Source: Candidatus Kerfeldbacteria bacterium CG08_land_8_20_14_0_20_40_16 (GTDB lineage: Bacteria > Patescibacteriota > Patescibacteriia > UM-FILTER-42-10). From it: 61,409 nucleotides of DNA. The position numbers were made by a program, and so were the translations under genes. The stretch is from contig PEXU01000049.1 in NCBI GenBank assembly GCA_002774635.1, forward strand, positions 1-61,409, given 5' to 3'. Shown here piece by piece: positions 1-61,409 of this stretch. Numbering within the stretch: position 1 is the first letter of the stretch; every line of letters starts with the position of its first letter. The notes below the pieces were generated by a model that made no database searches, was not told where the DNA came from, and worked only from the letters and a program-made list of their open reading frames with translations.

Positions 1-599
1 ATAAACTTTACCAAGAGCCATAGCCATTGCTTCCAAATAAAGCTGGCCAGATTGGGATAAATAAGCTTTCTCGCCAAAATAGTCCGTTTCAAAAAGAGTA
101 GTGGTTCCTTCACAAGAAGTAGGAGTTAAAATAGGAGCGTCCGTTAGAACAAATCCTTCTTGGCGGAAAAATTCCCGCATCTGCCAGATTATCTCATCCC
201 GCACCGTCATTATCGCCACCTGCCTTTCGGATCGGACCCATAAATGGCGCTTGTCCATTAGGAAGTCAACGCCGTGTTCTTTTTTGGAAATAGGATACTC
301 CTCGGCCCGCTGAATCAACTTAATATCCTTTACCTGCATTTCGTAGCCGAAAGGAGAGCGTTTGTCCTCCTGCGCTTTCCCCATCACCTCAACGCTCGAT
401 TCCATCGTCAATTGCTCACACACTTTCCACGCTTCTTCGGATACGTTATCTTTACTGACTACCGCCTGGATTCTGCCGGAGCCATCCCTTAACTGCAGAA
501 AATAAATTTTTCCTGAGCTTCTAAAATTAAAAACCCAGGATTTCATTGTTACTTCCTGATCGAGATGTTGCGGTATTTCTAAAATTGATATTTCTTTCA
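1..599 (-). CDS. asnS: asparagine--tRNA ligase, N-terminal part (gene continues beyond window start)
   Basis: Not in ORF track because there is no stop in the window. My reverse-complement translation from ATG at 599 gives MKEISILEIPQHLDQEVTMKSWVFNFRSSGKIYFLQLRDGSG...EYPISKKEHGVDFLMDKRHLWVRS...APILTPTSCEGTTTLFE...YLSQSGQLYLEA. This is an OB-fold anticodon domain plus class IIb motif 1/2 region typical of Thermus-type AsnRS. AspRS is not fully excluded. Confidence 0.75.
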
Positions 600-664
600 T
601 AATTCCTTATAACTATAGCATTTTTACCAGGTTCCTGCAAACAAATTTTTGCTTTTAATCTATT

Positions 665-690
665 TAAAAAGGGGGCTGATTTAGGCCCCA
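665..690 (-). terminator. rho-independent terminator after membrane-protein gene
   Basis: ggggc(672-676)/gcccc(685-689) stem followed on the minus strand by a T-run (A-run 666-670 on plus). Confidence 0.5.
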
Positions 691-712
691 AATACTGATA
701 AATAACCAGTGA

Positions 713-1312
713 TTATAAAACTCTAATCTTCTTCCTTCTAGTTATTAAAATCCCTATTAAAGTAACGGCGAGGGCGCCTAAAAGATTGTAGGTTAAATCA
801 GAAGCGGTATCAAAACGTTCCCCGATCCGATGAGTATTAAACAGCAAATCTCCAAGATATTCAGAAATTTCGTAAAAAGAAACCAAGAGCATGGTCAGAG
901 AAACTACGAACAAATTTAAACTAAATCTACCCAACTTAATAAAACCTTTCATATTTAGATGGTAAAAAATATACAAAAGCATAATCGCCACGGAAAGCGA
1001 GCCGACAAAATGAGTAAAATCGTCCCACCAGCCATAGTGGGAATAAAAGTAGTAAAAATTACCCATCGCATCCAACCAGACACCCAGTACTACCGCAAGC
1101 GCCACATACCACGGTAAAATAATTTGATATTTTCTTTTGATAATTCTGTTAATTAAAATAAATCCGCCTCCGCTGATTAGAGCGGTGGTTGATAAGGCGA
1201 TTCTTCGATCCAAGACGTCGTAATTCACTCCCAGCTCGATAATGATCAAAACCGCCAAACTTAATAAAAATAAGGCGGTCAGAATTTTGTTTAGTGGTTT
1301 CCTAACGGGCAT
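713..1312 (-). CDS. polytopic membrane protein, unknown function
   Basis: 199-aa ORF with about 6 hydrophobic helices. No motif I can name. Confidence 0.6.
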   Translation of the reverse strand: MPVRKPLNKILTALFLLSLAVLIIIELGVNYDVLDRRIALSTTALISGGGFILINRIIKRKYQIILPWYVALAVVLGVWLDAMGNFYYFYSHYGWWDDFTHFVGSLSVAIMLLYIFYHLNMKGFIKLGRFSLNLFVVSLTMLLVSFYEISEYLGDLLFNTHRIGERFDTASDLTYNLLGALAVTLIGILITRRKKIRVL

Positions 1313-1317
1313 TAAAT

Positions 1318-1956
1318 TTATTGCGGCTTATTTTCTAAAATATCCATCCCTTGATTAATTTTCTCTTTGGATAATTGGAATCCTTTTTGCGAAACGTCTT
1401 TAACGTTAGTGATAATATCCTGCAGGCTATCCGGCAGCTGAGCTTGCAGCTGGTTTAAGACCGTTTGGTGCTTTTCCTTATTTTGCTGAATTAAATTATA
1501 AATACCAGTCAAGTCTTTGCCTTTCTTTTCCGCTTTTTCGATATTGCTGTTTACCTTTGCCATCTGTTCATTAAAACGATTAAGTGACTCGTCAACCAAA
1601 TCGGTTTTTTTGTTCAGAATTAGTTTCTCTGTTTCTTCCAGTCGCTGATTGGCCAAATCAAGCCCGTATTTGATTTTGTTTTCGGTATTAAAAATGAACC
1701 AGCCTTTCACGGTCTCCCACGTTTTTTTCAAAAAATAAAGCGGGCTGGAAGGCAATAATTTGACATCAGGCAGATTAATATTAATATTAATGGTCGTTAC
1801 CTCTTTTTCTTCCTCCGTTTCCTGGGAATTGACATTAGCGGGAGAATTATTTTCCATTTCTAAAACGGTATCATTATTGCTAATTTCAACCATGGATTGG
1901 GCGTGAGTTAAAACAGGAATAAATAATATGGCTAGAATGAGAATGATTAACTTCAT
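1318..1956 (-). CDS. secreted DUF5667-like protein
   Basis: N-terminal signal peptide (MKLIILILAILFIPVLTHA). LPSSPLYFLKKTWE motif resembles the DUF5667 signature common in CPR. Coiled-coil-like remainder. Confidence 0.6.
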   Translation of the reverse strand: MKLIILILAILFIPVLTHAQSMVEISNNDTVLEMENNSPANVNSQETEEEKEVTTINININLPDVKLLPSSPLYFLKKTWETVKGWFIFNTENKIKYGLDLANQRLEETEKLILNKKTDLVDESLNRFNEQMAKVNSNIEKAEKKGKDLTGIYNLIQQNKEKHQTVLNQLQAQLPDSLQDIITNVKDVSQKGFQLSKEKINQGMDILENKPQ

Positions 1957-1990
1957 TTTTTTGCCTTATTCTTTTATTTAAGTATACCAG

Positions 1991-2014
1991 TAAAAAAACC
2001 GCTTTGAAAGCGGT
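1991..2014 (-). terminator. rho-independent terminator (minus strand)
   Basis: accgct/agcggt stem (1998-2014) followed on the minus strand by TTTTTTT (1992-1998 A-run on plus). It sits immediately 3' of the GC-rich block as read on the minus strand. Confidence 0.6.
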
Positions 2015-2019
2015 CTATT

Positions 2020-2330
2020 GTTATTGGTGCACTATGAGGAACGGGATAGCGATTTCCGCGTCTCTCCCCTCGGCTTCGCTCGGGGTCCTTGTCCTGGGCA
2101 GCCTGCCCGACATGCCGTCATGGCAGGCGGGCGCCAAATGCTCCTTATGGTCGCATTCGTCGGCGTTCGTCTGCATCCCGCTTTCGCGGGATTTGTCTCG
2201 CTTCTGCCCGTTCGAATCCCTCTCTGGAATCTTAAAAGCGGTAAACAAAAATATCCTGGTTTCCCAGAATATCTTTGTCGTGGTATGTTTATTTGACCAA
2301 ATCCGAACCTATTTTGTCCGTCTGCCGTAG
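2020..2330. other. GC-rich hairpin-dense block, unassigned (candidate structured RNA or decayed tRNA-derived DNA)
   Basis: Hand count 38/60 G+C for 2101-2160, against AT-rich flanks. Several stable hairpins: cctgcccg...caggcggg 2102-2131 and atcccgctttcgcgggat 2175-2192. The 13-mer GTTCGAATCCCTC at 2208-2220 is identical to the T-arm of the tRNA-Lys at 4186-4262. The three overlapping ORFs there look like artefacts. Confidence 0.4.
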
Positions 2331-2381
2331 CTTTAGCGAAGGCAGGAAAGAAATTTTTAATTCTTTTGTTTTTTTAAATGG

Positions 2382-2420
2382 GCGGGGCGGAAGGGGGGTC
2401 TGGGGGGAATTCCGCCCCGC
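2382..2420. repeat. perfect 11-bp GC hairpin
   Basis: gcggggcggaa (2382-2392) pairs with ttccgccccgc (2410-2420). The loop is 17 nt and G-rich. Confidence 0.85.
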
Positions 2421-2470
2421 AAAGAATCAGAAATTTTCCTGAAAATAAGTTCGGGCTTTTAGGAGAAGGC

Positions 2471-2557
2471 CGTACCAATCAGAAGTGGGCGATTTTTCCG
2501 CCAAAATTTGGCGCGAATTTTCCAGTAAAATCAGAGCTTTACCCGACTTAATGAGGC
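2471..2557. repeat. left copy of 87-bp inverted repeat flanking the serine recombinase gene
   Basis: Reverse complement of 4106-4192. One mismatch in the first 54 nt and 7 in the last 33 by my alignment. Begins with CGTACCA, which is the 3' end of tRNA-Lys. Confidence 0.85.
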
Positions 2558-2594
2558 AAATATAAAAAAGATACATTAAGAGCCAATCTTTTTA

Positions 2595-2636
2595 GGATAA
2601 TTTTTCTCAATAATTGATAGGTTGAGAAAATTATCC
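2595..2636. promoter_or_regulatory. dyad-symmetric site upstream of recombinase gene (candidate operator or att-like site)
   Basis: ggataatttttctcaa (2595-2610) and ttgagaaaattatcc (2622-2636) are inverted repeats separated by 11 nt, about 95 bp upstream of the ATG at 2731. Confidence 0.4.
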
Positions 2637-2730
2637 GCTTCAAAATTTCCTTAGCAAAAAAAGCGATAATTCCTTTTTGCCTGTTCGTCTACGAAAGGCC
2701 AAAAGCGATTTACTATTAACACTAAAACCT

Positions 2731-4227
2731 ATGAACAAATTCTTTATCTATACCAGAAAATCAACTGATGATGAAGACCGGCAAGTTTTAAGCATTGAAG
2801 CACAAATTGCCGAACTTAGGGAGTTTGCCAAAAAAGAGAGTTTGGAAATAATTGACGAACTGATTGAATCCAAAACAGCTAAATATCCAGGCAGACCGAT
2901 ATTCAATGAAATGCTTTTAAAAATTGAAAATGGTGAGGCTGATGGAATAATTTCATGGAATCCTGATCGTTTGGCCAGAAACGCGGTTGACGGTGGTCAA
3001 ATTATAAACCTGGTCGATAAAGGCAAGTTGAAATCATTAAAATTCCCTACTTACTGGTTTGAACCGTCAAGCCAGGGTTTATTTATGCTGCAAATCGCTT
3101 TTGGCCAGGCTAAATATTACATTGATAATTTAAGCGAAAACGTAAAGAGAGGTATCAGGCAAAAATTAAGACGAGGTGAATGGCCTGGCATGGCGCCACT
3201 TGGTTATCTTAATGATTTAAAAACCCGTACCATTATAGTTGATAAAGAAAAAGCCCTAATTGTTGTTAAACTGTTCAAAGCCTACGCAAGTGGCAAATAT
3301 AGTTTTGAGGGTCTTTCTAAACTGGCTTTTTCTTGGAGTATAAAAACTAGAAAAACTAAAAAGGAATTATCGCTTTCGTTTATTCAAAGAATGCTGCAGA
3401 ATAAATTTTATCTTGGATTATTCTTACACAAAGGCGAAATCTATGAAGGCAAGCACGAGCCACTGATAGACAAAGCCACTTTTGACGCGGTTAAAAGAAT
3501 TATGAGCCAAAGAGGCAAACCAAGGAAAATTAAGACGCTATTAAATTTTCCATTCAGAGGTTTATTTACCTGCGGCGAGTGTGGCAGAACTATAACTGCT
3601 GAAAAACACACTAAAAAATCCGGACTGGTTTTTAAATATTATCGCTGTACCAAAAAGAACACCAATTGTTCGCAAAAATATCTTTCGGAAAATAATCTGG
3701 TAAAACAGGTGGATAAGATAATATCAAAAGTGGCTTTGTCTGATGATTGGTCTACTAAAATGCTTAAGCAAGTGAAAAAGTGGGAACGAGAGAAAGACCA
3801 ATCATCTGCCCTTGCGCTTAAAGGTTTAAATGAAGAATTGGAAAAATTAGAAACAAAACTTTCTAAACTGCTTGATGCGCATTTAAATGGCATTCTTGAG
3901 ATACAAGAATATCAAAACAAAAAAGCAGAACTTATGGAAAAGAAAGTCGCTTTAAAACAAAAGATTGCCCATTTGGGCAAGAAGGGCAATCAGTGGCTCG
4001 AACCATTGAAAAACTGGATATATGAAGCAAGTAACGCTAATAAAATACTTTTTGAAGGAAATTTTGAAGCAAAAGCCGAACTTTTAAAAAAGATTGGCTC
4101 GAACCGCCTCATTAAGTCGGACAAAGCCCTTATTTATTTGGAAAATTCGCGCCAAATTTTGGCGGAAAAATCGCCCACTTCCGATTGGTACGCCGTGAGG
4201 GATTCGAACCCCCGACCATCTGCTTAA
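2731..4227 (+). CDS. large serine recombinase (phage-integrase/transposase type)
   Basis: MNKFFIYTRKSTDDEDRQVLSIEAQ resolvase catalytic N-terminus. Central recombinase domain. Zn-ribbon CGECGR...YYRCTKKNTNC. Coiled-coil C-terminus. ATG at 2731 preferred over the TTG at 2677. The last 35 nt run antisense into tRNA-Lys. Confidence 0.9.
   Translation: MNKFFIYTRKSTDDEDRQVLSIEAQIAELREFAKKESLEIIDELIESKTAKYPGRPIFNEMLLKIENGEADGIISWNPDRLARNAVDGGQIINLVDKGKLKSLKFPTYWFEPSSQGLFMLQIAFGQAKYYIDNLSENVKRGIRQKLRRGEWPGMAPLGYLNDLKTRTIIVDKEKALIVVKLFKAYASGKYSFEGLSKLAFSWSIKTRKTKKELSLSFIQRMLQNKFYLGLFLHKGEIYEGKHEPLIDKATFDAVKRIMSQRGKPRKIKTLLNFPFRGLFTCGECGRTITAEKHTKKSGLVFKYYRCTKKNTNCSQKYLSENNLVKQVDKIISKVALSDDWSTKMLKQVKKWEREKDQSSALALKGLNEELEKLETKLSKLLDAHLNGILEIQEYQNKKAELMEKKVALKQKIAHLGKKGNQWLEPLKNWIYEASNANKILFEGNFEAKAELLKKIGSNRLIKSDKALIYLENSRQILAEKSPTSDWYAVRDSNPRPSA
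4106..4192. repeat. right copy of 87-bp inverted repeat (inside recombinase 3' coding region, overlaps tRNA-Lys 3' end)
   Basis: See the left copy at 2471-2557. Positions 4186-4192 are the CCA-acceptor end of tRNA-Lys. Confidence 0.85.
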
Positions 4228-4262
4228 AAGGCAGTTGCTCTACCTGGCTGAGCTAACGGCGC
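4186..4262 (-). tRNA. tRNA-Lys(UUU)
   Basis: Hand fold: GCGCCGT TA GCTC AGCCAGGTA GAGC A ACTGC CTTTTAA GCAGA TGGTC GGGGG TTCGAAT CCCTC ACGGCGT ACCA. Cloverleaf is intact and CCA is encoded. Confidence 0.9.
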
Positions 4263-4320
4263 TTATTAAAAGTATAATTTTATAATCTTAATTGGGAAGT
4301 ATTAAATTGTAAAGTGTATT

Positions 4321-4385
4321 TCCAGTAACCGTTAGCGAAGCCACTGGCTGCCTGTCCCGCTGAATAGCGGGAAGCTAACGGCGCA
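4321..4385 (-). pseudogene. 5' fragment of tRNA-Lys interrupted by a GC hairpin module
   Basis: Minus strand reads GCGCCGTTAGCT (identical to tRNA-Lys nt 1-12), then TCCCGCTATTCAGCGGGACAGG, then CAGCCAGTGG (compare D-loop CAGCCAGGTA), and then diverges. Confidence 0.5.
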
Positions 4386-4589
4386 GAAAAATAATAGTAT
4401 GCTTTATATTAACAAAGTATAGTAAATAAATCAAGGAACAATCCTTTAAAATGACCAAGGATTAATAAATAACGAAAAAAGGGAGGTTGAAATATTTTAG
4501 CTGTTTTTAGCGTAATATTTTACAGAGGTCATGCTTTAAGTAATTTAATATTACTATTGTATGATTATTTCATTAATAAATAAAAACTC

Positions 4590-6218
4590 ATGTTTTACCT
4601 ACGCTATTTGTGGGCGGAATTAACTCGCCGCTGGGGCAAAACGCTCACTATCTCCTTAGGCCTCGCTATGGCCAGCGCTATCATAATTACTATCATTTCT
4701 GTATCTCAAAGTTTGTCCGCGGCCCAAGATAAAGTTCTGAATCCTCTGCAGAACGTGGGAACCGACATCATGGTCAGCCGGACGGTGAATCCGGAAGAAA
4801 TATCAACTCTCGACGATGCCACTCGAGAAGAAGCATTGAACGACAATAGGATCACAATGGATTTTTCCAAGCTCGGAGAGCCCGGCGAGCAATTCACCAA
4901 CGATACGCTTATGCCAGGCAGCATGCTTACCTTTGCTTCATCGGAAACGGAAAAGCTGGATCCCTCGCTGGTAAAAATGTACGCGACGGGATTGGTGCTG
5001 AACGTAGTGCATCAAGAAGGGACTATTCCGAAATTGGCGGCTGAAATTGAAACCGGCGGACAACGCATTGGATTCAGCCAGACATTCCAGATGAGTGATG
5101 CGGATCGCCAAGCGTTTATGAATGCCCAACAAAAAACCATGGAAGAGCTACGAAACAAAGGAATCGACCCAAATTCAGAAGAGGGTCAGAAACTAATGCG
5201 AAAATCTGTCCCAAATCCGAACAGCACTGTAAGCGGCGAGATAGAAGTTCCTAAGGAAGTGATCCGCCAGGAAATCGGATCATTTTCAACTGATGTTAAA
5301 ACGGAAAATTTCACACTAGCAGGAGTAGATACAAGCAAAAATGACATTGGGCTTATTCTTCCCGACCAGATTGTAGAAGGACGCTATTTAGAACAGCCCG
5401 GTGAAGTGGTGGCCACCCGAGCCTTTGCCCAAAAAAAGAATTACTCTTTGAACGGCACGATTACCATTGGCGGCAAAGAATTTACTCTCGTCGGCATCGT
5501 TGATCCGAAACTGTATACCATGTCAGCCGATCTGTACATGTCCTTGACCGACGCACAACAACTGGCTGACCGCGACGGCAGGGTCAACGTATTGTTGGTC
5601 AAAGCCAGCAATGCGGATAACGTCAAGCCAGCGGGCGAAAGCGTTGCCGGAATATTTTCAGGCGTAAAAGTGACGGACGCATCGGAAACCGCCCAACAGG
5701 TTTCGGGTAGCCTAGTTAGTGCCTCTAGCTTAACCGATAAATTTATCGGCGTAACCAGCATTATTGTTGTGCTCGCGGCCTTTATTATCGTCAGTTTACT
5801 AACCATTCTTTCGGTCAACAAACGAGTACGGGAAATCGGCACGCTTAAGGCAATCGGCTGGAAAAATCATTTGATTATCCGGCAGATTGTCGCTGAAAAT
5901 ATAGTAATTGGAGTAATCGGCGCTGTGCTCGGCATCGGTCTGGCCCTGGGGGCAATCGCCCTTTTAAACCATTACGACATTTCGCTTTCCGCCACTGTTG
6001 CCGGCACTGATACCGGATTCGGTTTTGCTCGTCGATTCTTGGGAGGAGAAAAAAATGATGGGATTACCACCAGTGTTCAACTTAACGTAATTTACACTTA
6101 CACGGTGTTGGCCTTAGGTTCATTAATTGCCTTAGCTGCTTCCATTTTTGCTGGTACCTTAGCAGCGATTAAAGCGGCTAAAATGAAGCCGCAAGAGGCT
6201 TTTCGAAATTTGGAATAA
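4590..6218 (+). CDS. ABC transporter permease, FtsX/MacB-like with large extracytoplasmic domain
   Basis: N-terminal TM, a soluble domain of about 350 aa, and a C-terminal FtsX-type 3-TM bundle (VNKRVREIGTLKAIGW). Followed by a cognate ATPase. Confidence 0.8.
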   Translation: MFYLRYLWAELTRRWGKTLTISLGLAMASAIIITIISVSQSLSAAQDKVLNPLQNVGTDIMVSRTVNPEEISTLDDATREEALNDNRITMDFSKLGEPGEQFTNDTLMPGSMLTFASSETEKLDPSLVKMYATGLVLNVVHQEGTIPKLAAEIETGGQRIGFSQTFQMSDADRQAFMNAQQKTMEELRNKGIDPNSEEGQKLMRKSVPNPNSTVSGEIEVPKEVIRQEIGSFSTDVKTENFTLAGVDTSKNDIGLILPDQIVEGRYLEQPGEVVATRAFAQKKNYSLNGTITIGGKEFTLVGIVDPKLYTMSADLYMSLTDAQQLADRDGRVNVLLVKASNADNVKPAGESVAGIFSGVKVTDASETAQQVSGSLVSASSLTDKFIGVTSIIVVLAAFIIVSLLTILSVNKRVREIGTLKAIGWKNHLIIRQIVAENIVIGVIGAVLGIGLALGAIALLNHYDISLSATVAGTDTGFGFARRFLGGEKNDGITTSVQLNVIYTYTVLALGSLIALAASIFAGTLAAIKAAKMKPQEAFRNLE

Positions 6219-6250
6219 GCTGGATCGATTAACAAATTGATTAAAAAAAT

Positions 6251-6910
6251 ATGACCTTCATTAAAGCAAGAAATCTGCTTAAACAATACCGACAAGGAGC
6301 TAAAACAATAAACGCGGTGGATGGCATTAATTTGAACATGAACAAAGGAGAGTTTCTGGCTATTATCGGTCCTTCAGGGTCAGGAAAAAGCACACTGCTA
6401 CAGCTAATTGGCGGATTGGACCGGCCAACCAAAGGCACCATTGAAATAGACGATATTGAAATTACAAAAATAAGTGATGCTAAGCTTACCACATTGCGCC
6501 GTGATAAAATGGGATTCATTTTCCAGAACTTTAACCTGATTCCCACTCTTACTGCCGCCCAGAATATTGAAGCGGTTATTGCTAAGCGATCAAAAAGCGA
6601 CCGAAAAAAAGTCAAAGAGGTTTTAAAACAGGTGGGGCTAGAGGAACGGGCTAATCATTTGCCTAGTTTGCTTTCCGGCGGAGAGCAACAGCGGGTGGCA
6701 ATTGCCCGGGCGCTGATTAACGAGCCGGAGATAATTTTAGCAGACGAGCCGACGGGAAATTTAGACAGCAAAACCGGCGAGAGTATTATCCAGATATTGC
6801 ACAACTTAAACAAACGCAACAAAAAAACGGTTATTCTGGTTAGCCATTCTGACTATGTTAAAAAATACGCCGATCAAACTATTGAGATTAAAGACGGAAA
6901 AATAACATAA
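6251..6910 (+). CDS. ABC transporter ATP-binding protein (MacB/LolD-like)
   Basis: Walker [10 protein letters not shown], signature LSGGEQQR, Walker [12 protein letters not shown]. Confidence 0.9.
6878..6906 (+). repeat. direct repeat copy 1 (3' end of ABC ATPase gene)
   Basis: actattgagattaaagacggaaaaataac, 26/29 identical to 8045-8073. Weaker similarity continues for about 30 nt downstream of both copies. Confidence 0.75.
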
Positions 6911-7134
6911 TACAACAATAGTTCTTTTAAAACATGACCTTTATTTTTTTGAGAAAATAGCGCATAATTATAAAAAAGCACATTCAAAATCGTCCACTTA
7001 GTTAATCTCGATGTTGAGCTGGTCGCCGAAAAGTTCGTCAGGTTTGAAAGAATCTGTAGAGAACGTGGCGTCCGGATAGATGGCTGCTGGAAAACAGCCC
7101 ACGAGAACATCAGAGATTCTACATATTCTAAATT

Positions 7135-8052
7135 ATGAAACAGAAAATCGTTAATATAATTTCCGAAATCAAACGAGAGTTTAAAATAACGGAAAAATTC
7201 TCTAAAGCGTCCAATGGAACCAATTCGCAAGTTTTTGTGTCTGAAAATTTTATTATCAAAATCAATAAAAACATCACTGCTCTTAAGAAGGAATACGACG
7301 TGATAAAATCCTTAAAATCAAAATATGTTCCAAAAGCATTAGGCTTTGTAAATTTAAAGGGGCATGGAGCTATTATTGAAAAAAGAATTAATGGCGATGA
7401 TGTTCAAAAAGTTTGGAAGCAGTTTAGCCAGAAAAACAAAACAAGAATAATCAATGACTTGGCCGTTGCGCTCGCTTCTTTTCACCGTCAAAAATATGAC
7501 TATTTTTGGTCATTGAAGTCTAATAAAAAATTCAAAAGTTATGACAAATTGCTCATCATTAGGTTTAAAGAATATAAAAAGAGGATCTTGAGCAATAAAA
7601 CCGCTTGCGATCTTTATTTAAGGATTAAAGATAATTTGAATGAAGCCAGGATGGCTAAAATTTTTAAGAACGTCAAACCTGCCTTGGTCCATGGTGATTT
7701 AATTATGCATAACATTTTAACTGACGGCAAAAAATTGACCGGCATCATTGATTGGGAATACGTTCAATTCGGTGATCCTTTTTATGATCTGGCCAGAGTC
7801 ATTTACTATCAGGAATGCGCCAAGGCCTATATTGAGGAAAAGGGAGATATTCATTTTGAATATGATTTTACCACAAGATTGATAAACAAACTGCGAGAAT
7901 CTATTGAATTTAGTGAAGATAAGTATAAAATAATTAGATGCCTTTATTTTATTGATACGATTATTTGGGCTTTAAATTCCTCAGATCCTGAGTATAATTT
8001 AAAAAAATTAAAGCCGCCGACCTTAGGTCAATTGCGGGGCAAAAACCATTGA
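7135..8052 (+). CDS. APH-family phosphotransferase (aminoglycoside/choline-kinase-like fold)
   Basis: LVHGDLIMHNIL...IIDWEYVQFGDPFYDLA is the catalytic-loop and DxD-type motif of the phosphotransferase enzyme family. Confidence 0.75.
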   Translation: MKQKIVNIISEIKREFKITEKFSKASNGTNSQVFVSENFIIKINKNITALKKEYDVIKSLKSKYVPKALGFVNLKGHGAIIEKRINGDDVQKVWKQFSQKNKTRIINDLAVALASFHRQKYDYFWSLKSNKKFKSYDKLLIIRFKEYKKRILSNKTACDLYLRIKDNLNEARMAKIFKNVKPALVHGDLIMHNILTDGKKLTGIIDWEYVQFGDPFYDLARVIYYQECAKAYIEEKGDIHFEYDFTTRLINKLRESIEFSEDKYKIIRCLYFIDTIIWALNSSDPEYNLKKLKPPTLGQLRGKNH

Positions 8053-8073
8053 GATTAAGGACGGAAGAATAAC
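8045..8073 (+). repeat. direct repeat copy 2 (orphan ABC ATPase 3' end)
   Basis: accattgagattaaggacggaagaataac would encode TIEIKDGRIT, compared with [10 protein letters not shown] at the real ATPase C-terminus. Confidence 0.75.
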
Positions 8074-8250
8074 GGAACATAAAACAAAAGAATAATTCTT
8101 TTTAAATTATAAACTGGATCATTAGATTGAAACGGGCTTTACTTATAATACAATCAGCATTTGGAAAAAGTTCTTTTAAAATTACTTTTCCGCCGTAATT
8201 AAAAGTGCTATACTGAGGAAGCAGTATTTTATTATTATTTTTAAAATACC

Positions 8251-8760
8251 ATGTTTAAAAAAGTCACTCTAATCGCCATGTTTTTGGCGCTTTTTTTGTT
8301 GATCAGTGGCTTTGGCGGCTGCGGAAAGAAAGCCGCGGAAAAAGCCACAGAAAAAGCCATTGAAACGGTCACTAACGGACAGGCGGATGTAGATGTAAGC
8401 GACAACACCGTCACTATTAATACTAATACGGGATCTTATCAAGCAGGCGGTAATGTAGATTTACCATCAGATTTTCCTGACGATGTCTATGTTGTTGACG
8501 GCAATATTACCGCAGCAATTACTTCTGTTGAAAACAATGGATACACTGTTTCTATCGAAACCACCCAATCAGTCAACGACCTGGCAACTTTATACGAACA
8601 GAAGCTAAAAGATGAGGGCTGGACCATTACTTTAACTATGGCCTATGAAGGTACTGCCTCAGTTGGCGGTGAAAAGGATAACCGGATGGTTTCAGTCGGT
8701 ATGAATCCCAACGAGGAAGGAAAAACAATAGTAGTTATCACCACTTCTGAAACAAACTAA
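8251..8760 (+). CDS. lipoprotein, unknown function
   Basis: Signal peptide with lipobox LISGFGGC. Confidence 0.6.
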   Translation: MFKKVTLIAMFLALFLLISGFGGCGKKAAEKATEKAIETVTNGQADVDVSDNTVTINTNTGSYQAGGNVDLPSDFPDDVYVVDGNITAAITSVENNGYTVSIETTQSVNDLATLYEQKLKDEGWTITLTMAYEGTASVGGEKDNRMVSVGMNPNEEGKTIVVITTSETN

Positions 8761-8773
8761 TTAATTCAGTAAA

Positions 8774-8874
8774 CCCCGTTAGAAGCTCATGCGGAGCGTT
8801 AAAACCCACGTTCGCTAATTTATTAAGCATTCATCCCCACGGCAAGACCGTGAGGCATTCCGCTTCTAACGGGG
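8774..8874. repeat. 101-bp element bounded by 13-bp perfect inverted repeats
   Basis: ccccgttagaagc (8774-8786) and gcttctaacgggg (8862-8874). The 15-mer ttctaacggggtgaa (8864-8878) recurs at 45675-45689. Confidence 0.7.
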
Positions 8875-9240
8875 TGAAAGCAGGCAAATAAACCTAATTC
8901 ACTTTTCCTTGAGTTAAAATGAATCAGGATGGACATTTTCGCCTGCTTTTTGCTTTTTTGCCACCTTTCCCCTCCTTTTTGGGTAGGTGGAAAAAATGTA
9001 GAAAAAAAGCCCTTGCTCGGCTCAATTCAAAAGTGGTAAGATGGTTAAGAATTAGGAAGTTAGCTTGTAGCTGGTAGCTTGCGGAAGCAAGCCGCTAGCA
9101 ACCCTCCTTCCTAACTCTATAGCTCATTATTGTTCTATTGTTCTATTATTACGAACATGAAACAATAGGGCAATCAAGTAACCAAACAACTTAGTCTAAA
9201 AACCTACAAGCTACAAGCTAATTCCTACAAGCTAAACAAA

Positions 9241-10644
9241 ATGGCTAAAGAAACAACCGAGATAAGAGAAAACATCCCTCCTCATAATATCGAAGCAGAG
9301 CAAGCGGTTTTGGGCTCACTATTAATCGATAAGGATGCAATTGTTCGCATTGCCGATTTAGTGCATCCTGATGATTTTTATAAAGATGGACATCGGCTTA
9401 TCTTTGAAACCATGCTGGAACTGTACAATCAAAGGGAGCCGATTGACATTCTTAACCTCGCCAACCGTTTGACGGAAAAAGAATTGTTAGATTCTATTGG
9501 GGGTAGAAGCTACTTAATGAGTCTTGCCAATATTGTTCCAACGGCCAGCAACGTCGCCAATTATGCCAATATTGTCCAAAAAAAGGCAACGCTTAGAAGG
9601 TTAATTCAAAGCGCTCAACAGATTACCGGCTGGGGATACGAAGAAACGGAAGATATTAATATTATTTTGGATAAGGCCGAGCAAGCGCTTTTTAAGGTTT
9701 CACAAAAATATCTCAGACAAAATTTTATACCAATTAGGAGCGCTCTTACCGAGGCTTTTGACCGAATTGACGAACTACACCGAGAAGGCGGAAAATTACG
9801 AGGAATTCCGACCGGCTTTGTTGATTTAGATAATAAATTAGCCGGCCTTCAAAAATCCGATCTGATTATCATAGCTTCTCGCCCCAGCGTGGGAAAAACT
9901 TCACTGGCCTTGGATATTGTCCGACAAGTGGCCGTAAAATCAAAGATTCCGGTTGGAATCTTCAGCTTAGAAATGTCAAAAGAACAACTTGTAGATAGAA
10001 TGCTCTGTTCAGAAGCAAACGTCGATTTATGGAAAATGCGCACCGGCAAGCTCTCTGATCGGGAAGAAGACGACGATTTCCCCCGTATCGGCAATGCTAT
10101 AGGAGTATTATCCGAAGCGCCAATTTTTATTGATGATTCCGCCTCCTCTAATGTAATGGAGATAAGGACCAAGGCCAGAAGACTGCAAGCAGAGCAGGAT
10201 CTGGGCCTTCTGATTGTGGACTACCTCCAACTGATGGAGGGAGGAAGCACTTTCAAGGATAACCGTGTTCAGGAAATCGCCGAGATTACCCGTTCCTTAA
10301 AAGCGATTGCTCGGGAATTGAATATTCCGGTTATTGCTTTATCTCAGCTTTCTAGAGCAGTAGAATCCAGAAGTCCGTCTATTCCCAAGCTGGCGGATTT
10401 AAGAGAATCTGGGTCTATTGAGCAAGATGCCGATGTGGTAATATTCATCTATCGCGAGGTAATGGACAAAACGGTAAGAAGAGATGATTCAGAAAGAAGA
10501 AATATCGCCGAAATCCACATTGCTAAACACCGCAACGGTCCTACCGGAGTGATTGAACTGTTTTTTGACGAAGAAAAAGTGAGTTTTAAAAATCTTGCCA
10601 AAAAAATAGAAGAGGAAACAGTTACTGAATCTACTCCTTTTTAG
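9241..10644 (+). CDS. dnaB: replicative DNA helicase DnaB
   Basis: PPHNIEAEQAVLGSLL N-terminal motif, Walker A ASRPSVGKTS, and RecA-like C-terminal domain. Confidence 0.95.
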   Translation: MAKETTEIRENIPPHNIEAEQAVLGSLLIDKDAIVRIADLVHPDDFYKDGHRLIFETMLELYNQREPIDILNLANRLTEKELLDSIGGRSYLMSLANIVPTASNVANYANIVQKKATLRRLIQSAQQITGWGYEETEDINIILDKAEQALFKVSQKYLRQNFIPIRSALTEAFDRIDELHREGGKLRGIPTGFVDLDNKLAGLQKSDLIIIASRPSVGKTSLALDIVRQVAVKSKIPVGIFSLEMSKEQLVDRMLCSEANVDLWKMRTGKLSDREEDDDFPRIGNAIGVLSEAPIFIDDSASSNVMEIRTKARRLQAEQDLGLLIVDYLQLMEGGSTFKDNRVQEIAEITRSLKAIARELNIPVIALSQLSRAVESRSPSIPKLADLRESGSIEQDADVVIFIYREVMDKTVRRDDSERRNIAEIHIAKHRNGPTGVIELFFDEEKVSFKNLAKKIEEETVTESTPF

Positions 10645-10717
10645 GAATTAGGATTTGGGGTTTAGTTAAAAAACTCCAGGTACTAATCCCTACACCCTAA
10701 ACCCTAAACCCTATTTC

Positions 10718-11014
10718 ATGTTTAACAAACTTAAGCAAATCAAAGACTTAAGAGATCAAGCTAAAGAACTTCAAGGCCAGTTAGGCCAAGAGACTGTTTC
10801 TACCTCATCAGAAGAGGGGAAAATAAATCTGGTGATGGACGGCAATCAGCAGGTAGTGGGATTAGAAATTGATCCCCAACTCCTTAATATTGAGCAGAAG
10901 GAAACTCTGGAAAGAGGGCTAAAAGAGGCTTACAATGAAGCCGTTAAGAAAGTACAACGGATTATCGCTCAAAAAATCCAAGGCGGAAATTTCAACTTAC
11001 CAAATATTGGATAA
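10718..11014 (+). CDS. YbaB/EbfC-family nucleoid-associated protein
   Basis: 98 aa with the typical coiled N-terminus and a VVGLEIDPQLL core. Sits upstream of recR as in most bacteria. Confidence 0.85.
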   Translation: MFNKLKQIKDLRDQAKELQGQLGQETVSTSSEEGKINLVMDGNQQVVGLEIDPQLLNIEQKETLERGLKEAYNEAVKKVQRIIAQKIQGGNFNLPNIG

Positions 11015-11074
11015 CGGCAGATAGAAAGCGGATAAGGCTTAGTGATTTACAACTAACGACCTACGACCTACAAA

Positions 11075-11677
11075 ATGTCTAGATTTCCAGAAACAATTCA
11101 AAACCTGATCGAAGAATTTAATAAACTGCCGGGAATCGGACCCAAAACCTCGGAGCGGTTTATTTTTTATTTACTCAAACAGCCAACGGAAGAATTAGAT
11201 AAACTAGCGGAAAGAATAAAGCATCTAAAAGAAAAGATTACTACTTGCCCAATCTGCTACAACCTTACCGACACCACCCCCTGTGCTATCTGTTCCGATT
11301 CAAGAAGAGACCAAAAAACTATCTGCGTAGTTTCCGAAAGCCCAGATGTAATCGCAATTGAAAAAACAAGTAAGTACCAGGGCGTCTATCATGTTTTGGG
11401 TGGAGTAATCAACCAAATTGAGGGGATCGGCCCCGAGCAATTAAAAATCAAGGAATTAGTGAATAGAATCAAGAAAGACAGGATTAAAGAAATTATTCTG
11501 GCCACCAACCCTGATTTAGAAGGTGAATCAACCGCCCTTTACTTAGCGAGACTACTAAAACCAACGAAAATAAGAATAACCAGGATAGGAAGGGGGCTAC
11601 CGATGGGAAGCAATATTGAATACGCTGATGAGGTAACATTGGCTAATGCTCTCGCGGGAAGAGGAGAAATAAACTGA
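11075..11677 (+). CDS. recR: recombination protein RecR
   Basis: HhH LPGIGPKTSERF, Zn finger CPICYN...CAIC, and Toprim domain. Confidence 0.95.
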   Translation: MSRFPETIQNLIEEFNKLPGIGPKTSERFIFYLLKQPTEELDKLAERIKHLKEKITTCPICYNLTDTTPCAICSDSRRDQKTICVVSESPDVIAIEKTSKYQGVYHVLGGVINQIEGIGPEQLKIKELVNRIKKDRIKEIILATNPDLEGESTALYLARLLKPTKIRITRIGRGLPMGSNIEYADEVTLANALAGRGEIN

Positions 11678-11687
11678 CGATAAATCA

Positions 11688-11725
11688 AAGAAGGTGAACA
11701 AGCGCTTGTTCACCTTCTTTTTGTT
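11688..11725. terminator. bidirectional terminator between recR and rplU
   Basis: gaaggtgaacaagc/gcttgttcaccttc long stem flanked by an A-run and a T-run. Confidence 0.7.
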
Positions 11726-11737
11726 CCGGCAATTTTT

Positions 11738-12055
11738 CTAAGCGCTAATCTTTTCGATTCTTAATTTAGTATACCACTGGCGGTGCCCCCTTTTTCTTCG
11801 ATACCGGACTTTGGATTTATACTTAATAACCATTATTTTCTTATCCTTTTTTTCTTCCAGCACCTTAGCGGTAACCTCGGCTCCTTTTACTTTAGGAGTA
11901 CCAACTGATACTTTTTTTGCTGCTTCATCTGATACCAAGAGCACGTCTTTAAAAACTACCTCGTTTCCCTCTTTTTTGCCAAGTTTTTCCACCTTAATAA
12001 TATCTTTTTCTTTTACCTTATATTGTTTTCCTCCGGTTTTGATGATTGCAATCAT
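11738..12055 (-). CDS. rplU: 50S ribosomal protein L21
   Basis: MIAIIKTGGKQYKVKEKD N-terminus. Confidence 0.9.
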   Translation of the reverse strand: MIAIIKTGGKQYKVKEKDIIKVEKLGKKEGNEVVFKDVLLVSDEAAKKVSVGTPKVKGAEVTAKVLEEKKDKKIMVIKYKSKVRYRRKRGHRQWYTKLRIEKISA

Positions 12056-12120
12056 AAATTTATTTCAGTTAGTTTAAAATAATTCTAATCTTTCATTTCA
12101 CTTTTGTCAATCGCATCACT

Positions 12121-13233
12121 TCAAGTCAAGCTTCCCTTGTTCTTTTTGTAACGGTAAACCAGTACCAAAGAAATAGCCAATGTCAGCATTATAATTAGTA
12201 AAACGATTAGAGCCGCCAATTTCCCTTTGGTTTTCAAAAACAATGATGTAACTCCAAATAAAAGAGTCACTAAATATAAAAACAGTACCGCTTGTCGGTG
12301 CGACAATCCAATATCCAGTAATCTAAAATGAAGGTGCTTTTTATCTCCCCAGAAAGGAGATTTTTTTTCCTTGAGCACTCTTCTCAAAACCACCCAAATT
12401 GCGTCCAAAATAGGAATACCCATTATCAATAAAGCTGTGGCAATTTTGGCTCCGCTAATAATCGCTAATACTCCCAGCATAAATCCGATAAAAGTGGATC
12501 CTCCTTCTCCTAGAAAAATGCGTGCCGGGTGAAAGCTAAAGAAAATAAAACCTAATAAAGCTCCCCCCAAAATAATAGAGACCAATGCTGTTTCTGGTTG
12601 GGCAACTGTTTTTGTCAGACTTAAGACAAATATCACAAATGAACCAATCGCTCCTACCCCTGGCACCAATCCATCTAATCCATCTAGGAACTTGGTTGTG
12701 TAAACCATTAATAGAAGCCAGATAAATACCAAAAGATCAGCCCATAACGTAAAGTAATAAGGAATTCCCCCAATATTAAATAGTTCTATTTTCACTGTAT
12801 CGAGATATAAAGTTCCGCCAAAGGGATTAGTAATATAGGGGATGCCGATTCCGGAAGCAACAATTACCAATGAAGCTATTAAAGGCCAGATAATCTGTTT
12901 CTGGGGTTTTAAATCGTATTTATCATCTAAATAACCGCCTACCATTAATAAAGTACCGGCCAAGATAATTCCCATAATATGTTTGAGTAACATATAGCCG
13001 CCTAAAATACGATCGGTGAAAAAAGTGTAAAAAAGCAATACTATAGAAAAACTCAAAAAAATAGCTATTCCTCCCAATAAAGGAACTGATTTACTCTGTA
13101 TTTTTCTTTCCGGATAAATATGAGGATCATCTACGATATTTCTATTTAAAGCAAAACGTCTGACCAATGGTGTCATTAAAACCGTTATCAAAAACGCTGC
13201 TAAAAATGGAATAAGATAAAATTGATAATTCAT
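12121..13233 (-). CDS. glycosyltransferase family 4 (MraY/WecA-type polyprenyl-phosphate sugar-1-P transferase)
   Basis: 10-11 TM helices, DDKYDL and KFLDGLDGL motifs. Confidence 0.8.
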   Translation of the reverse strand: MNYQFYLIPFLAAFLITVLMTPLVRRFALNRNIVDDPHIYPERKIQSKSVPLLGGIAIFLSFSIVLLFYTFFTDRILGGYMLLKHIMGIILAGTLLMVGGYLDDKYDLKPQKQIIWPLIASLVIVASGIGIPYITNPFGGTLYLDTVKIELFNIGGIPYYFTLWADLLVFIWLLLMVYTTKFLDGLDGLVPGVGAIGSFVIFVLSLTKTVAQPETALVSIILGGALLGFIFFSFHPARIFLGEGGSTFIGFMLGVLAIISGAKIATALLIMGIPILDAIWVVLRRVLKEKKSPFWGDKKHLHFRLLDIGLSHRQAVLFLYLVTLLFGVTSLFLKTKGKLAALIVLLIIMLTLAISLVLVYRYKKNKGSLT

Positions 13234-13646
13234 TGATTATTTTGTCTGTCTAAGTATCCTTGTAAAATTAATATGGCCGACTGCTGGTCAATGGCCTCTT
13301 TTTTTTTGGCTTTTTTTGAAGGGTTATCTCTAAGAAGACGGCTGGACAGCCTGCTGGTTAATCTTTCATCCTCTAATTCCACCGGCAGATTTAAATAAGA
13401 GTTCAATTTGTTGGCAAAATCCTCACATTCTTTCGCTTTTTTTTCTCTTTCTCCCTTTAGATTCAAAGGTAAGCCAACTATAATTTTCTCTACTTTTTCT
13501 TGCTGGACAATTATTTTTAGGTTATCAAAAACAAAAAATTTATTTCTGTTCTCAAGGACTTGATAAGGAAAAGCATATTTCCCTTTCTCGTCAGAGATGG
13601 CGATTCCGATTCTTTTTTTTCCATAATCTAGGCCTAAAATGCGCAT
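13230..13646 (-). CDS. ruvX: Holliday-junction resolvase-like RuvX/YqgF
   Basis: MRILGLDYGKKRIGIAISD. ATG at 13646 preferred over the track start at 13718. Overlaps the downstream gene by 4 nt. Confidence 0.85.
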   Translation of the reverse strand: MRILGLDYGKKRIGIAISDEKGKYAFPYQVLENRNKFFVFDNLKIIVQQEKVEKIIVGLPLNLKGEREKKAKECEDFANKLNSYLNLPVELEDERLTSRLSSRLLRDNPSKKAKKKEAIDQQSAILILQGYLDRQNNQ

Positions 13647-13748
13647 AGGGATTGACAAAATTTTAATAATAGTATATAATTGTTTGTTAAATTGATCTTT
13701 TGACATAAACAATAACAAACAAGAAGGTTAGGAAAGGAGGTTTCTTTA

Positions 13749-14425
13749 ATGAAACCTATACTTTGGTGGATCTCTGCTGTATTTCTCATTCTCGTATTGC
13801 TATCCATCTTCTCTGGCCTGGGTTCTGTCCTGGTTGAATGGTTCAGAACGTACTCATTGATTTTGTACGCATATCCTCTTCAGACAAAAATCATAACCGC
13901 TCTGATTCTTAGTCTGATGGGAGACATTCTGGCTCAGAAGATAGAAAGAAGAAAGAAGATTCCCGGAGAGAGAAGAATAGACAAGAGAAGACTCGCTTAC
14001 GTTCCTTTACTCCTCATGACTCTAAACGGCTTTCTGGCTCACTTCTGGTTCGGTCTTTTGGAACTTCTGATGCCGGGGGCAAGCTTTAGTCACGCCGCTT
14101 CAAAAGTCATCATCCACGCCATCATTTGGACACCTTTCTTCCATTTCCTGAACTTCTCGGGTATGATATTCTTTTCTAAGAAATCCATCCGAGAAGCTTT
14201 TTCCAGAGGAATTCTCAAAGAGTTCGGCGAAAAATACGCCGTGCTTTTTGGCCGACCTACAAGAGAGACCTTTTACTCTGGACAGGAATAGTAAATCCGA
14301 TCAGCTTCTTTTTACTGCCTCTGGACTTCAGGCCCATTCTCGCTGCTTTGGTTTGCATCCCCTGGATTGCCTACTTATCTTGGGTTGGACACCAAACTGC
14401 GAACCGTACCCCAGCTACTTCTTAG
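13749..14425 (+). pseudogene. Mpv17/PMP22-family membrane protein, interrupted by a -1 frameshift at a T5 run (about 14245-14249)
   Basis: Frame 0 gives LMGDILAQKIERR...NGFLAHFWFGLLE, which resembles the human MPV17 N-half. From 14249 a different frame gives WPTYKRDLLLWTGIVNPISFFLLPLDFRPILAALVCIPWIAYLSW, which resembles the MPV17 C-half. The stop is at 14423-14425, inside a terminator loop. Confidence 0.7.
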
Positions 14426-14448
14426 AGAAATCTAAGCATTAGCTGGGG
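14409..14448 (+). terminator. terminator hairpin after the Mpv17-like gene
   Basis: ccccagcta (14409-14417) pairs with tagctgggg (14440-14448), then ttcttcatt. Confidence 0.55.
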
Positions 14449-14496
14449 TTCTTCATTAATTGTAAATATTTCATTTTCAAAAGACAAATTTTCTAA

Positions 14497-15264
14497 CTAT
14501 AAAGGAGTTAAAATCTCACAACCGTTTTTGGTTACAGCTACTGTATGTTCAAAATGAGCCGACACAGAATTATCCTTGGTAATGATTTTCCAGCCGTCTG
14601 GCGCTGTTTCCACTTCACTTCCACCCAGATTAACCATCGGTTCAATAGCAATGGTCATACCCTCTTTTAATTCTGTTCCGGTATGCGGTTCTCCGAAATT
14701 TGGTATTCTCGGCTCCTCGTGAACGTTTTTTCCTATTCCATGCCCCACCAGTTGAGTTACCACGGAAAATCCCTGTTTTGCAACATATTTTTGGATGGCG
14801 GCGCCGATATCACCGGTATATCCCCCTTCTTTCACTTTTTTTATTCCGATGGAAAGCGCTTTCCTGGTCACTTGAATCAGTTTTTCCTTTTCAGAAGAAA
14901 TTCTACCAATGCCGACTGTTCGCGCCATATCAGTACAAAATCCTTTATAGCGCACCCCGGCGTCAATCCCGATAATATCTCCTTTTTTCAAAATTCTGTT
15001 TGCACTGGGAATGGTATGCACCACTTCTTCGTTGAGGGAAGTGCAAATCGAAGCAGGATAAGGATTATCTTCGGAATGGGATTGGTATCCCAGAAAGGCG
15101 GGTTCTCCTCCTAACTGGCGAATAAGCTTCTCGGCTAGTAAATCAAGCTCTTTAGTAGAAATGCCCGGTTTCGCTGCATTAACCACTTTTTTCAGCACCG
15201 TTGCCAAAATCTTTCCCCCTTCCTGCATAACTTTTATTTCCCGTTGATTCTTGATAGTAATCAT
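14497..15264 (-). CDS. map: methionine aminopeptidase type I
   Basis: Metal ligands in the context DIIGIDAGV..., HGIG and IEPM. Operon position after adk. Confidence 0.95.
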   Translation of the reverse strand: MITIKNQREIKVMQEGGKILATVLKKVVNAAKPGISTKELDLLAEKLIRQLGGEPAFLGYQSHSEDNPYPASICTSLNEEVVHTIPSANRILKKGDIIGIDAGVRYKGFCTDMARTVGIGRISSEKEKLIQVTRKALSIGIKKVKEGGYTGDIGAAIQKYVAKQGFSVVTQLVGHGIGKNVHEEPRIPNFGEPHTGTELKEGMTIAIEPMVNLGGSEVETAPDGWKIITKDNSVSAHFEHTVAVTKNGCEILTPL

Positions 15265-15929
15265 TCCTTAATAAAATCACTCTTGTTTATTTTTTGAAAT
15301 ATTTCCTCTTTTACCGCCGGGATACTCTGCTCACCATTAATCCTGATCAAAATTTTTTGCTTCCAATATCTTTTTAAAAGGATTTCGGTATTCTGATGAT
15401 AGATTGCTAAGCGCTGTCTGGTTATTTCCTCTTGATCATCCTTTCTTTGAAACAGCTTCTTGCCGCATTGATCACAAATTCCTTGCTGTTGGGGGGGATT
15501 AAAATCGATATGGTAAGTCATACCGCAAGCGCAAACTCTTCGGCCAGATATTCGGCGAATCGACTCTTTATCCGAAATAGCAATTTCAAAGACCGCATCA
15601 ATTTTAGCCATCTTATCCAAAGCTTCGGCTTGTATTTCGTTCCGAGGATAACCGTCTAAAACGAATCCTTCTTGAGCATCTTTCTCCTTTAAACGTTTCG
15701 CCACCAATTGATTAGTTATTTTATCAGGCACCAATTTTCCTTTAAAACTATACTGACTCGCCAATTTCCCCAATTCTGTTTGCTCTTCAATATTCTGGCG
15801 ATAGATATTACCAGTAGAAATCCAGGGGATGCCCAGTTCTTTAGAAAGAAATTCCGCTTGAGTTCCTTTACCGGAACCTTGAGGACCGAAGATCACTATT
15901 TTTCTAATTGATGTTTTTAGCTTGGTCAT
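15261..15929 (-). CDS. adk: adenylate kinase
   Basis: P-loop GPQGSGKGTQ and a Zn-lid CxxC...CxxC. Confidence 0.95.
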   Translation of the reverse strand: MTKLKTSIRKIVIFGPQGSGKGTQAEFLSKELGIPWISTGNIYRQNIEEQTELGKLASQYSFKGKLVPDKITNQLVAKRLKEKDAQEGFVLDGYPRNEIQAEALDKMAKIDAVFEIAISDKESIRRISGRRVCACGMTYHIDFNPPQQQGICDQCGKKLFQRKDDQEEITRQRLAIYHQNTEILLKRYWKQKILIRINGEQSIPAVKEEIFQKINKSDFIKE

Positions 15930-16011
15930 ATCTGAATTATAACGATTTATGTTCTAAAAACAAAGTCCGAGGAGCATTCCTCGGTACAATCTAGCTTAAT
16001 TATTTTCATTT

Positions 16012-17328
16012 TCAAAACCCTTCATATTCTCTCATCACCAACTTTGATTCTACTTGTTTCACAGTTTCTAATACCACGCTAACCACAATCAAAAGACTGG
16101 TTCCTCCTAATATCAAAGTTTGAATATTGGTTGCCGCTTGCATAATGTATGGTAGAACGGCAATCACTCCTAAAAATAACGCGCCGGTTAATAGAATTCT
16201 GTTTGATACATAATTTAAGTAAGCAGCAGTGGGCCGGCCTGGCCGGATGCCCGGAACAAATCCTCCTTGTTTTTGAAGGTTTTCTGAAATCTGATCCGGG
16301 TGAAAAATAACAGCGGTGTAAAAATAAGTAAAAGCCACCACAAAAATGAAGTAAATCAATCCATAATAAAACTGGTTGTTAAAGAGATTGATGACTGCTT
16401 GCGAAACCGTTGCGATCCAAGCCGTAGAAGAATTGGCAAAAAACCGAGCAACCATAGAAGGAATCAACACAATGGAAATAGCGAAGATAATGGGAATAAC
16501 CCCAGCCTGATTAACTCTAAGCGGCAAATGAGTGTTAACTCCGCCGTAAACCTTATTCCCCCTGATCCGACGCGCATAGGAAACCGGGATGTTCCTTTGT
16601 CCCTCCGTAATAATTACCACTCCTCCGATGGTAATAATAGCTATGATTATAAAGATTAAATAAGTAAAAATCTTACTGGGATCAAAAACAGCAAACGTTT
16701 GTTGAAGAGAGCGCGGAAGACCGGCTATAATTCCAGCAAAGATTAGTAAGCTGATTCCGTTTCCAATTCCTTTTTCAGAAATAAGTTCTCCTAGCCACAT
16801 GAGGAAAATACTGCCCGCTGCAATCATAATGATTGCTGAAGCAAGCTGGAATAGACTAATATCACCAATAACCCCACCCGGAACGCCCGCCCCCACGGCA
16901 AAACTCTGACCACTTCTTTTTAATAAAGTAATTGTGGCATAGGCTTGCATGGCGGCCAGCGGTACAGTTAGGATCCGAGTGTACTGATTGATTTTTGCCC
17001 GGCCTGATTCTCCTTCTTTCTGTAGTTCTTCTAACCGCGGAATAATCATGGCCAACAACTGAAAAATAATAGAAGCGGTAATATAAGGCCCTAATCCCAA
17101 CATCACTACTGAGAAATTTTCTAAGGCTCCACCGGAAAAAAGATTTAAAAGTCCTAATACTTGATTAGATCCTAAAAAGTTTTTTAGGTTTTCAACATCC
17201 ACTCCCGGGACAGGGACATGCGCCGCTATTCTAAATACTAATAACAAACCCAGGATATAAAGAATTTTATTTCTGATATCCTTGACTTTCCAAAGTTGAG
17301 TTATTTTTTCAATAACCTTCCCAGCCAT
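16012..17328 (-). CDS. secY: preprotein translocase SecY
   Basis: 10-TM protein with the typical N-terminus IRNKILYILGLLLVFRI. Operon position. Confidence 0.95.
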   Translation of the reverse strand: MAGKVIEKITQLWKVKDIRNKILYILGLLLVFRIAAHVPVPGVDVENLKNFLGSNQVLGLLNLFSGGALENFSVVMLGLGPYITASIIFQLLAMIIPRLEELQKEGESGRAKINQYTRILTVPLAAMQAYATITLLKRSGQSFAVGAGVPGGVIGDISLFQLASAIIMIAAGSIFLMWLGELISEKGIGNGISLLIFAGIIAGLPRSLQQTFAVFDPSKIFTYLIFIIIAIITIGGVVIITEGQRNIPVSYARRIRGNKVYGGVNTHLPLRVNQAGVIPIIFAISIVLIPSMVARFFANSSTAWIATVSQAVINLFNNQFYYGLIYFIFVVAFTYFYTAVIFHPDQISENLQKQGGFVPGIRPGRPTAAYLNYVSNRILLTGALFLGVIAVLPYIMQAATNIQTLILGGTSLLIVVSVVLETVKQVESKLVMREYEGF

Positions 17329-17333
17329 TACTT

Positions 17334-17834
17334 TTACTTTTTGTTATCTAATTTTTTCTTATTCTCTCTATCAGGTGCTTTTTTGATGATATTAACAGCT
17401 CCACCTGCCTTTTTTATAGCATCTTCTGCGGATTTAGAAAAGCGGTGGGCGGTAACTATAAATTTTTTCTTTAATTCCCCACCTCCTAATACCTTGAGTT
17501 CATTGCCGTTATTAGCAACTAATTCAGAATTTAGAAGTTTTTTTAGATTAATAGTTTCTCCATCTGAAAAGTAATTGTTCAATTGACCAATGTTGACAAT
17601 ATTCATTTTCGGACTAATACTCTTGAATCCTCTTGCTTTCGGGATCTGGCTAATAAAAGCGGGCGACTTTTTGCCTCGATGTCCGGCCTTGCGGCGGCCG
17701 CCGGAACGAGATTTCTGTCCTTTTTGTCCTCTGCCTCCATAAGTTCCGCCCTTACTAGAATTTCCTCGTCCTACTCTTTTTTTTCTTTTTTGAGAAGAGG
17801 GATGTGATTTAAGTTGTGATAACGATAATGCCAT
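17334..17834 (-). CDS. rplO: 50S ribosomal protein L15
   Basis: RVGRGNSSKGGTYGGRGQKGQKSR motif. Confidence 0.95.
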   Translation of the reverse strand: MALSLSQLKSHPSSQKRKKRVGRGNSSKGGTYGGRGQKGQKSRSGGRRKAGHRGKKSPAFISQIPKARGFKSISPKMNIVNIGQLNNYFSDGETINLKKLLNSELVANNGNELKVLGGGELKKKFIVTAHRFSKSAEDAIKKAGGAVNIIKKAPDRENKKKLDNKK

Positions 17835-17837
17835 TTT

Positions 17838-18344
17838 TTAACTTGCTTGTCTTATTTTATTGATCTCTTCTGGGGTTCTTATTTTAGTTAAAGCAATAAT
17901 AGTGGCCCTTACATTATTGATTTTATTCTTAGATCCCTGCATTTTACTGACTATGTTTTTAATCCCAGCCAACTCTAACACTGCTCTTACGGGACCCCCG
18001 GCAATAATTCCTCTTCCTGGCGGGGCAGGTTTCAAAAAGACTTTGGCGCCACCGGATTTCTCTTTTATAATATAAGGAATGGTATCATTGATTATTTTTA
18101 CTTTGATCAGATTCTTTTTTGCCGCGGTAACTGCCTTATTAACCGCCATTGACACGTCGGCTCCTTTTTTAATTCCCATTCCTACTCGTCCTTTTTGATC
18201 GCCTATCACTACACAAGCCCGAAAACTCATTCTTTTCCCGCCTGCTTGAACCCTGGTTACTCGAGAAATTTCAATTATTTTTTGTTCAAATTCATCCTTA
18301 GAAAGTTCTCTCATCGCTGATTTTCTTGTCTTTTTATAGATCAT
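17838..18344 (-). CDS. rpsE: 30S ribosomal protein S5
   Basis: ISRVTRVQAGGKRMSFRA and operon order. Confidence 0.95.
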   Translation of the reverse strand: MIYKKTRKSAMRELSKDEFEQKIIEISRVTRVQAGGKRMSFRACVVIGDQKGRVGMGIKKGADVSMAVNKAVTAAKKNLIKVKIINDTIPYIIKEKSGGAKVFLKPAPPGRGIIAGGPVRAVLELAGIKNIVSKMQGSKNKINNVRATIIALTKIRTPEEINKIRQAS

Positions 18345-18362
18345 ATTTAGTTGCCTAATGAT

Positions 18363-18728
18363 TTAAAATTTAAGTCCCCCTTCTTTTGCTCCTTCCGCTA
18401 ACGCTTTTATTCTGCCATGGTAAGTAAATCCTCCTCGATCAAAGACCACCCGTTTTATTTTTTTTGCCAGGGCCTTTTGGGCAGCTAGCTTTCCTACTGC
18501 TTTAGCGACTACTTCTTTTCTTTCTTTCTGATTTTTCTTCGTCAATTCACTATCACTAGCACTTACCAAAGTTTTTGCTTTTTGATCATCGATTATTTGA
18601 ACATAGATATGGTTAAGACTACGATATACAGAAAATCGAGGGCATTTCACTATCCCCTGAATTTTGGTGCGAATTCTCTTTTTTCTCCTTTCTCTTTGAA
18701 ATTGTTTCTTCTTTTGAGGGTTAGACAT
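18363..18728 (-). CDS. rplR: 50S ribosomal protein L18
   Basis: C-terminal [26 protein letters not shown]. Confidence 0.95.
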
Positions 18729-18757
18729 AATTTGCTATTTGAAGTATCTTATCTACT

Positions 18758-19312
18758 TTAAGCTTTTCCTTCAGCTCCTTTCGCTATTTTACCTGCTTTT
18801 CTGCGAATTATTTCTTCAACGTATTTAATTCCCTTTCCTTTATAAGGTTCCGGTTTTTTTATGTTTCTTATCCGGGCAGCAGTATCCCCCACTAGTTGTT
18901 TATCTATTCCCGATATGATAATTATATTTTTTTCTACTTTTCCTTCGATTCCTTCTGGCAATTCAAACTCAACGGGGTGAGAAAATCCAACATTTAGAAT
19001 TAGCTTTCTATTTTTTACTTCCGCTTTGAATCCGATTCCATTGATTTCTAATTTTTTCTCAAATCCATTAATCACTCCCTCAATCATATTGGCAACCAGT
19101 ACCCGGGTCAACCCCCACAACGCTCTATTGGATTTGATTTGACTATCTGGTACTGATACCTGAAGATGCTGTTCTTTTTGGACTAGCGATACCAAAGGAG
19201 GGAGTTCTTGGAATAATTCCCCCTTAGGACCCTTGACTTTTACTTTTCTTCCGTTAATTTCAACGGTGACTTTTTCAGGAATTTTTATTGGATTTTTACC
19301 CACTCGGGACAT
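18758..19312 (-). CDS. rplF: 50S ribosomal protein L6
   Basis: MSRVGKNPIKIPEKV N-terminus. Confidence 0.95.
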   Translation of the reverse strand: MSRVGKNPIKIPEKVTVEINGRKVKVKGPKGELFQELPPLVSLVQKEQHLQVSVPDSQIKSNRALWGLTRVLVANMIEGVINGFEKKLEINGIGFKAEVKNRKLILNVGFSHPVEFELPEGIEGKVEKNIIIISGIDKQLVGDTAARIRNIKKPEPYKGKGIKYVEEIIRRKAGKIAKGAEGKA

Positions 19313-19335
19313 ATGTAAATTATCGTTTAATTATC

Positions 19336-19731
19336 TTAGCTTACCTCGCAGATTACTTCTCCGCCCAATTTATTTTTTCGTGCCTCTTTATTGGTCATTA
19401 GACCATTAGGAGTAGAGATAATGGCTATCCCCAAACTATTCAAAACATAGGGCAATTTTTGATGATGGACATAAACTTTTCTTCCCGGTTTACTAACTCT
19501 TGTTAAGTTCTGGATTACTGGCTTGCGATCTGAAGTGTACTTTAAGGTAATTTTAATTTTAGCAAAGGTGTTTTCTGTTTTCTGGGCATTTTTGATATAA
19601 CCCTCTTTTGTCAATATTTTAGCAATCTCAAATTTTATTTTAGAAAAAGGAAAAACTACTTCGTCTTTTTTCAGCTGGACAGCATTACGAATTCTAGTTA
19701 GCATATCGGCAATGGGATCAGTCATAGTCAT
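19336..19731 (-). CDS. rpsH: 30S ribosomal protein S8
   Basis: DPIADMLTRIRNA N-terminus. Confidence 0.95.
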   Translation of the reverse strand: MTMTDPIADMLTRIRNAVQLKKDEVVFPFSKIKFEIAKILTKEGYIKNAQKTENTFAKIKITLKYTSDRKPVIQNLTRVSKPGRKVYVHHQKLPYVLNSLGIAIISTPNGLMTNKEARKNKLGGEVICEVS

Positions 19732-19733
19732 AG

Positions 19734-19796
19734 AGGTTTTAGGTATTAGGTTTTAGGTATTAGGTTTTAGGTATTAGGTTTTAGGTATTAGGTTTA
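19734..19796. repeat. tandem repeat, 14-bp unit aggttttaggtatt x4.5
   Basis: Read directly from the sequence. Lies in a 151-bp rpsN-rpsH spacer and abuts the rpsH start codon. Confidence 0.9.
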
Positions 19797-19882
19797 AGTA
19801 GTTTCCAATTTTCAATTTTACAATTTTCATTTACCCCGTTACTTGAAAATTTATTGGAAATTGTAAATTGCCTCAGCATTTA

Positions 19883-20077
19883 TTACCAACTTGATTTTCT
19901 TATTCCAGGTATTTCTCCTTTATTCGCCAATTCTCTAAAGCAGATTCGGCATAAGTCAAATTTCCTCATGTATCCGTGGGCTCTTCCGCAACGCCAACAC
20001 CTTCTTACTATGCGAGAAGAAAATTTTGGATTTAAGCGTGATCTTTTTGCTCTTGCAATCTGAGATTTTTTAGCCAT
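19883..20077 (-). CDS. rpsN: 30S ribosomal protein S14 type Z (zinc-ribbon form)
   Basis: 64 aa with CWRCGR...CRIC. Confidence 0.95.
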
Positions 20078-20080
20078 AAC

Positions 20081-20623
20081 TTATTCCTCTTGTAAGGGAA
20101 AACCTAATAATTTAAATAACAATATTCCTTCTTTTTTTGTTTTGGCGGAAGTAGCAATATTCACTTCTAAACCATGAATTGTTTCTACTTCATCAGTTTT
20201 AATTTCAGGAAAAACAGTATGTTCCTTAATGCCGATACTTAAATTGCCTTGATTACCAATCATTTTTAAAGGAAGCCCCCTAAAATCTCTGGTTCTAGGT
20301 AAGCTTATTTTGATTATTTTTTCTACAAAATCATACATCCGATTCCCCCGTAAAGTAACCATTGCTCCTATGGTCATTCCCTGCCTGACTTTAAAATTAG
20401 AAATGGACTTTTTAGCTTTGGTAAAGACGGGCTTCTGCCCCGTAATCCTGGCTAAAGTACTTACTACTACATCTATAAACTTGGGATCACGAATTGCTCG
20501 GCCGGTTCCGACATTAACCACTGCTTTTTTCAGCCTAGGAACGGCTAGATTATTCTGATACCCCATTTGCTTTTTTAATTCAGGAATTATTTCTTTTAGA
20601 TATTTTTCTTTTAAATTATTCAT
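20081..20623 (-). CDS. rplE: 50S ribosomal protein L5
   Basis: Sequence and operon order. Confidence 0.95.
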   Translation of the reverse strand: MNNLKEKYLKEIIPELKKQMGYQNNLAVPRLKKAVVNVGTGRAIRDPKFIDVVVSTLARITGQKPVFTKAKKSISNFKVRQGMTIGAMVTLRGNRMYDFVEKIIKISLPRTRDFRGLPLKMIGNQGNLSIGIKEHTVFPEIKTDEVETIHGLEVNIATSAKTKKEGILLFKLLGFPLQEE

Positions 20624-20636
20624 AATTATTATTGCT

Positions 20637-20942
20637 TTAAATTACCTCTTTACACTTTCGGCAAATACGACCCTTTTTGTTCTCAATATTTTTATGACCA
20701 ATCCTGACCGGTTTGCCACATTTGGAGCAAATTAACATAACATTAGATGCATTTAATGGTGTACTGAATTGTACTCGTTCACCTTTTTCTCCTTCTTTTC
20801 TGGGACGGGTATGCTTAACATGAAGATTCAAACCTTCTACTACCACCAGGTTTTGCTTGGGAAAAACTTGAATAATTTTACCTTTTTTGCCCCGGTCTTT
20901 CCCAAGAATTATTCTTACTTGATCGCCTTTTTTTAAATCCAT
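20637..20942 (-). CDS. rplX: 50S ribosomal protein L24
   Basis: KKGDQVRIILGKDRGKKGKI KOW motif. Confidence 0.95.
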   Translation of the reverse strand: MDLKKGDQVRIILGKDRGKKGKIIQVFPKQNLVVVEGLNLHVKHTRPRKEGEKGERVQFSTPLNASNVMLICSKCGKPVRIGHKNIENKKGRICRKCKEVI

Positions 20943-20961
20943 CTTACTAATTTTATTTATT

Positions 20962-21333
20962 TTATAATACTTCGGGAGCCAAAGAAACTATCTTATCAAA
21001 TCCTTTGCCTTTTAATTCCCGAGCAATGGGACCAAAAATTCTTGTTCCTCTTGGTTCCTTATTATTTTTGTCAACTATCACCGCCGCATTTTCATCGAAC
21101 CGGATATAGGATCCGTCTTTACGCTTTAATTCTTTTTTCTGCCGGACAATCACCGCCTGCAAAACATCGCCTTTCTTAACCATGCTATAAGGATTCGCTC
21201 CTTTTACCGCCACCGTGATAATATCGCCAATTCCCGCATAGCGTATTTTATTTCCTCCTAATACTCTAATACACTGCAAAACTTTTGCTCCGGTGTTATC
21301 TGCCACTTTAAGTCTTGATCCTGCTTGAATCAT
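20962..21333 (-). CDS. rplN: 50S ribosomal protein L14
   Basis: [18 protein letters not shown]-terminus. Confidence 0.95.
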
Positions 21334-21369
21334 GATGAGTTTAAAATTTAAAACGAAAAATTAAAAAAT

Positions 21370-21678
21370 TTAATCTTGATTTGTTCCTTTTTGATTTTTG
21401 TAAATTACCCTCCATCTTTTTTCTTTGGAAATTGGCCGGCATTCCACAAATTCTACCTGATCTCCCTTATGATATTTATTCTGGGGATCATGGACCTTAA
21501 ATTTTTTAATTATGGTATATTGCTTTCGATACTTGGGATGAGACTTTACTCGGTTTATTCTTATCACAATTGTTTTATCCATTGCATCACCAATTACTAC
21601 TCCGGAAAACCTTTTTCTCTTAGCCACTATGGCCCGGCGGAAAGCAATATCTTGTGAATTAATCTCTGCTTTTTTCAT
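21370..21678 (-). CDS. rpsQ: 30S ribosomal protein S17
   Basis: GVVIGDAMDKTIVIRINR...HPKYRK. Confidence 0.9.
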   Translation of the reverse strand: MKKAEINSQDIAFRRAIVAKRKRFSGVVIGDAMDKTIVIRINRVKSHPKYRKQYTIIKKFKVHDPQNKYHKGDQVEFVECRPISKEKRWRVIYKNQKGTNQD

Positions 21679-21695
21679 AATTTATTTTTGATTAG

Positions 21696-21890
21696 CTAAT
21701 TTTTATCCGCTCGTTCCTTAATAACTGTTAGAATCTTGGCGATGGTCTTTTTCTCCGCCCGAACTGCCCGCACATTTTTCAATTGTTCACTTGCTACCTT
21801 AAAACGCACTTCTCTAAAATGCTCCCGAGTGCTTTTTAACAGTTTTTGAAGTTCATTATCTGATTTTTCTCTCAATTCTTTGATTTTCAT
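21696..21890 (-). CDS. rpmC: 50S ribosomal protein L29
   Basis: MKIKELREKSDNELQKLL. Confidence 0.9.
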   Translation of the reverse strand: MKIKELREKSDNELQKLLKSTREHFREVRFKVASEQLKNVRAVRAEKKTIAKILTVIKERADKN

Positions 21891-21892
21891 AA

Positions 21893-22306
21893 TTATAATT
21901 CTTGCTTAATTAAAATTTTAGTTCTCAGCGGAAGTTTATGAGAAGCTAATCTAAATGCTTCACGCGCCACTTCTTCTGAAATACCATCCATCTCAAACAT
22001 AATCGTCCCGGCTTTTACTTTTTCGACATAGCGTTCCACTGAACCTTTTCCTCCCCCCATTCTTACCTCTCCTCCTTTAGCAGTAATAGGATAACGAGGG
22101 AATATTCTAATCCAGATTTTTCCTCCCCGTTTCACAAAGCGGGTCATGGCTCGACGCGCTGCTTCGATTTGCCGATCCGACACCCAAGAACCAGTAATCG
22201 CCTTCAGACCATAACTGCCAAAAGCCAATTCTGTCTTTTGAGTAGCTCTGCCTTTCACTTTCGGCCGGAATGATTTTCGATGTTTTAATTTTCTGGGCTG
22301 TAACAT
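21893..22306 (-). CDS. rplP: 50S ribosomal protein L16
   Basis: MLQPRKLKHRKSFR N-terminus. Confidence 0.95.
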   Translation of the reverse strand: MLQPRKLKHRKSFRPKVKGRATQKTELAFGSYGLKAITGSWVSDRQIEAARRAMTRFVKRGGKIWIRIFPRYPITAKGGEVRMGGGKGSVERYVEKVKAGTIMFEMDGISEEVAREAFRLASHKLPLRTKILIKQEL

Positions 22307-22321
22307 TGAAATTGAATTAGA

Positions 22322-22984
22322 TTATTCTAATTTACCTTCTTGTTTCTTTTGAAATATTTGACCCCGATAAATCCATACCTTTATCCCAATTGCTCCATAG
22401 GTTGTCCGAGCCGTTCCTCGGGAATAATCGATATCGGCTCTTAGAGTATGCAGGGGAACCTTTCCCTTAGAAAGAGTCTCGGTTCTCGCTATTTCTACGC
22501 CATTCAATCTTCCGGCCATAATTATCTTTACTCCTTGCGCTCCTCCCTGCATCACCTGATCAATTCCTCTCTTCATTACTCTTCGGAACGGGATTCTTTT
22601 TTCTATTTGAGCAATCAATCCTTGTAGTACCAGTTCAGCATTTAAATCTGGTTTTTCTACTTCTTGAATAGTGATATTAAGATCGATTTTCTTGCTTCCT
22701 AAATATCTTTGTTTTAACTGTCTCTTCAATTCTTCAATTCCTCCTCCTCCTCGTCCGATAATAACCCCTGGCCGAGAAGTATGAATAATAATAGTCAGCT
22801 TGCCAGCAGAACGTTCAACCTCGATCTTAGCCACTCCCCCTTCTTTTAACTTCTTTCTTAAAAAATCTCTAATCTGAACGTCTTCTCGTAAAAATTCACT
22901 ATAATTCTTCCGAGCGAACCACTTAGAATTTGCTTGGGCAATTATTCCTATTCTAAATATTCTTGGATTTACTTTTCTTCCCAT
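22322..22984 (-). CDS. rpsC: 30S ribosomal protein S3
   Basis: MGRKVNPRIFRIGI N-terminus and KH domain. Confidence 0.95.
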   Translation of the reverse strand: MGRKVNPRIFRIGIIAQANSKWFARKNYSEFLREDVQIRDFLRKKLKEGGVAKIEVERSAGKLTIIIHTSRPGVIIGRGGGGIEELKRQLKQRYLGSKKIDLNITIQEVEKPDLNAELVLQGLIAQIEKRIPFRRVMKRGIDQVMQGGAQGVKIIMAGRLNGVEIARTETLSKGKVPLHTLRADIDYSRGTARTTYGAIGIKVWIYRGQIFQKKQEGKLE

Positions 22985-22987
22985 CGC

Positions 22988-23518
22988 TTACTTATCTCCT
23001 GTTCTATGAATGAATTTATCTTTTATTCTTCCTAAATCTATAATTGATTTCTTTTTTCTTTCTTCTATTGGTGTCTCTTTTTTCTTGGCAGCAGATGCTT
23101 CCTTTTTAATTTCTTCCGCCTTTATTATTTTAATTTTTTCTCTTTCCGCTTTCTTTTTATCAGTTGTTGTTTTTTGTTTCGACTCCTTTTTTTCTGCTAA
23201 AACCAGTTCAATTAATGAAGAGCGTTTTCTTATTTCTGCTGCTCTCCCGAAAGCACGTGGTCGATACCGTTTTAAAACCGGGCCTTCGTTAGCGGTAATC
23301 TTTTTAATAAAAAGGTTATTTTTGTCCAGCTTAAAGTTGTTTTCGGCATTGGCAATCGCTGAGTTCAGTAGTTTTAAAATCGGTCCAGTGGCGGCTTTGG
23401 TAATAAATTGTAACTGCTCTTTTGCCTTTTCTACTTCTAATCCCCGAATAACATCAATTACCAATCTTACTTTCTTTGGCGACATCCTTATTCTATTCAA
23501 TTTTGCTTTAACTTCCAT
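22988..23518 (-). CDS. rplV: 50S ribosomal protein L22 with K/E-rich C-terminal extension
   Basis: The L22 core covers residues 1 to about 112. A lysine/glutamate-rich tail of about 60 aa follows. Confidence 0.9.
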   Translation of the reverse strand: MEVKAKLNRIRMSPKKVRLVIDVIRGLEVEKAKEQLQFITKAATGPILKLLNSAIANAENNFKLDKNNLFIKKITANEGPVLKRYRPRAFGRAAEIRKRSSLIELVLAEKKESKQKTTTDKKKAEREKIKIIKAEEIKKEASAAKKKETPIEERKKKSIIDLGRIKDKFIHRTGDK

Positions 23519-23535
23519 GAATTTCTTAATTTAAA

Positions 23536-23898
23536 TTATTTGCTTTCTTCTTTAGAACCGGTTTTTTGCTCTATTTCTTTCTTGGCTTCCACTAGTTCCT
23601 TTTTCTGAACAGCGGCTTGGGCGGTTTCTTCTTCTTTCTGCATTCTTCCGCCGTGTTTAATAAATTTTCTGGTCAGCGCAAATTCGCCTAGCTTGTGCCC
23701 AACCATATTTTCTACAATATAAACCGGGATATGTTCTCTGCCGTTATGAACCCCAATGGTAAAACCTACCATTTCTGGAGTAATCGTGCAGGCTCGTGAC
23801 CAGGTTTTAACAATCGTTTTATCGCCCCGTTTCACCTTAGAAAGCTTCTTGAGCAGTTTTTGATCCACAAAGGGTCCTTTTTTAAGCGATCGCGACAT
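23536..23898 (-). CDS. rpsS: 30S ribosomal protein S19 with C-terminal extension
   Basis: [13 protein letters not shown]-terminus, with an extra E/K-rich tail of about 28 aa. Confidence 0.95.
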
Positions 23899-23957
23899 AG
23901 GGATTATTAATTATGAATGATGAATGAATAATTTTGATTTTAATTACGAATTACTAG

Positions 23958-24794
23958 TTACTTACCTTTTCTTCTTTTGAGAATAAATTGATCTGATTTT
24001 TTTCCTTGTTTTCTTGTTTTTACCCCTAAGGCTGGTTTACCCCAAGGTGTCTTTGGTCTTTTCATTCCAATCGGCGACTTTCCTTCTCCTCCTCCATGCG
24101 GATGATCAACCGGATTTTTGGCTTTTCCTCTTACTGTTGGACGGATGCCTTTATATCTTATCCGACCCGCTTTGCCCCAGCGAATATGGCGATAATCAGG
24201 ATTGGAAACTTGCCCGATTGATGCCATACAATCTTCAGAAACTAGTCTTATTTCTCCAGAAGGAAGTTTAAGCTGGACTAAACCATTCTCGATTGCCTGA
24301 ATAACAGTATTACTCCCGGCGGAACGAACGATCTCGCCCCCTCTGCCAGGTACCAGTTCTACATTATAGACCAACATGCCCGGTGGAATATTTTTGAGAA
24401 TTAACCGATTACCATTTTTAATTTCAATTTTGTTTTGGGATGAAACGATCTTATCGCCTACTACTAATCCTACCGGGGCCAAGATGTATCGTTTTTCCCC
24501 ATCCTCATACCGGACTAAGGCAATCCTGGCATTGCGATTAGGATCATATTCTATTGCCGACACTTCTGCTGTTTGATCAAAACGATCTTGTTTAAAATCT
24601 ATTTTTCTAAGATAACGTTTAGTGCCACCACCCTGATGATGAACGGTGATTTTTCCTCTTACGTTTCTTCCCCCCTTGCTTTTCTTGATTATTATCAGTT
24701 TTTTTTCCGGTCTCTTTTTGGTAAGACCAGAAAAATCCCCAACGGATGATATTCTTCTACCAGCAGTATTCGGTTTGTATTTTCTGATTGCCAT
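23958..24794 (-). CDS. rplB: 50S ribosomal protein L2
   Basis: MAIRKYKPNTAGRR...VDHPHGGGEGK. Confidence 0.95.
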   Translation of the reverse strand: MAIRKYKPNTAGRRISSVGDFSGLTKKRPEKKLIIIKKSKGGRNVRGKITVHHQGGGTKRYLRKIDFKQDRFDQTAEVSAIEYDPNRNARIALVRYEDGEKRYILAPVGLVVGDKIVSSQNKIEIKNGNRLILKNIPPGMLVYNVELVPGRGGEIVRSAGSNTVIQAIENGLVQLKLPSGEIRLVSEDCMASIGQVSNPDYRHIRWGKAGRIRYKGIRPTVRGKAKNPVDHPHGGGEGKSPIGMKRPKTPWGKPALGVKTRKQGKKSDQFILKRRKGK

Positions 24795-24797
24795 TAT

Positions 24798-25325
24798 TTA
24801 AACTCCTTCGTAAATTTCTATTTTTTCTCCCGGTTTTAAAGTAATCACTGCCTTTTTCCAACTTCCGGTTCTGCCTGAACTACGGCCGTACTGAATGGGC
24901 TTTCCGCCCTGATTAACAATATTCACTTTTATTACCTCAACTCCATAGAGATCATGGATTGCTTTTTTTATCTCAATTTTACTAACTTTTGATGCTACTT
25001 TGAAAACATACTTACTATAAACTCCTAGGCTAGTCGATTTTTCAGTAACCAGTGGTTTAATCAGAACTCGATAAGCTTCCCCGGTATCTTCCTTCTTTTC
25101 CTTTTTGGTCTTTTCTTTAGTCTTTTCTTTAACATCTTTCGCTTCTTTTTTCTGTTTTTCCGCTTTCGGTTTTTCTTCTTTACCAGACGGCACTAAGGAA
25201 GGGTCAAACAACCTTGGTTCAGCTTTTTTCTTTTTGCTTTCCGGCTTTTTCTTGGGAGCCTTCTTTTCAACTTTTGGCTCTTTCTCTATATCCTTTGTCT
25301 TTTTGAATCGATCAAATATTCCCAT
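24798..25325 (-). CDS. rplW: 50S ribosomal protein L23 with K/E-rich N-terminal extension of about 80 aa
   Basis: The L23 core starts near YRVLIKPLVTEKS. There is no internal Met. The 13-nt gap to the rplD stop supports the long form. Confidence 0.85.
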   Translation of the reverse strand: MGIFDRFKKTKDIEKEPKVEKKAPKKKPESKKKKAEPRLFDPSLVPSGKEEKPKAEKQKKEAKDVKEKTKEKTKKEKKEDTGEAYRVLIKPLVTEKSTSLGVYSKYVFKVASKVSKIEIKKAIHDLYGVEVIKVNIVNQGGKPIQYGRSSGRTGSWKKAVITLKPGEKIEIYEGV

Positions 25326-25338
25326 TCTCTTGGAAAAA

Positions 25339-25986
25339 TTATTGGCTAGATTTTGATTTTAGATAAACTTCTTCTATTTTTCTTAAACTTTCCTTGATAA
25401 TCAGTAAATATTCTGATTTTAAAATATCCTTAATATTTAAACTGTCTGCTTGAATGGTTTTAATGCCTGAAATATTTCGAGCTGATTTTACAATTTTGCC
25501 GTCGTTCTTAGGAAGAATAATGGTTGTTTTCTTGCTCTTAACTGGCAGCTTCGCTAGCATTCCGGCAAGCGCTTTGGTTTTAATCTCCTTCATTACTAAC
25601 TCATTCAAAACAATAACTTTTGATTCTTGAGTCCGATCAGATAAAACCATAAAAAGAGCTTTGCGCTTGGCTTTTTTGTTAATTCTTTTGTGAAAGTTTC
25701 TATCTTTAGTAGGTCCAAAAGTTATTCCGCCGCCAACCCAGATCGGGGAACGAATCGATCCGTGACGGGCTCGTCCAGTTCCCTTTTGACGCCAAGGTTT
25801 TGCTCCGCCGCCCCGAACTTCACTGCGGTCTTTGGTGTGGGCTAAAACTTTCCGAGCATTAGCCATTTGAATCACTACTGCTTGTTGAACTAATTCTGGC
25901 TTCACCGCAACTCCAAAAATTTTTGGATTCAAATCAATCTCTTCTACTATTTTCCCTTCTGAATTATAAACTGGGATTTTCTTCAT
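25339..25986 (-). CDS. rplD: 50S ribosomal protein L4
   Basis: RGGGAKPWRQKGTGRARHGS motif. Confidence 0.95.
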   Translation of the reverse strand: MKKIPVYNSEGKIVEEIDLNPKIFGVAVKPELVQQAVVIQMANARKVLAHTKDRSEVRGGGAKPWRQKGTGRARHGSIRSPIWVGGGITFGPTKDRNFHKRINKKAKRKALFMVLSDRTQESKVIVLNELVMKEIKTKALAGMLAKLPVKSKKTTIILPKNDGKIVKSARNISGIKTIQADSLNIKDILKSEYLLIIKESLRKIEEVYLKSKSSQ

Positions 25987-26717
25987 TTATTCTTCTCCTC
26001 CGTTTTTTTATCTTCTTTGATGCTATTCTGATTGGGTTTTTCTTCTTTTTTTTCTGACCCCTTTTTAGAAACATCCACTTGATTATTTTCTTGAATAGCA
26101 GCTGAATCTTCTCCTTCGCCCAGAATTAGTACTAGCTGGTTTCTTGCACCGGGCACCGCCCCTTTGATTGCCAGTTGGCCATTCTTCTTATCTACTTCTA
26201 CTATTTGAAGGTTCTTAACGGTGGATTTTAAACCTCCCATTCGTCCCGCCATTCTTTTTCCTTTGCGGACGTGTTCTGGAAAAGAACTACCAATAGAACC
26301 AGGCATCCTTAATTGATCTTTATGACCGTGAGAAGCAGGACTGCCATGGAATCCATGCCGTTTAACAACTCCCTGAAAACCCTTTCCTTTAGAAACTCCA
26401 CTTACTTGCACTACATCCCCTTCTTTGAAAATTGAAATATTGATCTGATCTCCTCTTTTGAATTGATTTGAATTATTAGTCCGAAACTCTCTTAAATATC
26501 GGGGATTGTCTAAATTTTTTAAATGTCCTTGCAGAGGTTTGAGAAGTTTACTTTTCTTTTCGAATCCGATCTGAATCGCTTGATAACCATCATTTTTGCT
26601 GGTTTTAACTTGAGTAACAGTACAAGGACCTGCTTTTACTAAAGTTACCGGAACAACAGTTCCATCTTCTTGAAACCGTCTGGTCATTCCAATTTTTTTT
26701 CCTAATATGAATTTCAT
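25983..26717 (-). CDS. rplC: 50S ribosomal protein L3 with K/E-rich C-terminal tail
   Basis: MKFILGKKIGMTRRF N-terminus and FQGVVKRHGF. Confidence 0.95.
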   Translation of the reverse strand: MKFILGKKIGMTRRFQEDGTVVPVTLVKAGPCTVTQVKTSKNDGYQAIQIGFEKKSKLLKPLQGHLKNLDNPRYLREFRTNNSNQFKRGDQINISIFKEGDVVQVSGVSKGKGFQGVVKRHGFHGSPASHGHKDQLRMPGSIGSSFPEHVRKGKRMAGRMGGLKSTVKNLQIVEVDKKNGQLAIKGAVPGARNQLVLILGEGEDSAAIQENNQVDVSKKGSEKKEEKPNQNSIKEDKKTEEKNK

Positions 26718-26850
26718 TTTTTTATTAAAAAAAACCGCGATTTTTTCCAGTCTTTTCTTTCTTCACTTTTAAGGATTTCTTAAAAAACCCGGTTTAGTAT
26801 TTAATAAATTTTAATTATTGAAGAAAGTCTAACTCCGAAATAGCTTTTTT

Positions 26851-26897
26851 GAGTACTCGGTTGATATCCCGCGGACGCGGGATCATTTCCGATACTC
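26851..26897. repeat. extended GC hairpin in the rpsJ-rplC spacer
   Basis: gagtactcgg...atcccgcg gac gcgggat...ccgatactc. The core at 26866-26883 belongs to the TCCCGC-loop-GCGGGA family. Confidence 0.75.
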
Positions 26898-26928
26898 ATC
26901 AAGCTGAGAATTTCTTTAATTTTAAAAA

Positions 26929-27315
26929 TTACATTTTTATTTCTACATCCACTCCTGCCGGCAAACTCAGATTCATTAAGGTGTCAACGGTCTTGGCGGA
27001 AGGATCAATAATATCAATCAGACGCTTATGAACTCTCATTTCGTACTGTTCCCGTGAATTTTTATGGACAAAAGGAGAACGAATAACAGTGTACTTGCTT
27101 TTTTCGGTAGGGAGTGGTACGGGGCCACAAATTTTTGCTCCTGATCGCTCAGCAGTTTCAATAATCGTACGAGTTGACTGATCAATAATTTTATTGTCGT
27201 ACGCTTTAATTTTAATCCGAATCCGCTGATGAACAACTTCTTCTTCGTTATTTTCTTTATTTGTTCTCGGATTATCCCTATTTTCTGATGACTTCTTTTT
27301 CCCCTCAATTACCAT
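26929..27315 (-). CDS. rpsJ: 30S ribosomal protein S10 with N-terminal extension
   Basis: The core begins [17 protein letters not shown]. About 28 extra N-terminal residues. Confidence 0.9.
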
Positions 27316-27381
27316 TGATTATTCTATTTTTAACTTACTTTTAAATTAAGACGATGAGGCCACAATGACCTCATCATCCTT

Positions 27382-28590
27382 TTATTTTATTATTTTAGTT
27401 ACTACTCCGGCTCCTACCGTGTGTCCTCCTTCTCTAATAGCAAACCGTTGTTTTTCTTCTAAAGCAACCGGAACAATCAATTTTATCTTAAAGGTAACGG
27501 TATCACCAGGCATTACCATTTCGGTTCCTTCCGCTAGTTCAACCTCGCCTGTTACATCAGTCGTTCTGATATAGAATTGCGGCTTATATCCCTTAGTAAA
27601 AGGGGTGTGGCGGCCGCCTTCCTCTTTGGTTAAGATATATACTTCTCCTTCAAATTCAGTGTGAGGAGTTATCGTGCCAGGTTTGGCCAATACTTGTCCT
27701 CTTTCTACTTCATCCTTTTTAGTTCCTCTTAAAAGCACCCCCGCGTTATCACCTGCTCGGCCTTCATCCAACTGTTTATTGAACATCTCGATGCCAGTGA
27801 CCACTGTTTTTTGAGTATCCTTGATGCCTACGATCTCTACTTCGTTATTCAACTTTACCATTCCTCTTTCAATTTTTCCGGTCACTACCGTTCCTCTTCC
27901 TTCAATAGAGAAGATATCCTCAATCGGCATCAAAAAGTCTTTGTCCACTTCTCTTTTAGGATCGGGAATATAGCTGTCAATTGCGTCCAGTAGTTCCTGT
28001 ATACATTTTGTCGCTTCAGGATCGGTAGGGTTTTCTAAAGCTTTAAGTGCTGACCCTTTAATAATCGGAATCTGGTCTCCGGGAAATTCATATTTATTGA
28101 GCAGATCTTTAATTTCTACCTCTACTAGATCGATCAACTCTTTATCATCAACTTGATCAGTTTTATTTAAAAAAACCACAATATAAGGAACGCCCACCTG
28201 TCTGGCCAAAAGAATATGTTCTCTGGTTTGAGGCATTGGACCATCGGCAGCGGAAACAACTAGTACCGCACCGTCCATTTGGGCAGCGCCCGTAATCATA
28301 TTTTTAATGTAGTCGGCATGTCCTGGGCAATCTACGTGAGCATAGTGCCTTTTATCAGTCTCATATTCTACGTGAGCAGTAGCAATGGTAATCCCGCGCT
28401 CTTTTTCTTCGGGCGCATTGTCAATCTGATCCACTGATTTATCCTGCGCTTTTTTGCCCTGACCAAGAAGATATTTTAGAATGGCCGCGGTAAGCGTAGT
28501 TTTCCCATGATCAACGTGACCAATAGTGCCAACGTTTACGTGGGGTTTTGATCTGTCAAATTTTTCTGCCATAGCTTTTTCTTTACTCAA
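27382..28590 (-). CDS. tuf: elongation factor Tu
   Basis: [30 protein letters not shown]. An alternative start MAEKF is at 28572. Confidence 0.97.
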
Positions 28591-28757
28591 TTAATTATAA
28601 ACTAAATTAAATTGGCTATTATATGCTTGAAAGTATAGATGATTATATCAGTGAAGAGAAATTTTGGCAAGTCATTTTGTTTTCTAACCATACACAAATA
28701 ATTCACAGTTATCCATTATTTGGCTAATTTAAGCCAAAATTGGCCCTTTATGATAAA

Positions 28758-29099
28758 CTAGAGAGGCTCTAAGGAAAAGTTTACCGGCGTAACTCTTAAT
28801 GTTTTTACAATCACTTCGTCTTCTGCTGGTTTATACCCCTCTGCTTCAACTCTAATCATGTAGGTGCCAGGATTCACTTTTATTACGGTCGGCGTTGTTC
28901 TGCCGGTATCTTCCCCATTAAGGAAGATCTTTGCCGCTACGTCCGGCGGCTCAACGGTAACTGATACTCTGATTCGGCCGCGGATAATTACTTCTACGAA
29001 ACTGGATTCTTCAATAGTATTAGTGCGATATATCCAGATTACCCCAATCATCAATAGAGTGAAAGAAATAAAAATAAACCATCGCATAAAAAGAGACAT
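28758..29099 (-). CDS. membrane-anchored PEGA-domain protein
   Basis: N-terminal TM helix, then IFLNGEDTGRTTPTVIKVNPGTYMIRVEAEGY, which is PEGA-like. Confidence 0.65.
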   Translation of the reverse strand: MSLFMRWFIFISFTLLMIGVIWIYRTNTIEESSFVEVIIRGRIRVSVTVEPPDVAAKIFLNGEDTGRTTPTVIKVNPGTYMIRVEAEGYKPAEDEVIVKTLRVTPVNFSLEPL

Positions 29100-29132
29100 G
29101 TTGTTTTTTGAAAGAATTAGCTCCCTTTTATT

Positions 29133-31214
29133 CTACTCCTTATTTTCAAGATCTTCAATTAAGCTATTGGCAACATTTTTGGGCACTTCTGAAAAATGGG
29201 AAAATTCCATCGAATAGCTCGCCCGGCCCTGGGTCATGGAACGAAGGGTAGTAGCATATCCAAACATTTCTGCCAGCGGAACTTCGGCATCAATTATTTT
29301 TTGCTTCAGCCTATCTCTCATCTCCCTAATATGTGCCCGTTTAGAATTCAAATCTCCAATTACATCTCCCATAAAATTTTCAGGAGTGATTACTTCAATT
29401 TTCATAATTGGCTCTAACAAAATCGGATCCGCCCTTCTTACTGCCGTCTGTAAAGCCATTGAACCAGCAATTTTGAACGCCGCTTCCGATGAATCAACTT
29501 CATGATACGATCCGTCAGTTAGAGTAGCTTTTAAATCAACCAAGGGATAACCGGCCAATACTCCATTGTCCATTGCTTCTTTGGCCCCCTTTTCAATGGC
29601 CGGAATATATTCTGAGGGAATATTACCCCCCTTCACTTTGTCAACAAATTCAAATCCTTTTCCACGCTCTAACGGCTCAACCGTTAGATAACAATGGCCA
29701 TATTGTCCTCGGCCGCCGGATTGTCGAATGTATTTTCCTTCTCCTTGTGCTTCAGTTTTAATTGTTTCTTTGTAGGCTACCCGAGGCCTTCCTACGTTGG
29801 CTTCTACCTTAAATTCTCTTTTCATTCGATCCACAATCACCTCTAAATGTAATTCGCCCATTCCTGAAATAATGGTCTGGGCTGTTTCTTCATCAGTTTT
29901 GACTCGGAAAGTAGGATCTTCTTCCGCCAATTGAGCGAGGGAGAAAGCCAGTTTTTCTTGATCGGCTTTAGTTTTAGGTTCAATGGCAATGGAAATAACC
30001 GGTTCGGGGAAAGTAATTTTTTCTAAAACAATAGGGTGATCCAAGTCGCAAAGAGTGTCACCGGTAGTGGTTTTCTTTAATCCTACTGCCGCTGCGATGT
30101 CACCGGCATAAACTTCTTTAACATCCTCCCGATGATTGGCGTGCAGACGAACAATTCTGCTAATTCTTTCTTTATTGCCAGTGGTTGTATTTAATACGTA
30201 AGAACCGGCCGCAAGGATGCCAGAATAAACTCTAAAGAAAGTCAACTTACCAACAAAGGGATCGGCTGCTACTTTAAATGCTAGAGCAGCAAAAGGAACT
30301 TCATCTTTAGTTTCTCTAATCTCTTTTTCTTCAGTGTCTGGATTTTCTCCTTCTACGGCGGGAACATTCAAAGGTGAAGGGAGATAGTCGTTAACCGCGT
30401 CCAGCAAAAACTGGATTCCTTTGTTTTTAAGGGCCGAACCGGTTAAAATAGGCACGATTTTATATTCCATAGTTGCTTCACGAAGCGTCTTTTTTAAATC
30501 TCCGATTGGTATCTCTTTTCCCTCCAAGTATTGCTGCAGAAGATTTTCGTCATTTTCCACAATTGCTTCAATCAGCTTATGACGGTACTCCTCTACTTTT
30601 TCTTTCATATCTTCCGGCATGTCGGTTTCTTCCCATTCCTTACCCATTTCATCTTTATAGATTATGGCCTTCCTGGTAAGAAGGTCAATAACGCCCTTAA
30701 AATTTTCTTCTGCTCCGATAGGCAGTTGAATAGGATAGGCATTTTTAGTTAATCTTTCGTGAATAGAATCTAGATCGGCATAAAAATTAGCGCCCATCCG
30801 ATCCATTTTATTAATAAAACACAAACGGGGGACTTCATATTTATCAGCCTGATGCCATACTGTTTCTGATTGAGGCTCAACTCCAGCCACTCCATCAAAA
30901 ATCACTACCCCTCCATCCAGCACCCTTAAAGAGCGCTGTACTTCTACGGTAAAATCAATATGGCCGGGAGTATCAATAATATTGATCCGGTGGTCTTTCC
31001 AAAAGCAGGTGGTTGCGGCAGCCGTTATGGTTATTCCCCTTTCTTTCTCCTGTTCCATCCAGTCCATTTCGGCTTCTCCTTCATGCACTTCCCCTATTTT
31101 ATGTTTTTTTCCCGTATAATAAAGAATCCGTTCGGTAACGGTTGTTTTGCCCGCATCAATGTGGGCAATTATTCCTATATTCCGGGTCTTCTCAAGATTG
31201 TATTCTCTGGGCAT
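29133..31214 (-). CDS. fusA: elongation factor G
   Basis: [28 protein letters not shown] at 31214 preferred over the track start at 31250. Confidence 0.97.
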
Positions 31215-31337
31215 CTTCAAAAATTTATAATAATGAGCACTAAGTAACAAAATTTGAATTGCTAGCCAAAGTTATTAGTTACTGATTACCGTTCAATTTA
31301 CTGAAATTATACATTATAAATTTTAAATTATAAATTA

Positions 31338-31802
31338 TTATGCGAAGTGGGCGAAGGCGCGGTTAGCTTCGGCCATGCGATGCACATCTTCCTTCTTTTT
31401 AATTGCTGCCCCTTGCTGATTAGCGGCATCCGTTAGCTCCTGTGCCAATTTTTCCTGCATTGGTTTTCCTTTTTTTTCTTTGGCCGCCTTAATAATCCAA
31501 CGCATTGCCAGAGTTGTCCGTCGTTCTCCTTTTACCTCCACTGGTATCTGATAGTTCGCCCCCCCGATTCTTCGGGCTTTCACCTCAACGACCGGAGAGA
31601 CATTCTTAATCGCCTGATCAAAGACATCCAAGGGGTCTTTCTTTATCTTTTCTTTAATTGTATCCAAAGCACCATAAACAATCCTTTCGGCAGTCGATTT
31701 TTTGCCGCGACGCATAATGTGATTAATAAATTTAGCAATAATAATGCTGCTATACTTAAAATCAGGTTGAATCTTTCTTTTTGGTGCTTTCTTTCCGCGC
31801 AT
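31338..31802 (-). CDS. rpsG: 30S ribosomal protein S7
   Basis: Sequence and str-operon order. Confidence 0.95.
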
Positions 31803-31812
31803 CTATTTAATA

Positions 31813-32244
31813 TTAACTTTCTTTTTTAACCTTTTCCTTTTTCGCTCCATAAAGACTGCGACCTTGCTTTCTACCTTCCACCCCTTGGGTATCATAAACT
31901 CCTCTAACAACATGATAGCGCACTCCGGGTAAATCCTTTACTCTTCCGCCCCTGATCATAACTATGGAATGTTCTTGAAGATTGTGGCCAATTCCGGGAA
32001 TATAGGCCGTAACTTCCATACCATTAGAAAGCTTAACGCGGGCTATCTTTCGGAGAGCGGAATTAGGTTTTTTAGGAGTGGTAGTAGTTACCTTAACACA
32101 GATTCCCTGTTTAAAAGGTGAACCTTTGGGTAGTTTGCTTCGTTTTCTTTTTAGAGGATTTAAAGTAGTCTCTAGAGCAGGAGTCTTGGATTTCTTTTTC
32201 TGACTTTTTCGTCCTCTTTTTACTAATTGGTTTATAGTTGGCAT
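31813..32244 (-). CDS. rpsL: 30S ribosomal protein S12
   Basis: [13 protein letters not shown]...[10 protein letters not shown]. Confidence 0.95.
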
Positions 32245-32287
32245 TTAGGATAAAAAAAATAATCTTGCTTAAGATATTTTCAAATAA

Positions 32288-32316
32288 AGTCTAGCAAATA
32301 TGGATAAATACGTCAA
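32288..32316 (-). promoter_or_regulatory. candidate sigma70-type promoter for the str operon
   Basis: Minus strand reads TTGACG-17 nt-TAGACT, about 45 nt upstream of the rpsL ATG. Confidence 0.35.
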
Positions 32317-32439
32317 TGAGCTAAAGCTTAAGATGGCCTAAGAAGACAAAAAAGGCTAATCGGGGCTTGTTTCCAAGGTTTTCCTCTACCCTTCTTCAGC
32401 CTCTACTGTTCTCTTTTACTTCCTGATAAAAACGAGACT

Positions 32440-33078
32440 CTACCCAAAAACTCTAAAAATTAGATCGGAAGCGACTTGAAAAACAGAGGCGAAAATAGAA
32501 AGACCAAAAAAACTATCCAAAACAATAAGCCCTAAAAGCAATAAAGGGCCCGAGCGTTCGAACGACCGCTTAAAACTATCGGCGGAAGGGGGCAAAAAAG
32601 CATATAAAATGTGATGACCATCTAAGGGAGGAATGGGTATTAAATTAAAAACTCCCAGAATTAGGTTAATCTGAATCAAAGCAACCAGAAAGATGGCCAG
32701 CATATTACCCGTATCCAAGCTTGTATAAGCCAGTAAGAGTTTGAGAGTAAAACCAAAAATGAACATGGCAATAAAATTAGACAGTGGCCCTAATAAAGAA
32801 ATAATCACCGGCCCCCAGCGACGATACCTAATATTAAAAGGATTATAAACAACTGGTTTTCCCCAGCCAAAACCGGCAAAAAGTAAAACCATGAATCCCA
32901 AAAAATCCAGATGAGCTAGGGGATTAAGCGTTAAGCGACCATCATATTTGGGGGTTCGATCACCTAAGAGAGTTGCTCCAAAGGCATGAGAAAACTCATG
33001 AATTGTTATGCCAAATATAATAGCCATAATCCAGGCTAGAAATATCGCGGGTTCCCTAAAAAGAAGGCTAAGAATCAT
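32440..33078 (-). CDS. site-2 protease family (peptidase M50) membrane metalloprotease
   Basis: HEFSHAFGA (HExxH) and NLIPIPPLDG motifs. Polytopic. Confidence 0.8.
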   Translation of the reverse strand: MILSLLFREPAIFLAWIMAIIFGITIHEFSHAFGATLLGDRTPKYDGRLTLNPLAHLDFLGFMVLLFAGFGWGKPVVYNPFNIRYRRWGPVIISLLGPLSNFIAMFIFGFTLKLLLAYTSLDTGNMLAIFLVALIQINLILGVFNLIPIPPLDGHHILYAFLPPSADSFKRSFERSGPLLLLGLIVLDSFFGLSIFASVFQVASDLIFRVFG

Positions 33079-33168
33079 TTTTTTCTTGATTTAGTAAAAA
33101 GAATATGTTAATCTTATATAGAACTTTTAAGAGTTTTCTTTTTTATCCTTAATTCTGTGAAAAAAACT

Positions 33169-33345
33169 ATGGGCCGATTTTGTCAAATTTGTGGGAGAGG
33201 CGCACTCACCAGTGTCTCAAGAAGTCATTCTAACATCGCTACTAAAAGACGGCAATATTTGAATTTACAAAAAACCGTTTATCAAGGAAAAAGAGTAAAA
33301 GCTTGTGCTCGCTGTATTAAAAGCCAAACTAAAATAAAAAAATAA
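33169..33345 (+). CDS. rpmB: 50S ribosomal protein L28
   Basis: MGRFCQICGRGALTSVSRSHSN...NLQK. ATG at 33169 preferred over GTG at 33157. Confidence 0.85.
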   Translation: MGRFCQICGRGALTSVSRSHSNIATKRRQYLNLQKTVYQGKRVKACARCIKSQTKIKK

Positions 33346-33445
33346 TTTTTTGTGCTTTTGTCAAGAATAGGAACACCCCAATGCTAAGCATTAGGGCTTG
33401 TTTTATTATTTAAAATGTAGATAACAGCATGTCCTGCACGCCGTA

Positions 33446-33463
33446 GTCCCGTGGACGCGGGAC
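33446..33463. repeat. GC hairpin gtcccgtg gac gcgggac preceded by GTAG
   Basis: The 16-nt core tcccgYggacgcggga matches 26867-26882 at 15 of 16 positions. Lies in the convergent rpmB/MscS spacer. Confidence 0.75.
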
Positions 33464-33540
33464 GAAGGCATGTCAACCTGAACACTTGCTTCGAAAGTAC
33501 AGAGGATTAAGGAAATCCTTTTCTTAAAAGGATTTTTGTT

Positions 33541-34365
33541 TTATTTTGCCTGTTTCGAAAAAGGAGATTCAATCCTTGCTTGATCAAACTCTTTTTTTAT
33601 CCGTTTTCTTAATTCTCGGGTCAGATCCCATTGTCTAAGGGATTTTGTTTTTCCTAAAATCTTAAAAACAATTACTGACCCTTCAAATTTATCTAGGCCT
33701 AATACTGTCGGCGCTTCAAGAAAAAAATCTCTGTATTCAGGATCCTGATGTAATTCCTGACTAATCTTATTGAGCAGGCCGACTACTTGATCAGGATCAG
33801 CGCTAGAGGAAACGGGCACATCTAAATTTATGCGGGACCAGTCTTTAGTAAGATTAGAAGCTGTCTTTATCTCGCTATTGGGGATGTGATGTTGTATGCC
33901 ATCAAGATCTCTTAAAACAGTTCTTCTTAAATTCAAACTTTCCACCACTCCTGATTTATCCCCTATTTTTACCACGTCGCCGATTCCATACTGATCTTCA
34001 ATGATAATAAATAAACCGGACAAAAAATCACGCACTAGATTTTGAGAACCGAATCCTATGGCTAATCCGATAATCCCTGCTCCAGCCAGAAGAGGTGCTA
34101 TTTCTATTCCTACCTCTGGCAGAATCATAAGCAAAACGATAACCGATAGCACTAAAGTGGACGTAGTATTAAAAACATTAGAAAGGGTTTTTGCTCTTTC
34201 CTTAATTTCTCTAGCATCACGATTTTTTTGCTTCCTGACTACAAATCTTCCGATCGCTTTATCAGCATAACGATCAATCAATCGATCCACTACAATTGCC
34301 AGCAGAATTATGATCACAATTTTTATTCCGTGATCTTTAAGCCAAGATATAATCGCTTCATTCAT
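33541..34365 (-). CDS. mechanosensitive channel, MscS family
   Basis: 3 TM helices plus the beta-domain motif GIGDVVKIGDKSGVVESLNLRRT. Confidence 0.85.
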   Translation of the reverse strand: MNEAIISWLKDHGIKIVIIILLAIVVDRLIDRYADKAIGRFVVRKQKNRDAREIKERAKTLSNVFNTTSTLVLSVIVLLMILPEVGIEIAPLLAGAGIIGLAIGFGSQNLVRDFLSGLFIIIEDQYGIGDVVKIGDKSGVVESLNLRRTVLRDLDGIQHHIPNSEIKTASNLTKDWSRINLDVPVSSSADPDQVVGLLNKISQELHQDPEYRDFFLEAPTVLGLDKFEGSVIVFKILGKTKSLRQWDLTRELRKRIKKEFDQARIESPFSKQAK

Positions 34366-34422
34366 ATAGATAAAATAACATATAAGCTTTAGGATTGAAA
34401 GAATAGATATCTTCTAAGCTTC

Positions 34423-37116
34423 TTATCTTTTATTCCTAAGAATAAAAATATGCTTGGTTAATTCAATTAGAACAATGATTATAACACAAGCGATGCCAAT
34501 AATCACCCAATCTTCAAATCGGAGAGCAACTGTTCTAAAAACCTTTTGGAGAGGCGAAAAATAAACAGCCATTAACTGCATAATAAATCCGGTCAGCACA
34601 GCATAAATAAGATAACGATTTGAGGAAAACTTTTCGACAAAAACTGAATGACGAAGTGACCTTATGCTAAAAACATAAAACAAAGTACTAACCGCAAAAA
34701 AAGTAAAAATGATTGTTTGCACTCTAACCAACTCCCAACCATTTCGGATTAAAAATAAAAACAATAATAAACTCCCCAAACCTAGAACCACGCTGATTAA
34801 TAACGTTAGTATCTTCATCTCTTTGGTAAAAAAGTTCTGATTATGACCTAGGGGTTTTTCGGTCATTATCTCTTTTTCTTCAGGATCAAACGTTAAAGCA
34901 ATACTCGGAAAACTGTCATCAATTAAATTTATCCAGAGAATCTGAGAAGCAAGTAAGGGGAGGGGGAAATCTTTCACAAAAAAAGCATTAATTATAATTG
35001 CGCCCGTTATAAGTATCATCTCGGATAAACTATCGGATAAAAGATAAAGAATTACCTTCTTAATATTATTAAAAATAATTCTTCCTTCTCTCACTGCCGC
35101 AACGATAGTCCTGAAATTATCATCAAGAATTACCATATCAGAAGTCTCTTTGGCCACATCAGAACCGGAACCGAGGGCAATTCCTATATCTGCTGTCTTA
35201 AGGGCGGGAGCATCATTAACACCATCTCCGGTCATCGCTACCACCTCTCCTTTTTCTTGCCAAGCATCAACAATTTGCAGTTTATCTTTTGGAGTTACTC
35301 GAGCATAAACAGAAATATCTCTAATTCGTTTTACTAACTCTTTATGGGTAAGTTTTACTAAATCTTTTCCTTCTAAGATATTTTCGGCTTTGCTTTTTAG
35401 GCCTAATTCCTTAGCAATTGCCTGCGCCGTTAATTTATGATCACCCGTTATCATCACAATATTGATTCCGGCCTTCTTACATAACTCGATAGTTTCTTTT
35501 GTTTTCTTACGTAGAGGATCTTTTATGCCGACAAATCCTAAGAATATGAATTGATCTGATAATTCCTTTAACTGCTTTAGATTACCTAGATTTTCTGCCT
35601 TTGAATTAACTAATTGATAGCCAAAAGCTAAAGTTCTTAATCCCGTTCTGCTCATTTCTTCAAATTCATTTTGGAACTTCTTCTTTAAAGAAAGACTCAT
35701 TGGCTTAATAGCTTTGCCATTTTGAATTCGCTTAGACATTTCGAGAACCTTTTCGGGTGCTCCTTTTAGATAAATAACTTTCTTATCTTTTTGTTGATGG
35801 AGAGTCAACATATATTTCTTATCAGAATCAAATGGAATTTCATCTAAACAAGGTTCTTCTTTTTCTAAATCTTCTCGATAAAAGCCTAATCTGGCTCCCA
35901 CGGAAAGAAGAGACTTTTCAGTAGGATTACCGATCATTTTCCATTTTGAAAATTCATCCTGCGGATTCTGAATTACAGCGTCATTGCTAAGAACCCCGAT
36001 TTTAAACAGCAGTACCAATTCCATGCTTTCTTTAATCTGCGGAGTGCTAGCATAATGCTGTGCCGGAGAAAGATCATGATTCAGGGTAACTAATTTTGAT
36101 ACCCGCATATCTCCTTCGGTTAAAGTACCTGTTTTATCAACACAGATCACGGTTGTAGAACCAAGGGTTTCCGCGGCAACCAATTTCTTAACTAAGGCTT
36201 TTTGCTTTAAAATCCTCTGCATCCCTACTGCTAGAATGGCAGTCACAGCAATCACTAACCCTTCCGGTATGGCAGAAATTGCTATAGCCACCGAGGTAAT
36301 AAAGATCTGAGTAAAACCAATCCCTTCTATTACTCCAATGAGAAAAATCACGAATGACACTCCTATCGTGATATAACCTAATAAACGACTGAAATGATCT
36401 AACTTTTTCTGAAAGGGAGTTCTTTCTTCCGAAGTTTCTCTGATTAAAGTTGCTATTTTTCCCAGCTCAGTATTAACTCCTGTATCGGTAACCACGAATT
36501 CCCCTACTCCGGTAACTACTACCGTACCCATAAACACCATATTTTTTTGTTCTGCGATAACCAAATCATTTTTCAGTTGATCAGTTATTTTTTTAACTGG
36601 AATTGATTCGCCAGTCAGGCTTGCTTCATTTACTTCAAAATTTTTGCTGAAAATGAGACGTCCATCAGCAGGGACTTTATCGCCCGCTTTAAGCAACACT
36701 ACATCTCCGGGCACCAATTCTTCTGCTTTAATTTCTTTTTCCCGACCATTTCTTATTACTCGGGCATAAAAAGTGATTACTTTTTTCAATGTTTCCATTG
36801 CCTTTACCGCTTTGTATTCCTGAATAAAACCAACCGCTACGTTTACCAAAACAGCGGCTAAAATGACATACATATCAATCAAATCCTCAAGAAAAAAGCT
36901 GATTAGGGCTGCCCCCAGTAAAATATAGACTAATGAATTTTTAAATTGATTGACCAATAAAAAAAACCACGGGATCATCTTTTCTTCCGGCAGTTTATTA
37001 AGACCGTGGTGTTTTAATCTTGATTTAGCCTCAATATCCGATAAACCCTCTTTTTTGGTTTTAAAAGCTTTTAGTACTTCTTCTATCGACTGACTAAAAT
37101 ACTTTTTCTTCGGCAT
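34423..37116 (-). CDS. P-type cation-transporting ATPase (P2, Ca2+/Mg2+-ATPase-like)
   Basis: DKTGTLT phosphorylation site, TGES, MITGDH, TGDGVNDAPALK, 10 TM helices. Confidence 0.9.
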   Translation of the reverse strand: MPKKKYFSQSIEEVLKAFKTKKEGLSDIEAKSRLKHHGLNKLPEEKMIPWFFLLVNQFKNSLVYILLGAALISFFLEDLIDMYVILAAVLVNVAVGFIQEYKAVKAMETLKKVITFYARVIRNGREKEIKAEELVPGDVVLLKAGDKVPADGRLIFSKNFEVNEASLTGESIPVKKITDQLKNDLVIAEQKNMVFMGTVVVTGVGEFVVTDTGVNTELGKIATLIRETSEERTPFQKKLDHFSRLLGYITIGVSFVIFLIGVIEGIGFTQIFITSVAIAISAIPEGLVIAVTAILAVGMQRILKQKALVKKLVAAETLGSTTVICVDKTGTLTEGDMRVSKLVTLNHDLSPAQHYASTPQIKESMELVLLFKIGVLSNDAVIQNPQDEFSKWKMIGNPTEKSLLSVGARLGFYREDLEKEEPCLDEIPFDSDKKYMLTLHQQKDKKVIYLKGAPEKVLEMSKRIQNGKAIKPMSLSLKKKFQNEFEEMSRTGLRTLAFGYQLVNSKAENLGNLKQLKELSDQFIFLGFVGIKDPLRKKTKETIELCKKAGINIVMITGDHKLTAQAIAKELGLKSKAENILEGKDLVKLTHKELVKRIRDISVYARVTPKDKLQIVDAWQEKGEVVAMTGDGVNDAPALKTADIGIALGSGSDVAKETSDMVILDDNFRTIVAAVREGRIIFNNIKKVILYLLSDSLSEMILITGAIIINAFFVKDFPLPLLASQILWINLIDDSFPSIALTFDPEEKEIMTEKPLGHNQNFFTKEMKILTLLISVVLGLGSLLLFLFLIRNGWELVRVQTIIFTFFAVSTLFYVFSIRSLRHSVFVEKFSSNRYLIYAVLTGFIMQLMAVYFSPLQKVFRTVALRFEDWVIIGIACVIIIVLIELTKHIFILRNKR

Positions 37117-37320
37117 GTTTTAAATTATAACATAAAAAGACCTAAAAACAAAAACACTTTTTCTAGTGTTTTTAGATTGAACTGTTATCTATTAAGCTTC
37201 GGTAATCCTCTCGCACTTCTTAGCCAAATCTTCCAGCCGCCACTCTGCTTTAATTAAATACTCTGCGCCTTGTGCTTCTGAAGCTCCGCTAAGAATATAG
37301 GAGTACTTGATAAAATTGTG

Positions 37321-37349
37321 TTGACAAAAATTATTTATTGACTTAGGAT
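37321..37349 (+). promoter_or_regulatory. candidate promoter for the small Zn-ribbon ORF
   Basis: TTGACA-17 nt-TAGGAT. Confidence 0.35.
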
Positions 37350-37389
37350 AGTTCTATTACTGTTCTTTTACTTGACCGTTCTTTGAATT

Positions 37390-37605
37390 ATGGCGGAGGA
37401 AACGATGAGTAAAGTTAAAGAAATAAAATGGCCGCAAAAATTAATTCTATCTTGTGGCTGTTGTAACAGATCAACCCGCTGGCTTTCAGTGGATGGAAAA
37501 TGTTTTGATTGCACCAAAGAGACGACAAAAGGAAAAAGAGTAATTATTGTCACGGCCATCGATAATTTCAAAGGTGCTAATGATTTGAGTGACGAGGAAG
37601 ATTAA
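37390..37605 (+). CDS. small CxxC...CxxC zinc-ribbon protein with acidic tail
   Basis: 71 aa with SCGCCNR...CFDC. Has its own candidate promoter and terminator. Confidence 0.45.
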   Translation: MAEETMSKVKEIKWPQKLILSCGCCNRSTRWLSVDGKCFDCTKETTKGKRVIIVTAIDNFKGANDLSDEED

Positions 37606-37623
37606 CTTTCTTTTTGGTTCAAA

Positions 37624-37651
37624 AAACCACTCCTTGGGGTGGTTTATTTTT
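37624..37651 (+). terminator. rho-independent terminator
   Basis: aaccac...gtggtt stem followed by tattttttt. Confidence 0.6.
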
Positions 37652-37737
37652 TTATCAATAGGTTGCCTTAAAATTACTCTCCAAAACTAGTGGCTTAGGA
37701 CTTTATAACCATTTATTTTATAGTCTTGGGTCGGGGT

Positions 37738-38128
37738 TGGTCGGGGATACTGGACCCCGTACCACTTTCACTTCGTTCAAGTGTACGGGGCAGGCTTGTC
37801 CCACTTTAGCGGGATGCCGCCTTCTTTGTATTTTCTCATTAAGGTGGCGGCAAACCGGCGGCCTTCCCGCTTCGCGGGACAGGCACGCACCCTTCTCACA
37901 TCTGGTCGGGGATGCCGGACTTGAACCGGCGGCCTCATGCACCCCATGCATGCGCGCTAGCCAACTGCGCCAATCCCCGGACCAGATGTGAGAATGTACT
38001 AAAGGCATCTTACAGTAGCGCCTTTACCCGCCGAATCCGCTAAACGGCGGAGTAGGCGGGCCATGCATGCGCGCTAGCCCCGCCTGCAATGCCTGGCACT
38101 GGCGGGCAGGCAACTGCGCCAATCCCCG
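37738..38128 (-). pseudogene. tRNA-Pro-derived outer copy split by four insertions (D-loop, anticodon loop, after the anticodon stem, T-loop). Could be a decayed gene or a multi-intron precursor.
   Basis: After removing the inserts, the 5' 36 nt are identical to the inner tRNA-Pro. The 3' pieces are GGGTGCGTG, AGGCCGCCGGTT and GTCCAGTATCCCCGACCA, which differ from the inner copy at 3 positions in total. Confidence 0.5.
37903..37979 (-). tRNA. tRNA-Pro(GGG)
   Basis: Hand fold: CGGGGAT TG GCGC AGTTGGCTA GCGC G CATGC ATGGGGT GCATG AGGCC GCCGG TTCAAGT CCGGC ATCCCCG ACCA. Confidence 0.9.
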
Positions 38129-38269
38129 ACGTTCATAATATATAGTAAAACCGGGATCTAGACAAATGAAAAAGTTTATAACAAGATCAATTTCTTTTCA
38201 GAAGTATCCGAGTGTTTCAAAACTCGCATAATAAATGCCGGCAAAACTTGCCGGCTGATTTTTTAACTC

Positions 38270-38677
38270 TTATTCCCGTCTCAACCAACTGATTGCTTCT
38301 TTCTGATTGATAAAATCATTTACTTTTTTCTTTCCGGCTAAAGTAAATAAACTCTTTGCTATCGATACATGAAAGTGACTGGTACCAGCGATAGCGATTT
38401 TATTAATTCTATTATGATGCAATAAATTCACGTAGATCCCTCTTGCTTTTGAAGAAGGGGGAACTTTGAGTGTTTTTAAGGACGTTAGGTCAAGTAAAAC
38501 ATTTACAGTTTTAGAAGGGTTCTGATTAAAAATATTTTCCACGGCGCTCGTGATCAGCTTAGCCACAAGGACACTTTCTTCTTTATCGGAAGATTCATTA
38601 AATATAGTTAAATTAAGTATTCCGTTTTCATCCCAAAACAGTTTAAAGGTTTTCCGGATCTCTTCTTCAGATTTCAT
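38270..38677 (-). CDS. hypothetical protein, possibly STAS/SpoIIAA-like fold
   Basis: 135-aa ORF. Only weak resemblance by eye. Confidence 0.4.
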   Translation of the reverse strand: MKSEEEIRKTFKLFWDENGILNLTIFNESSDKEESVLVAKLITSAVENIFNQNPSKTVNVLLDLTSLKTLKVPPSSKARGIYVNLLHHNRINKIAIAGTSHFHVSIAKSLFTLAGKKKVNDFINQKEAISWLRRE

Positions 38678-38963
38678 AAAGAAGAATAAAGAGTGTGAGG
38701 TTCTACCCTTCAGAATCAGCTAATCGCACTGGGTGGGTGCCTACCACTTTATCCCACGGAACGAAACAATATTAAGCTCCTAATGTGATAATCCTGCGAA
38801 CCGGATTAAATTGATTTTTAAAGAGTAGGGCACATCTAGTATATGCCAATATTTTTTTTCTGGCAATTGAAAAATAGAAAAAGCCCACTAAACATAACAG
38901 TTCAGTAGGTCTATTCTTAAGTTTGATTATTTGGTTGCTAAAAAGTAAAACTCAGAAAGCTGA

Positions 38964-39449
38964 TTAAGAAGCTCCGTCCATTTCTTGCCGTTCACTTTCA
39001 TCGTATACTGCTGGAAAATCAAGTTTTTGGTAGTTGAAAATCTCGTCTTCGTTGAAAAAACGGTAAATCTCTTTTTCGGCGGTTTCTTTGGAATCAGAGG
39101 CGTGCACAATATTATGGCCCTTACTCATTGAAAAATCTCCTCTAATGCTTCCGGCATCCGCTTCTCGGCCAGTGGTAGGCCCGACAATCAGCCGGACAGC
39201 ATTGATTGCACTATGTCCTTCTAGTACCATTACCGCTACGGGCGAGGATTGCATAAATTTTTTTAAATCTTCAAAAAACGGCTTGTCTTTATGATGATCG
39301 TAATGTTCAGCAATTAATGTATCATCAATGGAAAACATTTTTAACCCGATGATTTTCAACCCTTTTCTTTCAAAACGGGTAATTACCTCGCCTAATAAAT
39401 TTCTTTGTAGGGCATCAGGTTTGATAATAATTAGAGTTCTTTCTTTCAT
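38964..39449 (-). CDS. ndk: nucleoside diphosphate kinase
   Basis: ERTLIIIKPDALQRNLLGEVITRFERKG, and NIVHASDS with the catalytic His. Confidence 0.95.
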   Translation of the reverse strand: MKERTLIIIKPDALQRNLLGEVITRFERKGLKIIGLKMFSIDDTLIAEHYDHHKDKPFFEDLKKFMQSSPVAVMVLEGHSAINAVRLIVGPTTGREADAGSIRGDFSMSKGHNIVHASDSKETAEKEIYRFFNEDEIFNYQKLDFPAVYDESERQEMDGAS

Positions 39450-39836
39450 TTATTTTCCTTTGTTCTTTAATAATTCCCTTACTTTTTCCACTACTTCGCT
39501 GGGAGTATGGTTGGCCTTAACAAAATAATCATCAGCCCCCAGCGCTTTACCCTTTTGAATGTCCTGGTCTTGCCCCAAGTTAGTTAACAGAATAACGGGC
39601 GTATCTTTAATACTGGCATCGCTTCGGATCTCTTTTAAGGTGGCAAAACCGTCCAGTTTGGGAAGAATGATATCCAGTAGAATCAAATCGGGTTTGTTTT
39701 CTTTGGCCATCTTCAGGCCGTCCGATCCGTTTTCCGCGGTGATGATATCGTATCCTTCCCGGTTGAATTTCGAGGAATACATCTCTAACAGCATTTTATC
39801 ATCTTCAATTAGAAGAATTTTTTGTTTGCTGTTCAT
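39450..39836 (-). CDS. stand-alone response-regulator receiver domain (CheY-like)
   Basis: ILLIEDD...DLILLDIILPKLDG...LTNL...K. Confidence 0.85.
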   Translation of the reverse strand: MNSKQKILLIEDDKMLLEMYSSKFNREGYDIITAENGSDGLKMAKENKPDLILLDIILPKLDGFATLKEIRSDASIKDTPVILLTNLGQDQDIQKGKALGADDYFVKANHTPSEVVEKVRELLKNKGK

Positions 39837-39936
39837 AAATAATATTTGATTTTACTAAATTATTAATTATCCTCCCTATCCTTACCTATAACACAATCCG
39901 CTAAAATTGGCAAAAAAACCCCTTTTCATTTCCCCC

Positions 39937-41415
39937 TTATAAAGGGGGAGAAAGAGAGGGGGTGAAATGCCAATCTGTCGCCTGTTCATATTGATAAGCC
40001 ACGTTTAGAATCTGACTTTCCGCAAATGGTTTTCCGATTAGCTGAATCCCTACTGGCAACTGGTTGGCCATCCCGCAAGGAATGGAAATAGCAGGGATAC
40101 CTCCCATATTGGCGGAAACGGTATAAATATCGGAAAGATACATTGTTAAAGGATTATCCAGTTTTTCCCCCAAGCGAAAAGCAACCGTAGGGGTAGTAGG
40201 AGTAGCTAAAAGATCTACTTTTTGGAAAACTTCTTTAAAATCTTTTGCTACCAGCGTTTTTACTTTTTGGGCCCTAAGATAATAGGCATCATAGTAGCCG
40301 CTGGAAAGACTGTAGGTTCCAATCATTATCCTTCTTTTCACTTCGTCGCCGAACCCATTAGCCCGCGACCGGCTATAGACTGAAAATAGATTTTTTACTG
40401 CTTCTTCTTTGCCTAAAGCGGAATATCCGTAGCGAATGCCATCATAACGAGCTAAATTAGCGCTGGCTTCAGCCGGCAGAATAATGTAATACGCTGCTAA
40501 GGCATAATTAGTATAAGGAAGGCTTACTTCTTGTATCTGGGCACCTAATTCTTTCAGCTTATCAATCGCTGCCCTCACTAATTTTTCTACTTCTTTATCT
40601 ATTCCTTTAATGAAATATTCTTTCGGTATCCCGATCTTAATTCCTTTAATTTCTTTTGCTAATTCCTTCGTGTAATCAGGAACGACTTCAGAAGCAGAAG
40701 TGGAATCAAAAGCATCTTTACCCGCAATCTGGTTTAGTACTAAAGCCGCATCTTCCACGGTTTTGGTAATAGGACCAATTTGATCAAAAGAAGAAGCAAG
40801 GGCAATCAAACCGTAGCGAGAAACCCTTCCGTAAGTGGGCTTTAATCCTACTACTCCACAAAAGGCCGCGGGCTGACGAACTGAACCGCCAGTATCAGAA
40901 CCTAGGGCAAAAATGCATTCGTCCGCTGCTACTGCCGCGGCCGAACCACCGGAAGAGCCGCCGGGCACTCGGGAAAGATCCCAAGGATTATTTGTTTTCT
41001 GAAACGCGGAATTTTCAGTGGAAGCGCCCATGGCAAATTCATCTAAATTGGTCTTGCCCAGCAATACCATGCCTGCTTTTTTGAGCTTTTTGGTCACAGT
41101 GGCATCATAGCTGGCCTGATAATCTTTTAAAATCTTAGAACCAGCCGTTGTTTTTATTCCCTTGGTTAAAATATTATCCTTCACCGCTACAGGAATACCC
41201 ATTAAAGGAGAATAATATTCTCCTTTTTGGATCTTATGATCAATTTCTTTAGCCGTTTTTAAAGCGGTTTCTTTTTCCACGTCCAAAAAAGCTGATATTT
41301 TTTCATCAATTTGATCAATTCTTTTTAAAAAAGCTTTAGTTAATTCTAACGAAGAAAATTCCCTATCTTTTATTTTTTGGGCCGCTTCTTTTAAGGTTAG
41401 CTCAAATAGTTCCAT
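39937..41415 (-). CDS. gatA: Glu-tRNA(Gln)/Asp-tRNA(Asn) amidotransferase subunit A
   Basis: Amidase signature GGSSGGSAAAVAA...GSDTGGSVRQPA. Confidence 0.95.
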   Translation of the reverse strand: MELFELTLKEAAQKIKDREFSSLELTKAFLKRIDQIDEKISAFLDVEKETALKTAKEIDHKIQKGEYYSPLMGIPVAVKDNILTKGIKTTAGSKILKDYQASYDATVTKKLKKAGMVLLGKTNLDEFAMGASTENSAFQKTNNPWDLSRVPGGSSGGSAAAVAADECIFALGSDTGGSVRQPAAFCGVVGLKPTYGRVSRYGLIALASSFDQIGPITKTVEDAALVLNQIAGKDAFDSTSASEVVPDYTKELAKEIKGIKIGIPKEYFIKGIDKEVEKLVRAAIDKLKELGAQIQEVSLPYTNYALAAYYIILPAEASANLARYDGIRYGYSALGKEEAVKNLFSVYSRSRANGFGDEVKRRIMIGTYSLSSGYYDAYYLRAQKVKTLVAKDFKEVFQKVDLLATPTTPTVAFRLGEKLDNPLTMYLSDIYTVSANMGGIPAISIPCGMANQLPVGIQLIGKPFAESQILNVAYQYEQATDWHFTPSLSPPL

Positions 41416-41418
41416 GAT

Positions 41419-41703
41419 TTATTTCAAAACCGCTTTAACTTTAAAATGTCCGTTTTTTTGTTTGGGCGCCTGATTCAGAAGTTCCTGATACTTGGCATAC
41501 TGTTCAACTTTATCTTCCCGAAATACATTTAATTCTAGAACGGTCGACCACGGCAAGATTTGTTTCACGTCCACTTCTTTTAATTTATTGACGTAATCGA
41601 TAATTAAAGACAACTGGTGCTGAAATTTTTTGATTTCTGCTAAAGACAGCTCTATTCGAGCAAGCTGGGCAATGTGGACTACTTCTTCTTTGCTTATTGA
41701 CAT
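41419..41703 (-). CDS. gatC: amidotransferase subunit C
   Basis: 94 aa, MSISKEEVVHIAQLARIEL, directly upstream of gatA. Confidence 0.9.
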   Translation of the reverse strand: MSISKEEVVHIAQLARIELSLAEIKKFQHQLSLIIDYVNKLKEVDVKQILPWSTVLELNVFREDKVEQYAKYQELLNQAPKQKNGHFKVKAVLK

Positions 41704-41757
41704 AACTATTAGTTATTATAAACCTTGCTATTTTTTTAGCCAAATTTGCCCGGCAGA

Positions 41758-43782
<2,025 letters not shown>

Positions 43783-43875
43783 TTAGCTTTTTAGGAAAAT
43801 AGCTTCTTAGCTTCTTAAGAGAGAGTTTAAAAAAACGTCTAAAAAGCTACTAGCCTAAGAAGCTACAATCTAATA

Positions 43876-44841
43876 TCACGGACTCCCCGGTATCTTCTTC
43901 AATTCCTTTTCGGTAAAAATAACGTAGTCAAAAAGACCGGAAGTGGGAATATGCCAAGGCATAGAAGCGTCTAAAGCCTGCTGACTGCGGCCAAACTTGC
44001 CAACTGTTTTTAGACTTAATCGGCTAGGAAGAGGAGAAAGGACGTGACCATCATCTGCCACTCTTACCTCTAAATCATCTATTTTATCATACAGGGCTTT
44101 TACCCGCACCTGATAATAAAAATATGTCGAGCCGGGGGGCAAAGGAAAAACATTTAGAGGAATAAAGGCACATTGCTTAACTCCGTCACTACTTGGACAA
44201 GTAGCAGAACCACCAGGATAGGGTTCGTCATAATAAAGATCATGACTACTTAGTAGAACTTTCTCCACATTTTCGTAAGAATTAAGTCGGTTATCCCAAC
44301 CAGTCCAGCTGATTTCCACCCATTCGCTCCCGCTTCCGATACAGCAAGGTTCAATACCTCCACTACAAGGAACAGGATAATTTGGATCGTCCGATTCACA
44401 AGGATTATTATCCCAAGAAATCCATAAATAAAAAGGGTCGAAATACCAATCACTATAAAGATCAATCTGTTCTGACTCATTTTTGGCCAGAAAAAAGGTA
44501 TGATTTTCTTCTGTCCACCCTACTTTACTAGTTACTACTTCTAAGCCTGGGATGGAAAAATTTGTTTTAGTAAGAACTCGTAAAGCTCCGGCTGTCTCAC
44601 CAAGAGTTCTTCCATCACGACGGTAGGATTTTACTAAATAAAGGCCTTGTTCCATACCGCTTTCCGCGCCATAAAAAGCGCTGATGGAATTGTCTATGTT
44701 TTCCGCTCCTTGAATTAAATTAATAATCAAGGTGGCAAAACCAATCCCGGCCGCAGAAACACTGGCTAAAATCAAGAGTGACAAGAGCAGCGTTTGACCT
44801 TTTCGTTCTAATCTTATTTTTTTGAAATCATTTCTAATCAT
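43876..44841 (-). CDS. PilX-like minor pilin/pilus-associated protein
   Basis: The N-terminus ERKGQTLLLSLLILASV resembles the PilX N-terminal helix. Cys-rich globular part. Lies in the pilin operon. Confidence 0.5.
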   Translation of the reverse strand: MIRNDFKKIRLERKGQTLLLSLLILASVSAAGIGFATLIINLIQGAENIDNSISAFYGAESGMEQGLYLVKSYRRDGRTLGETAGALRVLTKTNFSIPGLEVVTSKVGWTEENHTFFLAKNESEQIDLYSDWYFDPFYLWISWDNNPCESDDPNYPVPCSGGIEPCCIGSGSEWVEISWTGWDNRLNSYENVEKVLLSSHDLYYDEPYPGGSATCPSSDGVKQCAFIPLNVFPLPPGSTYFYYQVRVKALYDKIDDLEVRVADDGHVLSPLPSRLSLKTVGKFGRSQQALDASMPWHIPTSGLFDYVIFTEKELKKIPGSP

Positions 44842-44843
44842 TT

Positions 44844-45734
44844 TTACCGACGATAAATCATTGAAGTAGAAGAAGTCTGCAGATTAACTTTTTCCTGTTC
44901 CGCGCCGCTGCCGGATTCAGTTTCTAATATTATTGTAACCATTGGCTGACTATCAGGGATGATGCAAAGATGATTAACACAATCTCTTGAATCGCAGTCA
45001 TCATCTTGAGTTTCTAGCGTACAACTATTTCTTACTGAAAAAGGGTTAGAGGCGGGAAAAATATAAAAGCGCAAGTCAGTTACTTTGACTTGGGTTGGAG
45101 TCACCATCTGCCAGTTGTTTTGAGGAGGATCAGAAGCTAAATCACAGCGGGTTAAATTCTCATGAGTATTGGAACATACTTCAATCTGCTCTTCGTTATT
45201 CAGCCGGTAAAAAATTTGATTATTTTCTTGATCTCTTGTTGCTAGAATGTAAGTTGGGTTAGTTAAATCAATTGAAAGACAGGAACCATCTAAACAATCA
45301 ATATCTTCAGTGCAAGGGTCTCCAGGGTTTTGAACCTCCGGACCCTGACAAACACCCTGGTAATATTCATAATCAATGGTGCCGTTCCTTATTTCCTTCA
45401 CCATCGCCTCTAAAACAAAGCGGGCATCGCTTTGAGCCACCTGCGTATTGCGAGTTTGGCGCTGTATCTTGGTTACGGTTAAAAATAAATCAACGGCCAT
45501 GACCGCGGTAGTAGAAAAAACAGCCAAGACTACTACCATTTCCATTAAAGTGAAGCCCGTTAGAAAATTCGGATGGTTGGGTCTAATCTGTTCAGAGATA
45601 AGTTTTTGATAGGGTTTAAAACTGCGCTTAAACTTAAATAAAAAATTTCCTAACCCTTTTAGAAGAGCAGAGCTTTCTAACGGGGTGAAGCCCGCTGATT
45701 TTTGTTTTAACACACTTTTCAGAAATTTTATCAT
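44844..45734 (-). CDS. type IV pilin-like protein (prepilin motif at residue about 59)
   Basis: LTG/FTLMEMVVVLAVFS class III signal. There is an unusually long 59-aa leader if the ATG at 45734 is used. Confidence 0.7.
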   Translation of the reverse strand: MIKFLKSVLKQKSAGFTPLESSALLKGLGNFLFKFKRSFKPYQKLISEQIRPNHPNFLTGFTLMEMVVVLAVFSTTAVMAVDLFLTVTKIQRQTRNTQVAQSDARFVLEAMVKEIRNGTIDYEYYQGVCQGPEVQNPGDPCTEDIDCLDGSCLSIDLTNPTYILATRDQENNQIFYRLNNEEQIEVCSNTHENLTRCDLASDPPQNNWQMVTPTQVKVTDLRFYIFPASNPFSVRNSCTLETQDDDCDSRDCVNHLCIIPDSQPMVTIILETESGSGAEQEKVNLQTSSTSMIYRR

Positions 45735-45747
45735 GTTAATTATTATG

Positions 45748-45831
45748 GTTATATTGTTTATTGTTATATTGTTATTTTTTAACTTCTGTACCTACAACCG
45801 TTCAACAATAAAACAATATAACAATCAACAA
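45748..45831. repeat. long AT-rich intercistronic hairpin between pilin genes
   Basis: ttatattgtttattgttatattgtt pairs with aacaataaaacaatataacaa (about 20 bp, one indel). Confidence 0.7.
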
Positions 45832-45834
45832 CGG

Positions 45835-46494
45835 TTACTTCCAATTATATAAATGTTCCTCAAACACCAGTGATTGCAAATTATCTTTTTCATACCATTT
45901 GACTTGAGAAAGAACCTGAATTCCGATTTTTTCATCTCCGGCATCACAAGTATGATCATCAGGATCAATATACTCATTACCGTCTTTATCCTGACAAATT
46001 TCATAAGTGGCAATAAGCCGGTAATAAGGCGTTGCTTCCCAATTGCCGGCCGGTGGAGAAGGATACTGGGCAAAGATACCATCACTGAAATAAATCCGGC
46101 AACTTTCATTATCCACACATTCCTCGATTGATGAACCACCATTAGGATAATCCAAAGTCCAACTAGAGGTACTAGCGTCAAAGCGCGCTATCGCGGTATA
46201 ATCATTACCATTTTTCAAACCCTGGTCCCACTGCGAGGAGGGAAGAGAACTAGATTCAATTTCTAACCAATTACTATCCCTTTTCTGCCGTACCACTTCT
46301 ATTCCTTCCCGAGCCAAATTAGTCGCTACAACCTGCATTTCACTAGCTTTACCTCCTCGGATAGTGGTTAAACTCAAAACCAGCGTACTGACCACTCCAA
46401 TTAGAATAACGCTAATCGCTACCACTAATTCGATCAGACTTTGACCAGACGATAAAGAAAAAAATATTTTCTTTAGTTTGTTGATCTTAACCAC
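45835..46494 (-). CDS. type IV pilin-like protein
   Basis: SSG/QSLIELVVAISVILIGVV prepilin-type N-terminus. GTG start. Confidence 0.7.
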   Translation of the reverse strand: MVKINKLKKIFFSLSSGQSLIELVVAISVILIGVVSTLVLSLTTIRGGKASEMQVVATNLAREGIEVVRQKRDSNWLEIESSSLPSSQWDQGLKNGNDYTAIARFDASTSSWTLDYPNGGSSIEECVDNESCRIYFSDGIFAQYPSPPAGNWEATPYYRLIATYEICQDKDGNEYIDPDDHTCDAGDEKIGIQVLSQVKWYEKDNLQSLVFEEHLYNWK

Positions 46495-46524
46495 AATATG
46501 ACAAAATTACTAGAGTTTATTATG

Positions 46525-47346
46525 TTAAGGGATAGGATATATATAAGAACCATAAGGATTACAGTCAGTAATAGAGTTATCACTGACTTGGCCAGAAAAT
46601 CCGTTAATGACAATTTCTCGGCATTTGTTTATCTCAATATGCTCTAATTTAATTTTTACCGTCTGATCAGAACGGGCAACGTCTTCCAATCCCGTATCAT
46701 GAAGATAAAAATAAGGAATGGGTTTAGGAGGACGGAAAGTTATATCCATTTTATAATTTTGAGGTTGGTGGACAAAAGAATAACCACCCACGGAAGACTG
46801 AATGTCAAATGATTTAATTACCACTTTCTCGGGTAAAGCATAGTTTTCGCCACCGGGCAGTCCAAAATCATAACAAGGTTCTACATAACATGGAAATCCT
46901 GGTTCAAATGCTCCTGCTAGGCCAGAAGAATCAACGAACAAGGTGTAAGAGGTTGGACATTCAGAACCCTCGCAAGAGGGGCTATCTCCTTCTTGAGTCG
47001 GTTCAATCGATATCCCATAACCTCCTTTGGGCACAGAATTCTCACAACTTTCTCCTTCTCCTTCACAATCTTCTTCGCTTTGACAAGGCTTACCCTTAGA
47101 AAAACCTGTACAAAGTTTAACTACTTGTCCCGACATTCCCAAGATTTGCACTTTTCTAAAATTGCTTGCTAACTCTAATGTTCCTCTCTTAAGTTCATCC
47201 ATTTTTTGTCCCTGCCGGAAGTTAGCTAATATAAGGGTGGCGATTAAAGCAAAAATAGCCAGGGTAACTAACATTTCTACCAGAGTGAATCCGTTCAACA
47301 AACCCTTGGTTTTTAATTTAATAATTTTAGCCGATTTAATCATCAT
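46525..47346 (-). CDS. type IV pilin-like protein
   Basis: LLNG/FTLVEMLVTLAIFALIA prepilin-type N-terminus. Confidence 0.8.
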   Translation of the reverse strand: MMIKSAKIIKLKTKGLLNGFTLVEMLVTLAIFALIATLILANFRQGQKMDELKRGTLELASNFRKVQILGMSGQVVKLCTGFSKGKPCQSEEDCEGEGESCENSVPKGGYGISIEPTQEGDSPSCEGSECPTSYTLFVDSSGLAGAFEPGFPCYVEPCYDFGLPGGENYALPEKVVIKSFDIQSSVGGYSFVHQPQNYKMDITFRPPKPIPYFYLHDTGLEDVARSDQTVKIKLEHIEINKCREIVINGFSGQVSDNSITDCNPYGSYIYPIP

Positions 47347-47405
47347 TCTTAGTTAATTATTAGTAATTCTTTATTCGCCTCCTAATTCAGTCTTCCTTCT
47401 CTCTT

Positions 47406-48158
47406 TCAGGTTAAAAAATCGAGATACCAATGAATAATTCCATCGCCAAAAAGAAGAACAACCATTGTGGCAAAAGAAATAAATATCCCCAAGGGAAGGA
47501 CATCTCCCCATTTTTTTCTTTTTAAACTAAGAAGGGCAATCGCTACCATGGCGCCGATTAAATAAGTAAGAAATAAAAGAAGCGAGATATTCGGCCAGCC
47601 GACCATAAAACCGCACATCAAACCTAGCCGCAAGTCTCCTCCGCCAATCCATTTTCCCTTGGATACTACAAATTGAATTAAAAAGAAACCTAACCCTATT
47701 ATACCACCAATCAACAGTTTAGTCAGTGACATTCCGATAATTAAGGAACCTAAAAAACCCAGTAAAATTGCCGGAATCGCTACCCCATCCAATACCAAAT
47801 AGTACTTTAAATCATAGACAAAAATCACTATCAGAAAAAATGAATAAAGGGAATAAATAAAAAATTTTAAGGATAATCCAAAATTAAGATAAAGGGCGAT
47901 AAATACAAGGGCAGTTGCTAATTCTACCAAAGGATACTGCCAAGATATTTTTTTTTGACAATAGCGGCATTTACCTTTTTGAATTAAAAAACTTACTACT
48001 GGAATAAGGTCGCGAACGGATAATTGGTGTCTGCACTTAGGACAATAAGAGCGTCCTTCTAGAAAACTTCGTTTTTGGTGTAGACGAAAAATAACAGAAT
48101 TTAGGAAACTGCCGATAATCAGACCGAAAAGAAAAATTATTATTGTATTCACCGTCAT
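47406..48158 (-). CDS. pilD: prepilin peptidase (A24 family)
   Basis: N-terminal CPKCRHQL...CRYC zinc motif and a polytopic A24 core with GGGD. Confidence 0.9.
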   Translation of the reverse strand: MTVNTIIIFLFGLIIGSFLNSVIFRLHQKRSFLEGRSYCPKCRHQLSVRDLIPVVSFLIQKGKCRYCQKKISWQYPLVELATALVFIALYLNFGLSLKFFIYSLYSFFLIVIFVYDLKYYLVLDGVAIPAILLGFLGSLIIGMSLTKLLIGGIIGLGFFLIQFVVSKGKWIGGGDLRLGLMCGFMVGWPNISLLLFLTYLIGAMVAIALLSLKRKKWGDVLPLGIFISFATMVVLLFGDGIIHWYLDFLT

Positions 48159-49990
48159 TATATTTTGAATTCACTTAGATAATTAGCTCGATGAACAACA
48201 AAACCCCGATAAGAAAAACTCTGAATCTTAGGATCATATGATAACGCCTTTAAAAGCTCCTCTTTTGATCTCTCAAGGTATCCGTGATCCAGCCAAAAGT
48301 GAGCAAGACGATAATGATAAGAACCCACAAAATCTTGAGTAAAAGGATCTGATGATAAATGATTTTGATTAACAATATTTCTTAAATAATACATATTTAT
48401 AGTGGGGGGCTCCTTCTTCCAGGTTTCCCAGTCAGAAAAATATTCAAAAGTACTTCCGTTGGAACGGGAAAAAAGATTGGAATCAGTCACTTGATCTACA
48501 GAAAAAGTAGTGAATATCGGCTGAGAATATTTTTCTTTGACTTGTTTTAAAAGATCATATAGAACGCTTTCTGATTCAGCATCAGATGTTGTTCTGCTTA
48601 TTTTACGAGAAGTACCATAAATCGGCGACAAGGTAATAAATAAAACGTCGGGTCTTCTATTTTCTACTATCTTCAGATAAGCTAAGGAAAATTGAATGTT
48701 GTCTGAATTAAATCCACTCTCATAAACTACCAGAACGGCATTGGGTGGCAAACTATCTAGGAGATTGGAGGATAAATCATACACTAAATAATCTCTGCTT
48801 CTGTCATTATTGTTAAAATTAACGATCATAAAAAATAAAGGAAGAAAAACAATAATTAAAACGGCAATGGTGACCAAAATAAATTTTCTGAACTGTGATT
48901 TTTTTGACAGGTGGGTAATTTTTCTCCATAAGAATTCTAAACCACTGGCAATAAATAAAGAAAAAATTAGAAAGCAAGGAATATAAAGTACTCTTAAAAT
49001 ATAAACAGAGGTAGCGGCCCAATCTATTTTTCTTAAAAACACAACGCCTAAACAGTTTATAGCAAAACCAATGGCCAGAAGAATAAAGATTTTTTTTTCC
49101 TTAAAATACAAACTAAACAAACCAAGTAGTCCTATGACAACCAAAAAGCTAAATTGTTGAACTAATTGAACTAAGAAATTGCCCAAAAAAAGAATTTTTC
49201 CGCCATTGGTCAAAGAAGCGATAATACCTTCGCCGTATTGTGCCCGCGTAACATGACTAATAAAGTTTGTAAAACTCTCCGGATTGCCCCAGTCAATCGG
49301 CGGGTTGGCCGCGGAGCGGATAGGTAAATAAAGATAGACGGAAAGCCCGATTATAAAGAGCAGAAACAGCATGATTATCGTTTTGTATCTTTTCCAAAAT
49401 CCCTTTTCTGAAATCAAAATAAAAGCTATAAGCGCTGGTGCCAGCAACAGCATCTCCTGATGGTTGGTTAAACTTAGTCCGAATAAAAAAGAAAAAAAAT
49501 AAAGGTAAATGACATTTTTTGTCTTAGACCAACGGATAATTAAGTAAAAGATTAAGACTAAAAAAAAGGAGTTCAAGGTATAAACTTCGCTGATTACACT
49601 TTGTGACCAAAAAACACCCGTGAAAGCAAAAACTAAAGCAGAGATAAAAGCAATAAATTTATTTTTTACCAGCTGCAAAAGCAGAATGAATAAAAACGTT
49701 ACTGTTGCCGAAGCAAAAAAAGCGGACATAAAATTAATCCGCCAGGCAATATTAGAAATTGGAATAAAGGTAAAAACCTTTCCTAATATATCCCACAGTG
49801 GGTATCCAGGTGGATGCGGAATACCCACGGTATAGGCCGCTGCAACTAGTTCTCCACTATCCTCCGTGCCGACGGTTGGTGCCAGGGTAATAAGATAAAT
49901 CGTCAAGGTAATCAAGAAAAGGAGCGCGGCTAAAAACCACCTTTTCTGAAAAGTAGGAAAATTGTTTTTTGCCTTATCCTTAAACGACAT
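48158..49990 (-). CDS. DUF2723/TMEM260-like GT-C fold glycosyltransferase with C-terminal TPR-like region
   Basis: TLAPTVGTEDSGELVAAAYTVGIPHPPGYPLW motif and many TM helices. Confidence 0.7.
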   Translation of the reverse strand: MSFKDKAKNNFPTFQKRWFLAALLFLITLTIYLITLAPTVGTEDSGELVAAAYTVGIPHPPGYPLWDILGKVFTFIPISNIAWRINFMSAFFASATVTFLFILLLQLVKNKFIAFISALVFAFTGVFWSQSVISEVYTLNSFFLVLIFYLIIRWSKTKNVIYLYFFSFLFGLSLTNHQEMLLLAPALIAFILISEKGFWKRYKTIIMLFLLFIIGLSVYLYLPIRSAANPPIDWGNPESFTNFISHVTRAQYGEGIIASLTNGGKILFLGNFLVQLVQQFSFLVVIGLLGLFSLYFKEKKIFILLAIGFAINCLGVVFLRKIDWAATSVYILRVLYIPCFLIFSLFIASGLEFLWRKITHLSKKSQFRKFILVTIAVLIIVFLPLFFMIVNFNNNDRSRDYLVYDLSSNLLDSLPPNAVLVVYESGFNSDNIQFSLAYLKIVENRRPDVLFITLSPIYGTSRKISRTTSDAESESVLYDLLKQVKEKYSQPIFTTFSVDQVTDSNLFSRSNGSTFEYFSDWETWKKEPPTINMYYLRNIVNQNHLSSDPFTQDFVGSYHYRLAHFWLDHGYLERSKEELLKALSYDPKIQSFSYRGFVVHRANYLSEFKI

Positions 49991-49995
49991 TACTT

Positions 49996-50694
49996 TTATT
50001 CTTTTACAACCTCTACTTTAATATTGTTTTGTTTATTACCATTAAGATTTCTTTTCTTGACACAAAACAAAGACGTCAAACCTCTCATCATCAAGCGGAG
50101 GGTCATGGCGATAATTTTTATATCTTTCCAAATAGAATACTTCTCTACGTAATATTCATCCAGCTTCAGCATTTCAGAAAAAGAATGATTGCTTTGACTA
50201 ACTTGCCACAGTCCAGTGATTCCCGGCTTTACTGATTTCCTGATTTGCCATTCGTGGTACAAATTTGGATTTTGCTTCAATTTATCTAAATCAACGTCCT
50301 CTACCGGCAGTGGCCTGGGTCCAATTAAGCTCATTTCGCCCTTTAGCACATTTATTATCTGAGGAAGCTCATCAAGACCGGTACTTCTAAGTTTTCTACC
50401 AAAAGATGTCTCTCTAGGATCAAGACCCATTTTAAAAAGAAAACCGTTCGCCTCGTTTTTAGATTCAAGTTCTTTTCTTTTCTCTGAAGCATCATTGTGC
50501 ATTGTTCTGAATTTATACATGGTAAATATTCTGTTGTTTTTACCCAGTCTTCTTTGCATGAAGAGCGCGGGGCCTTTTGAATCCATCTTAATTAGAATCC
50601 CAACGACAATACTAAAAAGCACCGCCGGTACCAAAAGCAGTAAAGCGATGATTAAATCAATTAACCTTTTGATGATAAATTGGATGGAGAGCAT
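49996..50694 (-). CDS. polyprenyl-phosphate sugar-1-phosphate transferase (bacterial sugar transferase family)
   Basis: KRLIDLIIAL...YKFRTM...DELPQIINVLKGEMSLIGPRP. Confidence 0.9.
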   Translation of the reverse strand: MLSIQFIIKRLIDLIIALLLLVPAVLFSIVVGILIKMDSKGPALFMQRRLGKNNRIFTMYKFRTMHNDASEKRKELESKNEANGFLFKMGLDPRETSFGRKLRSTGLDELPQIINVLKGEMSLIGPRPLPVEDVDLDKLKQNPNLYHEWQIRKSVKPGITGLWQVSQSNHSFSEMLKLDEYYVEKYSIWKDIKIIAMTLRLMMRGLTSLFCVKKRNLNGNKQNNIKVEVVKE

Positions 50695-50785
50695 GAATTT
50701 TCGTGACTGCGCTGTATCTAGAGTCTAATATTTGATATAATGATACCATAATTTTGCTTAAAAGTAAACCCAAGAAAATAAAAAA

Positions 50786-52102
50786 ATGTTTTCTATCTGG
50801 AGAAAGTATCCACCGTCTAATAAAATTCTTAAAAACACCCTTTCCCTTGGAACTGGTCAGGTTTTAACCAAACTAGTTTCTTTAGTTTCTATTCCAATCA
50901 TTGCTCGAATGCTAGGATTAGAAAAATTTGGTGAATATACTTTGATTTTCAGTTTTGTTGTTCTATTCGGCGGTCTCTCGGACTGGGGAATTCATAAATT
51001 GACTATTCGGGAAGTAGCAAAAGACGAAAAATCTACAAATATTTATTTCACTAATACTCTGTTTTTAAGAATAATCCTTGCCGTTTTCTTTTATTTATTA
51101 ATGATCGGTGTGGCAATCCTTCTGAATTACTCTCATATAATTACCAATCTAATTATAATTTTGGGGCCATTGATATTAGCAAACTCTATTGTCAATACGT
51201 TTGTGTCTCTGTTGAATGCTCAAGAAAGGATGGATATTTCAGCTATTTTGTTATTTATTCAGTCGTTAATTACTCCAGTCACTGTTATACCACTTTTGTA
51301 TTTTGGTTTCAATTTGAAGACTATTTTTATTATCTTAGTAACGGCTAATATTACTTTAGCTATTCTCATTGGATTACTCTTAATGAAAAGATTTTTTTCT
51401 TTTCAGTTAGATTCTGTTAATAGAGAAACATGGAAAAAAATATTTATCCATTCCTGGCCATACGCTTTAATGGCAATTGTTTGGATGATTTATATTAGCA
51501 ACGGTTCCATCATTCTTTCCAAAATTACTGATTTAAGTCAGGTAGGATTATTCAACACTAGTTTAAAACTAATTCTGGCTCTGTTTTTTATTCCCGGAAG
51601 CTTAATGATGGCTTTTTTTCCAATGATGTCTCGTCAAATAACTGATCAAGTCAAACACAACATTAAACAAAGCTGCGAGAAATCTATCAAAATTCTTCTC
51701 TGGATTGTTTTACCGCTTGCGTTGTTAATTTTTCTATTTTCTAATTTCTTTATTCAAACACTATATGGTTCTGAATTTATTGAATCTGCAAAGGTACTAA
51801 AAATACTGTCAATTAGTCTTGTTCTGTTTTTTATCAATTCGCCTTTAGGATATACTATTTTGAGTTCAACTAAAGTCAAAAACTATGTTATTTTTGATGT
51901 TCTAATGGTTACCGCTAATGTTTTTTTGGCTGTGATATTATCAATCAAATATGGTTTCATTGGTCCAGCACTGGCGATCCTTTGTACAGAAGCACTAACC
52001 TTGGTAATTCGGCTTTTATTTTTGAAAAATTATCTTTTAATAAAATTGAGTTTTAGAAATATTGTTTTAAGGAATAAACCCAATGATTATGTCAGAGAAT
52101 AA
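50786..52102 (+). CDS. Wzx-type polysaccharide flippase (MOP superfamily)
   Basis: 438 aa, about 12 TM helices, N-terminus LGTGQVLTKLVSLVSIPIIARML. Confidence 0.8.
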   Translation: MFSIWRKYPPSNKILKNTLSLGTGQVLTKLVSLVSIPIIARMLGLEKFGEYTLIFSFVVLFGGLSDWGIHKLTIREVAKDEKSTNIYFTNTLFLRIILAVFFYLLMIGVAILLNYSHIITNLIIILGPLILANSIVNTFVSLLNAQERMDISAILLFIQSLITPVTVIPLLYFGFNLKTIFIILVTANITLAILIGLLLMKRFFSFQLDSVNRETWKKIFIHSWPYALMAIVWMIYISNGSIILSKITDLSQVGLFNTSLKLILALFFIPGSLMMAFFPMMSRQITDQVKHNIKQSCEKSIKILLWIVLPLALLIFLFSNFFIQTLYGSEFIESAKVLKILSISLVLFFINSPLGYTILSSTKVKNYVIFDVLMVTANVFLAVILSIKYGFIGPALAILCTEALTLVIRLLFLKNYLLIKLSFRNIVLRNKPNDYVRE

Positions 52103-52922
52103 TAAAGTGTCCGTGATTGTACCCGTATACAATGAAGAAAAGTATCTTGACGAATGCTTAAAAACACTATTAAATCAATCGTATAAAAACATAGAAATAA
52201 TAGTAATTGATGACGGTTCTATCGATCAATCAAAGCATATTGCAAAAAAATATTCGGTAAAATATATACATCAAGAACATCAAGGGGCTGCAGAGGCAAA
52301 GAATCTGGGAGCTCAACATGCCACTGGTGATATCTTATTATTTGCAGATAGTGATTTTTATTATGATAAAGAATATGTTAGTGATTTGGTAATACCTCTC
52401 CTTAAAAGAACTGCAAAAGGAACATATTCAAAAGAAATTTACATAGCAAATCCTAAAAATATTTGGTCTAAATGCTACAGTATAAATGCTAATTTAACTA
52501 GCGAAAGGATGGTTTCAGCTGACTATCCAAATAAATCTACAGGTTATCGAACAATCTTCAAAGATGATTTTATAAAGGTAGGAGGGTTTGATGATATTGG
52601 ATATGGAGAAGATATGGTTTTTTATGAAAAGTTGGGAACCATGGCGCAAGCTGTTACCGGAGCAAGGGCCTATCATTATAATTCTGATTCTTTTATGGAA
52701 ACTTTTAAAACTGCAAAATGGGTAGGTAAAGGAAACCGTTATAATATTTTTTTGACTATTCTAAGGTTAATAAAATACTCTCTGTTTTTTTCTTTACTAA
52801 TTGGTATTTATAAGTCCGCTGCAAATAAAAAACCCTTCTTTTTAATCTACAAAATTATATGGGATTTTGGAGTTTTTTTAGGAATTATAATTAACCTATT
52901 TACAAAGAAGCATGCAAAATAA
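52083..52922 (+). CDS. glycosyltransferase family 2
   Basis: VSVIVPVYNEEKYLDECL...IIVIDDGS. Confidence 0.9.
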   Translation: MIMSENNKVSVIVPVYNEEKYLDECLKTLLNQSYKNIEIIVIDDGSIDQSKHIAKKYSVKYIHQEHQGAAEAKNLGAQHATGDILLFADSDFYYDKEYVSDLVIPLLKRTAKGTYSKEIYIANPKNIWSKCYSINANLTSERMVSADYPNKSTGYRTIFKDDFIKVGGFDDIGYGEDMVFYEKLGTMAQAVTGARAYHYNSDSFMETFKTAKWVGKGNRYNIFLTILRLIKYSLFFSLLIGIYKSAANKKPFFLIYKIIWDFGVFLGIIINLFTKKHAK

Positions 52923-53817
52923 GCACTTGGAAAACATATTATGTTATCTCTGTGGTTCTAATTCATACCAAGAATTGCTAATAAAAAATAATTACCATAT
53001 AGTAAAATGCAACCGATGCGGTTTAGTATTTGTTAATCCCCAACCAACTTCAGAGCTTACAGATAAAATTTATAATGAAAACTATTTTGCAGGCGGTAAT
53101 CAATTCGGTTATCAGGGAATTAATTACTTAAGTAAAGAAAATGAAAAATGGTTTAAATTTGTTCCTACAAAAGCACTTAATAAAATTGAAAAAATAGTTT
53201 CTCAAAAAGGTAGATTACTCGACATAGGATGTGCTGTGGGTTACGCCCTAGAAGTAGCGCGAGACAAGGGATGGGAAATATATGGCGTTGAAATCTCTCG
53301 ATATGCCTCAAAAATAGCTGAAAAAAAACTAGGAATTACAATTGTCCCAAAATTAGAAGAAACTATTTTTCCTTCTAGATACTTTGATGTTATTACTACA
53401 TTCGAAATCTTAGAACATATTCATAATCCTGATCAATTTATTGCTACTATTAGCAAATTATTAAATAAGGATGGAATATTATGTATCTCTACGCCAAATT
53501 TAGATCATGCAAATACGCTGAAAAATTTTAAAGACTGGCCTTATCTGACTCCTCCTGAACATTTATTTTACTTTAACAAAGAAACCATCTCAAAATTACT
53601 AAACAAGTATGGCTTTACTGTAGAAATGATTTTTTTTGGTCCTATTAACCCCCTTGCCCGAGGAGGAAAAAACATAAAGAGAATACAAAAATTTTATCAT
53701 AAAATTAGGCCTTTAATTCATCCTATTAAAAAATTAATATATGATATCCCTATGGCCTGGTATGGTGAAAAAACCGGCCTAGGAGAAGATATGATTATAA
53801 TTGCTAAAAAAAAATAA
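52912..53817 (+). CDS. class I SAM-dependent methyltransferase with N-terminal Zn ribbon
   Basis: CYLCGS...CNRCG, then LLDIGCAVGY motif I. Confidence 0.85.
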   Translation: MQNKHLENILCYLCGSNSYQELLIKNNYHIVKCNRCGLVFVNPQPTSELTDKIYNENYFAGGNQFGYQGINYLSKENEKWFKFVPTKALNKIEKIVSQKGRLLDIGCAVGYALEVARDKGWEIYGVEISRYASKIAEKKLGITIVPKLEETIFPSRYFDVITTFEILEHIHNPDQFIATISKLLNKDGILCISTPNLDHANTLKNFKDWPYLTPPEHLFYFNKETISKLLNKYGFTVEMIFFGPINPLARGGKNIKRIQKFYHKIRPLIHPIKKLIYDIPMAWYGEKTGLGEDMIIIAKKK

Positions 53818-53818
53818 T

Positions 53819-54970
53819 ATGAGAATAGCAATTGACTCACTTTTTCTGTATTCCAGTCCCAATACAGGTATAAGTGTTTACACTAATGAACTAATAAAGC
53901 AGTTTTCTAGTTTAGAAAATATGGAAGTAATTGTTTTTTATGCCGGAAATAATAAACAAGAGATTCAGATGATTAAAGAACGGCTTAATGGTGTAAAATA
54001 TCAGCTAAGACAGGTGAATCTGCACGGTAGAATAGTTCGGGGACTATGGAGTATAATCGACTATCCAAACATCAGCAAATATCTTAAAGACGTTGATATC
54101 TACCATTCTCCGTTCTTCATTTTGCCTGGATTATCTAAATTACAAAAAACGGTTATTACCATCCACGATGTTTTCCCTTTCCAATATCCTCACTTCTTTC
54201 CATTTTTTACAAGGATAGCGCATATCCAAAGGCTAAAAAAAATTAAAGGCAAGATTTGTAAAAATAATAATATTCATATTATTGTTAATTCCAACAGTAC
54301 TCAGAAAGATGTAATTAAATTACTAGAAATTCCTCTAGAAAGAATTACTAAAATCTATCTAGGAATATCAGAAGTCTTTACTGGATACACAAAATCTGAA
54401 CAGGATATTAAGATTCTAGAAAGACACGGTATTTGTAAACCATATATTCTTTCTGTAGGATCTTTGAATCCCAGGAAAAATATAAAGCGCTTAATAGATG
54501 CCTTTGAAATGAATAAAAACGCTGGAAATTTCCCCCATAAACTAGTGCTTGTTGGCACAGCCGGCTGGCTAAACCAAGAACTGCTTTCTAGAATAAAAAA
54601 GAATCAGGATATAATACCTGTCGGTGCTGTTCCCGAAAAAGATTTGCCTATAATTTATGGAAATTCGAACCTATTTGTTTTCCCCTCCCTTTATGAGGGC
54701 TTTGGCCTCCCTATTATTGAAGCAATGTCATGCAGAGTTCCTGTTATAACAAGCAATGTTTCCAGTATGCCTGAAATAGCTGATAGCAGTGCTTATTTAA
54801 TAAACCCATATGATTATAAGGATATTGCTAAAAGTATTAAAGAAGTATTAAAAAACCATAATCTTAGAAAAGAATTAATTAAAAAAGGTATGGAAAGAAG
54901 CTTGAAGTTTTCTTGGAATAAAATGGCCCAACAGACATTATCGGTCTATAACAAACTTATTGAATCATGA
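53819..54970 (+). CDS. glycosyltransferase family 4 (GT-B, group 1)
   Basis: EGFGLPIIEAMSCRVPVITSN. ATG at 53819 preferred over TTG at 53801. Confidence 0.9.
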   Translation: MRIAIDSLFLYSSPNTGISVYTNELIKQFSSLENMEVIVFYAGNNKQEIQMIKERLNGVKYQLRQVNLHGRIVRGLWSIIDYPNISKYLKDVDIYHSPFFILPGLSKLQKTVITIHDVFPFQYPHFFPFFTRIAHIQRLKKIKGKICKNNNIHIIVNSNSTQKDVIKLLEIPLERITKIYLGISEVFTGYTKSEQDIKILERHGICKPYILSVGSLNPRKNIKRLIDAFEMNKNAGNFPHKLVLVGTAGWLNQELLSRIKKNQDIIPVGAVPEKDLPIIYGNSNLFVFPSLYEGFGLPIIEAMSCRVPVITSNVSSMPEIADSSAYLINPYDYKDIAKSIKEVLKNHNLRKELIKKGMERSLKFSWNKMAQQTLSVYNKLIES

Positions 54971-56076
54971 ATATTCTTCTTCAAAGCAGAGTTGATTTAT
55001 TAGAAAAACCAGGCGGCGATACTACGCAAATTTTGAAAACCGCAGAGTATTTAAAAAAGCTTGGGATAAGTGTAGATATTTCTACTAAACTGGAAGAAGA
55101 CCTTCAAAATTACGATTTGGTACATTTATTCAATATTACCCGGCCTCAAGAGACTTATTTACAATATCTCAATGCCAAAAAGCAGAATAAGCTGGTCGTT
55201 CTCACTCCTATTTATCAAAATTTTGACGAATGGGATGAAAAAGGAAGATATGGAATGCAAAAGTATTTCATGAAACTGGTTAAAAACAAAAATTGTAAGG
55301 AAATAATAAAAACCTTCCTACGAATTTTTTCCGATAATAAACAATGGGAACCGTTTGTGACTCAATTAAAGATAGGATTTACCCAGCAACAAAAAGAAAT
55401 TCTTGCCTCGGTCAATCTTCTTTTGCCTAATTCGGAAATGGAGATGAGAAAAATAGAGCAGGATTTTGGAATAAAAAATAGCTATCAGATAGTTCCTAAT
55501 GGAGTGGAAATGGATTTTTCTGATTCAAAACCGGATGGATTTATAAACAAATATCAATTAGAGAATTTCGTGCTTTGCGTCGCCAATTTTACTAGCATCA
55601 AAAATCATCTAAATTTAATAAAGGCCTCAGACAATACAAACTTTATACTAGTCTTAATTGGAAAACCGCAAAAAGCCCATAAAAAATATTTCCAGTTAAT
55701 AAAAAAAATGGTAGAAAAAAATAAGAGAATTGTGTTATTAAAAAATATCAGTCAAGATGAATTAAAATCAGCTTATGCCGCAGCTAAAGTGCACATTTTA
55801 CCCAGTTGGTTTGAAACCTGCGGATTAGTAAGTTTGGAAGCAGGTCTCGCTGGCTGTAATGTAGTAAGTACAGATCGAGGATATGCTAAAGAGTATTTAA
55901 AAGATTTTGCTTGGTACTGCAACCCCGCAGATACGAATTCAATTAGAGATGTCGTACTTAAAGCCTATCATGCCCCTAGATCAGATAAATTGAAAAACTA
56001 CATTTTAAAAAATTTTTCGTGGGAGAAAACGGCCCAAAAAACACTTACCGTATATAATGAATTAGTAAAATCATGA
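54967..56076 (+). CDS. glycosyltransferase group 1 (GT-B)
   Basis: ETCGLVSLEAGLAGCNVVSTD. Confidence 0.85.
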   Translation: MNILLQSRVDLLEKPGGDTTQILKTAEYLKKLGISVDISTKLEEDLQNYDLVHLFNITRPQETYLQYLNAKKQNKLVVLTPIYQNFDEWDEKGRYGMQKYFMKLVKNKNCKEIIKTFLRIFSDNKQWEPFVTQLKIGFTQQQKEILASVNLLLPNSEMEMRKIEQDFGIKNSYQIVPNGVEMDFSDSKPDGFINKYQLENFVLCVANFTSIKNHLNLIKASDNTNFILVLIGKPQKAHKKYFQLIKKMVEKNKRIVLLKNISQDELKSAYAAAKVHILPSWFETCGLVSLEAGLAGCNVVSTDRGYAKEYLKDFAWYCNPADTNSIRDVVLKAYHAPRSDKLKNYILKNFSWEKTAQKTLTVYNELVKS

Positions 56077-57968
56077 ATTTCTCTTCAAATTCCAGCCAGC
56101 GCTACGATAGAATCCTTTTTGGAGGAATTGTTCTGTTGATTTTCAGCGCGCTTTTGGGCTGGTCCAGCCGCACGGTTTGGGTGCTAGCAATAATGGAAGT
56201 GGTTATTCTCTGTCTTTTTTTGCTCTTCCTTACTGGCCTGGCTAAAAAAGAAGTTAAACTCCCTCTTTCTCTAAAGCTTTTTCTGTTTTGTTCTTTATTA
56301 TCAGTCATCTTTTCTGTTTATCGGTACAACAGCATTGTTGGATTGGTAAAAATATTTCTCTTTATTATTGCTTTTTGGATTGTTACCCAAGCCACAAAAA
56401 CAATAAAACAATTGAACAATTTAACAATAGCGCTATCAATCACCGCTTTAATCGCTTCGATTTACGGGATAATTAATTTCTTTCAATTGCAAGATATTAC
56501 CCTAGGAGTAGCTTCTTTTTTCGGCTGGCGGAATATTTTTGGAGGATTTATTTTATTATTTCTGCCTTTGGTTTTAACGTTGTATCTTACTACCAATAAA
56601 AAATGGGAGAAATATTTTTTAGGCTTGACTACTATTCTTTTGGCTGTAAATTTTTATTTTTCTTTTTCCCAGGCGGCTTGGCTTTCTTTTATTGTGGTGT
56701 TTTTGGGACTGATTTGGTTTTTAAGAAAAATGAACAAAAAACAGTTAATTCTTCGCCTTGCCATAATTCTGGTTATCACGACCTTGTCGATAATCTTACT
56801 GCCTAAACTTCACCATCTTTTAAAACCGATGGGGGCAGAGGCCAATTTGGAACAAGCCAGTTCTGTTCAATCTCTTTCCATCCAAAATAGATTGGATTAT
56901 TGGAAAACCAGTCTGGAAATTTTTTACCATTATCCTATTTTAGGCGTAGGTCTGGGCAATTTCAAAACTCTCTATACCCATTTCCAACAAAATATTTGGT
57001 CGTTTTCTGTTTCCCCCCATAACTTTTTTTTACTGTTGCTGACTGAAATTGGAATTTTAGGAACTCTCGCTTTTTTAATTTTTGTCATCAGTTTATTGAG
57101 AAACGGAATAAAGATCATTAAACAATCCAGGCAAAATGATCATGCAATCTACTATATTTCGATAGGACTTTTGGGCAGTCTCGCCGCTTCACTAATCCAT
57201 AACCTGTTTGATCTTGATTGGGAGGTGCCTGTTCTATTGTTAATTTTCTTTATCGAAGCGGGATTGATATTTAGTATTAAAGAAATTGTTTCTAAGGAAT
57301 CAGCTTCGATTATTCCGGATTCAGAAAAACAGGGTGGAATAAGAAAACCGTTATTTAGTTTCATCCTTTTTATCATCCTTGGCTATTTAGTGATTATCCC
57401 TGTCCTAACCGACCTCTGGAATGAACGGGTGGAAAATATACAAGAAGATTCTGTGAATTCTGAACAAAGTATCCCTATTTTAGAGAAAGCTGCTAGTTTC
57501 AATCGATTAAACGCCGATTTATACCAGAATCTGTCAGAAAGCTACCAATTTAAGATTCTGGACCATCAAGGAGACCGAGAAGAAAATCAATATTTAAGTG
57601 TTAAATATGCCCAAAAAGCTGCTGATTTTGATCCTTTGTCAGCAGAGCGACATTTTCAATTGGGTTATGCCTTGAATTTTGTTACTTCTTCAAAAGACGA
57701 AGAAATCAAAAAGGCGGAGACTGAAATAAAAAAAGCCATTGAATATGATCAATTCAATAAAATCTATTACTACCAAATCTTGGCTTTTGTTCTGGAGCGT
57801 CAAGAAAAATACCAAGAAGCAATTGCTGTCTTAGATATCCCTTTAGCGCTCTATAGCGAGGATGCTTTAAACAAAATCTTTGTTGATGAAGAAAAATACA
57901 ATCAGATTTTAAATTCTTTGGAGAAAATTAGAGAATATCGCGACTTAATTAAACAAAAAACGGAATAA
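56073..57968 (+). CDS. O-antigen ligase/polymerase-like (Wzy_C) membrane protein with C-terminal TPR
   Basis: SQAAWLSF...GVGLGNF...SPHNFFLLLLTEIGILG and a TPR-like tail. Confidence 0.8.
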   Translation: MNFSSNSSQRYDRILFGGIVLLIFSALLGWSSRTVWVLAIMEVVILCLFLLFLTGLAKKEVKLPLSLKLFLFCSLLSVIFSVYRYNSIVGLVKIFLFIIAFWIVTQATKTIKQLNNLTIALSITALIASIYGIINFFQLQDITLGVASFFGWRNIFGGFILLFLPLVLTLYLTTNKKWEKYFLGLTTILLAVNFYFSFSQAAWLSFIVVFLGLIWFLRKMNKKQLILRLAIILVITTLSIILLPKLHHLLKPMGAEANLEQASSVQSLSIQNRLDYWKTSLEIFYHYPILGVGLGNFKTLYTHFQQNIWSFSVSPHNFFLLLLTEIGILGTLAFLIFVISLLRNGIKIIKQSRQNDHAIYYISIGLLGSLAASLIHNLFDLDWEVPVLLLIFFIEAGLIFSIKEIVSKESASIIPDSEKQGGIRKPLFSFILFIILGYLVIIPVLTDLWNERVENIQEDSVNSEQSIPILEKAASFNRLNADLYQNLSESYQFKILDHQGDREENQYLSVKYAQKAADFDPLSAERHFQLGYALNFVTSSKDEEIKKAETEIKKAIEYDQFNKIYYYQILAFVLERQEKYQEAIAVLDIPLALYSEDALNKIFVDEEKYNQILNSLEKIREYRDLIKQKTE

Positions 57969-57973
57969 CATCT

Positions 57974-58684
57974 TCAATTAGCAATCATTTCTTTGATTGC
58001 CTGGCTATTTTGAAAGTAATATTCAGCTTTTAGCGCATCTCCTTCTAATTGTTCTACCTCCCCTAACTGCTGATAAATTTCGGAACGGATTAAACCCAAG
58101 TTGTGATATTGGTCGGGAGCAACTCCGGGTGAATCGGGGCTCGGGAACAGTACTAGAGCCTGAAACAATTTTTCCTTCGCTTTAGAGTAGTTTCCCGATT
58201 CTTTCAGTCCCTCGCCCCACCAATAATAGAAAGGGGCGTAATTTGGACCATTAGTGATTGCTTTACCAAACGCTTGATCCATCAGTTGGTATTTTGTCGG
58301 ATCAATTTTCCCCCAAAACTTCATCAGTTCTCCTAGGGTAGGATAATAATTAAATCCATTAGGATTTTTGTGATAGATATAATCTAATTCCTCTAGCGCT
58401 TTTTGAAAAAGAGCATTTTGATTTTCATAATTATCCTTTAAGAAAGCCAGTTTAATCAGCAGATTAACATAGCGATAACGATAGGGAATCTCTGCTGATG
58501 TGAATTGGGCATTAAAAATAATCTTGCTATGCAAATCCTGGATTTCATATTGGGCAAAACGGCTTTCTAAATTTACTGATTCCATTTGCTTTAGATAAAC
58601 ATCGGCGATGGCCGGTCTGACAACTATAAACCAAATTAAAAATAAAGCTGATAAACCTCCTAAGATGCTGAGTATTTTTTTCAT
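57974..58684 (-). CDS. membrane-anchored TPR-like protein
   Basis: N-terminal TM helix and helical-repeat-like composition. Confidence 0.5.
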   Translation of the reverse strand: MKKILSILGGLSALFLIWFIVVRPAIADVYLKQMESVNLESRFAQYEIQDLHSKIIFNAQFTSAEIPYRYRYVNLLIKLAFLKDNYENQNALFQKALEELDYIYHKNPNGFNYYPTLGELMKFWGKIDPTKYQLMDQAFGKAITNGPNYAPFYYWWGEGLKESGNYSKAKEKLFQALVLFPSPDSPGVAPDQYHNLGLIRSEIYQQLGEVEQLEGDALKAEYYFQNSQAIKEMIAN

Positions 58685-59247
58685 AATTCTATTCGGTCAA
58701 TCTTTATTACAGATTCATTATCTGAGTAATAATTTTGAAATGAGGGATACAACCAGTCTTTAGGATTATTAATCAATCCAGCCTGAACGGGATTATTATG
58801 AATATAATTCAGTTTCTGGACAAATTTTTCTTCTGAGTAGATATTAAAGTCGTAAAAACCTTTTTGCCAAAACTTACCTGAACGTTTAAGATAAGTGTTT
58901 ATTTTTCTGGCACTCGCTCCTTTTATTCTCTTTACTACGTAGGAAATGTCACTACGGGTAGGTTCGAATGAATTCGCCTCGGGCTTATTAGGTTCGAATG
59001 AATCCGAACCTACCCGTTTTTTCTCGAATGAATCCGAACCTACCCGTAACTGGATTAATAAATGAATATGATTCAACATTATAACGTAACCTAATAATTT
59101 ATATTTTAATTCATTCCTTAATTCATCTAAAACTTGAATGAAAACTTCACGACATTTTGTATCTGTAAATAAATTTAATTTTTCAATAGTATTAACAGTA
59201 ACAAAATGTACCTGATTCTCGATATTAAGCTTTGGTAAAACACCCAC
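58681..59247 (-). CDS. IS200/RAYT-like HUH (Y1) transposase
   Basis: HFVTVNT..., LLGYVIMLNHIHLLIQ (HUH), FWQKGFYDFNIYS...YIHNNPVQAGL. Overlaps the downstream gene by 4 nt. Confidence 0.8.
   Translation of the reverse strand: MGVLPKLNIENQVHFVTVNTIEKLNLFTDTKCREVFIQVLDELRNELKYKLLGYVIMLNHIHLLIQLRVGSDSFEKKRVGSDSFEPNKPEANSFEPTRSDISYVVKRIKGASARKINTYLKRSGKFWQKGFYDFNIYSEEKFVQKLNYIHNNPVQAGLINNPKDWLYPSFQNYYSDNESVIKIDRIEL
58956..59047. repeat. three tandem units of about 30 bp, in frame, inside the RAYT-like gene, each with palindromic arms
   Basis: tcgaatgaatccgaacctacccgt is identical at 58994-59017 and 59024-59047. taggttcg (58989-58996) pairs with cgaaccta (59005-59012). Confidence 0.85.
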
Positions 59248-59277
59248 GATTTGTTTATTATCTTTTCTTTAACAATA

Positions 59278-60543
59278 TCAATACTTATCCTTTTTATCAT
59301 TCTCTTTCACCAAAATAACAACCAACAATCCGGCGTACAGCCAAAAATAGACATAAAGAACTGTAACTGAAAAACTAAACATCCCCTGGATAAAGTAGGC
59401 TAGAATCCCGCCCAATAGGGCTAGGATAATCGCGGCCTTTTTTTTGTCTCTTGTTTGGAAAAAAGAACAGATTCCGTCTTTAAAAAGGCAGACTACTAAT
59501 AGAAAAAATGCCGCTGTTCCGACTATTCCCGTGGTTAAGAGCTGATCTAAAACTTCATTATGCGCTCGATCAACTCTTAATCCAAAATAACTGTAGACTC
59601 CCTGCAACGGCTGATAAGCGGGCATTAAAACATCTTTCTGGGTTTCCAAGCCATAGCCTAGAATCGGTTTTCCCTTAATAGCTATTATCGCTTGATTCCA
59701 CCAAATAGTCCGCAGAGCGCCAGATCCGTCCTGGGCATTAATGAATTGGCCAACCGTTCCGGTTAATATCACCAAAAATGATGCGATTAGTAATATTATT
59801 CCTGTAATTGCCAGCAAAAATTTCTTTTTTTGCTTAACCAAAATCATGATCAGTGCGAAAAGCAGAAATAAAACAAAGGCGATCCAGGCTGCTCTAGTCT
59901 TGGTAAGGATAAGCGCGCTGAACTCCATTATTAAAGTCAGCGCTGAAAAATATTTCTCAAAACGGCGAGACGAAATTATCAACAAGGCAAACGTCAGCGG
60001 AATAACCATTACCAAGTAAGCTCCCAGAAAACTGGGGTGCCCTAGAGTAGAGGCTACTCCCTGATCATATACCGGGAACCAAACCGGACGAATATTAAAG
60101 CACTCCAAAATTCCAACCAAACTTACTATCAAAGAGATTCCCGTTATCCAAAAGATTATTTGTTCTACCTGCTTTCGGCGTAATATTAATAGGACTAATG
60201 AAAAAAGTAACAAATACAACACAAATTGCAGCCACCCCTGTTGCCTTTCTGAGCCAAAAAAACTTAAAGAATGAGATTGTGAAAAAATCGTGGAAAGAGA
60301 AATAGCGATCAGATAAAATATAGTTAAAATAAAATAGGATTTACATTCTCGCCAGCACTTTTTAAAATCAAAATAAGATGAGGAATAAAAATAGAAAGAA
60401 ACTGCTACAGCAACTAAAATGAACAGTCTAGAAACAGATGTTTTGTTAAAGGTAAATTCACTATCGGAATAAACATTCAAAAAAAGCGGCAAACTAATTA
60501 TCAGCAAAACCAATAATGAATAAATTGTCTTTTGAGGATTCAT
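59278..60543 (-). CDS. O-antigen ligase/polymerase-like (Wzy_C) membrane protein
   Basis: TKTRAAWIAF...GYGLETQ...RAHNEVLDQLLTTGIVG. Confidence 0.8.
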   Translation of the reverse strand: MNPQKTIYSLLVLLIISLPLFLNVYSDSEFTFNKTSVSRLFILVAVAVSFYFYSSSYFDFKKCWRECKSYFILTIFYLIAISLSTIFSQSHSLSFFGSERQQGWLQFVLYLLLFSLVLLILRRKQVEQIIFWITGISLIVSLVGILECFNIRPVWFPVYDQGVASTLGHPSFLGAYLVMVIPLTFALLIISSRRFEKYFSALTLIMEFSALILTKTRAAWIAFVLFLLFALIMILVKQKKKFLLAITGIILLIASFLVILTGTVGQFINAQDGSGALRTIWWNQAIIAIKGKPILGYGLETQKDVLMPAYQPLQGVYSYFGLRVDRAHNEVLDQLLTTGIVGTAAFFLLVVCLFKDGICSFFQTRDKKKAAIILALLGGILAYFIQGMFSFSVTVLYVYFWLYAGLLVVILVKENDKKDKY

Positions 60544-60654
60544 ATCTTAATTATACCAGAATCTTAACAAGAGAAGCTGAAATACCCTCCGTCGCCCTGC
60601 CTAAACCAGGCCCTGACAGACAGATCAGTGTCCCCTTTCCTGGCTTCATAAAAA

Positions 60655-60706
60655 CCAAAAAGAGCCCTCATCTCCTTAAAGACTTCAGGGGACTCTTTTT
60701 GATTTT
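60655..60706 (-). terminator. terminator after pilin gene (flanked by A/T runs, possibly bidirectional)
   Basis: gagccctca...tcaggggactc imperfect stem, with ctttttggttttt following on the minus strand. Confidence 0.55.
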
Positions 60707-60715
60707 TCTTAAACT

Positions 60716-61171
60716 CTATAGTAGTCCAGAAGACGAAGCAGTGTGCGCTCCTAGAGGTAGGCTGCCTGAAGCCTGTTCCAATGAAAAGTAAATGCTATAA
60801 TCCGTTGCGCCGCTGTTCAGGTAAGAATAGTCACATCTTGTTGCTTGAGCAGGAGTACATCCTCCTGTGCTACTAGTTGGATCATTAATATTAGTTATGC
60901 CGCTTATATAGGTTGTTAGTCCATTAGATGTGCAAGCAGCTCCAGTCATAGCAGAAACTTCCTGTATCGAAGTACAAGTAGGATAGGATGCGAATTGATT
61001 AAAATACATCTCTAATCCGGTTTGTACTTGTCTGACATCAGCAATTCTCTTAGCGTCTCTAGAACTGGTTCTGGCACTATTTAAAGCCACTACAGCAATA
61101 GTAGCCAATAAACCAATAATGGCGATAACTACCAATAACTCGATTAAGGTAAAGCCTTTTTTGTTTCTCAT
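60716..61171 (-). CDS. type IV major-pilin-like protein
   Basis: MRNKKG/FTLIELLVVIAIIGLLATIAVVALNSAR canonical prepilin N-terminus. Strong SD GGAGGTG 5 nt upstream of the ATG. Confidence 0.9.
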   Translation of the reverse strand: MRNKKGFTLIELLVVIAIIGLLATIAVVALNSARTSSRDAKRIADVRQVQTGLEMYFNQFASYPTCTSIQEVSAMTGAACTSNGLTTYISGITNINDPTSSTGGCTPAQATRCDYSYLNSGATDYSIYFSLEQASGSLPLGAHTASSSGLL

Positions 61172-61245
61172 TTTCTCACCTCCTTCCTCTTGTTTGTGGT
61201 TTTAATTATTAAAACTATATTGTTTCGAGTAAAACAGCTAATATA

Positions 61246-61274
61246 ATATTAACAAAATTTTCCCTATTTGTCAA
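61246..61274 (-). promoter_or_regulatory. candidate sigma70-type promoter of the pilin gene
   Basis: Minus strand reads TTGACA-17 nt-TAATAT, about 75 nt upstream of the ATG. Confidence 0.5.
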
Positions 61275-61409
61275 ACCACTCAATCTGGGTTATCAACAAC
61301 TATTATTATAGCAGAAAACGGCAAGGTAGTAAATAGCGACTGGTAATGTCCACACACATATGGCGGTTTTCCCTCTGAGCCGTTAGGCTTGGGAAATGAG
61401 TATAAATAT

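Follow-up and report, generated by a model that had tools for sequence, protein, structure and literature searches.

The 61,409-nt contig analyzed here (the window) probably carries a cargo-less integrative element of the large serine recombinase (LSR) type, inserted in a tRNA-Lys gene, with the attP core inside the recombinase gene and a mirrored attP built in. Judged from its sequence, the element is about 1.9 kb long and covers roughly positions 2281 to 4192. Elements of this type would move by means of the LSR, and their attP core appears to lie within the recombinase gene itself, at its 3′ end, so that integration would exchange the last roughly 14 residues of the enzyme. The native 14-residue tail is evidently swapped for an antisense reading of the tRNA.

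The recombinase gene and its tRNA target

The LSR gene (2731 to 4227, forward strand) starts with ATG at 2731, encodes 498 amino acids, and runs antisense into tRNA-Lys at its 3′ end. The first-pass annotation had called it a large serine recombinase, which is confirmed by the Pfam domains Resolvase (PF00239, the catalytic domain; residues 5 to 151, E = 4e-21), Recombinase (PF07508; residues 173 to 261), and Zn_ribbon_recom (PF13408; residues 274 to 327). The YxRxSt motif reads IYTRKST, with S11 unchanged across 41 homologues, and the zinc-ribbon cysteines C281, C284, C306, and C313 are all invariant in the homologue alignment. Among solved structures, the closest is the C-terminal domain of the A118 integrase (match over residues 219 to 397, E of about 4e-6). 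A coiled-coil-like match (ZapB, residues 368 to 428) is weak and falls under the cut-off, and no phage-integrase (tyrosine recombinase) domain was found in the protein, which has serine recombinase domains instead. The same protein sequence is present in seven contigs.

The integration target, tRNA-Lys(ttt), occupies 4186 to 4262 on the reverse strand (ARAGORN and Rfam). The overlap of the recombinase open reading frame (ORF) with the 3′ end of this gene had been put at 35 nt; the overlap is real but measures 42 nt with the stop codon counted. The antisense strand of the tRNA encodes the last 11 codons and the stop codon of the LSR, and the actual C terminus is LIKSDKALIYLENSRQILAEKSPTSDWY.

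An inverted-repeat search of the window returned two arms of 87 nt each (2471 to 2557 and 4106 to 4192) that are 91% complementary and separated by 1548 nt (blastn E = 4e-29, arm versus arm), in agreement with the earlier description of 87-bp repeats with about 8 mismatches. Both arms terminate in CGTACCA/TGGTACG, as had also been observed. That both abut a tRNA-Lys 3′ end is true of the right arm but not of the left, where no tRNA follows CGTACCA; the 30 nt beyond it code for the native recombinase tail. The right arm (forward strand) is the P arm of the attP that was used, now fused to the tRNA as attL. It gives C70 to A76 of the tRNA and substitutes for the last 7 nt of tRNA-Lys, the discriminator base and CCA coming from the element. 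In most loci, the right arm stops 4 to 8 nt within the tRNA, and the element-tRNA-Lys junction, or crossover, lies near tRNA positions 70 to 73. The B-type half-site consists of the acceptor 3′ strand and the T-arm of tRNA-Lys; its GTTCGAATCC motif and the repeat boundary are 17 nt apart.

The spacing of motifs in these half-sites indicates that they obey the grammar of LSR sites, with a T-loop-like (ZD) motif lying 5 bp farther from the core in the element arms than in the tRNA arm. The modal distance across loci from a GTTCG-like motif to the boundary is 23 nt for the left outer arm and 18 nt for the tRNA arm, each value being found in 32 loci. In the window, TCG begins 20 nt ahead of the core in each of the two element arms, as against 15 nt for the tRNA arm. 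By this spacing, the sites have the quasi-palindromic attP and the 5-bp-shifted attB half-site of LSRs, for which a 5-bp shift of the ZD motif between attP and attB has been described (Rutherford et al. 2013, PMC3783163).

The mirrored attachment site

The left arm (2471 to 2557, reverse strand) consists of CGTACCA (tRNA positions 70 to 76) and a copy of the final 27 codons of the recombinase. It is the inner (P-type) half of an inverted attP-like site, the outer (P′-type) half of which lies at 2427 to 2470 on the reverse strand and codes for the native tail ...(Y)GLLLKARTYFQENF* of a stump ORF. This minus-strand ORF (2427 to 2576) reads ...LIKSGKALILLENSRQILAEKSPTSDWY..., exactly the translation that had been reported for the left copy, and the outer half of the site holds the native recombinase C terminus ...DWYGLLLKARTYFQENF*. 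The end of the stump ORF, ...KARTYFQENF, resembles that of homologues P0030, P0033, P0053, and P0083, and tails of this type terminate 9 of 120 homologues. In the outer half, the T-loop-like motif AAGTTCGGGC is 22 nt off the repeat boundary (family mode, 23). The stump exceeds 87 nt: an indel of ~20 nt is followed by a KKIGS-coding remnant at 2580 to 2596 (reverse strand). This remnant falls within the spacer 5′ of the recombinase (2558 to 2730, forward strand), along with a perfect hairpin at 2595 to 2636 and presumably the recombinase promoter. A homologous spacer is found in L091 to L094, which are the closest relatives.

These features indicate that the left arm is part of another attP-like site, itself complete and oriented as a mirror image, with the native tail coded in its outer half, and that the left CGTACCA is a copy of the tRNA end that belongs to the element itself. 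The first-pass annotation had read the left copy as the 3′ stump of a second recombinase gene. Its origin from recombinase coding sequence stands, but the repeat is better read as the attachment site of this same element, duplicated in mirror image as part of its design, than as a second insertion.

A head-to-head double insertion, in which nearly all of the left copy was then deleted, would account for the coding origin of that copy and for CGTACCA on both sides, and it was one of the explanations offered earlier. It is very improbable and was rejected: the same truncated stump recurs in 45 of 47 relatives and as a rule matches the gene end with 100% identity, and the outer flank is an attP-type arm that codes for the native tail and has a spacing of 23 nt rather than 18 nt. 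Furthermore, a native double-attP form free of any tRNA is known from two loci (L117 and L114). Two other readings of the left flank were rejected. It is not a degenerate second tRNA, since its GTTCG motif sits in the conserved coding tail at attP-type spacing, and an RNA panhandle between a 5′ untranslated copy and the gene end does not fit the mismatches between arms, which have no G·U bias (35 GT, 46 AC, and 135 other).

Element boundaries and internal sequence

Conserved element sequence and attR lie outside the left repeat, which would therefore be internal and not an element terminus. The candidate attR (2281 to 2325, forward strand) comprises TGGTA, TG, and then a second, frameshifted copy of the tail/P′ arm (TTTATTTGACCAAATCCGAACCTATTTTG). 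TGGTA corresponds to the reverse complement of the discriminator base and CCA that were displaced, and TG to a mutated core (CG in attL); TGGTA(T/C)G directly repeats 4186 to 4192. The motif CCGAACYTATTTT occurs in the 61 kb at 2303 (forward strand) and 2442 (reverse strand) only. Because of this 13-nt motif and the direct repeat of 5 to 7 nt, we assign 2281 to 2325 as a degenerate attR with moderate confidence, and the extent of the element given above follows from that assignment. The layout agrees with that of near-perfect attR sites (B′-core-tail) found 1.0 to 3.6 kb leftward in 12 relatives, whose overlap with attL amounts to just 4 to 9 nt. In L037, a 13th far-left match is a complete attP, X included, and lies where a second copy of the recombinase has its 3′ end.

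Immediately to the left, 2242 to 2280 (reverse strand) is the sequence that originally lay downstream of tRNA-Lys (the B′ side) and has been displaced. It contains a hairpin, GATATTCTGG-GAAA-CCAGGATATT, followed by TTTTGTTT, and looks like the old intrinsic terminator of the tRNA gene. Two contigs of the same species stop inside this segment, at window coordinates 2261 and 2269. As for the empty site, a sister species has a syntenic tRNA-Lys without a recombinase, as the first-pass annotation had proposed to look for.

The two tail copies are separated by a linker (2326 to 2426) that occupies the position of cargo in relatives and has hairpins at 2322 to 2345 and 2382 to 2420. The second, G-rich hairpin (GCGGGGCGGAAGGGGGGTCTGGGGGGAATTCCGCCCCGC) is conserved across the family, and its motif is present in many related elements in either orientation or as inverted pairs. 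It is not a genome-wide repeat, judging by its single occurrence in the 61-kb window. With the Rfam gathering and E-value thresholds, no known RNA was found in the linker or in the GC-rich region at 2036 to 2230, and the latter has no homology to other elements of the family. The earlier statement that phage or cargo genes are absent is true of this copy, but relatives do carry cargo (1 to 3.5 kb), often defense genes; in the family, cargo beside tRNAs often includes restriction-modification and other defense or antidefense genes. The elements do not have the features of insertion sequences or transposons, as they target only tRNA 3′ ends and produce no duplication past the shared core.

A family of related elements

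A set of 80 related loci from GTDB species genomes bears out the proposal of a recombinase family whose gene ends become fused to the 3′ ends of tRNA genes upon integration, although not to tRNA-Lys alone. A convergent tRNA is found at the end of the recombinase in 60 of these 80 (60 of the 70 loci in which this can be determined), and eight isotypes are targeted (Ser, Ala, Gln, Pro, Leu, Gly, Asn, and Lys). The homologue C termini W..DSNPR correspond to antisense CCA plus T-arm, and two closely related elements (L055 and L056) are found at different tRNAs. Of the 47 loci with enough flank, 45 have an inverted repeat that measures 60 nt or more, so that the left repeat, the presence of which in relatives had been named as a check, recurs widely. 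The intact double-attP configuration that the model predicts is found in L117, L114, L031, and L038. The mirrored layout is thus evidently a property of the family, not an accident of the window locus. Three or more sites, or hybrid tails, are found in L037, L088, L114, and L115, for which the simple two-site model does not fully suffice.

An assembly artifact, that is, a chimeric or collapsed inverted repeat, might be considered, since the ends of many related contigs fall in or close to the repeats and a good number of them are just 1.5 to 2 kb long. Repeats longer than k would themselves cause such contig breaks, however, and the structure recurs across 13 contigs, each of another sample, for which various assemblers and k values were used, as well as in a complete genome (CP174360; L033) and in contigs of 0.2 to 1.8 Mb. 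The probability of an artifact is practically negligible.

A homologue search returned about 4,600 proteins at E ≤ 0.001, which probably include more distant LSRs, and GTDB species genomes hold at least 597 loci. IMG/VR contains just five relatives; the family therefore does not consist mainly of phage integrases. It seems to be a very large and apparently undescribed family of the ultra-small Patescibacteria (CPR) and other uncultivated bacteria. A literature search of limited scope found no description of the architecture, so an earlier one is possible.

Homogenization and orientation of the two sites

The two arms are 100% identical within the locus in 37 of 57 loci, and in all 51 loci compared, arm identity within the locus exceeds identity to the nearest other locus. 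Examples of apparently young elements with fully identical arms are L024, L032, and L064. This concerted evolution means that something recombines the arms. As for the role of the mirrored site, which we infer, the free form of the element would be a circle with the recombinase cassette between two inverted full copies of attP, comparable to the FRT-bearing inverted repeats of the yeast 2-micron plasmid. Either copy could recombine with the attB of the tRNA, and the unused one would stay behind as the stump. Recombination between the copies, by gene conversion or flip-flop, would keep them identical and would occasionally invert the cassette, switching the recombinase tail between its native and tRNA-encoded forms. 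The 1.7-kb segment might then be invertible, the other option offered earlier. The junctions expected for the inverted isomer are CACTTCCGATTGGTACGGCCTTCTCC and CACTTCTGATTGGTACGCCGTGAGGG, that of the excised circle is ...CCGATTGGTA[CT]GTTTATTTGACC, and the empty site would read GTCGTGGTA[CT]GCCGTGAGGGATTCG.

For the window element itself, neither an excised circle nor an empty site nor an inverted isomer was found. The metagenome_contigs collection gave 0 matches for the inverted-isomer junction and left-flank variants, but its zero counts are uninformative, as it misses L101, L102, and L108, JGI contigs that contain the left-flank pattern. Mismatches between arms have no gradient along the repeat away from the core; gene conversion starting from a break at the core is consequently unsupported and was rejected. 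The positions of contig breaks at the repeats, which were considered as evidence of inversion and rejected as such, fit repeats longer than the assembler's k. The orientation ratio in the family is 60:2, where random use of either attP would give roughly equal numbers.

Canonical LSRs recombine attP with attB only (PMC3783163), and by that rule the mirrored attP should not undergo site-specific inversion with attL. Homogenization of the arms may rest on RecA alone. The window copy itself is old and probably fixed, given its 91% arms, stump indel, degenerate attR, and single orientation.

Doubtful, in light of these observations, is a dedicated invertible switch in which the LSR inverts the segment between the repeats, as Hin does on hixL/hixR, and which would be selected for an effect on recombinase expression or isoform or on the neighboring tRNA or cargo. 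The site of the recombinase does occur in inverted copies on either side of its gene, the arms show concerted evolution, and the family has both orientations (2 of 70 relatives, L022 and L069, are flipped, versus 60 others). A flipped gene would also recover its native tail and lie codirectional with and downstream of the tRNA. Against this, the family orientations are highly skewed, the pairing of attP with attL is not performed by canonical LSRs (PMC3783163), and a promoter scan of the window identified no outward promoter or switched gene. No inversion was seen in the source species, as 13 contigs from 13 samples (contigs, not reads) all have one orientation; coexisting orientations, as for Hin and Gin, were thus not found there. 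Hin and Gin are, moreover, small serine invertases with a C-terminal HTH that act on short inverted sites and require Fis and an enhancer, whereas the present enzyme, at 498 aa, is an LSR and contains the recombinase and zinc-ribbon domains. Clear attR/attL direct repeats and variable cargo indicate that integration is the primary reaction.

It is unlikely that this LSR clade breaks the rule of attP-by-attB recombination and uses the mirrored internal attP as a working partner site. If it did, an element of one gene could invert its cassette, shuffle modules separated by attP-like sites, or excise without a directionality factor. Such an LSR system would be self-contained and bidirectional, and its targets in nature would be the 3′ halves of tRNA genes, which are conserved. 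Module shuffling across attP-like sites is suggested by L037, L088, and L114.

The mirrored site could also be a regulatory or helper site and not a recombination partner, for example, an autoregulation operator 5′ of the promoter or a third binding site that, once occupied by a dimer, releases the coiled-coil locks of attL and attR, permitting excision without a directionality factor; alternatively, the stump could be expressed as a 49-aa C-terminal peptide. The site lies 170 to 260 bp upstream of the start codon in every locus, minimal elements have no space for a directionality-factor gene, promoter-like hexamers at 2586 to 2559 (reverse strand) face the stump ORF, and this ORF is annotated as a gene in several assemblies. 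An operator needs only ~50 bp, however, whereas the identical repeat extends over 80 to 180 bp (plus 40 to 400 bp on the other side), and the promoter matches are no better than chance. Such a function is quite improbable, and the integrative element with a built-in mirrored attP is the reading we prefer.

Relation to known systems

Known LSR systems (A118/LI, Bxb1, phiC31, TP901-1, TnpX, and CcrAB) have the same resolvase, recombinase, and zinc-ribbon domains, and they likewise have quasi-palindromic attP arms, an attB-type distal motif 5 bp nearer the core (PMC3783163), and few nucleotides common to attL and attR. Protein similarity between the characterized LSRs and the window LSR is very low. 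The present elements differ from them in having the attP core within the recombinase ORF, with exchange of its last ~14 residues, in targeting the final nucleotides of a tRNA gene, with the discriminator base and CCA supplied by the element, and in keeping a second, complete mirror attP after integration. In addition, their smallest members code for the recombinase alone, without a gene for the directionality factor that LSRs need in order to excise.

Archaeal integrases of the SSV type are tyrosine recombinases that have attP inside the int gene and integrate into tRNA genes. They resemble the present elements in the attachment site within the recombinase gene, the tRNA target, and the change of the gene upon integration, but their gene is split into two large parts and they are not known to have a mirrored second site. 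Here, the enzyme is a serine recombinase, and the exchange is limited to the extreme C terminus. The yeast 2-micron plasmid has its FLP/FRT system within long inverted repeats whose copies are kept identical, and it similarly has the recombinase gene in a unique segment between long inverted repeats that hold its own sites. FLP is a tyrosine recombinase, however. The present elements integrate into chromosomes, and their minimal members lack a replication function. Islands that target tRNA genes (tycheposons and tyrosine-integrase islands) likewise use tRNA 3′ ends, restore the tRNA, and carry small variable cargo, often for defense. They leave direct repeats of tens of tRNA nucleotides, in contrast to the 4 to 9 nt shared here, and their recombinase is not known to be bracketed by inverted repeats.

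Among CPR bacteria, in which mobile elements are poorly known, this LSR family seems to provide the principal small integrative element. A mirrored second attP that is kept identical to the used one is unexplained by current models of serine-integrase directionality, and if it recombines, it would show a one-gene route to integration and excision. The family offers dozens of naturally occurring attP/attB pairs that belong to very small serine integrases, with one pair for each tRNA isotype, and attachment sites that are readable from sequence are useful in genome engineering. Repeats of this kind at tRNA genes also break metagenome assemblies, and through such elements, databases gain recombinase "proteins" with spurious tRNA-antisense tails.

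Recombinase gene and inverted repeat

The large serine recombinase (LSR) is encoded by a 498-aa ORF at 2731-4227 with Resolvase, Recombinase, and Zn_ribbon_recom domains, and its nearest solved relative is the C-terminal domain of the A118 integrase. The last 42 nt of the ORF, including the stop codon, are the antisense of a tRNA-Lys(ttt) on the minus strand (4186-4262). The inverted repeat reported in the first-pass annotation is real, with arms of 87 nt at 2471-2557 and 4106-4192 that are 91% complementary (blastn E = 4e-29), and the minus-strand translation of the left arm matches the recombinase C-terminus, as had been claimed. This left copy of the gene end, the stump, outlasts the 87 nt: a remnant coding for KKIGS is found at 2580-2596, after an indel of ~20 nt. 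The spacer from the stump to the LSR start codon also contains a near-perfect 16-bp hairpin at 2595-2636 (GGATAATTTTTCTCAA ... TTGAGAAAATTATCC). The spacer is conserved in the closest relatives (L091 to L094), and the hairpin could serve as an operator or as a terminator.

Architecture across the family

A database search with the window LSR gave ~4,600 protein matches with E ≤ 0.001, among which more distant LSRs are probably included. Among the best 120 matches, most of the named proteins come from Patescibacteria MAGs. Many of these 120 have W..(R)DSNPR-like peptides at the C-terminus, encoded by the antisense of CCA plus the T-arm; in a minority, the C-terminus is ..LLxKxRTYFxxN.

At least 597 loci were detected across GTDB species genomes, and 80 of these were analyzed. 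A convergent tRNA overlaps or abuts the gene end in 60 of the 80 (Ser, 17; Ala, 15; Gln, 11; Pro, 6; Leu, 4; Gly, 3; Asn, 3; Lys, 1), the tRNA is upstream and codirectional with the recombinase in two (L022 and L069), eight have no tRNA, and 10 are cut by contig ends. An inverted repeat of 60 to 180 nt, in which a region 50 to 300 bp upstream of the start codon pairs with the 3' end of the gene, is present in 45 of the 47 loci having enough flank, and the right arm ends 4 to 8 nt within the tRNA in most loci. The same structure is seen in one complete genome (L033) as well as in contigs of megabase length, which rules out an assembly artifact.

The architecture has a systematic side effect on annotation and assembly. 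Many family “proteins” among the database homologs P0001 to P0120 carry antisense tRNA as C-terminal extensions (10 to 60 residues, ..DSNPRxxx..), and many family contigs are 1.5- to 2-kb fragments with repeats at their bounds.

Attachment sites and extent of the element

The motif GAAAAnAAGTTCGrAC is conserved outside the left arm in nearly all loci and codes, on the opposite strand, for the tail ..K(A/V)RT(Y/F)F... The stump ORF of the window (2427-2576) has the C-terminus ...SPTSDWYGLLLKARTYFQENF*, which is the same tail as that of the minority of homologs that lack the tRNA fusion. This match shows that the left site is a complete copy comprising gene end, core, and native tail. In the full-length gene, tRNA sequence has taken the place of the native tail.

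Measured from the repeat boundary, the G of a GTTCG-like motif is 23 nt away in the left outer arm (32 loci) and 18 nt away in the tRNA T-loop (32 loci). This difference equals the 5-bp offset of the zinc-ribbon-domain motif between the attP and attB half-sites of serine integrases, as described by Rutherford et al. (2013, PMC3783163). The inner (P-type) arm, X, has its own AAAAATCG motif with attP-type spacing in the window sequence. From the offset and this spacing, the left site is P|P, or attP-like, and the right site is P|B, that is, attL. The enzyme is an LSR, and its sites obey LSR att-site grammar. Integration occurs at tRNA positions about 70 to 73, with the discriminator base and CCA supplied by the element.

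In a sister Kerfeldbacteria species (L095 to L098), the syntenic order is MacB, tRNA-Lys, DUF5667, and the recombinase is absent from this position. There, an unrelated 240-aa ORF (5112-5834 in L095; the same in L096 to L098) lies between the tRNA-Lys and DUF5667, and the ORF in L095 has no Pfam match. Since this ORF replaces the recombinase element, the region downstream of the tRNA-Lys looks like a variable hotspot.

The far end of the element can be recognized in 12 relatives, which have a copy of the reverse-complemented left outer arm (33 to 37 of 37 positions) 1.0 to 3.6 kb farther left, preceded by unrelated sequence. These far-left sites share only 4 to 9 nt with the other two sites (the core, the discriminator base, and, in some loci only, CCA); they are attR, with the structure B'-core-tail, where B' is the old downstream flank of the tRNA. 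A 13th far-left match, in L037, includes X as well; this site is a complete attP, positioned at the 3' end of another copy of the recombinase. The outer repeat consists of the tail plus a GC-rich, hairpin-rich region and is 40 to 400 nt long. Between its two copies, relatives carry variable cargo, such as XRE regulators, Dam/Dcm methylases, restriction enzymes, a Tad4-like protein, and PD-(D/E)XK plus ResIII proteins.

In the window, a degenerate attR equivalent (TGGTA-TG-TTTATTTGACCAAATCCGAACCTATTTTG) is found at 2281-2325, part of which repeats, in direct orientation, the TGGTA(C)G of 4186-4192; CCGAACYTATTTT occurs within the 61-kb window only there and in the stump, and an apparent displaced tRNA terminator lies directly to the left. 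The element therefore spans about 2281-4192 and has merely a 100-nt linker in place of cargo. Two same-species contigs from different assemblers (L103 and L107) end at window positions 2269 and 2261, both within a small terminator-like hairpin immediately left of the inferred attR. This could represent strain heterogeneity at the element boundary or coincidence.

Predicted unintegrated configuration and complex loci

Joining of attL and attR predicts a form with the recombinase between two complete copies of X-core-tail(-GC-rich region) in inverted orientation, and this double-attP configuration is present in L117, L114, L031, and L038. The L117 recombinase has 87.5% DNA identity to that of the tRNA-Gly-integrated L118, and downstream of its gene is the inverted counterpart of the L118 stump and left flank. 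The mirrored complete attP is a built-in feature of the family.

L114 has three sites. Three other loci do not fit a two-site model: in L037 (1-4700), a single cargo segment lies between two recombinase copies that are 90.7% identical; the ORF in L115 (7470-7660) crosses a tRNA 3' fragment before entering a native-type tail; and the gene in L088 (3400-5270) is flanked by two different tails and is next to both a rolling-circle Rep gene and another recombinase. These loci suggest modules separated by attP-like sites and possibly exchanged. L115 also encodes two LAGLIDADG homing-endonuclease ORFs (1-1142), a few kilobases from the recombinase. Such endonucleases associated with rRNA or introns are common in CPR genomes, and the two ORFs probably belong to this type and are unrelated to the element.

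Concerted evolution and proposed mechanism

Evolution of the two arms is concerted. They are identical over their outer 80 nt in 37 of 57 loci, and identity within a locus exceeded that to the nearest other locus in all 51 comparisons; between L023 and L060, for instance, identity is 92.5%, against 100% between the arms of each. Arm mismatches show neither a G·U bias nor a gradient along the repeat, a result that points to copy correction at the DNA level, by gene conversion or flip-flop, and not to RNA-stem selection or core-initiated repair.

We propose that the free form would be circular and would carry two attP copies in inverted orientation, that integration could use either copy, and that recombination between them would maintain their identity and sometimes invert the cassette. 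However, canonical LSRs pair attP with attB only (PMC3783163), and the orientation ratio in the family is 60:2, not 1:1, both of which count against this simple picture. Speculatively, this ratio may arise because the convergent state is a low-expression trap, in which the gene is antisense to a strongly transcribed tRNA.

The window ORF is intact, and its protein is identical in seven contigs. We read this copy as an old insertion, probably fixed, given the 91% identity between its arms, the indel in its stump, its degenerate attR, and the single orientation shared by all 13 contigs, which come from 13 samples.

Domains and site grammar place the element among the LSR integrases. Unlike other LSR integrases, the family has attP inside its own recombinase ORF, targets tRNA 3' ends, includes one-gene elements as its smallest members, and keeps a mirrored, homogenized second attP. 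SSV-type integrases also have attP within the gene and target tRNAs, and in the 2-micron plasmid, as in Hin systems, the recombinase lies between inverted copies of its own site; these three are the closest parallels to the family, which is a member of none of them. A literature search of partial coverage returned no published description of the architecture, and its novelty is thus provisional.

Structured sequences near the element

Just left of the element, outside the inferred attR, is a GC-rich block of ~195 nt (2036-2230) in an otherwise AT-rich genome. Its predicted folding is somewhat more stable than that of shuffled controls (plus strand, z = -2.3; minus strand, z = -2.6), and it matches nothing in Rfam. 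A 13-mer, GTTCGAATCCCTC (2211-2223, plus strand), is identical to the T-arm of the neighboring tRNA-Lys, and the reverse complement of GTGCACCA, resembling a tRNA 3' end, precedes the block at 2026-2033. In a strain variant (L005), the block shows about a dozen substitutions, a stem change that seems to be compensatory (atCccgc..gcggGat to atTccgc..gcggAat), and a clean 30-nt deletion that removes one hairpin, with flanks almost unchanged. The block could represent either a structured RNA that evolves rapidly or the remains of an older element.

A G-rich hairpin, GCGGGGCGGAAGGGGGGTCTGGGGGGAATTCCGCCCCGC, with the conserved loop motif GGAAGGGGGKYKGGGGG, occurs once in the window (2382-2420). It recurs in L017, L024, L031, L038, L047, L083, L085, and other loci, many related elements in all, in either orientation or as inverted pairs, and shows compensatory stem changes between L050 and L083. 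It may act as a terminator, bind a protein, or form a G-quadruplex.

Follow-up and report, generated by a model that had tools for sequence, protein, structure and literature searches.

When one complete tRNA gene lies inside the broken pieces of another, it must be asked whether the interrupted copy is a working gene, its pieces joined by splicing, or the debris of past events at the locus. tRNA genes are hot spots for rearrangement, and the answer determines how such a locus is to be annotated. The case considered here lies at 37738-38128 on the minus strand of a contig that was analysed over its whole stretch of 61,409 nt (the window); a first-pass annotation had read it as an intact tRNA-Pro(GGG) nested in the anticodon loop of a second tRNA-Pro that carries four precise insertions. 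The host is a bacterium. Pfam identifies dnaB, recR and ruvX along with a serine recombinase in the window, pre-computed Pfam labels place gatCA, ndk and a NAD-ligase gene on loci of the same species, and the genome nearest to the window is that of a Ca. Kerfeldbacteria member of the CPR.

The inner tRNA-Pro(GGG) is the working gene. It occupies 37903..37979 on the minus strand, as do all features of this locus unless stated otherwise, it encodes its own CCA, and and both ARAGORN and Rfam (tRNA, 60.4 bits) call it. Its placement inside the anticodon of the second copy is as annotated, and it is kept in 12 of 12 population sequences that have a GGG-type gene. Two 13-nt arms enclose it. The left arm, TTCTCACATCTGG (37982..37994), is exactly reverse-complementary to the encoded CCA together with a 10-nt trailer, which themselves constitute the right arm, CCAGATGTGAGAA (37893..37905), and the last base of the right arm is also the right boundary of the anticodon insertion. 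The perfect complementarity reported earlier for this 13-bp helix is real, but its stacking on the acceptor stem is not seamless, as a T and a C face A73 in a bulge or small internal loop. Left arm, tRNA and right arm together form a 102-bp unit, the core of the 168-bp insertion in the outer anticodon.

The outer copy survives as five pieces, each located at the coordinates first given for it. The first (38111..38128; repeat search and sister comparison) covers tRNA positions 1-18, that is, the acceptor 5' strand, D stem and first half of the D loop, and by comparison with the sister species it sits at the start of the ancestral gene. The second (38061..38078; a 100% repeat) carries the 3' part of the D loop, the D stem, the 5' strand of the anticodon stem and the loop as far as G35, and the two together match the 5' part of the inner tRNA at 36/36 positions, as the annotation had claimed. 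The remainder of the anticodon loop and the 3' strand of its stem, with an A>G change, follow in the third piece, GGGTGCGTG (37884..37892; repeat search); the variable loop, T stem 5' strand and T54-T55 in the fourth, AGGCCGCCGGTT (37853..37864), which is 100% repeated (12/12 identical to the inner tRNA); and the T stem 3' strand with two substitutions, the acceptor 3' strand and ACCA in the fifth, GTCCAGTATCCCCGACCA (37738..37755; an 89% repeat). Directly after the outer CCA stands ACCCCGACCC (37728..37737), in which the 3' acceptor strand of the tRNA occurs a third time, in short form. Chance falls far short of explaining these repeats, and folding of the 391-nt strand gives z = -6.7. All changes are confined to the outer copy, where three substitutions in the 3' half convert GCATG, the ancestral state judging from the sister species, to GCGTG, and CCGGC to CCAGT; as a result of the latter, the outer T stem contains one mismatched pair, C.A, and one G.T pair, and the T-loop core CAA is lost. 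Changes number 0/36 in the 5' half and 3/39 in the 3' half, a difference with about a 6% chance at equal age by our own estimate; the outer halves may therefore have arisen in different events, or gene conversion may keep the 5' half identical.

What separates the pieces is in each case delimited by hairpins. The 32-nt GC hairpin annotated within the D loop is present there (38079..38110); it is a CCTG-hairpin module, CCTGCCCGCCAGTGCCAGGCATTGCAGGCGGG, without target duplication. The 168-nt anticodon insertion, which includes the 77-nt tRNA and has a target duplication of at most 1 nt, opens with a hairpin CCCGCC..CCGC..GCGG..GGCGGG (38027..38060) whose first base is its left boundary, followed by a second hairpin, TAAAGGC...GCCTTTA (38000..38026), and the 5-nt linker GTACA (37995-37999). 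Between positions 43 and 44 lies a 19-nt CCTG-hairpin module, CCTGTCCCGCGAAGCGGGA (37865..37883). The hairpin-rich insert of about 100 nt described in the T loop is there, but folding and repeat searches resolve it (37756..37852) into three separate hairpins in place of C56-A58 and not one unit: TGCCGCC..GGCGGCA (37815-37852), whose stem is broken in most contigs by the majority allele of a G/A SNP at 37818, TCCCGC-TAAA-GTGGGA (37799-37814), and a CCTG-hairpin, CCTG-CCCCGTAC..GTACGGG(G) (37755-37794). This insert also contains the T-loop octamer in inverted orientation, ACTTGAAC. The description of four precise insertions fails at two of them, as joining the anticodon leaves an extra G (ATGG + GGGT versus the normal ATGGGGT) and CAA (or CAAG) of the T loop has been replaced. 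A BLAST search with the locus found no further insert copies in the window beyond 12-mers, one of which leads to a tRNA-Lys fragment.

The surroundings of the locus allow its earlier state to be examined. By consensus scan, a promoter-like site, TTGTCT-17-TATATT (38137..38165, minus strand), lies directly 5' of the outer 5' end, and a bidirectional terminator-like hairpin (37624..37645) ends the tRNA transcription unit and also serves a convergent orphan 71-aa ORF; the entire nested structure is enclosed by the two. The neighbours are a SpoIIAA-like gene, this ORF, which is just downstream and has no homologues found outside the species, and a P-type ATPase gene. Synteny searches in GTDB genomes by way of the ATPase ended at a closest contig that stops inside the gene and at farther genomes that are not syntenic, and the locus of the sister species was reached through a 135-aa neighbour protein. 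The upstream sequence GTTTTACTATATATTATGArCGT is shared with the sister species (a 27/28-nt match to its loci), and right after it the sister has one plain tRNA-Pro(GGG) and no outer pieces. A single plain gene in the closest related genome is the kind of result that the first-pass annotation had itself named as speaking against its intron reading.

Variation within the species is also informative. The contigs compared derive from independent JGI and ENA metagenome assemblies, MEGAHIT k141 among them, and 9 of 13 near-identical contigs lack 149 bp, cleanly deleted between the two copies of the 5' half. The segment missing from this short allele (37980..38128) comprises the first outer piece, the D-loop module, the second piece and the 81 nt before the inner tRNA, with the direct repeat CGGGGATTGGCGCAGTTG at both bounds; the intact tRNA, its 10-nt trailer and the outer 3' half are kept. 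The short allele (L001, L003-L009, L172) is now the commoner one, the long allele being that of the window, L002 and L010; samples with the long form include ERZ27293347/349, and those with the short form ERZ27293393/391 and JGI 3300025036. Both occur on both states of a neighbouring SNP, so that it is mechanistic parsimony that sets the direction from long to short. In L171 there is an exact switch, within the tRNA, to a different upstream region and the 5' part of a tRNA-Pro(CGG); this contig may be an assembly chimera across 33 nt common to two tRNA-Pro genes. No allele with an uninterrupted outer gene was seen among the population contigs, and a hairpin at 33446 showed no variation in 10 contigs.

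These data suggest, with considerable confidence, that the outer copy undergoes no splicing, can be dispensed with, and survives as a remnant that mobile hairpins have colonised. It is likely, furthermore, that it is specifically the dead, split and hairpin-colonised remnant of the ancestral tRNA-Pro(GGG), that the inner copy is the gene now at work, and that the locus reached its present form through a four-step history. At its origin a single DNA-level event would have placed a hairpin-bounded full copy of the tRNA into the ancestral anticodon between G35 and G36, as a segment that is now 168 bp with the 102-bp unit at its core; a left arm that is an inverted copy of the CCA and trailer is what strand-switch (palindrome-extending) copying would be expected to produce. 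That the nesting arose through a single insertion of a self-copy is proposed here tentatively. The old promoter would then transcribe the live copy through the dead 5' half, and ordinary 5' and 3' end processing would release the live tRNA with no splicing involved. The decay is seen directly: the dead halves evolve free of constraint, as marked by the T stem substitutions, the loss of the T-loop core and the stem-breaking SNP, and have gathered CCTG and GC-rich hairpin modules, mostly at loop positions and with no target duplication. Recombination or slippage between the identical 5' halves would finally have removed the 149 bp that are polymorphic in the population, bringing the live tRNA back beside its promoter.

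Two simpler origins were considered and rejected. Simple tandem duplication would have left a second trailer, GATGTGAGAA, behind the outer 3' half, where there is none, and the 81-nt leader is unlike the native upstream sequence; a 2-nt serine-recombinase crossover fails because the junctions have just one G in common.

The hairpins of the locus have relatives elsewhere, and of the readings put forward in the first-pass annotation it is the decayed duplicate with mobile hairpin modules that is borne out, by the existence of a hairpin family, a clean presence/absence polymorphism and a near-identical module in other DNA. The modules share a plan, CCTG at the 5' end and then a GC-rich stem, which is found in five units of the window, starting at 38110, 37883 and 37794 on the minus strand and at 4351 and 2102 on the plus strand. 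CCTG is the commonest 4-mer preceding GC-rich perfect hairpins (4/59, with about 0.23 expected), TCCCGC-N-GCGGGA occurs four times (0.01 expected), and CCTGTCCCGC-loop-GCGGGA has two copies (0 expected). The second of these copies, a module of the type found between positions 43 and 44, lies at 4351-4372 (plus strand) within a decayed tRNA-Lys 5' fragment (GCGCCGTTAGCT / module / CAGCCAGTGG...; 4322..4383, minus strand); the intact tRNA-Lys (4186-4262) follows about 60 nt downstream. The D-loop module has a 30-nt relative, CCTGCCCGACATGCCGTCATGGCAGGCGGG (2102..2131, plus strand), which lies between nucleotides 1 and 2 of a decayed, inverted tRNA-Lys copy (GCGCCaAATGCTC .. ATGGTCG .. GTTCGAATCCCTC .. 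CGTACCA; 2131..2478, plus strand) that is broken by hairpin-rich insertions and a deletion. This 30-nt module is present in 8 sequences and absent from 5, which have the exact empty site GGGCAG/CGCC, with flanking identity of at most 1 nt on either side. The D-loop module has the same termini and is 31/33 identical to a module in unrelated viral contigs, which in one of them (L238) sits exactly within the loop of another module.

A hairpin variant at 2176-2191 has both sides of its stem changed together, which hints at some constraint on hairpin shape.

Pfam found no transposase able to move the hairpins among the scanned ORFs of the window, no transposase among the ORFs beside the viral module copies, and specifically no Y1 (HUH) or RAYT transposase in either set, and modules like that of the D loop were absent from the GenBank phage and plasmid collections. 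For the hairpin type found between positions 43 and 44, the metagenome matches listed came mostly from unrelated contigs and 2 of 126 listed were near a tRNA, so that the bare pattern is not tRNA-linked in general. Rfam, at gathering thresholds and at E<=10, assigned no family but tRNA to the locus, to the 2-kb island or to 28 hairpin-bearing loci.

Parallels with known small palindromes are instructive. REP and REPIN sequences are associated with RAYT transposases of the IS200/IS605-type Y1 class, and IS200/IS605 elements transpose as single strands. The modules are like REPs and REPINs in combining a conserved 5' tetranucleotide with a short GC-rich imperfect palindrome in several copies and in lacking a target duplication, and folded single-stranded DNA could be a plausible target, as it is for IS200/IS605; they differ in that the tetranucleotide is CCTG and not GTAG, that they are single units of 19-40 nt, and that neither the window nor the surroundings of the viral copies yielded a RAYT or Y1 gene. 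Rickettsia palindromic elements offer a further comparison. Like these and like organelle GC clusters, the modules are GC-rich hairpins of about 30-40 nt in an AT-rich genome, vary in presence within a population, cluster, nest or merge, and associate with tRNA genes. In yeast mitochondria, GC-rich palindromic mobile clusters populate an AT-rich organelle genome, and those of the GC42 type duplicate an AG target (PMC4478555); in Neurospora mitochondria, GC-rich palindromes reportedly flank tRNA genes (Yin et al., 1981, in the references of PMC4478555). The modules described here differ from the organelle clusters in that they reside on a free bacterial CPR chromosome, are unrelated in sequence, and produce no duplication where GC42 duplicates AG. 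A stronger proposition is that the CCTG modules are an active, undescribed mobile family of 19-40 nt in CPR bacteria and unrelated viral contigs, that their targets are the unpaired loops of single-stranded nucleic acid in folded form (among them those of tRNA-gene cloverleaves and of other modules), where they integrate with no target duplication, and that the same hairpin-dependent mechanism carried the whole-tRNA copy into the parent anticodon loop; taken in full, this proposition is unlikely.

Related to this proposition is the view that the inner copy originated as a tRNA-carrying miniature mobile element, its 13-bp inverted arms, possibly with the two leader hairpins, embracing the whole tRNA, which was moved by the CCTG-module machinery, landed in the parent anticodon loop and rescued the function it had destroyed. 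This is a possible origin of the inner copy, and an unlikely one. Both boundaries of the 168-nt insertion are the first or last base of a stem and the other inserts are hairpin-delimited too, three of the four at cloverleaf loop positions, but the arms are unlike CCTG modules, and the left one lies not at the end of the insertion but 66 nt inside it. Precise gain or loss of small modules is demonstrated, as is the ability of one module to land in the loop of another hairpin; against this, the target duplication amounts to just 1 nt, neither the 168-nt nor the 102-nt unit has a second copy in the window or the viral contigs, the inner tRNA and its leader have no match in the viral contigs, and an empty-site allele is lacking. 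Since the inner tRNA matches the outer 5' half without a difference, it is a local copy and was not imported. Assignment of the unit to the MITEs was rejected, the 13-bp arms being present but the left one internal, the duplication at most 1 nt and the unit single-copy.

Partial tRNA duplications are reportedly left at tRNA genes by integrative elements as att-site scars, and the fragments could be read as scars of elements that targeted the tRNA-Pro anticodon loop, were later lost or deleted, and left displaced tRNA parts around a restored gene. As in such scars, segments of the tRNA 3' part, from the anticodon loop onward, recur as direct repeats downstream of the intact gene, the third short copy ACCCCGACCC among them, but the 5' half is duplicated too, whereas integrases normally displace only the 3' part of a tRNA gene, and no more than 10 nt lie between the live gene and the displaced 3' half, with 81 nt of hairpins between it and the 5' half. 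The orphan ORF just downstream is lacking in the sister species, and the window's other tRNA adjoins a large serine recombinase gene that is itself flanked by copies of the tRNA 3' end; yet this recombinase, at 2677-4227, is the only one in the window, and neither an integrase within 30 kb of the tRNA-Pro locus nor element genes beside the repeats were found. The switch in L171 to the 5' part of tRNA-Pro(CGG), exactly within the tRNA, would fit integration if the contig is not the chimera suggested above. Integration scars are an improbable explanation of the fragments.

It is very improbable that the outer copy is a functional multi-intron (or permuted or split) tRNA. The insertions do fall in loops or at junctions, base pairing between the pieces can still form the acceptor, D and anticodon stems, and ARAGORN accepts some in-silico excisions as tRNA-Pro. 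With the boundaries as first annotated, however, ARAGORN calls no tRNA from the joined pieces. Omitting one G and moving the T-loop boundaries does yield a call, but even the best such excision has an aberrant T arm, an 8-nt loop without the conserved core (C56-A58 are missing) above a stem with a C.A mismatch and a G.T pair; run with introns of 0-400 nt allowed, the program reports just the two plain tRNAs. A targeted search for bulge-helix-bulge motifs, in both geometries, at both cut positions and with shifts of +/-4 nt, found a complete 4-bp central helix at 0/4 junctions and a best total of 7/10 pairs, and an unbiased scan returned 12 strict motifs, against about 7 in shuffles, with none at the junctions. 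No tRNA-splicing endonuclease or ligase was seen among the scanned ORFs of the 61-kb window. The host is bacterial, a redundant intact copy lies inside, the outer 5' half is absent from 9/13 population contigs, and the sister species has no trace of the arrangement. An archaeal-type intron tRNA was rejected on the missing motifs, the non-canonical excised product and the loss of the 5' half.

Group I introns occur in anticodon loops of bacterial tRNA genes, as in cyanobacterial tRNA-Leu(UAA) and in tRNA-fMet. The insertion described here shares that position, but it is 168 nt long, has no core, contains a tRNA and interrupts a gene that is not needed; an Rfam scan of 37600-38300 at E<=10 returned only the inner tRNA and chance matches, and with no catalytic core detected by the covariance model a group I intron was rejected. 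The archaeal comparison of the first-pass annotation falls with these results, the absence of bulge-helix-bulge and group I signals, the defective T arm and the dispensable 5' half all opposing it. In Thermoproteales, multi-intron tRNA genes carry bulge-helix-bulge introns (Fujishima et al., cited in PMC10714607) that are regarded as transposable between tRNAs (PMC10714607). The resemblance to these genes lies in several intervening sequences at non-canonical positions (D loop, anticodon loop, 43/44 and T loop), whereas here such a motif is absent, the organism is bacterial, and the interrupted copy, which encloses a complete redundant tRNA, is both damaged and dispensable.

An assembly error brought about by the repeated tRNA halves, as the source of the nesting or of the short allele, is more improbable still: there are 18-36-nt repeats at the locus, all data are metagenome assemblies and L171 may be chimeric, but both alleles occur in several independent assemblies from different pipelines, the MEGAHIT k141 k-mer far exceeds the repeats, and collinear flanks and the same junctions recur throughout.

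For annotation, the reading of the outer copy as a dead remnant removes a false positive. It would be wrong to count the locus as a first multi-intron or nested tRNA in bacteria, or to annotate comparable CPR loci in that way; a literature search turned up no account of CPR tRNA genes that are nested or interrupted by hairpins. In reduced genomes such hairpins can break assemblies and mislead RNA-gene finders. The hairpin family, with its CCTG and stem, its insertions into loops, its nesting and its distant viral copies, is a lead to very small bacterial mobile DNA that resembles fungal mitochondrial GC clusters and REP elements. If a tRNA copy was indeed transferred into its parent gene by a hairpin-dependent mechanism, the event would be a self-rescuing insertion. 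In natural groundwater populations the gain or loss of 30-nt GC-rich hairpins, precise to the base pair, can be seen segregating, and a redundant split tRNA gene appears there, likewise as segregating alleles, in the course of removal through deletion between the repeats that it contains.

The tRNA-Pro locus consists of a live gene copy set within the ancestral tRNA gene, which is split and decaying and has been colonised by a family of tiny hairpins that begin with CCTG; the outer copy is partly deleted in most of the population. A decayed duplicate riddled by mobile hairpin modules was among the alternatives in the first-pass annotation, and it is supported by recurring CCTG hairpins, presence/absence polymorphism and the decay of the outer copy. 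The window is a bacterial chromosome segment with dnaB, recR and ruvX (Pfam), a long ribosomal-protein cluster among its ORFs and a GC content of about 38%; its nearest genome is Candidatus Kerfeldbacteria (Patescibacteria/CPR), and gatCA, ndk and NAD-ligase are labelled on same-species loci.

The inner tRNA-Pro(GGG) (37903-37979, minus strand) is the sole intact tRNA called at the locus (ARAGORN; Rfam, 60.4 bits). Five pieces of the outer copy surround it on the same strand, of which p1 (38111-38128) and p2 (38061-38078) match the inner gene at 36/36 positions, p3 (37884-37892) has one change, p4 (37853-37864) is 12/12 identical and p5 (37738-37755) has two changes; the inserts between them measure, in order, 32, 168, 19 and 97 nt. 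Re-reading the strand confirms the anatomy of 37738-38128 as first described, including the positions of the four insertions. The joined outer copy has one surplus G at its anticodon junction, and the T-loop insertion is not a precise one, as it takes the place of CAA; this insert, annotated as one hairpin-rich insertion of about 100 nt, is made up of three hairpins. The arms TTCTCACATCTGG and CCAGATGTGAGAA of the 13-bp leader/trailer helix are perfectly complementary, as claimed, and the helix joins the acceptor stem via a small bulge rather than stacking on it directly. The outer 5' end is closely preceded by a promoter-like site (TTGTCT-17-TATATT, 38165-38137), and a terminator hairpin is found at 37624-37645, so that the entire nested structure is probably one transcription unit. 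Between the tRNA locus and an ATPase gene is an orphan ORF of 71 aa with two CxxC pairs (37390-37605, plus strand), for which no homologue was found outside its own species; the corresponding position in the sister species is taken by a response-regulator gene.

That sister species, Ca. Kerfeldbacteria CG_4_10_14_0_8_um_filter_42_10, where the upstream 135-aa gene has an orthologue of 70% identity, carries a single plain tRNA-Pro(GGG) directly behind the conserved GTTTTACTATATATTATGAGCGT, and no sequence resembling the outer pieces or inserts was found at its locus. By this comparison the outer 5' half occupies the ancestral gene start and the nested state is derived; GCATG is kept in the sister species, which makes the outer copy's differences from the inner one derived as well.

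The window's species is represented by twelve more contigs, drawn from independent assemblies (ENA, JGI and others), whose flanks are 99.8-100% identical to those in the window. Nine carry a short allele that lacks exactly 149 nt (p1, the 32-nt D-loop insert i1, p2 and the 81 nt before the inner tRNA), with direct repeats CGGGGATTGGCGCAGTTG as the deletion endpoints; two, and the window itself, carry the long allele. Both alleles keep the intact tRNA together with its 10-nt trailer and the hairpin-bearing outer 3' half. A nearby SNP has both of its states represented among long and among short alleles, and haplotypes therefore give no direction of change; going from long to short takes just one deletion between 18-36-nt repeats, and any path in the other direction would be far more complicated. 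In the remaining contig, L171 (JGI 3300014060, Ga0119967_10003894), the 5' part of a tRNA-Pro(CGG) and another upstream region, itself promoter-like, are joined, about 190-270 nt from the contig end, to the common 3' part. The fusion point is AGGCCGCCGG in the variable loop, after which the contig continues as in the window, with the tRNA-Pro 3' part, the trailer and the outer 3' half. Either a recombinant or an assembly chimera, L171 shows that the species has a tRNA-Pro(CGG) with 33 nt in common with the GGG gene.

The most economical account of the nesting is one insertion into the anticodon (G35/G36) of the ancestral gene by a segment carrying a copy of the same gene, since two duplications would each need the same anticodon breakpoint and exact gene ends. 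The inserted segment has stems at both boundaries, and its left arm repeats CCA and the trailer in inverted form; further local inverted copies are GCTAACGG beside a tRNA-Lys fragment and ACTTGAAC, the T-loop octamer, in the T-loop insert i4. All three point to strand-switch copying in hairpin-prone regions. A single insertion does not fully explain the imbalance of changes between the outer 5' half (0/36) and 3' half (3/39), which may reflect two events or gene conversion. It is improbable that a tRNA-carrying mobile unit, which the first-pass annotation listed as an alternative, brought about the nesting. Serial integrase scars are an equally doubtful origin: att-site scars have 3' direct repeats in common with the locus, but here there is no integrase within 30 kb and the 5' half is duplicated too.

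A functional multi-intron tRNA, the reading first proposed, is very unlikely, because splicing signals are lacking, the joined copy is damaged, its changes are derived and the outer 5' half is absent from most of the population. No bulge-helix-bulge was found across the junction pairs, with no full 4-bp central helix in either geometry at shifts of +/-4 nt; Rfam gave no intron family at the locus at E<=10, and ARAGORN in intron mode found no interrupted tRNA. Joined at the boundaries first given, the outer copy yields no ARAGORN tRNA call, and the best alternative boundaries leave it with a mismatched T stem and a T loop of 8 nt that lacks the conserved core. At a SNP in i4, a stem is disrupted by the commoner allele. 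The plain sister gene and the prevalence of the short allele also count against this reading, and the locus, though similar in look to archaeal multi-intron tRNAs, fails every testable defining feature of them.

We conclude that the inserts themselves are small hairpin modules, mobile or at least gained and lost with precision, that build up in unconstrained, strongly folding DNA. The D-loop insert, the 19-nt insert i3 (between positions 43 and 44) and the third i4 hairpin share one architecture, a 5' CCTG followed by a GC-rich stem, of which two more cases lie near the window's other tRNA, a tRNA-Lys. One, an i3-type copy (CCTGTCCCGC-TGAATA-GCGGGA, 4351-4372; 0 expected), sits within a decayed tRNA-Lys 5' fragment about 60 nt upstream of the intact gene. 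The other (CCTGCCCG-ACATGCCGTCATG-GCAGGCGGG, 2102-2131), with termini as in i1, separates nucleotides 1 and 2 of a tRNA-Lys copy that is inverted and decayed; it is present in eight sequences and cleanly absent in five (empty site GGGCAG|CGCC), and slippage is an unlikely cause, because flanking identity is at most 1 nt on either side. In the window CCTG is the 4-mer most often found before GC-rich perfect hairpins (4/59 versus about 0.23 expected), and TCCCGC-N3-8-GCGGGA occurs four times versus 0.01 expected. No Rfam family covers the modules, GenBank phage and plasmid collections gave no match to an i1-like module, and no transposase was seen among the window ORFs scanned or the ORFs beside viral copies. 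GC skew on the plus strand is positive over about 2-11 kb and negative across 11000-61000, switching just after dnaB, and in all five modules the CCTG strand is the locally G-rich one, even for the module that runs antisense to its tRNA-Lys fragment; an orientation bias with respect to replication would fit, at n=5 and with gene orientation as a confounder. A 35-nt GC-rich hairpin unit, CTGCACGCCGTAGTCCCGTGGACGCGGGACGAAG, in the L28-MscS intergenic region (33424-33476) has the 7-nt direct repeat GCATGTC on both sides, is invariant in 10 population contigs and may be a module with target duplication.

Around the tRNA-Lys, a large serine recombinase gene (Resolvase, Recombinase and Zn_ribbon_recom; ORF 2677-4227, plus strand) lies between inverted repeats of about 105-120 bp (2471-2593, plus; 4087-4192, minus; 91% identical over 87 nt), each consisting of the last 7 nt of tRNA-Lys and its downstream sequence; towards its 3' end the ORF crosses the right repeat and extends, in antisense, into the intact tRNA-Lys. 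An invertible or IS-like unit is possible, as is duplication of the tRNA-Lys locus in inverted orientation; none of 10 population contigs showed an inversion. In the decayed tRNA-Lys region (2020-2300), comparison with L165, L167, L170, L183 and L188 gives two haplotypes with about a dozen differing sites in 250 nt (about 5%), versus about 0.1-0.2% elsewhere in the genome between these contigs, and L164 and L169 appear to be recombinant between them. At 2176-2191, the other haplotype has TTCCGC-TCCT-GCGGAA in place of TCCCGC-TTTC-GCGGGA, with the two stem sides altered jointly and the loop altered too, in expected junk DNA; module replacement, arm-to-arm correction or shape selection are possible. 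Five short population contigs stop (equivalent to 2277-2365) just before a G-rich hairpin, GGGCGGGGCGGAAGGGGGGTCTGGGGGGAATTCCGCCCCGC, at 2376-2422, suggestive of either structural heterogeneity or trouble in sequencing or assembly.

Viral contigs scanned with the i1 termini gave mostly GC-rich, chance-level matches; CCTGCCCGCCAGTGCCAGGCGATGGCAGGCGGG, 31/33 identical to i1, was found in L207, L224 (twice) and L238, and a close variant in L250, L277 and L301. In L238 one module lies exactly inside the loop of another, and the host module was found intact 14 times. Since this site is a hairpin loop and three of the four tRNA-Pro insertion points are loop positions, the pattern fits, short of demonstrating, insertion into folded single strands. 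Unrelated IMG/VR viral contigs of about 50% GC (L238 278-420, L207 1600-1740, L224, L210, L239, L312) hold many 33-36-nt modules of the form CCTGCCCG..GCAGGCGGG, often flanked by ctctgtg.. and tctgtg..; L207 has two differing ones 83 nt apart with similar flanks. In low-GC metagenome contigs (L116, L145, L154, L062, L098, L088 and others) the i3-type CCTGTCCCGC-loop-GCGGGA, usually preceded by AG, is immediately flanked on both sides by other short GC hairpins (as in ..CCCCTTAGnCTTAAGGGGAgAG / module / gGtTGGgG..), an arrangement that suggests composite clusters of hairpins across many uncultured genomes of low GC. No Rfam family exists for these hairpins and they have no tRNA link (2/126 near a tRNA among the matches listed). 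Tandem GC hairpins with the same kind of stem also occur in the sister species (L011 3733-3767; CCCCGCC-AACG-GCGGGA and TCCCGCC-AT-GGCGGGA, AT-rich spacer), and the hairpin habit is thus older than the divergence of these two species.

The modules resemble the GC clusters of fungal mitochondria (PMC4478555) in their size, composition, polymorphism and nesting. They are similar in the same respects to REP elements and Rickettsia palindromic elements, and none of these likenesses, fungal clusters included, assigns them to a family. As a claim about tRNA biology the locus is ordinary, and its moderate interest comes from the hairpin family and the segregating alleles.

Follow-up and report, generated by a model that had tools for sequence, protein, structure and literature searches.

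The question raised by this locus is whether the short GC-rich hairpins scattered over the 61,409-nt stretch of DNA analysed here (the window) belong to one family of mobile palindromes, as a sequence-only reading had proposed, or are of more than one kind. Genomes of Patescibacteria are tiny and streamlined, and mobile elements are considered rare in them. The explanation favoured here, at a probability of roughly 0.6, is that the hairpins fall into two classes: mobile, REP-like elements tagged with CCTG, present in six copies (class 1), and immobile helices of structured RNAs (class 2).

Hairpin motifs in the window

The window has a GC content of ~38% and carries the S10 ribosomal operon on its minus strand, together with a DUF5667 protein and other Patescibacteria-type genes. 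The nearest species representative was Candidatus Kerfeldbacteria bacterium CG_4_10_14_0_8_um_filter_42_10, with identities of 79% (P-type ATPase) and 94% (S10), and contigs near-identical to the window were obtained from many groundwater and aquifer metagenomes. Two tRNAs were called, tRNA-Lys(UUU) and tRNA-Pro(GGG), both on the minus strand (Table 1). These were the only features to pass the gathering score when the window was searched with Rfam 15.

For the type B pattern, TCCCGY-N3-6-RCGGGA (TCCCGYN{3,6}RCGGGA), five matches were found in the window (2176, 4355, 26867, 33447 and 37865), compared to 0.02 expected from 100 dinucleotide-preserving shuffles. The type A pattern, CCTGCCCG-N10-20-CAGGCGGG (searched as CCTGCCCGN{10,20}CAGGCGGG), matched twice, at 2102-2131 on the plus strand and at 38079-38110 on the minus strand, with 0 expected from dinucleotide-preserving shuffles. 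Perfect GC-rich hairpins overall were ~3 times as frequent in the window as in shuffled sequence, and the GC-rich hairpins were clustered at 2100-2420, 4355, 26867, 33446 and 37732-38111. The copies listed in the sequence-only reading were all present, either at the positions it gave or within 1-2 nt of them. The identity it reported between 26867-26882 and 33447-33462 (15/16) was correct, as was the GTAG ahead of the hairpin at 33447.

A variant hairpin, TCCCACTTTAGCGGGA, was located at 37799-37814. The hairpin at 2380-2420 had no further copies among the collected loci, and an automated match at 17996-18029 was discarded as an element since it is conserved coding sequence of ribosomal protein S5. 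A total of 11 TCCCGC hairpins were counted in 500 kb of independent AT-rich loci, indicating that such hairpins are enriched in AT-rich loci in general. Several of these were part of a longer repeat, TGTCAT-TCCCGC-loop-GCGGGA-ATCYAG.

Potentially, these motifs could recur by chance or as an effect of base composition, the genome being AT-rich with islands of high GC. Their stems are just 6 bp long, and scans of viral contigs with the general type A and type B patterns gave at least 120 matches each, of which those listed were mostly chance-like and in GC-rich DNA, many of them being to the type B pattern. However, such an effect does not account for the counts of 5 versus 0.02 and 2 versus 0, for the 11 TCCCGC hairpins in independent AT-rich loci, or for a 33-nt sequence that recurs with exact ends, as described below. 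The shuffle counts and the exact ends of the 33-mer already refute a chance origin, which was considered extremely improbable.

CCTG-tagged elements

The tetranucleotide most often found on the 5' side of the GC hairpins in the window was CCTG. It was also the top tag in the 500 kb of independent AT-rich loci, where it accounted for 17 of 802 flanks with the searched element masked. Six CCTG-tagged modules were found in the window (2102, 4351, 33433, 37755-37794, 37865-37883 and 38079-38110), clustered at four loci in 61 kb. All of them fold as a free CCTG plus a hairpin that reaches the last base of the insert, and five of the six are preceded by G.

Table 1. Positions of the hairpin elements and of the features associated with them in the window.
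Feature	Position	Strand	Setting or support
Type A CCTG element, 32 nt (CCTG-CCCGCC-AG-TGCC-loop-GCA-GGCGGG)	38079-38110	-	D loop G18/G19, 5' pseudo-half of tRNA-Pro
Type A-like CCTG element, 30 nt, different interior	2102-2131	+	Optional insertion in tRNA-linked module
Type B CCTG element, 19 nt (CCTG-TCCCGC-GAA-GCGGGA)	37865-37883	-	tRNA position 43/44, 3' pseudo-half of tRNA-Pro
CCTG hairpin, 40 nt (CCTG-CCCCGTAC...GTACGGGG)	37755-37794	-	T loop, 3' pseudo-half
Untagged double-hairpin insert, 54 nt (GCCGCC..GGCGGC + TCCCGCTAAAGTGGGA)	37799-37852	-	T loop, 3' pseudo-half
Type B CCTG element, 22 nt	4351-4372	+	Within tRNA-Lys 5' fragment (4326-4385)
Composite CCTG hairpin, 40 nt (CCTG-CACGCC-GTAG-TCCCGT-GGAC-GCGGGA-CGAA-GGCATG)	33433-33472	+	MscS/rpmB spacer
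tRNA-Lys(UUU)	4186-4262	-	
Intact tRNA-Pro(GGG)	37903-37979	-	Nested between two pseudo-halves
3' pseudo-half of tRNA-Pro, positions 35-77, three inserts	37738-37892	-	Kept in all strains
Polymorphic segment, 149 nt (5' pseudo-half with A element and 81-nt spacer)	37980-38128	-	Bounded by 18-nt direct repeat CGGGGATTGGCGCAGTTG
Three-tier stem-loop in rpsJ-rplC spacer of S10 operon mRNA; tip 26867-26882	26835-26912	-	Orthologous in L018, L053, L054 and L419
tRNA-linked structured module, roughly 170-200 nt type	2024-2236	-	Homologs in L199 and L020 beside tRNA genes
RAYT-type Y1 (HUH) transposase homolog	58681-59247	-	NCBIfam REP_Tyr_transpos (NF047646), 110.9 bits, cut-off 80

Five of the six elements lie in tRNA-linked DNA, four of these in tRNA gene fragments and one in a tRNA-linked module. 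The exception is the composite at 33433, which encloses the hairpin at 33447. The copy at 38079-38110 is a member of the 33-nt family, and the same element was present on other contigs of the same aquifer. The hairpin at 4355 had been placed within a tRNA-Lys fragment. This is a 5' fragment, and the insertion point lies at position 12/13, in the D stem rather than a loop.

The nested tRNA-Pro locus

On the tRNA strand, the order of features at the tRNA-Pro locus is 5' pseudo-half, 81-nt spacer, intact tRNA-Pro, 10 nt and 3' pseudo-half. The 5' pseudo-half (38061-38128) comprises tRNA positions 1-18, an insert of 32 nt and positions 19-36, and without the insert it matches tRNA-Pro positions 1-36 at 36/36. 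The 3' pseudo-half carries an insert of 19 nt at position 43/44 and inserts of 54 and 40 nt in the T loop; without these, it matches positions 35-77 of tRNA-Pro at 39/42. The claim that excision of the insertions restores the tRNA sequence at this locus was therefore upheld. An origin of the 5' pseudo-half by tandem duplication was ruled out because the two copies have unrelated upstream sequences.

The 149-nt segment that includes the 5' pseudo-half was present in the window and in L006, and missing in 8/10 contigs, which were otherwise 99.9% identical. As the edges of this segment lie in an 18-nt direct repeat, the polymorphism can be a simple deletion. The outer tRNA-Pro is a pseudogene and is dispensable.

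In one of the collected loci (L185), a perfect tRNA-Ala(CGC) was split at 37/38 by a cassette in which two A elements enclose an intact tRNA-Ala(CGC) whose sequence differs from that of the split one, and the split tRNA also has a D-loop insert. The nested architecture is that of the tRNA-Pro locus in the window: in each case, a disrupted tRNA holds in its anticodon loop an intact tRNA with the same anticodon. In another locus (L176), an A element was found between an intact tRNA-Pro(CGG) and stacked 5' fragments.

Gain and loss between strains and species

Presence/absence polymorphism between strains had been proposed as a check on mobility, and it was found at the first CCTG element. The 30 nt at 2102-2131 were exactly absent in three independent assemblies (L012, L014 and L017), which are 97-98% identical to the window in this region, and likewise in one Logan contig (run X3). 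At the empty site, the sequence is GGGCA(G)CGCC with an ambiguity of ≤1 nt, indicating no target duplication beyond a possible single G. A clean empty site was seen for this one element only.

A contig of X3 also joins 4262 to 4397 and thereby lacks 134 nt (4263-4396) containing the 5' fragment of tRNA-Lys together with the CCTG element in it. Deletion between direct repeats can account for both this polymorphism and the 149-nt one. In the sister species L018, the copy at 33433-33472 is missing from the orthologous MscS/rpmB spacer and two other GC hairpins are found upstream of rpmB, and element positions differ between the sister species.

These arrangements raise the alternative that the hairpins and tRNA fragments are scars of tRNA-targeting integrative elements with large serine/tyrosine recombinases, the hairpins having come in within attachment-site arms rather than singly. 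In the window, a 2-kb cassette lies between the tRNA-linked module and tRNA-Lys, containing a large serine recombinase gene (2677-4227) that abuts tRNA-Lys and is flanked by inverted repeats of 87-130 nt starting at the tRNA-Lys 3' end. Intact tRNAs are followed by copies of tRNA 3' ends both in the window and in L020 and L199, the polymorphic 149-nt and 134-nt cassettes are directly 5' of intact tRNAs, and L185 is a further case of one tRNA nested in another with the same anticodon, all of which would fit such scars. However, the 30-nt element at 2102 is gained or lost alone, and most of the at least 91 contexts of the family (see below) are without a nearby tRNA or recombinase. Furthermore, separate excision of each insert restores a colinear tRNA, which requires independent insertions into an existing tRNA copy. 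An origin of the hairpins as integration scars was judged unlikely.

Dispersal of the 33-nt element

When aquifer contigs were mapped on the window, depth spikes were observed at the A elements, indicating that other genomes, of higher abundance, also contain them. The family was collected from metagenome contigs that contained the exact 20-mer CCTGCCCGCCAGTGCCAGGC, of which there were at least 120 matches, and all family counts given here are among the matches listed. The consensus is 32-33 nt in length, CCTG-CCCGCC-AG-TGCC-AGGCNNN-GGCA-GGCGGG, and only the last three loop bases vary. At least 91 different flank contexts were found for the 33-nt type A element in many metagenomes. The carrier contigs were mostly of 33-50% GC and some were 600-740 kb long. 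Sequence conservation stopped exactly at the element ends; position -1 was a purine in 87% of the matches and position +1 was G in 54%. In the same set, 55% of copies were intergenic compared to 23% expected. Copies were single or in direct tandem, with head-to-tail tandems in L238 and L185.

The pattern scan of viral contigs gave near-identical A copies in L108 and L162, such copies being present even in a viral contig of 53% GC. For the CCTG-tagged type B element, only chance-like matches were seen among those listed from the viral contigs. A literature search by sequence and topic found no description of CCTG elements.

The flanks of the listed copies were enriched in two kinds of repeat. 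Flanking inverted repeats of ≥6 nt were found seven times compared to 0.7 expected, as would fit elements that insert at the tips of hairpins already in place. In L199, an element is at the tip of a terminator-like hairpin. Short flanking direct repeats of variable length (5 to 13 nt) were found 27 times compared to ~5 expected. This second excess runs against the best explanation, as the Y1 mechanism favoured below does not predict such repeats.

Of 101 listed metagenome copies, only three, those in L185 and L176 among them, adjoin real tRNAs, indicating that a preference for tRNAs is not general. BLAST searches of the regions around the metagenome copies against tRNAs gave no excess of tRNA fragments over controls, once an artefactual element-containing 'tRNA' was discounted. 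The preference for tRNA-derived DNA proposed earlier thus holds strongly in the window (5/6 elements) and is weak elsewhere. The broader proposal of a family of mobile palindromes stands with regard to strain polymorphism and dispersal over at least 91 contexts, but the copies originally listed do not all belong to one family.

Hairpins belonging to conserved RNA structures

Two of the type B hairpins, at 26867 and 2176, were found to be covarying helices of conserved structured RNAs, so type B as first defined is not a single family. The hairpin at 26867 had been taken for an insertion in the rpsJ-rplC spacer; it is instead the tip of a conserved leader structure. Across four sequences, 6/24 pairs of this stem-loop show a compensatory change. 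The stem itself varies (TCTCCC/GGGGGA and TCCTGG/CCAAGGA), and the flanks AAUGA...UAUC(A/G)A are conserved. The orthology and the covariation in the stem indicate a conserved mRNA structure between rpsJ and rplC rather than an insertion. In L018, the loop of the leader structure contains a perfect AT-rich palindrome of 31 nt.

The hairpin at 2176-2191 is one helix of the tRNA-linked module, in which 12/34 predicted pairs are compensatory. The order of parts in the module is T-stem 5' strand, GGGAUUCGAACGGGCAGAAGCGAGAC..., ...GCGGAAAUC, T-stem 3' strand, acceptor 3' strand and ACCA, where GGGAUUCGAACGGGCAGAAGCGAGAC is a block of 26 nt. In the window, the module is followed by an intrinsic terminator (1990-2015). 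The 2176 helix covaries as TTCCGC/GCGGAA in a strain variant, TCCCGCC/GGCGGGA in L199 and TTGTCG/CGACAA in L020. The L199 homolog is beside a tRNA carrying a group I intron (56.9 bits), and the L020 homolog is 65 nt downstream of tRNA-Lys. In both homologs, the last 16-18 nt of the module are identical to the 3' end of the neighbouring tRNA, ending in (A)CCA. The module is present about once per genome: a covariance model gave three matches in 760 kb and no further copies.

Neither the module, the rpsJ-rplC leader nor the elements had a credible match in Rfam, E-value mode included. Identification of the module as tmRNA, RNase P, SRP, 6S or a Y-RNA-like molecule was rejected, with no support from Rfam or ARAGORN. 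A likeness of the module to tmRNA 5' ends, GGAUUCGA(A)CGGG, was also rejected, as there is no matching acceptor strand. The rpsJ-rplC leader and the tRNA-linked module are two candidate new RNA structures.

Given these helices, all of the hairpins could be functional RNA or DNA modules, such as transcript stabilisers, terminators or factor-binding sites. AT-rich Patescibacteria would then simply re-use stable GC stems, and the apparent insertions would be expansion segments. In addition to the two covarying copies, the TCCCGC/GCGGGA pair is also a helix of the group I intron in L199, and most of the inserts occupy loops, in which an RNA would accommodate extra sequence. A given REP family is usually restricted to one species, whereas the 33-mer hardly varies between many lineages, only its last three loop bases being variable. 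Such constancy could reflect a conserved role in the host instead of selfish spread. However, the pseudo-tRNA-Pro that carries four of the inserts is dispensable, its 5' half being missing in 8/10 strains. At least 91 unrelated flanks, head-to-tail tandems (L238 and L185) and non-orthologous positions in the sister species would also be unexpected for such modules, as would an exact 30-nt indel between 98% identical strains. A shared functional origin for all of the hairpins is thus improbable. The related suggestion that the GC islands are simply RNA genes, as in thermophiles, was ruled out for the CCTG elements by the strain indel and the many contexts.

The RAYT gene

The sequence-only reading had described a RAYT-like HUH transposase at 58681-59247. 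This was supported by a score above the NCBIfam cut-off (Table 1), and the ORF has both the HUH (NHIHLL) and the YIHNNP (catalytic Tyr) motifs. The gene is tightly spaced with its neighbours, Wzy_C on one side and TPR on the other. RAYT homologs of 55% identity overlap a Lactamase_B gene and have conserved housekeeping synteny in two genomes.

A link between this gene and the hairpins had been put forward as a hypothesis, and the surroundings of the gene and its homologs were searched for the elements. No A or B hairpin was found within 500 nt of the window gene, and none within 20 kb of the homologs at L296 and L298. A RAYT-bearing relative had no elements in 40 kb, including 20 kb syntenic with the window. 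When the window RAYT was compared by phmmer with the ORFs of 120 element-bearing loci (700 kb), there was one weak match, 5.5 kb from an element. As the RAYT gene is not flanked by elements and the RAYT-bearing relative lacks them, the proposed link is not supported, and RAYT is retained only as a candidate mobilising enzyme.

All of the RAYT homologs encode an internal, palindrome-derived stretch (VGSNSFE...PEANEF). The corresponding DNA is a GTAG-type palindrome inside the RAYT ORF, duplicated in the window copy, and no dispersed copies of this palindrome were found in the window. No other palindrome was associated with the RAYT gene.

Proposed origin of the two classes

Under the two-class explanation, class 1 would consist of non-autonomous insertion elements of 19-40 nt, with an unpaired 5' CCTG and a GC-rich, often bulged, hairpin of 15-36 nt. 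Insertion would occur without target duplication, usually after a purine. The site would often be the loop of a hairpin already present in the DNA, examples being the D, variable and T loops in copies of tRNA genes. The one Lys insert, at position 12/13, is in a stem, which is against loop targeting. The folded hairpin would be cut and joined in single-stranded DNA by a trans-acting recombinase, putatively an HUH/Y1 enzyme of the RAYT or IS200 type. Where an intact gene is present, redundant tRNA fragments next to it may accumulate the elements, which would presumably survive there; the elements would be confined to such fragments because insertion into an essential single-copy tRNA gene would probably be lethal. 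Class 2 (26867-26882 and 2176-2191) would not be mobile, and would happen to use the same stable TCCCGC/GCGGGA stem.

A more far-reaching version can be postulated, in which the CCTG hairpins are Patescibacteria-wide single-strand DNA elements that home to hairpin tips, including tRNA loops. Together with replacement-tRNA cassettes they would drive tRNA-gene turnover, and the tRNA-linked module would be either a miniature integrative element belonging to this system or a structured RNA of a new kind. This version is tentative and rather doubtful. If true, bacterial tRNA genes would evolve in a new way, through the targeting of hairpins and tRNA loops and through nested replacement tRNAs.

With regard to class 1, a 19-40-nt hairpin family with a new tag would represent miniature selfish DNA active in Patescibacteria, being gained and lost between strains of 98-99.9% identity. 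The CCTG elements would explain contig breaks and the pseudo-tRNA clutter beside tRNA genes, and the 33-mer would provide a handle to trace horizontal spread among uncultured lineages. For annotation, the two classes are a warning that a short GC stem may be part of mobile DNA in one place and, with the same sequence, an integral helix of an RNA in another.

Comparison with known systems

Short GC-rich hairpins that invade a small AT-rich genome are a feature shared with yeast mitochondrial GC clusters, Rickettsia palindromic elements and the repetitive hairpin-forming elements of sponge mitochondria (PMC2800124). Like the organelle GC clusters and the Rickettsia elements, the CCTG elements enter RNA genes and spacers and nest in one another. 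They differ in having a free bacterial host (Patescibacteria), no sequence similarity, and other ends and tag.

Thermoproteales have multiple short tRNA introns that transpose between tRNA loops. The tRNA-Pro locus resembles these archaeal introns in that several related inserts of 19-54 nt are found at non-canonical positions (D loop, 43/44 and T loop) of one tRNA. Here, however, the host is bacterial, the inserts are carried by a pseudogene that is dispensable and has an intact tRNA-Pro next to it, and the elements are mostly outside tRNAs among the matches listed. The carrier is not a functional tRNA, as 8/10 strains lack the 5' pseudo-half and a mismatch is present in the T stem of the 3' pseudo-half.

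The sequence-only reading had likened the elements to MITEs. This likeness was not sustained, since terminal inverted repeats with a fixed target duplication are not found: there is no fixed-length target-site duplication, the empty site has an ambiguity of ≤1 nt, and the other flanking repeats range from 5 to 13 nt.

IS200/IS605 elements move by single-strand 'peel and paste' catalysed by Y1 HUH transposases. As with palindrome-associated elements derived from this group, the CCTG elements depend on a hairpin, are gained or lost exactly without target duplication, and have a tetranucleotide at the hairpin foot. In contrast to IS200/IS605, each CCTG element has a single hairpin rather than two distinct end hairpins, the target has just a purine at -1 and G at +1 in place of a strong word of 4-5 nt, and no TnpA or TnpB gene is associated.

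The closest comparison is with REP and REPIN sequences, for which superfamilies tagged GTAG and CGTC have been described (Di Nocera et al. 2013, PMC3733652). In common with these, the CCTG elements are imperfect, often bulged GC-rich palindromes of 20-40 nt, one end of which bears a conserved tetranucleotide left unpaired. Copies from metagenomes are dispersed over many contexts and mostly intergenic among the matches listed, some being tandem or clustered; positions vary between strains and species, and a RAYT-type gene is present in the genome. Unlike REP and REPIN sequences, the six modules are tagged by CCTG rather than GTAG or CGTC, with only the inner hairpin at 33447 being preceded by GTAG. 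Copies are single or in direct tandem, whereas REPINs have an inverted doublet as the unit. The RAYT gene lacks flanking CCTG elements and therefore does not make up a REPtron. Rather than being confined to one species, one 33-nt sequence is almost unchanged in many Patescibacteria-like lineages, and the insertions are into loops of tRNA-gene copies and hairpin tips. The proposed REP likeness holds for hairpin architecture and size, and fails for the GTAG/CGTC tag, the REPtron and the inverted doublets, which sets the CCTG elements apart from REP. The CCTG elements are not members of the REP superfamilies, and their nearest model is single-strand transposition of the REP/RAYT or IS200/IS605 type.

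tRNA loci with nested tRNAs and polymorphic segments

At two loci, a disrupted tRNA was found to hold an intact tRNA of the same anticodon within its anticodon loop: tRNA-Pro(GGG) in the window and tRNA-Ala(CGC) in the comparison locus L185. The inner tRNA-Pro was flanked by a 14-bp leader-trailer helix (TTCTCACATCTGGT / ACCAGATGTGAGAA), while the cassette inserted at the tRNA-Ala locus carried an A element, the 32-33-nt type of the CCTG element (a short insertion hairpin with an unpaired 5' CCTG), at both of its bounds. Two segments, of 149 and 134 nt, were present or absent at the strain level. Each was located immediately 5' of an intact tRNA gene and included a 5' fragment of the adjoining tRNA together with a CCTG element.

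Locations of the features described; positions are those of the window unless a comparison locus is named
Feature	Window	Comparison loci
Nested tRNA	37738-38128 (Pro)	L185:760-1060 (Ala)
Presence/absence segments	37980-38128; 4263-4396	
Structured module, ~170-200 nt	2024-2236 (-)	L199:8338-8532 (+); L020:8286-8432 (+)
Group I intron		L199:7944-8221
Hairpin GCGGGGCGGAA-N17-TTCCGCCCCGC	2380-2420	
Hairpin CTGCCGTAGCTTTAGCGAAGGCAG	2278-2345	
Large serine recombinase ORF	2677-4227	
Flanking inverted repeats	2468-2595; 4068-4195	
rpsJ-rplC spacer	26718-26928	L018:10719-10954; L054:3028-3376
Tandem 14-nt unit AGGTTTTAGGTATT	19734-19803	
S10 gene	26929-27315	
RAYT ORF	58681-59247 (-)	
Palindromic repeats in RAYT ORF	58960-59045	

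A conserved structured module adjoining tRNA genes

A conserved structured module and its homologs adjoined tRNA genes in three different Patescibacteria, at a frequency of ~1 per genome. The structure was closed by a T-arm-like helix, and its 3' end consisted of an acceptor 3' strand followed by (A)CCA. Comparison of the window, L199 and L020 copies revealed compensatory change in 12 of the 34 helix pairs, and a search of Rfam with the window copy returned no match. This sequence may represent either a novel RNA gene or the part of a miniature integrative element that is conserved at its end.

Within it, the 16-nt hairpin at 2176-2191 differed by five substitutions from the strain-variant contigs L012, L014 and L017, compared with a difference of ~2% in the flanks. 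The stem showed a compensatory pair of changes (C to T and G to A), and the loop changed from TTTC to TCCT. Either the helix was replaced or it underwent rapid compensatory evolution.

L199 also carried a group I intron, scored by Rfam at 56.9 bits, which interrupts a Patescibacteria tRNA within the anticodon loop. A TCCCGC/GCGGGA hairpin forms one of the intron's helices.

Abundant repeats and a possible serine recombinase cassette

The GCGGGGCGGAA hairpin was matched by short contigs of the aquifer runs with many different flanks, at a depth of 4,000-12,000 versus ~10 for this genome, and no copy was found among the comparison loci searched. This hairpin is a highly abundant repeat, or a CRISPR-like one, from other members of the community. 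A second depth spike (~700-1,900) covered the CTGCCGTAGCTTTAGCGAAGGCAG hairpin; a related core, TAGCTTTAGCGA, was present in comparison loci L019 and L241, and this hairpin is probably a member of another dispersed repeat family.

The inverted repeats flanking the serine recombinase gene (87-130 nt, ~91% identical) start with the 3' end of tRNA-Lys, which is itself overlapped by the end of the ORF, and they form break points of the assembly graphs. Gene and repeats could together constitute an integrative or invertible cassette.

Ribosomal protein operon and RAYT gene

The rpsJ-rplC spacer was unusually long (211-349 nt) in the window, the sister species (L018) and the comparison locus L054, and in all three held a conserved leader structure. 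In L018, the apical loop contained a 31-nt AT-rich perfect palindrome; this palindrome and the window's 54-nt insert (at 37815-37852) have CTTTGTATTTT in common. L054 had an additional ~100-nt hairpin (TCCCGTTAGAA...TTCTAACGGGA) immediately before rplC. Elsewhere in the operon, another spacer carried ~5 tandem copies of the 14-nt unit, and S10 (128 aa) had an N-terminal extension of ~25 aa, common to close relatives.

The ORF of the RAYT (REP-associated tyrosine transposase) homolog contained in-frame palindromic repeats, two copies of GGGTAGGTTCGGATTCATTCGA and one inverted copy; a GTAG-type palindrome therefore lies within the transposase gene itself. All RAYT homologs encode a VGSNSFE...PEANEF stretch at this position, to which the window copy adds a 13-aa repeat.
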